24,790 nucleotides of DNA from Candidatus Methanomethylophilaceae archaeon (lineage in GTDB: Archaea > Thermoplasmatota > Thermoplasmata > Methanomassiliicoccales > Methanomethylophilaceae): positions 1 to 24,790 of the forward strand of contig JBAZDV010000001.1 of assembly GCA_041654195.1 (NCBI GenBank), written 5' to 3'. The first letter of the stretch is position 1. Every line of letters starts with the position of its first letter. Below, in pieces: positions 1-24,790 of this stretch. The notes under the pieces were generated by a model. It had not been told where the DNA came from. It saw nothing but the letters and a program-made list of their open reading frames with translations, and ran no database searches. Made by a program: the position numbers and the translations under genes.

Positions 1-86
1 TCTCTGTCGGAATTTCAATCGATGGAAAAGAACCAAAGGTCTTCCAAGCAGATGTCAAGGCCGGCATTTACGACGGTAAATTCTAA
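1..86 (+). CDS. rpl11: 50S ribosomal protein uL11, C-terminal fragment (5' truncated by window edge)
   Basis: The frame from nt 3 reads SVGISIDGKEPKVFQADVKAGIYDGKF*. This resembles the archaeal L11 C-terminus (S-x-G-I/V-x-I/V-D/E-G-K-x-P...G-x-Y-D). Only 27 residues are visible. Confidence 0.75.
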   Translation, partial: SVGISIDGKEPKVFQADVKAGIYDGKF

Positions 87-93
87 ACATATT

Positions 94-126
94 ATGGGAG
101 TTCGCTCCCATTCTCTCACTTTTTTT
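94..126 (+). terminator. Hairpin plus T-tract after rpl11
   Basis: ATGGGAG-TTCG-CTCCCAT (94-111) is followed by a 7-T run at 120-126. Confidence 0.65.
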
Positions 127-316
127 AATTATTTTGATGTTTGCGCATCTTCTGGATGTTACTTCCACCAGTAGCGGAAATAAAAACGGTTATCCTACTA
201 ATGACCAGACATAGTGATTAGGTGGAAAGATTAAATAGCATCTATCCTGTTGGGGGAATAAGCGATATTAATTCCATCTGGAATTGATTGAAGATAATAT
301 TTGAGGTGAAAAGAAC

Positions 317-625
317 ATGGATCTGGATTGGATGTCATTCCTGACGGTCATCGTATTTGTCTTCGCTCTCGTTATGGTATTAGCAGGTATATTCACTGCA
401 TACTTTGGAAGCGGAAGAAGCAGGACCATTGGTGTCGTCTTGTTTGTCGTTGGATTGATAGTCGGTCTTCTCTGGGCTTACCTGGTAGGTTACAGCAACA
501 TAGCGATCTTCTCTGATGTTCATGCATGGGATGTTGTGTACGATGCATTTGTATACATAATCGCGGCACTCATCGGTGCACTCGTTGCTGTTGGAATCTT
601 CCTGGTAGCAGTGATGAAGAGTTAA
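317..625 (+). CDS. Small hypothetical membrane protein (102 aa, ~3 TM helices)
   Basis: GAGGTGA SD lies 7 nt before the ATG. Three hydrophobic segments, with a GIFTAYFGSGRSRTIG loop. Confidence 0.85.
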   Translation: MDLDWMSFLTVIVFVFALVMVLAGIFTAYFGSGRSRTIGVVLFVVGLIVGLLWAYLVGYSNIAIFSDVHAWDVVYDAFVYIIAALIGALVAVGIFLVAVMKS

Positions 626-632
626 AACCCGT

Positions 633-660
633 CGGGGACCTTCCCCGTTTACTTTCCTTT
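633..660 (+). terminator. Terminator hairpin after the membrane protein gene
   Basis: CGGGGA-CCT-TCCCCG stem-loop followed by a T-rich tract. Confidence 0.5.
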
Positions 661-809
661 CACGCGGGCGGTTCATTGTGACCGCCGATCGCTTTTCTTT
701 ATTTCTGTCGGCTCTATGCTGTATGACCGAGACCACGATATCAATTATCGCGGCAATACGGAAAATCCTTTAATTCGAGAACAAAATCATCAAAGGAATA
801 AATTCATAG

Positions 810-825
810 GAAGGGAGGTCCCTTC
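810..825 (-). terminator. Terminator hairpin after ef1b
   Basis: Minus strand GAAGGG-ACCT-CCCTTC, 8 nt after the ef1b stop, followed by T-rich sequence. Confidence 0.5.
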
Positions 826-833
826 ATTGAATC

Positions 834-1103
834 TTAAAGAACAGTGTTAGCGATGCATTCGACGTTCTCGACGCCTGGAATTGAGCGCAATCCATCTTCG
901 AGGTCACCGCCGACAGATCCGCTGGTATCATCGATAAGGAAACCAGCCGTAACTTTTTGAAGTCCGAATGCAACAGGTGCGATCTTCGTCTCGAGAAGTT
1001 TAACGCCACTAGGCATGACGCTGGAAATCTTTGCGATAACAGCGTTCAAGTCGATTTCGGTGTCTTCAGGCATAAGGTCGTAGGAAGCTACAATCTGACC
1101 CAT
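834..1103 (-). CDS. ef1b: Translation elongation factor aEF-1 beta
   Basis: 89 aa with MGQI..YDLMPE at the N-terminus, the PVAFGLQK motif and a GVENVE C-terminus. AAGGTGA SD precedes the ATG. Confidence 0.95.
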   Translation of the reverse strand: MGQIVASYDLMPEDTEIDLNAVIAKISSVMPSGVKLLETKIAPVAFGLQKVTAGFLIDDTSGSVGGDLEDGLRSIPGVENVECIANTVL

Positions 1104-1112
1104 CCAATCACC

Positions 1113-1277
1113 TTACGGTCCAACGAATCCGCATTTTTTGCATTCGTATTTAATGCCCTGATCGCGGCACTGTGCGCACCTGCCGATCTCTTCTGCACCA
1201 CAGTTGGGGCATTTGAAAAATGTATTTCCGTTACCCTGAAGCCTGATGCCGCAAGAGGAACATATTTTGTCTGCCAT
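1113..1277 (-). CDS. Small Zn-finger protein (DUF1610 / HVO_2753-like), 54 aa; not in ORF track
   Basis: Manual translation gives [54 protein letters not shown]. It has four CxxC pairs and a GFxGP end, and sits in the usual position directly upstream of ef1b. Confidence 0.92.
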
Positions 1278-1298
1278 GATTCGCGATATTATTACTTA

Positions 1299-1306
1299 TA
1301 TTTAAA
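1299..1306 (-). promoter_or_regulatory. TATA box for the Zn-finger/ef1b transcript (probably leaderless)
   Basis: Minus-strand TTTAAATA lies 21 nt upstream of the ATG at 1277, and there is no SD. Confidence 0.55.
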
Positions 1307-1372
1307 CAGCGAGGTTTCTAGGGCGGAAGCCCTTTTAGGAAATGATATATCCATCCTTTGGCATCAAAGTAT

Positions 1373-2248
1373 ATGGAGATACGTCCCGATTGTGTGCCCT
1401 GCTTGATGAAGAGGGTGCTGTTTCAGGCAAGGCTTTTGGACAATGGCTGTGAATATGATGCCATTGAGGCCGCAATGAAAACATACTCGGATCTATTCGG
1501 GCCCGGCAGGAATTCTGCAGCGGTAGCAACAGAGGTCCATAGGAGCGCGTACAAGGCAATGGGTTCCAGAGATCCGTATCTTGCTCTTAAGATCGAGGCG
1601 GACAAGGTTGCAGGCGAATACATGGATGTCGTTACGGATTATATTGACGGATCCGAAGACAGATTCGCTGCGGCAGTAAGGGTCGCAGTCATCGGTAATA
1701 TAATGGATTTCGGTTCAGGTATCGCGATAGATCATCCAGATCAGTTCCGTGGGCAGTTCGATAAATTGCTGGCACAGGGTATTGGTTCAGACGATACCGT
1801 AAGATTCAAACAGGCCGTGTTGGACGCAGACACGGTTCTCTACATTTTTGACAATTGCGGAGAATCGCAATTGGACAAGTTCTTGATAAAAGAGATCAGA
1901 AATATGGGAAAACGTGTTGTTGGTGTTGTGCGGGGAGAGCCGATACTCAATGATGTTACGATGACCGATGCAAAACGCATAGGTCTTGACAAGGTCGTGG
2001 ATCGTCTGGTGACTACAAATCAATTTGCGATCGGATTCGATCTGAGGAAAGTAGGCGAAGATCTGAAAGAAGAGATGTCAAAGACAGGTTTGATCGTTGC
2101 TAAGGGAATGGCCAATTATGAAGCTCTGTCTGACCAGATAACCGGAATGTCGGTGGTCTATATTCTGAGAACCAAGTGTATCCCTGTGGCTGAGTCCCTG
2201 GGCGTTCCTACCGAGATCAACGTTGTCCGTTTCGTTCCTTACGAATAG
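1373..2248 (+). CDS. DUF89 / ARMT1-like metal-dependent damage-control phosphatase
   Basis: N-terminal CVPC, plus GNIMDFG, DNCGE and KGMANYE motifs. Start moved to the ATG at 1373 (MEIRPDC). Confidence 0.9.
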   Translation: MEIRPDCVPCLMKRVLFQARLLDNGCEYDAIEAAMKTYSDLFGPGRNSAAVATEVHRSAYKAMGSRDPYLALKIEADKVAGEYMDVVTDYIDGSEDRFAAAVRVAVIGNIMDFGSGIAIDHPDQFRGQFDKLLAQGIGSDDTVRFKQAVLDADTVLYIFDNCGESQLDKFLIKEIRNMGKRVVGVVRGEPILNDVTMTDAKRIGLDKVVDRLVTTNQFAIGFDLRKVGEDLKEEMSKTGLIVAKGMANYEALSDQITGMSVVYILRTKCIPVAESLGVPTEINVVRFVPYE

Positions 2249-2287
2249 AACCCTTTTATCAATGAAGGACAATCAACGAGTGTTCTC

Positions 2288-3331
2288 ATGACGTCAAAAG
2301 TCCGCCAAGCGGTTATAATGGTCGGTGGAAAAGGTACAAGACTTAGACCTTTGACATACGATCGCCCAAAACCGATATTGCCAGTCCTGGATAAACCTTG
2401 TATCGAGTATCTCATAGATTCATTCGCATGTTCAGGGATCGAAGAGGTGATACTTGCGTGTGGATACAGGTCCGAGCAAATGGTCCAGGCCATCGGAGAT
2501 GGTACCAAGCAGGGCATATCAATAGTCTATTCATATGAGGACGAGCCAATGGGTACAGGTGGCGCAATAAAGCTGCTGGAGGACAGACTTGACGATGTTT
2601 TTGTCGCAGCGAACGGTGATGTATTCATCGATTTCAATCTGCAAGAGGAGATCGATGTTCATCTCAACAGTGATGCAACGGTGACCATTGCTCTTACACC
2701 GGTGGAGAATCCGTGTGAATTCGGTATTGCCAAGACGGACGAGACCGGAAGGATAATCGAGTTCAAAGAAAAACCAAAACCGGAGGAAGTTTTTTCCAAT
2801 TTGATAAATGCCGGTGTTTACGTTGTGAACAAGGAAGTTATGGGTTTCGTTCCGAAGGGGACGATGTACGATTTTTCAAAAGACCTGTTTCCGCTGATCA
2901 TGAAAAAGGGATACAGGGTACAGGGACACGTTATAACTGGATCATGGCGGGATGTTGGAAGGCCAAGCGATCTGTTGTTCTCGAATATTGAGACGGCAGA
3001 AAGGAAATACAAAGGTCATGATTGGAGTCCTCAGGTTACCTCATCGAAGACAAAGGGGTCATTATACGTAGGAGAAGATGCCAGAGCAACATTTTGTGAT
3101 TTGGATTCCGCCGTGTTGTCAAAAGGTTGTCAGATCACAGATTCGATCATCAGGTCCTCTTTGCTCATGGCCGATTGTGTTGTAAGGTCAGCATATATAG
3201 AGAACAGCATACTGGGGGAGGGCTGTATTGTGAAATCAGGTGCCAGAGTAATAAATTCTATTCTCGGTGATAAGACGGTCGTCTCCGAAAAGGCGATTCT
3301 CAAAAATGACAGTGGGATGAAAAATGCATAA
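2288..3331 (+). CDS. Sugar-1-phosphate nucleotidyltransferase (mannose-1-P guanylyltransferase family); candidate heptose-1-P guanylyltransferase by context
   Basis: GGKGTRLRPLT...PKP, GTGGAIK, ANGD, EFKEKP, INAGVY and WRDVG motifs, with a C-terminal beta-helix-like repeat region. Overlaps the next gene by 8 nt. Confidence 0.88.
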   Translation: MTSKVRQAVIMVGGKGTRLRPLTYDRPKPILPVLDKPCIEYLIDSFACSGIEEVILACGYRSEQMVQAIGDGTKQGISIVYSYEDEPMGTGGAIKLLEDRLDDVFVAANGDVFIDFNLQEEIDVHLNSDATVTIALTPVENPCEFGIAKTDETGRIIEFKEKPKPEEVFSNLINAGVYVVNKEVMGFVPKGTMYDFSKDLFPLIMKKGYRVQGHVITGSWRDVGRPSDLLFSNIETAERKYKGHDWSPQVTSSKTKGSLYVGEDARATFCDLDSAVLSKGCQITDSIIRSSLLMADCVVRSAYIENSILGEGCIVKSGARVINSILGDKTVVSEKAILKNDSGMKNA

Positions 3332-4337
3332 TCAGATCATACGTGCCAGGGCTCCTCTGAGGATAGGCATTGCAGGAGGAGGTACCGATGTGGACCCATA
3401 TGCTTCCATGAAGGGAGGAAAGGTCCTCAATACGACCATTGACAAATATGCCTACTGTACGATAGTTCCGAATGGAACAAACACAATGACTGTAAAATCC
3501 CTTGATTATGGTAAGTACGAAGTGACATTGGACGGGGGTCCCCTATCTTATGATGGAAACCTGGATCTTATCAAGGTCGTCACGAATCATTTCGGCATAT
3601 CGGAGGGATTTGACATGTTCATTCATTCCGATGCTCCACCAGGCTCAGGGCTGGGAGGCTCTTCCACGGTTATCGTTTCAATATTGAGTGCGGTATCAGA
3701 ATGGAAAGAACTGTATCTTTCAAAGTACGAAATGGCAGATTTGGCATATCGCCTGGAAAGGGAGAAGTTAAATCTGAAAGGCGGCAAACAGGATCAATAT
3801 GCTGCAGTTTTCGGTGGTTTCAATCTTATGGAATTCAGCAAAGAGGGCGTCCGTATCAATTCGATAGATATGAAAGAATCGACAATAGATGAATTACAAT
3901 ATTGTTCGCTGCTTTGCTATACCGGTAGAGCCAGAGAGTCTGCAAACATCATAGAATCGCAGGTAAAGAATTTCAAAGATGGTATGAACGAAGATGCCCT
4001 TGATGAAAGCAAAAGACTCGCGGTCGATATGGGTGAAGCTTTGAAAAAAGGAAAAGTGCATCTTGTAGGCGAATTATTGGATCAGACATGGATGTATAAG
4101 AAAAAATTCACGTCAAAGATATCCAATCCGCAGATAGACGATCTATACGAGACTGCGAAAAAGAACGGGGCAATCGGGGGCAAAGTATCTGGAGCAGGCG
4201 GTGGCGGCTTCATGTATTTCATTTGTGAATATGACAAAAAGCATATTGTAGCAAGTGAATTGAAAGCAAGGGGGGCGGTTATCACTGACTTTATGTTCGA
4301 GCATCGCGGTGTGAGGTCCTGGAGGTGTGAAGATTGA
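3324..4337 (+). CDS. hddA: GHMP kinase, D-glycero-alpha-D-manno-heptose-7-phosphate kinase (HddA-like)
   Basis: RAPLRIGIAGGGTD, PPGSGLGGSS, GGKQDQYAA and GGKVSGAGGGGF motifs. Adjacent to gmhA. Confidence 0.85.
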   Translation: MHNQIIRARAPLRIGIAGGGTDVDPYASMKGGKVLNTTIDKYAYCTIVPNGTNTMTVKSLDYGKYEVTLDGGPLSYDGNLDLIKVVTNHFGISEGFDMFIHSDAPPGSGLGGSSTVIVSILSAVSEWKELYLSKYEMADLAYRLEREKLNLKGGKQDQYAAVFGGFNLMEFSKEGVRINSIDMKESTIDELQYCSLLCYTGRARESANIIESQVKNFKDGMNEDALDESKRLAVDMGEALKKGKVHLVGELLDQTWMYKKKFTSKISNPQIDDLYETAKKNGAIGGKVSGAGGGGFMYFICEYDKKHIVASELKARGAVITDFMFEHRGVRSWRCED

Positions 4338-5362
4338 AAGAATTGATCTACAATGAACTGAAGACAAGCTCTGAGACCATATCGAAGATAGATCCGTCGA
4401 AGATAGAAGAGATCGCCGACGTTCTAATCGATGTGATCCGTAACGGTCATCAGGTGTTGTTTATGGGTAACGGTGGGTCATCTGCAGACGCACAACATAT
4501 CGCTGCAGAGCTCTCGGGAAAATATCTCATGGAACGTCCTGCAATGCCAGGTGTGTGTTTGTCGAACATTGCGCCTGTGACGGCCATAGGTAACGATTAT
4601 TCCTACGACAAAGTATTCGAAAGACAGGTGCAGGCCTTTGCGAGGAAAGGGGACGCGGTCGTTGGAATATCGACATCCGGCAATTCCAAAAATATTGTTC
4701 TGGCACTTAAGGCTGCCAAAGAGATCGGTTGTATCACGATATCCTGGACGGGGCAGGGTGGCATAATGAAGGATATGGCGGATCATGCACTCATAATACC
4801 ATCAATGGCAACTCCAAGGATACAGGAAGGTTATCTTGTTGCCGGGCACACGATATGCGGTCTCGTCGAACGGGGGATGTTCGGACCAAAGGCCGTTTTT
4901 ATCGACAGGGACGGTACCATAGTGAAGGATGTACCACACTGCAGCGATCCGAAGGACATACACGTTTTTGACGGTGTTCCGCAAGCGATTGCCAAATTGA
5001 AAAACGCAGGATATTTGGTAATAATCATCACTAACCAATCGGCGGTCGGTCGTGGGATGGTCACCGAAGAAAAATTGTCGAAGATCCATGCAAAGATGGT
5101 CGCAGATATCGAGGCGGGCGGAGGGAAGGTGGATGATATATTCTATTGTCCGCACCATCCAGATGATGGATGTACATGTCGTAAACCACAGATAGGGCTT
5201 GGTGAGCAAGCGATATCAAAGTACAGGATATCGACCAAATCGTCGTTTATGATCGGGGACACCGATGCCGACATGTGTTTCGGAGAGAGCATCGGCTGTC
5301 GTACTATCAGGGTGAAGGAAGGGTACACATTTGTTGATGCCGTGAACGACATTATCGGCTGA
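4334..5362 (+). CDS. gmhA: Fused phosphoheptose isomerase (GmhA) / heptose-1,7-bisphosphate phosphatase (GmhB)
   Basis: N-terminal SIS domain: GNGGSSADAQHIAAE, NDYSY, ISTSGNS, RIQE...GH. C-terminal HAD domain: FIDRDGT, TNQS.VGRG, CPHHPDDGCTCRKP, MIGD. TTG start with a GGAGGTG SD and a 4-nt overlap with hddA. Confidence 0.92.
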   Translation: MKELIYNELKTSSETISKIDPSKIEEIADVLIDVIRNGHQVLFMGNGGSSADAQHIAAELSGKYLMERPAMPGVCLSNIAPVTAIGNDYSYDKVFERQVQAFARKGDAVVGISTSGNSKNIVLALKAAKEIGCITISWTGQGGIMKDMADHALIIPSMATPRIQEGYLVAGHTICGLVERGMFGPKAVFIDRDGTIVKDVPHCSDPKDIHVFDGVPQAIAKLKNAGYLVIIITNQSAVGRGMVTEEKLSKIHAKMVADIEAGGGKVDDIFYCPHHPDDGCTCRKPQIGLGEQAISKYRISTKSSFMIGDTDADMCFGESIGCRTIRVKEGYTFVDAVNDIIG

Positions 5363-6244
5363 TCAAAGCCTTTTTGTCGTTTCCACGGGATCCCATATAT
5401 TGATATCGCCGTCGTCGGTGGATACGTGGGACATGGCTCTCGATCTCGATATCAGTTCCAACGTGACCGCGAAAATCATTTTGAAGGGATGGAAGCCCAG
5501 GTCTTTCGCTACATTTATCAGGGCATTCATCAGGAATTTTTTGTCCCAGGTCGGTATGTCATAGTCATAATTGCGTTTCATATAACGCTCTCCGATATTG
5601 ACACGGGTCCTCTGTTTGATAAAGTCTGAAACCGTCTCAGGACCTCTGTTCAGGATCACGGCATCGGCGGCATATACACTCTTAAAGCCCTGTGCCTCCA
5701 ATTTCATTCTTAAAATGTCCTCATCGGACTGTGTTCCGAGTGGTAATCTTGTTCCAATGTCCCTGAATGCTACAAGTTCTCCGATCTTTGGATAGATCAG
5801 AGAGATGTGATGATGCATGGTCCAAAGCATATGTGTTGCGAAGCCGACGAATTCCTTCTTACTGTTCGTCGGTATAGGATGTCCGCCGACGATCCCGACC
5901 TTTGGATCGGAAAGTGGACGGAGAAGATTACCCAATGTGTTTTCGTCATTGAAGGCATTGTCGGCATTGAGAAGGACCACGATATTCGTCGTTTTTTTAT
6001 CAAGGAGGAGGTTGACCGCGGAGTTCTTTCCTTCTCTCTTTTCCTGAGGGATCAATATCAATGTATGGAATTCCTTCATCAGATCGATAACGATCTTGTC
6101 GGTACCGTCAGTACTTCCGCTTGAGATCACAATGACCTGTTCAATATCGACATCGGACAACTTCTGGTCATAAACGGATCTGATAGCACGCTCGATATTT
6201 TCGGATTCGTTGTATGCACAAATACCGATGGTTACTGGAATCAT
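5363..6244 (-). CDS. Glycosyltransferase family 2
   Basis: IGICAYNESENI, VISSGSTDGT, LLNADNA, SDED and KQRTRV motifs. Confidence 0.9.
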   Translation of the reverse strand: MIPVTIGICAYNESENIERAIRSVYDQKLSDVDIEQVIVISSGSTDGTDKIVIDLMKEFHTLILIPQEKREGKNSAVNLLLDKKTTNIVVLLNADNAFNDENTLGNLLRPLSDPKVGIVGGHPIPTNSKKEFVGFATHMLWTMHHHISLIYPKIGELVAFRDIGTRLPLGTQSDEDILRMKLEAQGFKSVYAADAVILNRGPETVSDFIKQRTRVNIGERYMKRNYDYDIPTWDKKFLMNALINVAKDLGFHPFKMIFAVTLELISRSRAMSHVSTDDGDINIWDPVETTKRL

Positions 6245-6276
6245 CAGACGTGTATGTTCTATGTGGTATATGACGG

Positions 6277-7014
6277 TTAACTCTTTAATTTCGAACCGAG
6301 TCTCGCTAGGAATCGACCCCAGCCGTCACACTGACGTAATATTGAGAATACTATGTTGGTACTTATCTTGGATTTTCCACCCTGGCGTTCTCCGAATTCA
6401 AACATCTCTTCTGAGATATCGATGTGATCAGGAGCATATTTCATCAGGTCGAATAGAGCTTTGAAACCTCTCATCTCAAAATTCGAATGGAATTCCCTGA
6501 TTACATTTTGAAACAACTCGGTTTTTCCGCCGAAGAGACCGCTCATAACGTCCTTTGTTGTTTTCTTGCCATGCATTTTCAAGGTAAATACAGCGAGCAT
6601 ATGTGCGGCCCAAGAGCCGACCCATCTACTGAATGAGGACAGGGCCGTACGGTCCCTTCTCACACCGACGACCAGATCGGAACCCTTCTCCAGCTTTTCA
6701 TAGATACCCTTCAAGGCGGAGAGCGGATGCTGGAAGTCGGAATCCATGTTTATGAAGAACTCTGTGTTCGTTTCCATGATCCCTTGAAAGATGCTTGCAG
6801 AAAGGCCTCGATCATTGACATCCCTTGTTATGATCCTGACCTTCTCATCCTTTTTCATGATGTCCTCTACGATCTGTTTCGTTGAGTCCGTGGAATTGTC
6901 ATCCATGACGATAATATGAAAATCTGGATAGAGCTTCCTGAGGCAATCGATCATTTTACCGATATTTGCCTCTTCGTCGTAAGTCGGAAGTATAACTGTG
7001 CAGTTATCGTTCAT
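6277..7014 (-). CDS. GT2 polyprenyl/dolichol-phosphate sugar synthase (DPM1-like)
   Basis: VILPTYDEEANI, MDDNSTD, RGLSASI, MDSDFQHP, DVMSG and FGERQGGKSKI motifs. Start is ATG 7014 (alternative 7020). The ORF-track extension to 7224 overlaps the divergent gene and is spurious. Confidence 0.9.
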   Translation of the reverse strand: MNDNCTVILPTYDEEANIGKMIDCLRKLYPDFHIIVMDDNSTDSTKQIVEDIMKKDEKVRIITRDVNDRGLSASIFQGIMETNTEFFINMDSDFQHPLSALKGIYEKLEKGSDLVVGVRRDRTALSSFSRWVGSWAAHMLAVFTLKMHGKKTTKDVMSGLFGGKTELFQNVIREFHSNFEMRGFKALFDLMKYAPDHIDISEEMFEFGERQGGKSKISTNIVFSILRQCDGWGRFLARLGSKLKS

Positions 7015-7099
7015 GTGCATCCCTTCTTGCCTCTCCCTTATGACATAAACAAATATATCATATGTATGCAATCGGCACTCTGATTGAGGTGATGATGTA

Positions 7100-7462
7100 A
7101 TGCACGTTATTTCGTTGGTCGTTAAGAACGAGTTCGGCGTAATGCAGCGCGTTATGGGCGAATTCACCCGTAATAAAATCAATGTCGAAACGATCGTCGT
7201 TGGAAAATGCGAGCTTCCAGGCAAGGCCAGGATAGTCTTGTCGGTACTGGATAAGGATCTTGCAGAGGTAGCTATCGGTAGACTTGAAAAACTTCAAGAC
7301 GTCTATTGTGCTCAACTGGTTCCGCCCTCCGGGCAGTCAGCATATGCGCTTATGTCCACTTCGGACGGGAATGTCGGAGTGGTTGGCGGATCAAAACAGG
7401 TTGAAGAGATAATCGAGCGTTCTAAGCCTGCGAGATATGTTCAGGCACTCAATGCGCTATAA
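7100..7462 (+). CDS. ACT-domain protein, acetolactate synthase small-subunit (IlvH/IlvN)-like, shortened
   Basis: N-terminus ISLVVKNEFGVMQRVMGEFTRNKINVETI matches the IlvH-type ACT pattern. GAGGTGA SD present. Confidence 0.78.
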   Translation: MHVISLVVKNEFGVMQRVMGEFTRNKINVETIVVGKCELPGKARIVLSVLDKDLAEVAIGRLEKLQDVYCAQLVPPSGQSAYALMSTSDGNVGVVGGSKQVEEIIERSKPARYVQALNAL

Positions 7463-7481
7463 CACTTAAAGGGGAGTAAAA

Positions 7482-8405
7482 ATGGAAAAGACAGAGAAGA
7501 TATGGTTTGACGGAAAATTGGTCAACTGGAAAGACGCCACCGTTCACGTCTTAGCACATGCTCTTAACTACGGAACAGGTGTGTTCGAGGGTATCCGTGT
7601 GTATCAGACGCCGAAAGGGGCCGCAGTCTTTAGGCTCAAGGATCACACGAAGAGGCTAATGGACGGCTGTAAGATCATGGGAATAGATCTTAAATTCGCC
7701 GGAAAGGTCTATGATTTCGATGACATCATGAATGCCATCAAAGAGGTCGTCAGAGTAAACAAGAATGTCGATTACGTCAAACCATGTGTCTTCCTTTGCG
7801 GGGAAGAGGTCGGTCTCAACCCGATCGGGGTACCGTCGAGCATGGCGATCACAGGTATCAACATGGGTATGTACCTCGGAAAAGGTGCGGACAAAGGAGC
7901 CTCGCTGATGGTTTCGACATGGCAAAGGCCCGACAATCTTTGCGCACCAGCTGGTGCAAAGGTCAACGGTGTCTATGTCACCTCGTGTCTCGCAAAGAGA
8001 GAAGCCGTCATGCGTGGTGCAAGCGAGGCAGTGATGCTCAACAGCAACGGATACGTCGCAGAATGCTCCGGAGAGAACATATTCATCTACAAGCGCGGCA
8101 AGATCTATACCCCCAAACCGTCCAACAGTCTGTTGGAAGGGATAACGAGGAATTCGATAATGGAGGTCGCCTCGGATCTTGGATACGAGGTCATCGAGAC
8201 GGATGTCAGCAGGACAGAGTTAATGACCGCCGATGAGGTTTGGATGACCGGTACCGCGGCAGAGGTCGCACCCGTCACCATAGTGGACGAGAGACCTGTC
8301 GGTAACGGTAAGGTCGGTAAGGTCGCTTTGGAGATACGTGACAAGTTCGCAGATATCACGCGCGGAAAAGATCCAAAATACAGTGCCTGGTTGGATTACG
8401 TTTAA
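7482..8405 (+). CDS. ilvE: Branched-chain amino acid aminotransferase
   Basis: HALNYGTGVFEGIR, AKVNGVY (PLP lysine), ECSGENIF, LEGITR and GTAAEV motifs. Confidence 0.95.
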   Translation: MEKTEKIWFDGKLVNWKDATVHVLAHALNYGTGVFEGIRVYQTPKGAAVFRLKDHTKRLMDGCKIMGIDLKFAGKVYDFDDIMNAIKEVVRVNKNVDYVKPCVFLCGEEVGLNPIGVPSSMAITGINMGMYLGKGADKGASLMVSTWQRPDNLCAPAGAKVNGVYVTSCLAKREAVMRGASEAVMLNSNGYVAECSGENIFIYKRGKIYTPKPSNSLLEGITRNSIMEVASDLGYEVIETDVSRTELMTADEVWMTGTAAEVAPVTIVDERPVGNGKVGKVALEIRDKFADITRGKDPKYSAWLDYV

Positions 8406-8415
8406 ACAATCTTAC

Positions 8416-8437
8416 AGAGGGTCTAACCCTCTTTTTT
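8416..8437 (+). terminator. Terminator after ilvE
   Basis: AGAGGGT-CTA-ACCCTCT followed by TTTTT. Confidence 0.7.
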
Positions 8438-8475
8438 ATATCTAATCGAGATCTGAAAAAGATCGGAGTGCGGGA

Positions 8476-8776
8476 TCAGACGGGTCGTTCATAGACGTCG
8501 TCCGATATGTCGTCAACGACGTCTTGTACGGATTTTGCCTTTTCCAGCATTCGCATGGTATATTCCGGTCTCGTATCTCAGAAAGTCCGATGTTTTCGTG
8601 GCGATAACCTTAGGTTCTATGTCTATACTATAGGAAATACAGTCATGTACGAATTCATACGCGATCCTTGTTTTTTCTACATCTGGCAAAATTCTTTCGA
8701 AGAGATTCTGTGCTTTACTCCGTATGATCGGTGCTGAATGATCCGCATGTCTGTTCTCTTCGAGAAATATACCCCT
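8476..8776 (-). pseudogene. Degraded transglutaminase-like cysteine-protease-family gene with internal deletion
   Basis: One frame reads FLEENRHADHSAPIIRSKAQNLF...EKTRIAYEFVHDCISYSIDIEPKVIATKTSDFLRYETGIYH, resembling the recalled family N-half (AYEFVRDEI.HS.D...A..ASDVL...GICHAK). A second frame then reads TMRMLEKAKSVQDVVDDISD..ERPV*, a C-terminal-like segment. There is no in-frame start codon. Confidence 0.7.
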
Positions 8777-8869
8777 GTGTTTACTCTTAACAACATATGT
8801 CCGTTGATGGATCGATCGTCAGAACGCTGATCCTGGATAAGGATCAGAAGGCCTGCGGTCGAAAGCGTT

Positions 8870-9517
8870 TCATGACATATTCACAAATGGTTCAGGTGTC
8901 TCAAGATTTTTTTTGCAAAATTCTTTGGTTTTGATGATCGTTTGCTGAATATATCTCAGATCGCATTCTCGACAATCATGTTTCAGTTTTAATTCGTTGG
9001 CAAAACATTGGGATTTTTCTTCAAAGTAATCTCTCTTTCCTATCCCTGTGTCAATGAAAAGGCACCTCTCATACGATTCAAAAAGAATGTCCAAAAAGAA
9101 AGAGGGATCGACGCCTTCTACACTATCGAGATGTAAATCTTTTACGAGACCGTTGATCCCCTGCTCTGCCCATCCTGGAGATGAGAACCATGTTCCAGCG
9201 CAGATTCTTTTTTCCGCTGCATATTCTTGTGCGCCCAAAAGTGCATCTATGCAGTCAGCGCCTGACAACATGACGGTCGGTACTTCTAAGACATTTGTTA
9301 TCCCTTCCAGCGACTGACATGTTCCATAACCGAGGAAAACCGCATCCACACATCCCTTCAGTGAATTGACCTTCTCGATGATGGTACGTTTCATTGCCTC
9401 AGGATTTTCGTGCAGGGCGAATTCCAAATATTCACGATAAACGAAATCAGGATCATCCTTGGTCAGGAATTCGATCTCATTTTTCAAAATGTCGCATGCG
9501 ACGATGCCGATCTTCAT
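8870..9517 (-). CDS. DUF1638 domain protein
   Basis: IVACDILKNEI, ALHENPE, FLGYGTC, DCIDALLG and YERCLFIDTG pattern. Confidence 0.82.
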   Translation of the reverse strand: MKIGIVACDILKNEIEFLTKDDPDFVYREYLEFALHENPEAMKRTIIEKVNSLKGCVDAVFLGYGTCQSLEGITNVLEVPTVMLSGADCIDALLGAQEYAAEKRICAGTWFSSPGWAEQGINGLVKDLHLDSVEGVDPSFFLDILFESYERCLFIDTGIGKRDYFEEKSQCFANELKLKHDCRECDLRYIQQTIIKTKEFCKKNLETPEPFVNMS

Positions 9518-9710
9518 AATTGTTTAATATTGTTATTCATTTAAAAATATTGTCAAAGATCAGTAGAGGAGCGGGTCTTCTTTCATAATTTTTCACTGAG
9601 AACTTCGAAAGATCGACGGTCGCAACGAACAAACGCAGTCATTCGGAATTGCATGTATCGGCCGATGCAAAATGGTCGAAAGATAAACATATTCACACGC
9701 ACGAATGTTT

Positions 9711-9729
9711 TAAAGGGGGCCGAAGCCCC
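9711..9729 (-). terminator. Terminator after malic enzyme
   Basis: Minus strand GGGGC-TTCG-GCCCC followed by CTTT. Confidence 0.6.
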
Positions 9730-9737
9730 ATAAAGGT

Positions 9738-11096
9738 CTATTGATATGCCTTACCAGCATCTGCAATATAACCGTCATCCATCATCTTAGCCGTGAGTCC
9801 TCTGGACCTCTTGATCATGAATTCTGCCCTGTCGTAGAGTTCTTTGCGGCTTAGTTTGAGACGTGCAACGCCCTGTTTCTGTGCCTGCATAGCAACAGCG
9901 ACCGCTTCTCTGGGGAAGACCTCCCACTCACTCATGGCAGGAATGATGTATTCTTCGGTCAGTCCTTTTTCCTCTGCGCATTTTGCCAATTCCTTCGCGG
10001 CCGCAATGCACATTTCGTCTGTGATAGTAGACGCTCTGACATCAAGGACACCACGGAAGATCGCAGGGAAACCCATCGAGTTGTTCACCTGGTTGGGGAA
10101 ATCCGAACGGCCGGTCGCAACGATCTTTGCGCCGTGTGCCTTCGCCTCCCATGGCCAAATCTCCGGGATCGGGTTGGCGGTGGGGAAAACAACAGCATCA
10201 TTGGCCATGAGGTCAATGTATTCCGGCGGGATGGTCCCGGGGCCCGGTTTAGATGCTGCGATAACGATATCTGCGCCTGTCATGGCCTCTTTCATTCCAC
10301 CTACTTTACCTGCGCCATTGGTCTTTTGGCAGATCTCCCATTTCTGTTTGAAATCTTTCTGGACGTCCTCTCTTGCGATATTGAGGATACCTTTCGAGTC
10401 ACACATGCACAGATGTTTGGAATTAAAACCGGTGGCAAGGAGCAGTCTTGCGATAGCGATCGATGCCGCTCCGGCACCGATGATCGTCACTGAGGCCTCA
10501 GACCATTTTTTTCCAACGAATTTCATCGCGTTCATAGCGCCCGCGACCTCGACGGTCGCAGTTCCCTGTTGATCGTCATGCCATACGGGGATCTTGCAGT
10601 CCCTTCTCAATTCATCAAGGATGTCAAAGCACTTAGGATTGGATATGTCCTCTAGGTTTATACCGCCGAAGGAAGGTGCTAGTAATCTTACTGTCTCTAT
10701 GATCTTCTCGGGATCTTTGGTGTCAAGACATATCGGGACGCAATCCACACCGCCGAGATATTTGAACAGCATGGCCTTCCCTTCCATAACGGGCATCGCT
10801 GCCTCTGGGCCTATGTCTCCAAGTCCGAGAACACGGGTCCCGTCCGAAACCACGGCGACCGTGTTCCATTTCCAGGTATGCTCGTATACCTGATCGATAT
10901 CCTTAGCAATAGCCTTGCAAGGCTCAGCAACACCGGGAGAATACCAGATGGCGAAGTCGTCAAAGGATCTGACGCAGGCCTTGGGTACGATCTCGATCTT
11001 CCCTCCATAATATTTGTGAAGAATCATTGCATCTTTTCCGGGTTGTTTTGCCTTTTCTAGACGTTGTTCTACTGTTAACTCCTTATCGTCTGCCAT
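9738..11096 (-). CDS. NAD(P)-dependent malic enzyme
   Basis: YSPGVAEPC, VVSDGTRVLGLGDIG, MEGKAMLFK, GGINLEDI, HDDQQGT, GAGAA, ANPIPE and TGRSDFPNQVNN motifs. Start set to ATG 11096 after a GGAGAG SD. Confidence 0.95.
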   Translation of the reverse strand: MADDKELTVEQRLEKAKQPGKDAMILHKYYGGKIEIVPKACVRSFDDFAIWYSPGVAEPCKAIAKDIDQVYEHTWKWNTVAVVSDGTRVLGLGDIGPEAAMPVMEGKAMLFKYLGGVDCVPICLDTKDPEKIIETVRLLAPSFGGINLEDISNPKCFDILDELRRDCKIPVWHDDQQGTATVEVAGAMNAMKFVGKKWSEASVTIIGAGAASIAIARLLLATGFNSKHLCMCDSKGILNIAREDVQKDFKQKWEICQKTNGAGKVGGMKEAMTGADIVIAASKPGPGTIPPEYIDLMANDAVVFPTANPIPEIWPWEAKAHGAKIVATGRSDFPNQVNNSMGFPAIFRGVLDVRASTITDEMCIAAAKELAKCAEEKGLTEEYIIPAMSEWEVFPREAVAVAMQAQKQGVARLKLSRKELYDRAEFMIKRSRGLTAKMMDDGYIADAGKAYQ

Positions 11097-11114
11097 TATA
11101 TTTCTCTCCACGTA

Positions 11115-11140
11115 ATAATTCTACGAATTTCGTAGATTAT
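11115..11140. promoter_or_regulatory. Palindromic candidate operator between malic enzyme and the radical SAM gene
   Basis: TCTACGAA-T-TTCGTAGA is a perfect 8-bp inverted repeat, extendable with ATAAT/TTAT. Confidence 0.4.
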
Positions 11141-11174
11141 CTTCGAATTACAATCGACCACAACAAAGTGTTGT

Positions 11175-11183
11175 TATTTATAT
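11175..11183. promoter_or_regulatory. Candidate bidirectional TATA element
   Basis: Plus-strand TTTATAT lies ~25 nt before ATG 11208. The minus strand reads ATATAAATA toward malic enzyme. Confidence 0.45.
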
Positions 11184-11207
11184 GTAACCGAGTCTACAGA
11201 TTCCCAT

Positions 11208-12818
11208 ATGGTAGGGGACATAAAGGTCGTTCTCATCGACGGGTATATTGACGATCCTGCAGCACTTGGCGTGCCTCCTTATATTTCACCCATGGTCAGA
11301 GCGGTGGCCGGTGCTGCCATCGATGCAGGTGGTGATGTCGAATACATAACCATCGATCAGATCCGTAAAGGAAGACGCATTCCTGAGGCAAAGGTCAGTG
11401 TCGTTCTGTCCGGAAATACGGTTCCAGGCAAATATATTCGTTCAATGCCGATGTCATCGAAAGAGTTGGACAGCCTCGTTCCTTTGCTGAAGGGCTGGAA
11501 ACTGATTGGGGGTTCTGCCGCAGCATCCAGTGTTGCCGACAGATTCGATTTTGCAGTCCAGATAGATCTGGCCGCATCGCTGTATGACGGAATGACAGGT
11601 CTAGAGGTAGGTGAGAGATACAGAACACTTGGGGAATGGAATCGCTGGTTGATGCTTGGTGCGGGGATAGTGAGACAGCATCAGGATTATCCGTATCCTC
11701 TGGTGGCAGAGATCGAGACATACAGAGGATGTCACAGGTACAGCAGCGGCGGTTGTTCATATTGCATCGAACCGCTGAAAGGGAAACCACTTATGCGGTC
11801 CGAGGAAGATATTCTAGCAGAAGCGGGATTACTGAGAAGCTTCGGTATAAGGAATGTTCGTATCGGTGGTCAGACATGCATAATGTCATACGGTTCCGAA
11901 GATGACAGCGGAGTTCCAAGACCAGAACCAGAAAAGATCTCTAAACTGTTCAATGGGTTGAAGCATCTTGATTTCGATGTGTTGCATGTGGACAATGCGA
12001 ATCCTGCCGTGATCTCTGAATATCCGGAAGAATCAGAGAAGATCCTGAGAACGTTGGTGGATTGTTGTACACCCGGAAACGTATTGGCACTGGGGATGGA
12101 AAGTGCAGATATTAATGTTATAAATTCCAACAATCTGAACAGTACGCCGGATCAGGTCTTGACCGCAGTGAGACTGATCAATAAGGTTGGTTCTGAACGC
12201 GGAAGCAACGGAATGCCCAAATTACTTCCCGGATTGAATTTCATTGCAGGATTGGACGGAGAGACCGAAGATACCTATCGTTTGAACAGGGCGTTCCTCC
12301 AAAGACTTGTGGACGAGGGACTAATGCTGCGTCGTATAAACATCCGTCAAGTTTTGCCGATCAGAAGAGAATTCAATGTCAGAGTGAATCCAAATCTGTT
12401 CAAGAAGTATAAACAGGATATTCGTGAAAATATAGATGCGGTCATGTTGGAACGTATTGCGCCCAGAGGGACCGTTTTAAAAGATGTTTTCATGGAACTT
12501 CGCGACGGGGGAATCACATTCGGGAGGCAGATCGGTACATATCCATTGCTTGTGGGTGTTCCGTATCCGTTAGAGGTGGGCAAAGTATTCGATCTCATCG
12601 TAACAGATTGGGGATTTCGTTCCATCACGGGCATAGAACATCCGTTTCGTATAAACGAGGCCTCAATGGCAGCGATCGCATCGCTTCCCGGTATAGGAAA
12701 AAAAAGATCTGCCAACATCGTAAGATACAGGCCTTATACGAATTTCGACGAATTCTCAAAAATAATGGATGATGCGGACGTCCTCGAAGGATTAAGGACA
12801 CTGATATCATTCGATTGA
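11208..12818 (+). CDS. Radical SAM protein with C-terminal TRAM-like and helix-hairpin-helix regions (COG1031-like)
   Basis: N-terminal DGYIDDPAALGVPPYISP, ETYRGC-x7-C-x2-C (11730-11765), GMESAD, LNFIAGL.GET, and C-terminal IASLPGIGKKRS (HhH). Confidence 0.88.
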   Translation: MVGDIKVVLIDGYIDDPAALGVPPYISPMVRAVAGAAIDAGGDVEYITIDQIRKGRRIPEAKVSVVLSGNTVPGKYIRSMPMSSKELDSLVPLLKGWKLIGGSAAASSVADRFDFAVQIDLAASLYDGMTGLEVGERYRTLGEWNRWLMLGAGIVRQHQDYPYPLVAEIETYRGCHRYSSGGCSYCIEPLKGKPLMRSEEDILAEAGLLRSFGIRNVRIGGQTCIMSYGSEDDSGVPRPEPEKISKLFNGLKHLDFDVLHVDNANPAVISEYPEESEKILRTLVDCCTPGNVLALGMESADINVINSNNLNSTPDQVLTAVRLINKVGSERGSNGMPKLLPGLNFIAGLDGETEDTYRLNRAFLQRLVDEGLMLRRINIRQVLPIRREFNVRVNPNLFKKYKQDIRENIDAVMLERIAPRGTVLKDVFMELRDGGITFGRQIGTYPLLVGVPYPLEVGKVFDLIVTDWGFRSITGIEHPFRINEASMAAIASLPGIGKKRSANIVRYRPYTNFDEFSKIMDDADVLEGLRTLISFD

Positions 12819-12853
12819 GTGAATAGATATATCTTCAATCCGTTCTACGAACG

Positions 12854-13900
12854 ATGGATACCATTCTTGCTGCAAGATTTCCGTTTCTCAGCGATGCGTC
12901 TGCGTTGGCTGCAGAAAACGGAGCAGACATCGAATCTCTGATAGCATCTCCATTGTTCCTAGATGCAAGGAAAAGGGGCGTAGAAAGGGTTGAAGATGCG
13001 GTCAAAGAATCCGAGGTCTCGTACGTCTCTTTGATCTCGCCCTATGAACAGCTCATGGAGATAATGTCATACCCGTATGCAAGGATGATCGTTTCCTGCA
13101 TCAATGATCGTTTCCTGACCAAAAGATATGCACTTGCTGAATCTGTGAGAATGAATAGATTGCTTGGCAGTGAAATGCAAAGTACGGTTCTTCAGGTCTC
13201 GCAGTCGTTAGGAGTAAAATCCATCTTGGTCGACGATAAACTAAAAATGCATTTCAGCGATTTTCTCAAATTCTCAACGCGCATAAAAAGTCCGGAATGG
13301 AAACTGGTCAACTCGGAAATGTACGAAGGTTATGTTTTTTTGTCACATGAAAAATTCGATCGTCTTCTACAAAATGCGTTACAAGATAGAATAGAAGCAG
13401 AATTGCCGTTAGATATACCAGACGAGATCAAGAAGGCCATTTCCAAAGATATGGACCACATCAAGATGATGCTCGCCGAAATAAAGAACAGATATAGTCC
13501 GCAGTTCACGGGAGAATTGGTGGTAGAACAGCTTCCGCCGTGCATCAGAACTCTTTTGAGCAATGCTCAAAACGGCGTAAATCTACCACACAGCGGAAGA
13601 TTCGCAATGGTATCTTTCTTGCACGCCATAGGCATGAATTCCGATCAGATATTGACATTATTTTCTCAATCACCTGATTTTGACGAGTCAAAATCAAGTT
13701 ATCAGATCAGGCACATCACAGGAGAACTGCACGGAAGTGACGGGTATACGCCACCCGAATGCAGCACGATGAAGACCAACGGTATATGTTACGAACCAGA
13801 CAGTCTATGCAATAGTGGAAAAATGAGTCATCCTCTGTTGTATTACAGAATCAAATCAAATACCAAAAGACCATCCGAGATGGAGAAAAAGGAAGGATGA
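12854..13900 (+). CDS. priL: DNA primase large subunit
   Basis: RFPFLSDA, E..SYPYARMIVS, LPPCI, LPHSGRF, YQIRHI and YTPPECSTM...C (Fe-S domain) motifs. Confidence 0.93.
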   Translation: MDTILAARFPFLSDASALAAENGADIESLIASPLFLDARKRGVERVEDAVKESEVSYVSLISPYEQLMEIMSYPYARMIVSCINDRFLTKRYALAESVRMNRLLGSEMQSTVLQVSQSLGVKSILVDDKLKMHFSDFLKFSTRIKSPEWKLVNSEMYEGYVFLSHEKFDRLLQNALQDRIEAELPLDIPDEIKKAISKDMDHIKMMLAEIKNRYSPQFTGELVVEQLPPCIRTLLSNAQNGVNLPHSGRFAMVSFLHAIGMNSDQILTLFSQSPDFDESKSSYQIRHITGELHGSDGYTPPECSTMKTNGICYEPDSLCNSGKMSHPLLYYRIKSNTKRPSEMEKKEG

Positions 13901-13901
13901 C

Positions 13902-14549
13902 CTATCCTTTGCACATGTTTTTCCAGGTGATTATCCCTCTCTGGACAGCTGTTATATTTCCAACGACAGCAAACCACAGCATCATGATCTCCAACCAAGT
14001 GATGTCAAATGCGTAGTTGCCAACGGTGAAATTGAACGAGGCATATGCGGTACCGAGGAGTATGAACTGTATTAGTGGGAATATGGTACTTAGGACGACG
14101 CGGTCCGCGCGGCCTAACAAGCCAGCGTAAAGGCGTGGTGCACCTACTGCCTGTGCCTGTGTCCCCATGTACGATGTGAGCAATACACCGACAAGTGCCA
14201 GCAATCCCAAATACGGATTGCACCAAGCACTTACCGCAACTCCGCCGATCATGAATACGTCCGCATATCTGTCAAAGACATGGTCAAGATAATCACCTTT
14301 CAAAGAGGCCTTTCCGGAGAGTTTTGCAACTTTCCCGTCCAGTGCATCGAAATAACCTGAAATGATCACGACAATTGCGCCGATCACCAGAAGAATATGG
14401 TTATCATAACTGAGGTAAAAAAGCAATCCAGATACGAATGCGAGTATCAGGCCGATCCACGAAATGGTATTCGGATTGACATTGATCATTCTTTTCGCTA
14501 CGGGAATGAGCGCAAAATCTACCTTGCTTCTCTGTCCATCTAGAACCAT
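13902..14549 (-). CDS. CDP-alcohol phosphatidyltransferase (archaetidyl headgroup synthase family)
   Basis: NPNTIS and the DALDGKVAK...GDYLDHVFDRYAD signature. Multiple TM helices. Confidence 0.93.
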   Translation of the reverse strand: MVLDGQRSKVDFALIPVAKRMINVNPNTISWIGLILAFVSGLLFYLSYDNHILLVIGAIVVIISGYFDALDGKVAKLSGKASLKGDYLDHVFDRYADVFMIGGVAVSAWCNPYLGLLALVGVLLTSYMGTQAQAVGAPRLYAGLLGRADRVVLSTIFPLIQFILLGTAYASFNFTVGNYAFDITWLEIMMLWFAVVGNITAVQRGIITWKNMCKG

Positions 14550-15073
14550 TTTTCCATCTCCTCAGTCCAATTCACATTTCCTGGTTGGTAGTCATTTGTC
14601 TTCTTATGGATAATGTCTTCTGTTCTTTCCACCGATTCATCAACGGTCAGTGATGTGCAGTCGATCTCGAATGTCGGCAGACCGGTGTCGATAGATTCGC
14701 ATAGAATCACATCCAATACCTCTGCCTGAACGTTCTCCAGGATTTTCTCGTGGTCGTAGCCTCTTCTTTCAAGTCTTTCGTATATGACAGAGGGTGCACA
14801 TCTGATGACGATTATAGTATCACAATCCACAAAATGTGCTAGATGTCCATCCAGAATGACGGTGTGTTCTTCATTTTTTAGATGTTCAAGCGATCCACTG
14901 AGTGCACAGGTATCAACGTTGAATGAGTCCATTTTCTTATCGAACGATCCAAGAAGACCGTTATCGACAATATACTGATGTAGATCGATCACATCATAAC
15001 CCTTTGCGCGAAGACCTTTTGAAATGGTGGTCTTTCCGACCCCTGGTGTTCCGGTGAGTGCAAACAATGTCAT
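14540..15073 (-). CDS. Atypical adenylate kinase (AK6/Fap7/hCINAP family)
   Basis: GTPGVGKTT P-loop, ILDGHLAH, and RLERRGY...KI.ENVQAE. Confidence 0.9.
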   Translation of the reverse strand: MTLFALTGTPGVGKTTISKGLRAKGYDVIDLHQYIVDNGLLGSFDKKMDSFNVDTCALSGSLEHLKNEEHTVILDGHLAHFVDCDTIIVIRCAPSVIYERLERRGYDHEKILENVQAEVLDVILCESIDTGLPTFEIDCTSLTVDESVERTEDIIHKKTNDYQPGNVNWTEEMEKWF

Positions 15074-15074
15074 C

Positions 15075-15989
15075 TCATATCATACTCAATGCTTTGTCGG
15101 CGCGTTCCATTACCTGGTCCCACGATGGGATATTGGATAATGCGCCGATCTCCTCTACCACAAAAGAAGCTGTTGCCGTTGCGATTACGAAGGATTCCTC
15201 CATCGAATATTTTCTGTATCGACCTGCATAGTATCCTGCTCTGAATGCATCTCCTGCGCCGGTAACATCCACGGTCTTTTTTGCTTCAATACGGTCGAAG
15301 TGACGGAATTTGCCGTTGATATAGATATCACTGCCGTCCATGCCTCTGGTACAGACGACCAGTTGTTTATCGATCTTTGAGAGTGAGTCTATGTTCAGAT
15401 ATTGCATTATTATCTTAGCCTCGTGTTGATTGCAAAAAAGTGCATCTGACAGGCTCAGGGCATCGGCGAGCAGTTTCGGGTTCCACATCTTATGAATTTC
15501 CTGTGCAGGGTCCAATGCAATCTTTCCCTGTCCGTTTATGGCATTCATCACAGAGATGTAGTATTTCGGTTCTCCTGTGCAGAAATGAACATATGATGAT
15601 TCCTTTGCGTTTTTGGTCATCAGATGATTCAGGGAGGATGCGGACCCCTGTGGGCCCTGATAGAACAGGACCCTCTGTTCCATACTAATATCGTTGACTA
15701 CAATGGCCTGGGAAGTTTCAAAACCTTCCACTTTGATGAATTCGTTCATTATAAGGTCCTTTGAGGCCATGAATTTTTCAAAATCCTTTGGAAAATCACT
15801 GCCTACAAAGGAACATATGGCTGTTGGCACACCCAATGCTGCAGCCATGACGGAGATATTTGTACCAGTTCCACCCAGTTTGGTATTTTTCGATATCACA
15901 TCCGTGGATGTGTTGGGCAAAGGGAAATTGGTAACAGACATTATCTGATCGATAGATACATGCCCGTATACCGACAGAAAAGGTTTCAT
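15075..15989 (-). CDS. PfkB-family carbohydrate/nucleoside kinase
   Basis: GGTGTNIS and DVTGAGDAFRAG PfkB signatures. Start set to ATG 15989, a TAATG overlap with the ahcY stop. Confidence 0.9.
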   Translation of the reverse strand: MKPFLSVYGHVSIDQIMSVTNFPLPNTSTDVISKNTKLGGTGTNISVMAAALGVPTAICSFVGSDFPKDFEKFMASKDLIMNEFIKVEGFETSQAIVVNDISMEQRVLFYQGPQGSASSLNHLMTKNAKESSYVHFCTGEPKYYISVMNAINGQGKIALDPAQEIHKMWNPKLLADALSLSDALFCNQHEAKIIMQYLNIDSLSKIDKQLVVCTRGMDGSDIYINGKFRHFDRIEAKKTVDVTGAGDAFRAGYYAGRYRKYSMEESFVIATATASFVVEEIGALSNIPSWDQVMERADKALSMI

Positions 15990-17227
15990 TATGTGCCTTC
16001 CTCCCATCCCGAGATGTATTTCTTCTGTTCGTTGGAAAGTGTATCTATCGTAACTCCCATGGCTTTCAGTTTATGCTCCGCGATGACGGTATCTATCTCT
16101 GAGGGTACAGGATAGACTTTGTTTTCCATTTTTTTGTGATTTTTCACAAGATACTCGATTGTCAAGGCCTGAACGGCAAAACTCATGTCCATGATCTCTG
16201 CTGGATGTCCTTGGCCTGCGGCCAGGTTCATCAGGCGTCCTTCGGCAATGAGATATATGCATCTTCCATCCTTCAGCTTATATTCATCAACAAAATCCCT
16301 TACACGCGCGACCGATATCGATGCATCGTTGAGGGCATCTTTGTTGATCTCGTTGTCAAAATGACCGACGTTACACAACATGCAGCCGTCACGCATCTGT
16401 CTAAGGTGTTCGTCTTTTATGATGTCTTTACACCCTGTTACGGTCATGACGATGTCCGAAACCTTTACGGCATCGATCATTTTCATGACCTCGAATCCAT
16501 CCATCTTGGCTTCTATCGCTCTGATAGGGTCTATTTCGGTAACGATGACACTTGCTCCGAGACCTTTGGCCCTCATTGCAATACCCTTTCCGCACCAGCC
16601 GTATCCCGCTACTGTGAGTCTTTTCCCTGAGATCATGAGATTGGTAGCATTCATCCAGCCGTCAAATGCGGATTGTCCGGTCCCATATCTGTTATCGAAC
16701 AGGAATTTCATTTTTGCATCATTCACGGCCATTACAGGAAATTCCAACTTGCCGTCTGCAGACATCGATCTGAGACGAATGACCCCTGTGGTCGTTTCTT
16801 CGTTGGCCCCCTTGATATCCTTAATTAGCTCTCTTCGAGTTGTATGTAACATCGCGATAAGATCCGCGCCGTCATCAATGATATAGTCGGGTCTCATGTC
16901 AAGAACGCTGTTAAGATGTGAATAGTATTCTTCCTGGCTCTCACCCTTTTTAGCATATACTTCCAGACCGTAATGTTTTTTCAAGGCCAATGCGACCGAA
17001 TCGTCGGTCGACAAAGGATTGCAGCTGGCTAAACGTATGTGGGCCCCAGCGTCTGCCAGGGTCAGGGCGAGAATCCCGGTCTTTGCTTCTGTATGGAGCG
17101 CCATTCCTATCTTGAGGCCCTCAAGTGGTTTTTCTTTTTTGAAACGTTCTCTAATTGTTTTCAAGACGGGCATATGAGATTCTGCCCAGTGAAGTCTGAG
17201 AATGCCTTTTTCCAATAATTCATCCAT
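15989..17227 (-). CDS. ahcY: Adenosylhomocysteinase (SAH/SIH hydrolase)
   Basis: SCNPLST, DDGADL, EETTTGV, KFLFDNRYGTGQS, GYGWCGKG, GHFDNEI and GHPAEIMDMSF motifs. Confidence 0.96.
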   Translation of the reverse strand: MDELLEKGILRLHWAESHMPVLKTIRERFKKEKPLEGLKIGMALHTEAKTGILALTLADAGAHIRLASCNPLSTDDSVALALKKHYGLEVYAKKGESQEEYYSHLNSVLDMRPDYIIDDGADLIAMLHTTRRELIKDIKGANEETTTGVIRLRSMSADGKLEFPVMAVNDAKMKFLFDNRYGTGQSAFDGWMNATNLMISGKRLTVAGYGWCGKGIAMRAKGLGASVIVTEIDPIRAIEAKMDGFEVMKMIDAVKVSDIVMTVTGCKDIIKDEHLRQMRDGCMLCNVGHFDNEINKDALNDASISVARVRDFVDEYKLKDGRCIYLIAEGRLMNLAAGQGHPAEIMDMSFAVQALTIEYLVKNHKKMENKVYPVPSEIDTVIAEHKLKAMGVTIDTLSNEQKKYISGWEEGT

Positions 17228-17236
17228 ATTACGGCC

Positions 17237-17977
17237 TCATTGTGACTTTAAGAATCTGCATATGGCAGATATCAGATCCTTACGGTTAATATCGTTTTGA
17301 TATGAAGATATCGTTTTTTCGATAAGATCGTCCTTTCCCCTCATTTCCTTGATGAAGGATATTATATTTTCCAATGCACGGCTCATTTCATCAGAAATAG
17401 AGACCGTGGCGGTCTTTGACGTCCTAGATAACGGATTGAGATCTATCGAGATCACGACCTTACCCATTTTCACCAAGGCCTCTGCCCGATCACCGTCCTC
17501 TATCGGTACAACGATCACATCGCAATCGAAAATGCCCTCTTTTGTGCACAAAGCACGATCAGACGTCAATCCAGGGATTCTTGCATCTGGTTCTCTTCCA
17601 AGAACATTCTTTGCGCCCTGAGACTCCATGTACGAGATCAACAGTTCCATTCTGTTTTCCGTGCGATGAAAGATATTCACCTCTATCTTTGACGGTATCT
17701 CTTCGGCCAGTGCGATCAAGCCTTTTGCATCCAGTGCAGCAGCGTTGCCATTGACGCATACGACAGGTCTTTCTGCCTTTAGGAGAAACGCGGCTGCAGC
17801 TTTTTCAGCTTTCAGGGACGGTTTCAATGTCTTCTCGCCCATGAGATAATCGAAAGCCTCCCCTCTTCCGTGAGATATCAGCCCAGTCGGATTGACTAAG
17901 CCCTCTTCTACCATCTCTGTCAAATGTTCTCTGATGATCAGGGATCTGTATCTCGGGTGATCTTTCGGAATGTTCAC
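17237..17977 (-). CDS. pps: Phosphopantothenate synthetase (4-phosphopantoate--beta-alanine ligase)
   Basis: IPKDHPRYRSL, GLISHGRGEAFDYL, VNGNAAAL, IEDGDRAEAL and IDLNPLSRT motifs. GTG start. Confidence 0.93.
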   Translation of the reverse strand: MNIPKDHPRYRSLIIREHLTEMVEEGLVNPTGLISHGRGEAFDYLMGEKTLKPSLKAEKAAAAFLLKAERPVVCVNGNAAALDAKGLIALAEEIPSKIEVNIFHRTENRMELLISYMESQGAKNVLGREPDARIPGLTSDRALCTKEGIFDCDVIVVPIEDGDRAEALVKMGKVVISIDLNPLSRTSKTATVSISDEMSRALENIISFIKEMRGKDDLIEKTISSYQNDINRKDLISAICRFLKSQ

Positions 17978-18046
17978 GTTCTTGATATCGAGGGGGAATA
18001 CTTTAGGTTATTGTTAAGTAAGTGCTACGTCTTCCGCGATGATAGT

Positions 18047-18751
18047 ATGCCTGATATCCGTATTGTAATAGTAGGCCCGAAGTTCGAGGGAAATGTCGGT
18101 GCTATTGCAAGGTCAATGGCCAATTTCGATATCAGTGAGTTGTATCTAGTACATCCAGCATGTGAGATAGGCGATGAAGCCTGGCGCAGAGCGAAACACG
18201 GCGACCGTGTCCTTGAGAACACCAAAATTGTAGAGACTCTCGAGGAAGCCGTAGAAGGTTGCTTTTTGATAGTAGGGACGAGCGCCATCATAACCAAAAA
18301 CGATAAGAATTACGTCAGAGTGCCGATTCCTGTACATACGTTTGCGGAACGTGCACACGATTATCCGGAAAAGATGGCCATTTTGTTTGGTCGTGAGGAC
18401 ATCGGTCTGTTACAAGAGGAACTGGCCAAATGTGATGTATTGATATCCATTCCTGCTAGCGAGACATATCCCGTCATGAATCTATCACACGCTGCTACAG
18501 TTGTGATGTATGAGATGTTCGGTATCGGGATGGAAAGACCAGAACCCGCCGACTCTCATGAAAAAGAACAGATTTTTGAATTTTTCGATAATCTACTGGA
18601 CGCCATCGATTATCCTGAACACAGGAGAGAAAACACATCTGTGATGTTCAGAAGGATGATGGGGCGTGCAGTACCCACGAAATGGGAGTATAATACGATA
18701 ATGGGTGTTTTTGGTGACGCTGTAAAGGCGATAGATCGTAAGAAGGATTAG
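18047..18751 (+). CDS. trmJ: SPOUT RNA 2'-O-methyltransferase, TrmJ/TrmH family (tRNA position 32)
   Basis: IVIVGPKFEGNVGAIARSMANF, LFGREDIGL and YPVMNLSHAA motifs. Start moved to ATG 18047, because the 17924 start overlaps pps. Confidence 0.9.
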   Translation: MPDIRIVIVGPKFEGNVGAIARSMANFDISELYLVHPACEIGDEAWRRAKHGDRVLENTKIVETLEEAVEGCFLIVGTSAIITKNDKNYVRVPIPVHTFAERAHDYPEKMAILFGREDIGLLQEELAKCDVLISIPASETYPVMNLSHAATVVMYEMFGIGMERPEPADSHEKEQIFEFFDNLLDAIDYPEHRRENTSVMFRRMMGRAVPTKWEYNTIMGVFGDAVKAIDRKKD

Positions 18752-19044
18752 TCCTTGGATTTCATTCTTGCTCTCGTATATTCCCTGACAGCGTTGCGTA
18801 TTGCATCGTCCAGAGATACTGAGTCGCCGTTCTTGACCAGGGATTCCAATTCCACAACATTGCCTTTTGGAATGTCGATCGTTATCTTGGCAATGTTCTC
18901 AGGCGTGAACTTGCTGTTGATGAAGCCATCGATGGCCTCTCTCACAACATCGGAAAGATTCTCATAGTCGCCATCACTGACAAGATGCTCTAGTATAGCT
19001 ACCTTGTCAGAAGGTATCCTGACTGTGATCCTCTCTGTGCTTAC
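18748..19044 (-). CDS. Tandem ribbon-helix-helix (CopG/MetJ/Arc-type) DNA-binding protein, ~98 aa, no canonical start codon
   Basis: The open frame extends past the ORF-track start: (x)STERITVRIPSDKVAILEHLVSDGDYENLSDVVREAIDGFIN...KITIDIPKGNVVELESLVKNGDSVSLDDAIRNAVREY. These are two RHH-like repeats. GGGGTGA SD at 19052-19058. Confidence 0.8.
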   Translation of the reverse strand, partial: VSTERITVRIPSDKVAILEHLVSDGDYENLSDVVREAIDGFINSKFTPENIAKITIDIPKGNVVELESLVKNGDSVSLDDAIRNAVREYTRARMKSKD

Positions 19045-19298
19045 CGTTCTTTCACCCCAATATGTCAGACAATCGTTTACCTTTATATCTAATCTGCGAT
19101 ATTTAAAGCCATTTTAAATTGGAAAATCAGATGGGATCAAACAAAAAGTATAATCTCAACTTCATTGGCATGTTTTATTTCTAATGTGGTCTGGCACTTT
19201 ATCATCATTAATGCGCAGTGGAATCAAGGATGAAAATATAGACGAACAATAAAAATTTGAATTGAAAAAGGTTTATTTTGTCAGGGACCAACTTTTGA

Positions 19299-19610
19299 TC
19301 ATCCGAACAAGGCGCTAAGACCTGCTGCAGCCTCTTCTTCACTGACTGCTTCTACTTCCTTCTTCTCTGCGGCTGCGGGTGCGGCTGCGGAAGAAGCTGC
19401 GGGAGCTGCGGCGGCTGCGGGTGCGGCTGCCATAACAGAGGCGCTTGCGATGGCCTCTTTGATGTTAACTCCCTCAAGGGATGCGGTCAGAGCTTTGATC
19501 TTGGCTGCGTCAGCGTTCACTCCTGCGGCTTTGAGAATTGCTGCGATAGCATCCTCAGTAATGTCTTTGCCTGCAGAGTAAAGCACCATTGCGCTGTAGA
19601 TATACTCCAT
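19299..19610 (-). CDS. rpl12: Ribosomal stalk protein P1 (aL12)
   Basis: [15 protein letters not shown], an Ala-rich hinge and an [13 protein letters not shown] tail. AGGAGG SD supports ATG 19610. Confidence 0.96.
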
Positions 19611-19631
19611 TGTATTCAACCTCCTATATTT

Positions 19632-20636
19632 TTAGCCGAATAATGCACTCAGGCCAGCTGCTGCTTCTTCTTCGCTGACCTGTTCTTCTTTCTCTTCGAC
19701 GTCCTTCTTATCATTAGCATGTGTCGTTGCGGGTGCAGCGACGGCGGTCACAGCAGTAGCACTTAACCTTGCGGCTATGGTGTCGTTGCTGTATCCAGCT
19801 GTAGATGCGAGAGCGAGCATTTGTCTGTCCGCTTTCGAAAGGAGCATCTCGATGTTGTCTCTGGTTGGTATCGCGGCCGATATCGAGAGGCCCAAAGCCT
19901 CCCTGAACGCCTTTGCAATGAGTGGCACGATCGTTTCCTCTGTGGGGAATGCGATAGAAACACCCAACGCGCGAGCGTTGAATACAGCCGTAGCGAACAT
20001 ATCAGAATAGTAGTTGTCCGGAATGTCAAGAACGTCCCTGTGGTAAATGAGTCCTTTTTCGTAAGCGGCCCTAAGGTCTAGTCCTACGATCATGGGCAAA
20101 ATCTCCAATTTGGGGAGCATTGCTGCAACATTGGCAGGAACGGGTTCTCCCGCTTTTACCAGTGTCGTATCCTTTTTAACTGCTATTTTTCCTGCCTCAA
20201 TTGCGGCAGGAAGGCCTAATTTTTGAAGATCTCCGATGATTGGTCCTGGTCCGAACGGAGTCGGTCCTTTTGGAACAATGATATCGAAAGGTGCGATCTC
20301 TCCTGCTTTTGCGGGCGCTGGAGCCTTTGTTGCTTCAAGCTGTTTGAACAGCATGAACGGATTGAGGTCCGTCGCAATCAAAGCGCATTGTCCGTAAATC
20401 TCAGATTTCAAGTCATTGAGTGCTGGTTTCTCTTTAGCGGCGATATCGAGTGCCAAGAGCGCTAAATTGTTCTTGGTCATTTTGAGAGTCGCGTGCTTTC
20501 TGAGTCCTGCCCTCATGGACTGGATCTGTTGACCGCCAATCCCGTGTACATCCACTACGGCTACTATGGGTTTATCGATCAATTCTTGGGCGAGTTCATT
20601 CACCAGATCTTTTTTCCAAGCTGCGACGTGTGCCAT
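19632..20636 (-). CDS. rpl10: Ribosomal protein uL10 (P0)
   Basis: MAHVAAWKKDLV, KMTKNNL, GPTPFGPGP, three C-terminal helical repeats and a GLSALFG tail. Confidence 0.96.
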   Translation of the reverse strand: MAHVAAWKKDLVNELAQELIDKPIVAVVDVHGIGGQQIQSMRAGLRKHATLKMTKNNLALLALDIAAKEKPALNDLKSEIYGQCALIATDLNPFMLFKQLEATKAPAPAKAGEIAPFDIIVPKGPTPFGPGPIIGDLQKLGLPAAIEAGKIAVKKDTTLVKAGEPVPANVAAMLPKLEILPMIVGLDLRAAYEKGLIYHRDVLDIPDNYYSDMFATAVFNARALGVSIAFPTEETIVPLIAKAFREALGLSISAAIPTRDNIEMLLSKADRQMLALASTAGYSNDTIAARLSATAVTAVAAPATTHANDKKDVEEKEEQVSEEEAAAGLSALFG

Positions 20637-20648
20637 CTTCGAACCTCC

Positions 20649-21287
20649 TCAAATCAACCTCTCAGACGGTCCCATGGTCGTCTTGACATAAGATGAAGCG
20701 ATGTTCATCCTTCCCTTTTCAAGCTTCAGTTCGACACGTTTGAGAACGGTCTCAATGTTGTCAGCGATCTGCTCGGCGGTCATGTCTACGGTTCCAACGG
20801 GCGTATGGAAGGTCATTCTGTCTTTTGTTCTAACAGAAACAGTCTTTCGGAAATTCTCAATCAATCCAGTAGGATCTACTCCTGGCGGGATTGGCTTGGG
20901 CATCTTTCCGCGAGGACCGAGAACCGTACCGAGTCTCTTACCAACAGCGGCCATTAATGGCGCTTCGGCAATGAAATAATCAGTCTGGTTTGCGATCTTT
21001 TTTGCCTGCTTCTTGTTGTCCGCGAGACTCTGGAGTTCTTCCGGAGTGATCACGGTGTCGGCAACGTCTTTGGCTTTCAAGGCAAGTTCGCCACCACCAA
21101 TCACGCAGACGTGAACTGCTCTCCCACGACCGTGTGGCAGGATGACATCATCCGTAATACGGTTTTTGGGAACACTCAGATCGACATCTTTGAGATTGAT
21201 GGCCAACTCAACCGTCTCAGTAAAATTGCGCTTCTTCGCACTGTCGAGTGCTTTCTGCACAGCCATTACGGTTGGTTTTTCTGCCAA
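20649..21287 (-). CDS. rpl1: Ribosomal protein uL1
   Basis: KKRNFTETVELAINLKD, LGTVLGPRGKMP and VKTTMGP motifs. TTG start with a GAGGAGG SD at 21295-21301. Confidence 0.97.
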   Translation of the reverse strand: MAEKPTVMAVQKALDSAKKRNFTETVELAINLKDVDLSVPKNRITDDVILPHGRGRAVHVCVIGGGELALKAKDVADTVITPEELQSLADNKKQAKKIANQTDYFIAEAPLMAAVGKRLGTVLGPRGKMPKPIPPGVDPTGLIENFRKTVSVRTKDRMTFHTPVGTVDMTAEQIADNIETVLKRVELKLEKGRMNIASSYVKTTMGPSERLI

Positions 21288-21301
21288 TATAATTCCTCCT
21301 C

Positions 21302-21332
21302 GTAGTGCATGCGAACCCGAAGGTTCTCCTAC
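21302..21332 (-). promoter_or_regulatory. Candidate uL1-binding autoregulatory leader RNA
   Basis: The minus strand reads GUAG-GAG-AACC-UUCG-GGUU-CGC-AUGCA-CUAC, two helices flanking an asymmetric GAG/CGC internal loop. It abuts the rpl1 SD. Confidence 0.75.
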
Positions 21333-21358
21333 AAGTATGGCGTCCTAACAAGGGAGTG

Positions 21359-21366
21359 ATATATAA
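21359..21366 (-). promoter_or_regulatory. TATA box of the rpl1-rpl10-rpl12 operon
   Basis: Minus-strand TTATATAT lies 26 nt upstream of the leader hairpin. Confidence 0.6.
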
Positions 21367-21381
21367 GGTTTGAGGGGGTCT

Positions 21382-22383
21382 TTAAAGGGAGTAATAACGA
21401 CCGTACACGGGAATATTACTAATGGAGATATAAGCGTCGAGATTCGTATTGGTCACATCTAATGTCAAAGTATATGACGACCATCCATCGACTGTCTCCG
21501 TCACCGTGACGAAATTATTCGTTTCGTATGATATTCCAGAGGCGATCGTCTGTGCCAGATATTTATGGGTATCGCTTATGACATCTCCGCCGAATACGCA
21601 TATCATCCCTGTGCCGTTGTAATACTTTGTGAGACTGACGCTGCTAAAACCGTTTTTGACAAAACCGATGTCGATCGAGTACGGAACATCGGTGCTGATC
21701 CCGAAAGTGGATTCGTTGTACATTATGTTCAGTGCCGATCCGATATCTCTCTCCGAATCAGGATCAGAACCGAATGCGGTGTTCGAATTTATGGCTCCGG
21801 TCATGTTGAAGAACAATATGTCGTAATTTTCAATCTCTGACAAAGGTTCTGCGGATGTTGTATCATGTGCCGAATATTTACCGATCGCATCATAGATCCA
21901 GTAAATGCTTCCCCCATCGGATAACCAGTTGAACAGTATATCGTCCTCGTCTCCAGTATATACGGTGTCTGGGAATGCGCCCGTCATCATTATGATAGCA
22001 TATCCTTCGGAATGTGTGGAATTCATCAGTGTTCCAAGCAAAAGGGCATCGCATATGGTGACCGTAAAGCCTCTTATTTCCAGCTCTTGTTCAAGGTCCG
22101 AGATTTTTTCCTCGATCTCCTCATGTGTTGTGTTAACGACAGCATAGCTCTCATCGAAATAGACATACAGATGTTCTATGCCTGAGAAATCGCCGTTATC
22201 GAACAAAGACAGGGTATATTTGTTTGGAACGGAGGAATATACATTGAATGTTATACTGTCATCGTCGATTTCAACATTCGAGTCGTAGGTATACGGGGAC
22301 ACCCAGTAAACGGAGACCTGTCCAACCATGATCACAGCTACCAGTATTATGGCGGTCAATAACGTAAGATCAATTCTCTTCAT
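21382..22383 (-). CDS. Hypothetical membrane-anchored/secreted acidic protein (333 aa)
   Basis: Start set to ATG 22383 after a GGAGG SD. MKRIDLT is followed by a hydrophobic helix and a D/E-rich ectodomain. Overlaps the upstream gene by 14 nt. Confidence 0.8.
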   Translation of the reverse strand: MKRIDLTLLTAIILVAVIMVGQVSVYWVSPYTYDSNVEIDDDSITFNVYSSVPNKYTLSLFDNGDFSGIEHLYVYFDESYAVVNTTHEEIEEKISDLEQELEIRGFTVTICDALLLGTLMNSTHSEGYAIIMMTGAFPDTVYTGDEDDILFNWLSDGGSIYWIYDAIGKYSAHDTTSAEPLSEIENYDILFFNMTGAINSNTAFGSDPDSERDIGSALNIMYNESTFGISTDVPYSIDIGFVKNGFSSVSLTKYYNGTGMICVFGGDVISDTHKYLAQTIASGISYETNNFVTVTETVDGWSSYTLTLDVTNTNLDAYISISNIPVYGRYYSL

Positions 22384-23677
22384 CGGGCCTCCGTCTGAAT
22401 AGGGAACTATGATATGCCATGTCCAGGAGGAAAATCCAGATCCCTGATGTTCCAATGATCTTGAGGGGAATTGTGTCCTCTATGGCAACCGTATTTGCCA
22501 ATTCGACAAGATGATTCAAGTTCAGCATGTTGGTGTTGACGGCAAATGTGTATAGGAAAGGGATCGGGTTACCGAATATGACCACGACATACGCGATGGA
22601 CATGAGAAGGAGGGGAAAGACGTATCTCAGGTTTCTTGCGGCGATACAATATGCGAATGCTGGAATCGCAAAGACATAGTATGATGGTGAACCGGCGGGA
22701 ACCATTAGAACGACCGTCATCGTCAGTAAGGATACCATGAAAAAACACGAGTTCAATTCATCGGCCCTGTGATTTTTGGCATAGAAATAAAGCAAGAAGC
22801 CCATCATTATCGCAAAGACGATTACCATCGGTTGCAATATCACGAATGCCGAATAATCCATCACGATTCCGGAATCGACCGTGCCGAATCTTTCGGTTAT
22901 ACCTTTGAATATGTTGTTGGTCGATCCGTAGAATATCTGCGGTATGCAGATCATGATGAAGGTTATTATCGCGGCAACTATGCTTGTCGAAAGGTTGGTG
23001 AGGCCGGTTTTCAATGAGTCACGATTTTTGATCAGGACGTAAGATACCAGCACGAACATAATGTAGACAGGGAACACTTTCGTACATACTGCCAGTGAGA
23101 AGGCCATACCGGCCAAGGCATATCTGTCCTTGGAAACGAACAGCAATGTCAAAAGCATAAAAATCACGGCAACGGATTCGAACATGGTCGATGCACACGA
23201 AACAACGAAGACCAACGGACATAGGAACCATACTGCAAAACCGACGGTGGCCTTCTTTTCATCATTTGTCGAGATCATCACGATCTTGTAGATGAGCAAT
23301 CCTGCGATGAGGTCCATCAGTGTCAAGAAGCCCTTCAAAAGAGCCAAATATGCGAATGTCGGGGTCCACATGTAGCCGTAACTGTCCGCGACGAGGATCA
23401 TCGAATCAGGATTCAGTGAAAATATCTCGATACCAAAAATATATTTTCCGACACTCATTATCGAGGAAAGCAGATATCCCCATATCGGCGGATAGTAATA
23501 ACCGGGTACTCCATAGAGCCCGAATTCTGAAGCGATGTTCGCAGACACCCTTATCCAGTGGCTTGTGTCATAGACAAGCGTGAGAAAGATACCGATCACA
23601 ATCCTGATGGCAATGCCTATTATGCAGATCTGCACGATTCTGTTGGACAGGACGGAACGGGTTCTTTCCACAAACAT
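22370..23677 (-). CDS. Multi-pass GT-C fold glycosyltransferase (GT87/PIG-M-like)
   Basis: About 10 or more TM segments. The first loop YDTSHW...GLYGVPGYYYPPIWGY, then D..A.LLIY, WFLCP and K.FP patterns. Confidence 0.75.
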   Translation of the reverse strand: MFVERTRSVLSNRIVQICIIGIAIRIVIGIFLTLVYDTSHWIRVSANIASEFGLYGVPGYYYPPIWGYLLSSIMSVGKYIFGIEIFSLNPDSMILVADSYGYMWTPTFAYLALLKGFLTLMDLIAGLLIYKIVMISTNDEKKATVGFAVWFLCPLVFVVSCASTMFESVAVIFMLLTLLFVSKDRYALAGMAFSLAVCTKVFPVYIMFVLVSYVLIKNRDSLKTGLTNLSTSIVAAIITFIMICIPQIFYGSTNNIFKGITERFGTVDSGIVMDYSAFVILQPMVIVFAIMMGFLLYFYAKNHRADELNSCFFMVSLLTMTVVLMVPAGSPSYYVFAIPAFAYCIAARNLRYVFPLLLMSIAYVVVIFGNPIPFLYTFAVNTNMLNLNHLVELANTVAIEDTIPLKIIGTSGIWIFLLDMAYHSSLFRRRPDEEN

Positions 23678-23793
23678 GATTGCTTTCCTGTATGGAGTTA
23701 CCGGAACCTACCACTTAATAACCTTTCTAAAACGCACACCATTTTCTAGGCAGGGTAACAAACGATTAAATGTTGTTACATTTTCACCGCAAT

Positions 23794-24790
23794 GTGAAAG
23801 ATCGCATTCCCGAAAAGGATTTCACGAAAAGGTTCACGCCGAATCTCATAATGAACCTGCTTGCGCTGTTGATCAGTGCACTCGTAGGTCTTTTGCTGGT
23901 TCCGTATTTTATCGATGAACTGGGAATAGCAGCATACGGTATCGTTCCTATCGCAACATCTGTGACTGGATATGTTACATTGGCTTCGGATTCGATAGTG
24001 AATTCGGTGTATCGATATCTTGCTGTAGCGATACAGAACGATCAAATCGACGATGCTAAAAAAACATACAACACTGCAGTACTGGGTCTATTAAAAATCG
24101 TAATAGCTCTGATTCCTGTCGTATTGGTGGTGTCCTACATATCGCCGTACATCTTTGACATAAGCGGCAGTACGTCAAGGGACGTACGGCTGTTATTCCT
24201 CGGGGTCCTGGGGTCAGTGCTCATCATAACGTGGAGCAACATATTCACGACGGTCCTGATGTCTAAAAACAGATTGGACCTTCAGGGAACGGTAAAGATC
24301 ATTCAATTACTGACACAGGTCGGTCTGATCGTTTTACTTTTCAACATTGGTGAACCTTCTCTGGTGAATATCGGTATCGCATATTTTGTTGCGGCCATTG
24401 TGTTTGCGGTGGTTTGTTACGCCCTGGCAAAGAGGATCTCACCGGAATTGAGAATGGAACGTGATCGTTACTCTCCGGAACATTTCAGAGAGATATGCGG
24501 AGTTGGAGGTTGGAACCTGATAAACACCATCGGGAATCTCCTGTTCATCCAGATGTCACTTATGCTCGCCAATGTATTTTACGGTTCAGCATCAGGAGGA
24601 GAGTTCTCGATCGTCGCATCGATGGTTTCCATAATAGTGGCACTGAGTGCAACCATTACCAACGTATTCACACCGATCACGTATCATAACTATTCCAACG
24701 GTCTTTATGATTCCATGAATCGTATGTGTCGTTCTGCCGTCAAGGTCGTTGGTATGTTCGTTGCACCGGTTCTTGCATTATATGCGTTTT
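23794..24790 (+). CDS. Oligosaccharide flippase / polysaccharide biosynthesis protein (Wzx/MOP family), 3' truncated
   Basis: Open from GTG 23794 to the window end. Reads FTPNLIMNLLALLISALVGLLLVPYFIDELGIAAYG..., is highly hydrophobic, and has G..GWNLINTIG. Confidence 0.85.
   Translation, partial: MKDRIPEKDFTKRFTPNLIMNLLALLISALVGLLLVPYFIDELGIAAYGIVPIATSVTGYVTLASDSIVNSVYRYLAVAIQNDQIDDAKKTYNTAVLGLLKIVIALIPVVLVVSYISPYIFDISGSTSRDVRLLFLGVLGSVLIITWSNIFTTVLMSKNRLDLQGTVKIIQLLTQVGLIVLLFNIGEPSLVNIGIAYFVAAIVFAVVCYALAKRISPELRMERDRYSPEHFREICGVGGWNLINTIGNLLFIQMSLMLANVFYGSASGGEFSIVASMVSIIVALSATITNVFTPITYHNYSNGLYDSMNRMCRSAVKVVGMFVAPVLALYAF

Follow-up and report, generated by a model that had tools for sequence, protein, structure and literature searches.

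Autoregulation of ribosomal protein uL1 through an rRNA-like site in its own mRNA is textbook knowledge. Among archaea, this site is said to lie in the mRNA leader in Archaeoglobus fulgidus and reportedly also in halophilic species, and to be found in Methanococcus within the coding region of rpl1, some 30 nt downstream of the AUG. The step blocked by Methanococcus L1 is given, in the title of the study concerned, as lying at or before the first peptide bond (Mayer et al. 1998). The mRNAs that bind L1 present a short irregular stem with an internal bulge, in which a G-A pair can potentially form and one A stays unpaired; the pairs flanking this bulge are critical for L1 binding, and G-to-A changes at the junction abolish binding in the nM range (PMC3616713). 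Sites located directly 5' of rplA bind L1 with nM affinity (PMC3616713; PMC10931766). Such rplA-preceding sites occur in Actinobacteria, Cyanobacteria and Chloroflexi, and as a second site in Firmicutes, Thermus and Thermotoga (PMC3616713, PMC10931766). The rRNA and mRNA sites of L1 are interchangeable between bacteria and archaea (PMC1920258; PMC10931766). Few cis-regulatory RNAs are documented in archaea (PMC7247131); the supplements of the latter study contain no L1 entry, and our literature search found no L1 site for Thermoplasmatota or Methanomassiliicoccales.

The rpl1 operon and its leader

The window (the whole stretch of 24,790 nucleotides that was analysed) carries the genes of uL1, uL10 and the P1 stalk protein on its minus strand, preceded by a short leader in which a hairpin made of two helices, P1 and P2, lies next to the Shine-Dalgarno sequence (SD). 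In the order of transcription, the features of the locus are as follows.

21366-21359, minus strand: TATA box TTATATAT of the rpl1 operon promoter, read directly
21335-21337, minus strand: transcription start as predicted from the TATA-to-P1 spacing, near A21336, where P1 begins
21329-21335, minus strand: 5' strand of P1, CUUGUAG, from the minimum free energy (MFE) fold, RNAalifold and pair counts
21327-21328, minus strand: 5' bulge GA, a candidate non-canonical G-A partner followed by an unpaired A
21313-21326, minus strand: P2 hairpin GAACC-UUCG-GGUUC, in which the first G-C pair is invariant and pairs 2-4 covary
21306-21312, minus strand: 3' internal loop GCAUGCA, 7 nt, ending in the invariant A21306
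21299-21305, minus strand: 3' strand of P1, CUACGAG, which shares its final two bases with the beginning of the SD
21295-21300, minus strand: Shine-Dalgarno sequence AGGAGG, read directly, 7 nt 5' of the start codon
21285-21287, minus strand: UUG start codon of rpl1, from the ORF list
20649-21287, minus strand: rpl1 (uL1), the presumed repressor (PF00687, E 3e-53)
19632-20636, minus strand: rpl10 (uL10/P0), identified by Pfam, with an SD overlapping the rpl1 stop codon (UGAGGAGGU)
19299-19619, minus strand: rpl12 (P1 stalk protein), identified by Pfam, 12 nt after rpl10
19251-19269, minus strand: two T5 runs 3' of rpl12, read directly, the likely operon terminator

The original prediction had placed the leader between a TATA box and a weak UUG start, and this layout holds, the TATA box being at 21366-21359 and the UUG belonging to a uL1 gene confirmed by Pfam and followed by rpl10 and rpl12. 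The RNA quoted at that stage (GUAG-GAG-AACC-UUCG-GGUU-CGC-AUGCA-CUAC-GAGGAGG) is found letter for letter between 21332 and 21295 of the minus strand. The encoded uL1 is canonical and close to L1 proteins whose structures have been solved with RNA, its PDB matches including M. jannaschii L1 (1cjs/1i2a/1u63, E 5e-58); we take 1U63 to be a complex of M. jannaschii L1 with mRNA, and 1ZHO and 2HW8 are presumably L1–mRNA complexes as well. Oligo-T is a known termination signal in archaea, and the function proposed for the T5 runs downstream of rpl12 is deduced from this. A scan for sigma-70 promoters and terminators, a method that is not applicable to archaea, gave nothing useful in the window.

The first base of an archaeal TATA box usually lies near position -30. 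In the window, 23 nt separate the TATA box from the 5' strand of P1, and this geometry is a general one: when 93 distinct Methanomassiliicoccales loci were surveyed, the TATA 8-mer began 33-35 nt 5' of the G of GUAG in 83 of the 88 loci with a good TATA box (at least 7/8 matches to TTTAWATA). From this fixed spacing and the usual archaeal geometry, we infer that +1 lies at about 21336, at the foot of P1, which would give a leader of about 49 nt with the operator at its very 5' end. The translation signals are also constant, rpl1 starting with TTG in 93/93 distinct Methanomassiliicoccales loci and the GGAGG of the SD being kept in 29/29 order-level leaders.

In this genome the operon lies apart from rpl11, as originally predicted: the ORF upstream of it is not L11, and the L11 matches are on contigs C2 and C259. 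Since many related families have an apparent rpl11 directly upstream, with the TATA box inside its 3' end, the stand-alone layout is a family feature and not part of the mechanism. At a number of loci (L046, L068, L024, L025, L029, L031, L167, L171 and others), the end of the upstream gene reads, by eye, like the C-terminus of L11. A TATA-like AAGCTTATAAAG is embedded in the last codons of this L11-like gene (L046, L068 etc.), and in L046 and L068 its distance to the hairpin equals that found in the window, suggesting the existence of an internal promoter within the 3' end of the upstream gene.

Three further observations concern the surroundings of the operon and the assembly. The upstream ORF (21382-22455, minus strand, 357 aa) has no Pfam match. 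The next one (22370-23677, minus strand, 435 aa), which as listed overlaps it by 86 nt, has a weak match to the ALG6/ALG8 glycosyltransferases (E 2.7e-6). Finally, contig C259 of the same assembly (G000) carries a second L11–L1 gene pair (C259:102-990, locus L206), the L1 of which is only 32% identical to the uL1 of the window; C259 probably stems from another organism and contaminates the assembly, for which contamination is estimated at 1.85%.

Structure, conservation and range of the hairpin

The two-helix hairpin spans 21335-21299 on the minus strand and ends 12 nt 5' of the rpl1 UUG in the window. The original prediction was right about the two helices and the asymmetric loop between them, but not about the loop itself, which had been given as GAG/CGC: since the comparative structure pairs G21326 with C21313, the loop consists of GA on the 5' side and GCAUGCA on the 3' side. 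Similarly, the element does abut the SD, but its outer helix is longer than was described (CUUGUAG/CUACGAG) and reaches 2 nt into AGGAGG. Taken as a single sequence, the leader folds with -17.4 kcal/mol (z -1.79), and 12/200 shuffled sequences fold as well; the folding energy alone is thus unremarkable, and the support for the structure is comparative. Rfam gave no match in the whole window at gathering thresholds and, at E<=10 over 21100-21500, returned four chance miRNA/snoRNA matches only. A kink-turn of the kind found in L7Ae leaders (a 3-nt bulge, then tandem sheared G-A/A-G pairs) was also considered and rejected: no AG faces the GA on the 3' strand, as read from the sequence, and the base after the GA sits in an invariant Watson-Crick G-C pair.

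A uL1 gene was located in 39 of 41 relatives, and 28 of these, together with the window, carry the element at the equivalent place. The 28 element-bearing relatives represent seven families of one order, the near ones being Methanomassiliicoccales/Methanomethylophilaceae MAGs from gut, rumen and termite. RNAalifold recovered both helices from a structure-blind MAFFT alignment of the 29 Methanomassiliicoccales leaders (A1, seven families), in which 96% of the 321 pair cells are standard pairs, as against 27-47% in slid controls, and 5/12 pairs show compensatory change. A model-fitted phylum-wide alignment (A5, 57 sequences) is 93% paired and displays strong covariation in P2, namely AU 33/GC 22 at pair 2, GC 42/AU 5 at pair 3 and CG 22/GC 9/AU 5/UA 4 at pair 4; this alignment leans towards its model and the sequences are related, so that these counts overstate the number of independent events. 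Altogether, compensatory change affects 5-6 of the 12 pairs across the alignments.

The length and loop of P2 vary freely and the outer pairs of P1 covary (UA/CG/UG), with an invariant GUAG core in the 29 order-level leaders. The other invariant bases are those of the junction: the G-C pair that closes P1, the bulge A, the G-C pair that opens P2 and the A with which the 3' loop ends. The base before the bulge A is a G in most lineages and an A or a U in a few. Overall, the sets of 29 and 57 sequences show little or no variation in the GA bulge, the terminal A of the loop and the two flanking G-C pairs. The 3' loop measures 5-8 nt in most lineages and is longer, with an extra hairpin, in some. 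Aligned with relatives and checked for covariation, a course already proposed with the original prediction, the leader thus proves to be a conserved, covarying two-helix RNA across Methanomassiliicoccales and beyond.

A covariance model of the 37-nt core (R1) had one real match in the 1.45 Mb assembly to which the window belongs (52.7 bits, E 6e-13); the next match (contig C181, E 0.16) lies inside an ORF, contains a 52-nt insert and was set aside as due to chance. In the phylum sample, for which the L1 tally is 150/151 with G118 included, R1 matched 32 of the 151 genomes, exactly once each, and 32/32 matches sit 9-20 nt 5' of the rpl1 start of the genome concerned. A looser descriptor was applied to the rpl1 upstream regions of 40 genomes at class level, from 24 families, and of another 31 at phylum level. 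It specifies (i) a P1 with four or more base pairs, the closing one being G-C, followed by a two-base bulge ending in A; (ii) a P2 that opens with G and closes with C, and a 3' loop of 3-13 nt whose last base is A; (iii) an element ending 5-25 nt before the start codon. The descriptor matched at the SD in 34/40 class-level loci and in 17/31 further phylum-level loci, compared with 73/3550 shuffled sequences (2.1%) when the position is imposed; without the position it is unspecific, with 45 matches in the 2 x 24.8 kb of the window and a match somewhere in 19% of the shuffles. Several further loci carry an element with a longer 3' loop or an extra hairpin, beyond the reach of the descriptor.

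These data bear directly on the idea that the hairpin is a chance fold in a short spacer, conserved through promoter and SD constraints only. A z-score of only -1.79 and the abundance of matches to the loose descriptor would fit such an idea, but compensatory change in five to six pairs, 93-96% pairing against about 40% in slid controls, and a position fixed across the phylum against 2% in shuffles do not: the comparative data effectively refute it.

The element was not detected in family f14, in the part of f22 where an L11-like ORF directly precedes rpl1, in f32, f41, f52 and f61, or in f38, f39 and f44 (one locus each). In loci of f32, f41, f52 and f61 (L175, L176, L184, L185, L196, L201), a TATA box is present about 25 nt before the ATG, which suggests that the rpl1 mRNA is leaderless in these four families; inspection by eye of L175 and L176 revealed no in-ORF site of the Methanococcus type. 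The relocation of the operator to a 5' UTR in this lineage, as originally proposed, is not supported: the leader element is present in nearly all class families sampled and in many further families of the phylum. Because the element stands just before rpl1 across class and phylum, the leader position would be ancestral for the group, not the outcome of a local relocation, and the sequences suggest that it is usual in this part of Archaea, unlike the in-ORF position studied in Methanococcus.

Two side observations were made during these searches. First, L179, L180, L186, L195, L199, L205, L069 and L073 have an enlarged 3' internal loop, of 17-26 nt or more; several of these expanded loops (e.g. 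L179, L195 and L199) look able to form a small hairpin of their own, and they recall the longer connecting loop of the rRNA site. Second, rpl1 loci of the Methanomethylophilaceae type, 78-82% identical, are found in records with bacterial titles (L079, L081, L087, L095-L097, L100, L101, L124, L130, L135 and L143), among them Bacteroides salyersiae, Dialister hominis, Prevotella hominis, Eggerthellaceae, Lachnospiraceae and others; these records look like mislabelled or chimeric bins.

The leader junction and the 23S L1 stalk

The L1 stalk of the 23S rRNA from two genomes of the same family (G008 and G003) reads GGCGG-GA-GACGUU...GAGUC-ACCGAUGAAACA-CCGCC. The leader and this H77/H78 region share G-GA-GA...UC...A-C, and six other Thermoplasmata rRNAs keep G-GA-[G/C]...ACA-C; the 23S counterpart of the 3' loop is 12 nt long and ends in ACA/AUA. 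In this comparison with the 23S site, which had been proposed with the original prediction, the invariant bases of the leader match the H77/H78 junction of G008 and G003; the helix sequences differ. More specifically, H78 is long in the 23S L1 stalk, the connecting loop measures 12 nt and H77 is GGCGG/CCGCC; their counterparts in the leader are a P2 of 5 bp, a loop of 7 nt and a P1 of GUAG/CUAC. Judged from these sequences, the leader copies the H77/H78 junction and not the helices, the apparent mimicry being limited to about nine junction bases.

The only 23S gene of this MAG is found on contig C39 (C39:3063-5989; G000, locus L001) and contains GGUAG-GA-GAUGUC...GGAGUC-ACAAUUGGGACA-CUACC; in it, GUAGGAGA and CACUAC match the leader exactly. 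We did not count this match as evidence, because the C39 23S is about 71% identical to same-family 23S, which are 92% identical to each other, and departs from stretches that are identical among the 8 other aligned Thermoplasmata 23S segments. C39 is almost certainly a mis-binned contig from another archaeon, the cognate rRNA of the MAG being missing, and the exact match was accordingly not taken for cognate mimicry. Note that R1, when run on the C39 23S, missed the rRNA site, the length of H78 and of the connecting loop being too great for the model.

The cognate H77 reads GGCGG/CCGCC or GGAAG/CUUCC, as opposed to the near-frozen GUAG/CUAC of P1 in the leaders. This P1 core is frozen across most of the phylum, and only the deep lineages f35 and f50 use an H77-like GCGG/CCGC. 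In the loci of these two families (L177, L178, L193, L194), P1 is GCGG/CCGC or GUGG/CCAC, thus H77-like, and the SD reads GAGGUGA. Since the GUAG/CUAC core is near-invariant across the phylum yet does not copy the cognate H77, sequence comparison indicates that something besides rRNA mimicry constrains P1. One tentative explanation, which we hold to be possible but rather unlikely, is that P1 has a second, sequence-specific function, in which case the operator would be a dual-purpose 5'-terminal element and not a plain rRNA mimic. Candidates for this function would be uL1 contacts made in the mRNA complex only, or a hairpin at +1 to +7 acting in initiation or 5'-end protection.

That rRNA mimicry does not explain the GUAG/CUAC invariance could also be turned into an argument for a protein-independent 5'-terminal hairpin, which would protect the mRNA end or tune access to the SD with no role for uL1; the hairpin is indeed predicted to begin at or beside +1 and overlaps the SD by 2 nt. 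However, a generic hairpin would need no invariant GA bulge, terminal loop A and closing pairs while the rest of P2 varies, and it would not occur once per genome, at rpl1 alone. Moreover, the invariant bases are precisely those common to the 23S L1 site. We regard this explanation as improbable.

The same junction helps to choose between ligands. By analogy with the bacterial leader of rplJL, to which L10(L12)4 binds, the operator might be recognized by the uL10(P0)-P1 stalk complex: rpl10 and rpl12 are co-transcribed with rpl1, and the bacterial L10 complex regulates its own operon via leader RNA (PMC3616713). But the element precedes rpl1, not rpl10, and its junction, as read, seems to match the L1-stalk site and not the uL10 site of the GTPase-associated centre (H42-44). 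In addition, L1 alone controls all three cistrons in Methanococcus, as far as the papers citing Hanner 1994 and Mayer 1998 relate. Recognition by the stalk complex thus seems very unlikely.

A putative uL1 operator and its known counterparts

We conclude that the hairpin is very probably the uL1 autoregulatory translational operator of the rpl1–rpl10–rpl12 operon. This reading rests on the invariant junction, the exclusive link to rpl1, the covariation, the identity with the 23S junction of family members and the published L1–RNA consensus. If it is correct, then uL1 present in excess over free 23S rRNA would bind its own mRNA at the 5' end, where the P1/GA-bulge/P2 junction putatively reproduces, in minimal form, that of H77/H78 in the L1 stalk; a G-A pair may actually form in the GA bulge. 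The bound protein would stabilize P1, which holds the first two bases of the SD, and would sit about four base pairs from the SD, so that the 30S subunit would be excluded from both the SD and the weak UUG. Because only two SD bases are paired, it is chiefly the bound protein that would have to bring about occlusion, and initiation would be sensitive to such a competition owing to the weakness of the UUG start. The predicted outcome is a fall in rpl1 translation and, since the SD of rpl10 overlaps the rpl1 stop codon, probably in rpl10 translation too, with rpl12 following through coupling. New rRNA, which would offer a stronger site, would titrate uL1 away and relieve the repression. Both overlaps, that of P1 with the SD and that of the rpl1 stop codon with the rpl10 SD, are consistent with uL1-dependent repression.

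Two aspects of this element may be new: its documentation in Methanomassiliicoccales and across the phylum, with covariation and no matching Rfam family, and the near-invariance of GUAG/CUAC in P1 across the phylum, out of step with the rRNA helix. As an archaeal uL1 leader that can be aligned and clearly covaries, the element could serve to found a family model and to better annotate genomes, since it occurs in Methanomassiliicoccales, which are methanogens of gut and rumen, and in most of their phylum. It also comes with natural variants for probing what uL1 needs: a P1 of either GUAG or GCGG, 3' loops that range from 5 to 25 nt, and lineages in which no leader element is detectable.

Among the known L1 sites, the bacterial RNA preceding rplA resembles the leader described here in being a short irregular stem-loop with a G-A and unpaired-A bulge before the L1 cistron. 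It belongs to another domain of life and to an rplK–rplA context, and with no Rfam family linking the two, the likeness is one of description. The sites reported for halophiles and Archaeoglobus fulgidus are like the present one in lying in the untranslated leader of an rpl1–rpl10–rpl12 transcript that starts downstream of rpl11; they belong to other euryarchaeal classes and are likened here by description, not by sequence. The operator bound by MvaL1 (Methanococcus vannielii, M. thermolithotrophicus, M. jannaschii) controls the same rpl1–rpl10–rpl12 operon and has the same architecture, with two helices and an asymmetric loop made of GA on the 5' side and 6-7 nt ending in A on the 3' side; the presumed ligand and the translational logic would also be common to both. 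The difference lies in the location, the MvaL1 site being in the rpl1 ORF and the present one in a 5' leader, where it overlaps the SD. Consistent with the original prediction, the rpl1 coding segment homologous to the Methanococcus site (GUG CAG AAA ... AAU UUU) cannot form the element, and neither R1 nor the descriptor has a match inside rpl1 (20649-21287). The mode of repression would differ accordingly between the two systems: occlusion of the SD here, and a block after 30S binding in Methanococcus.
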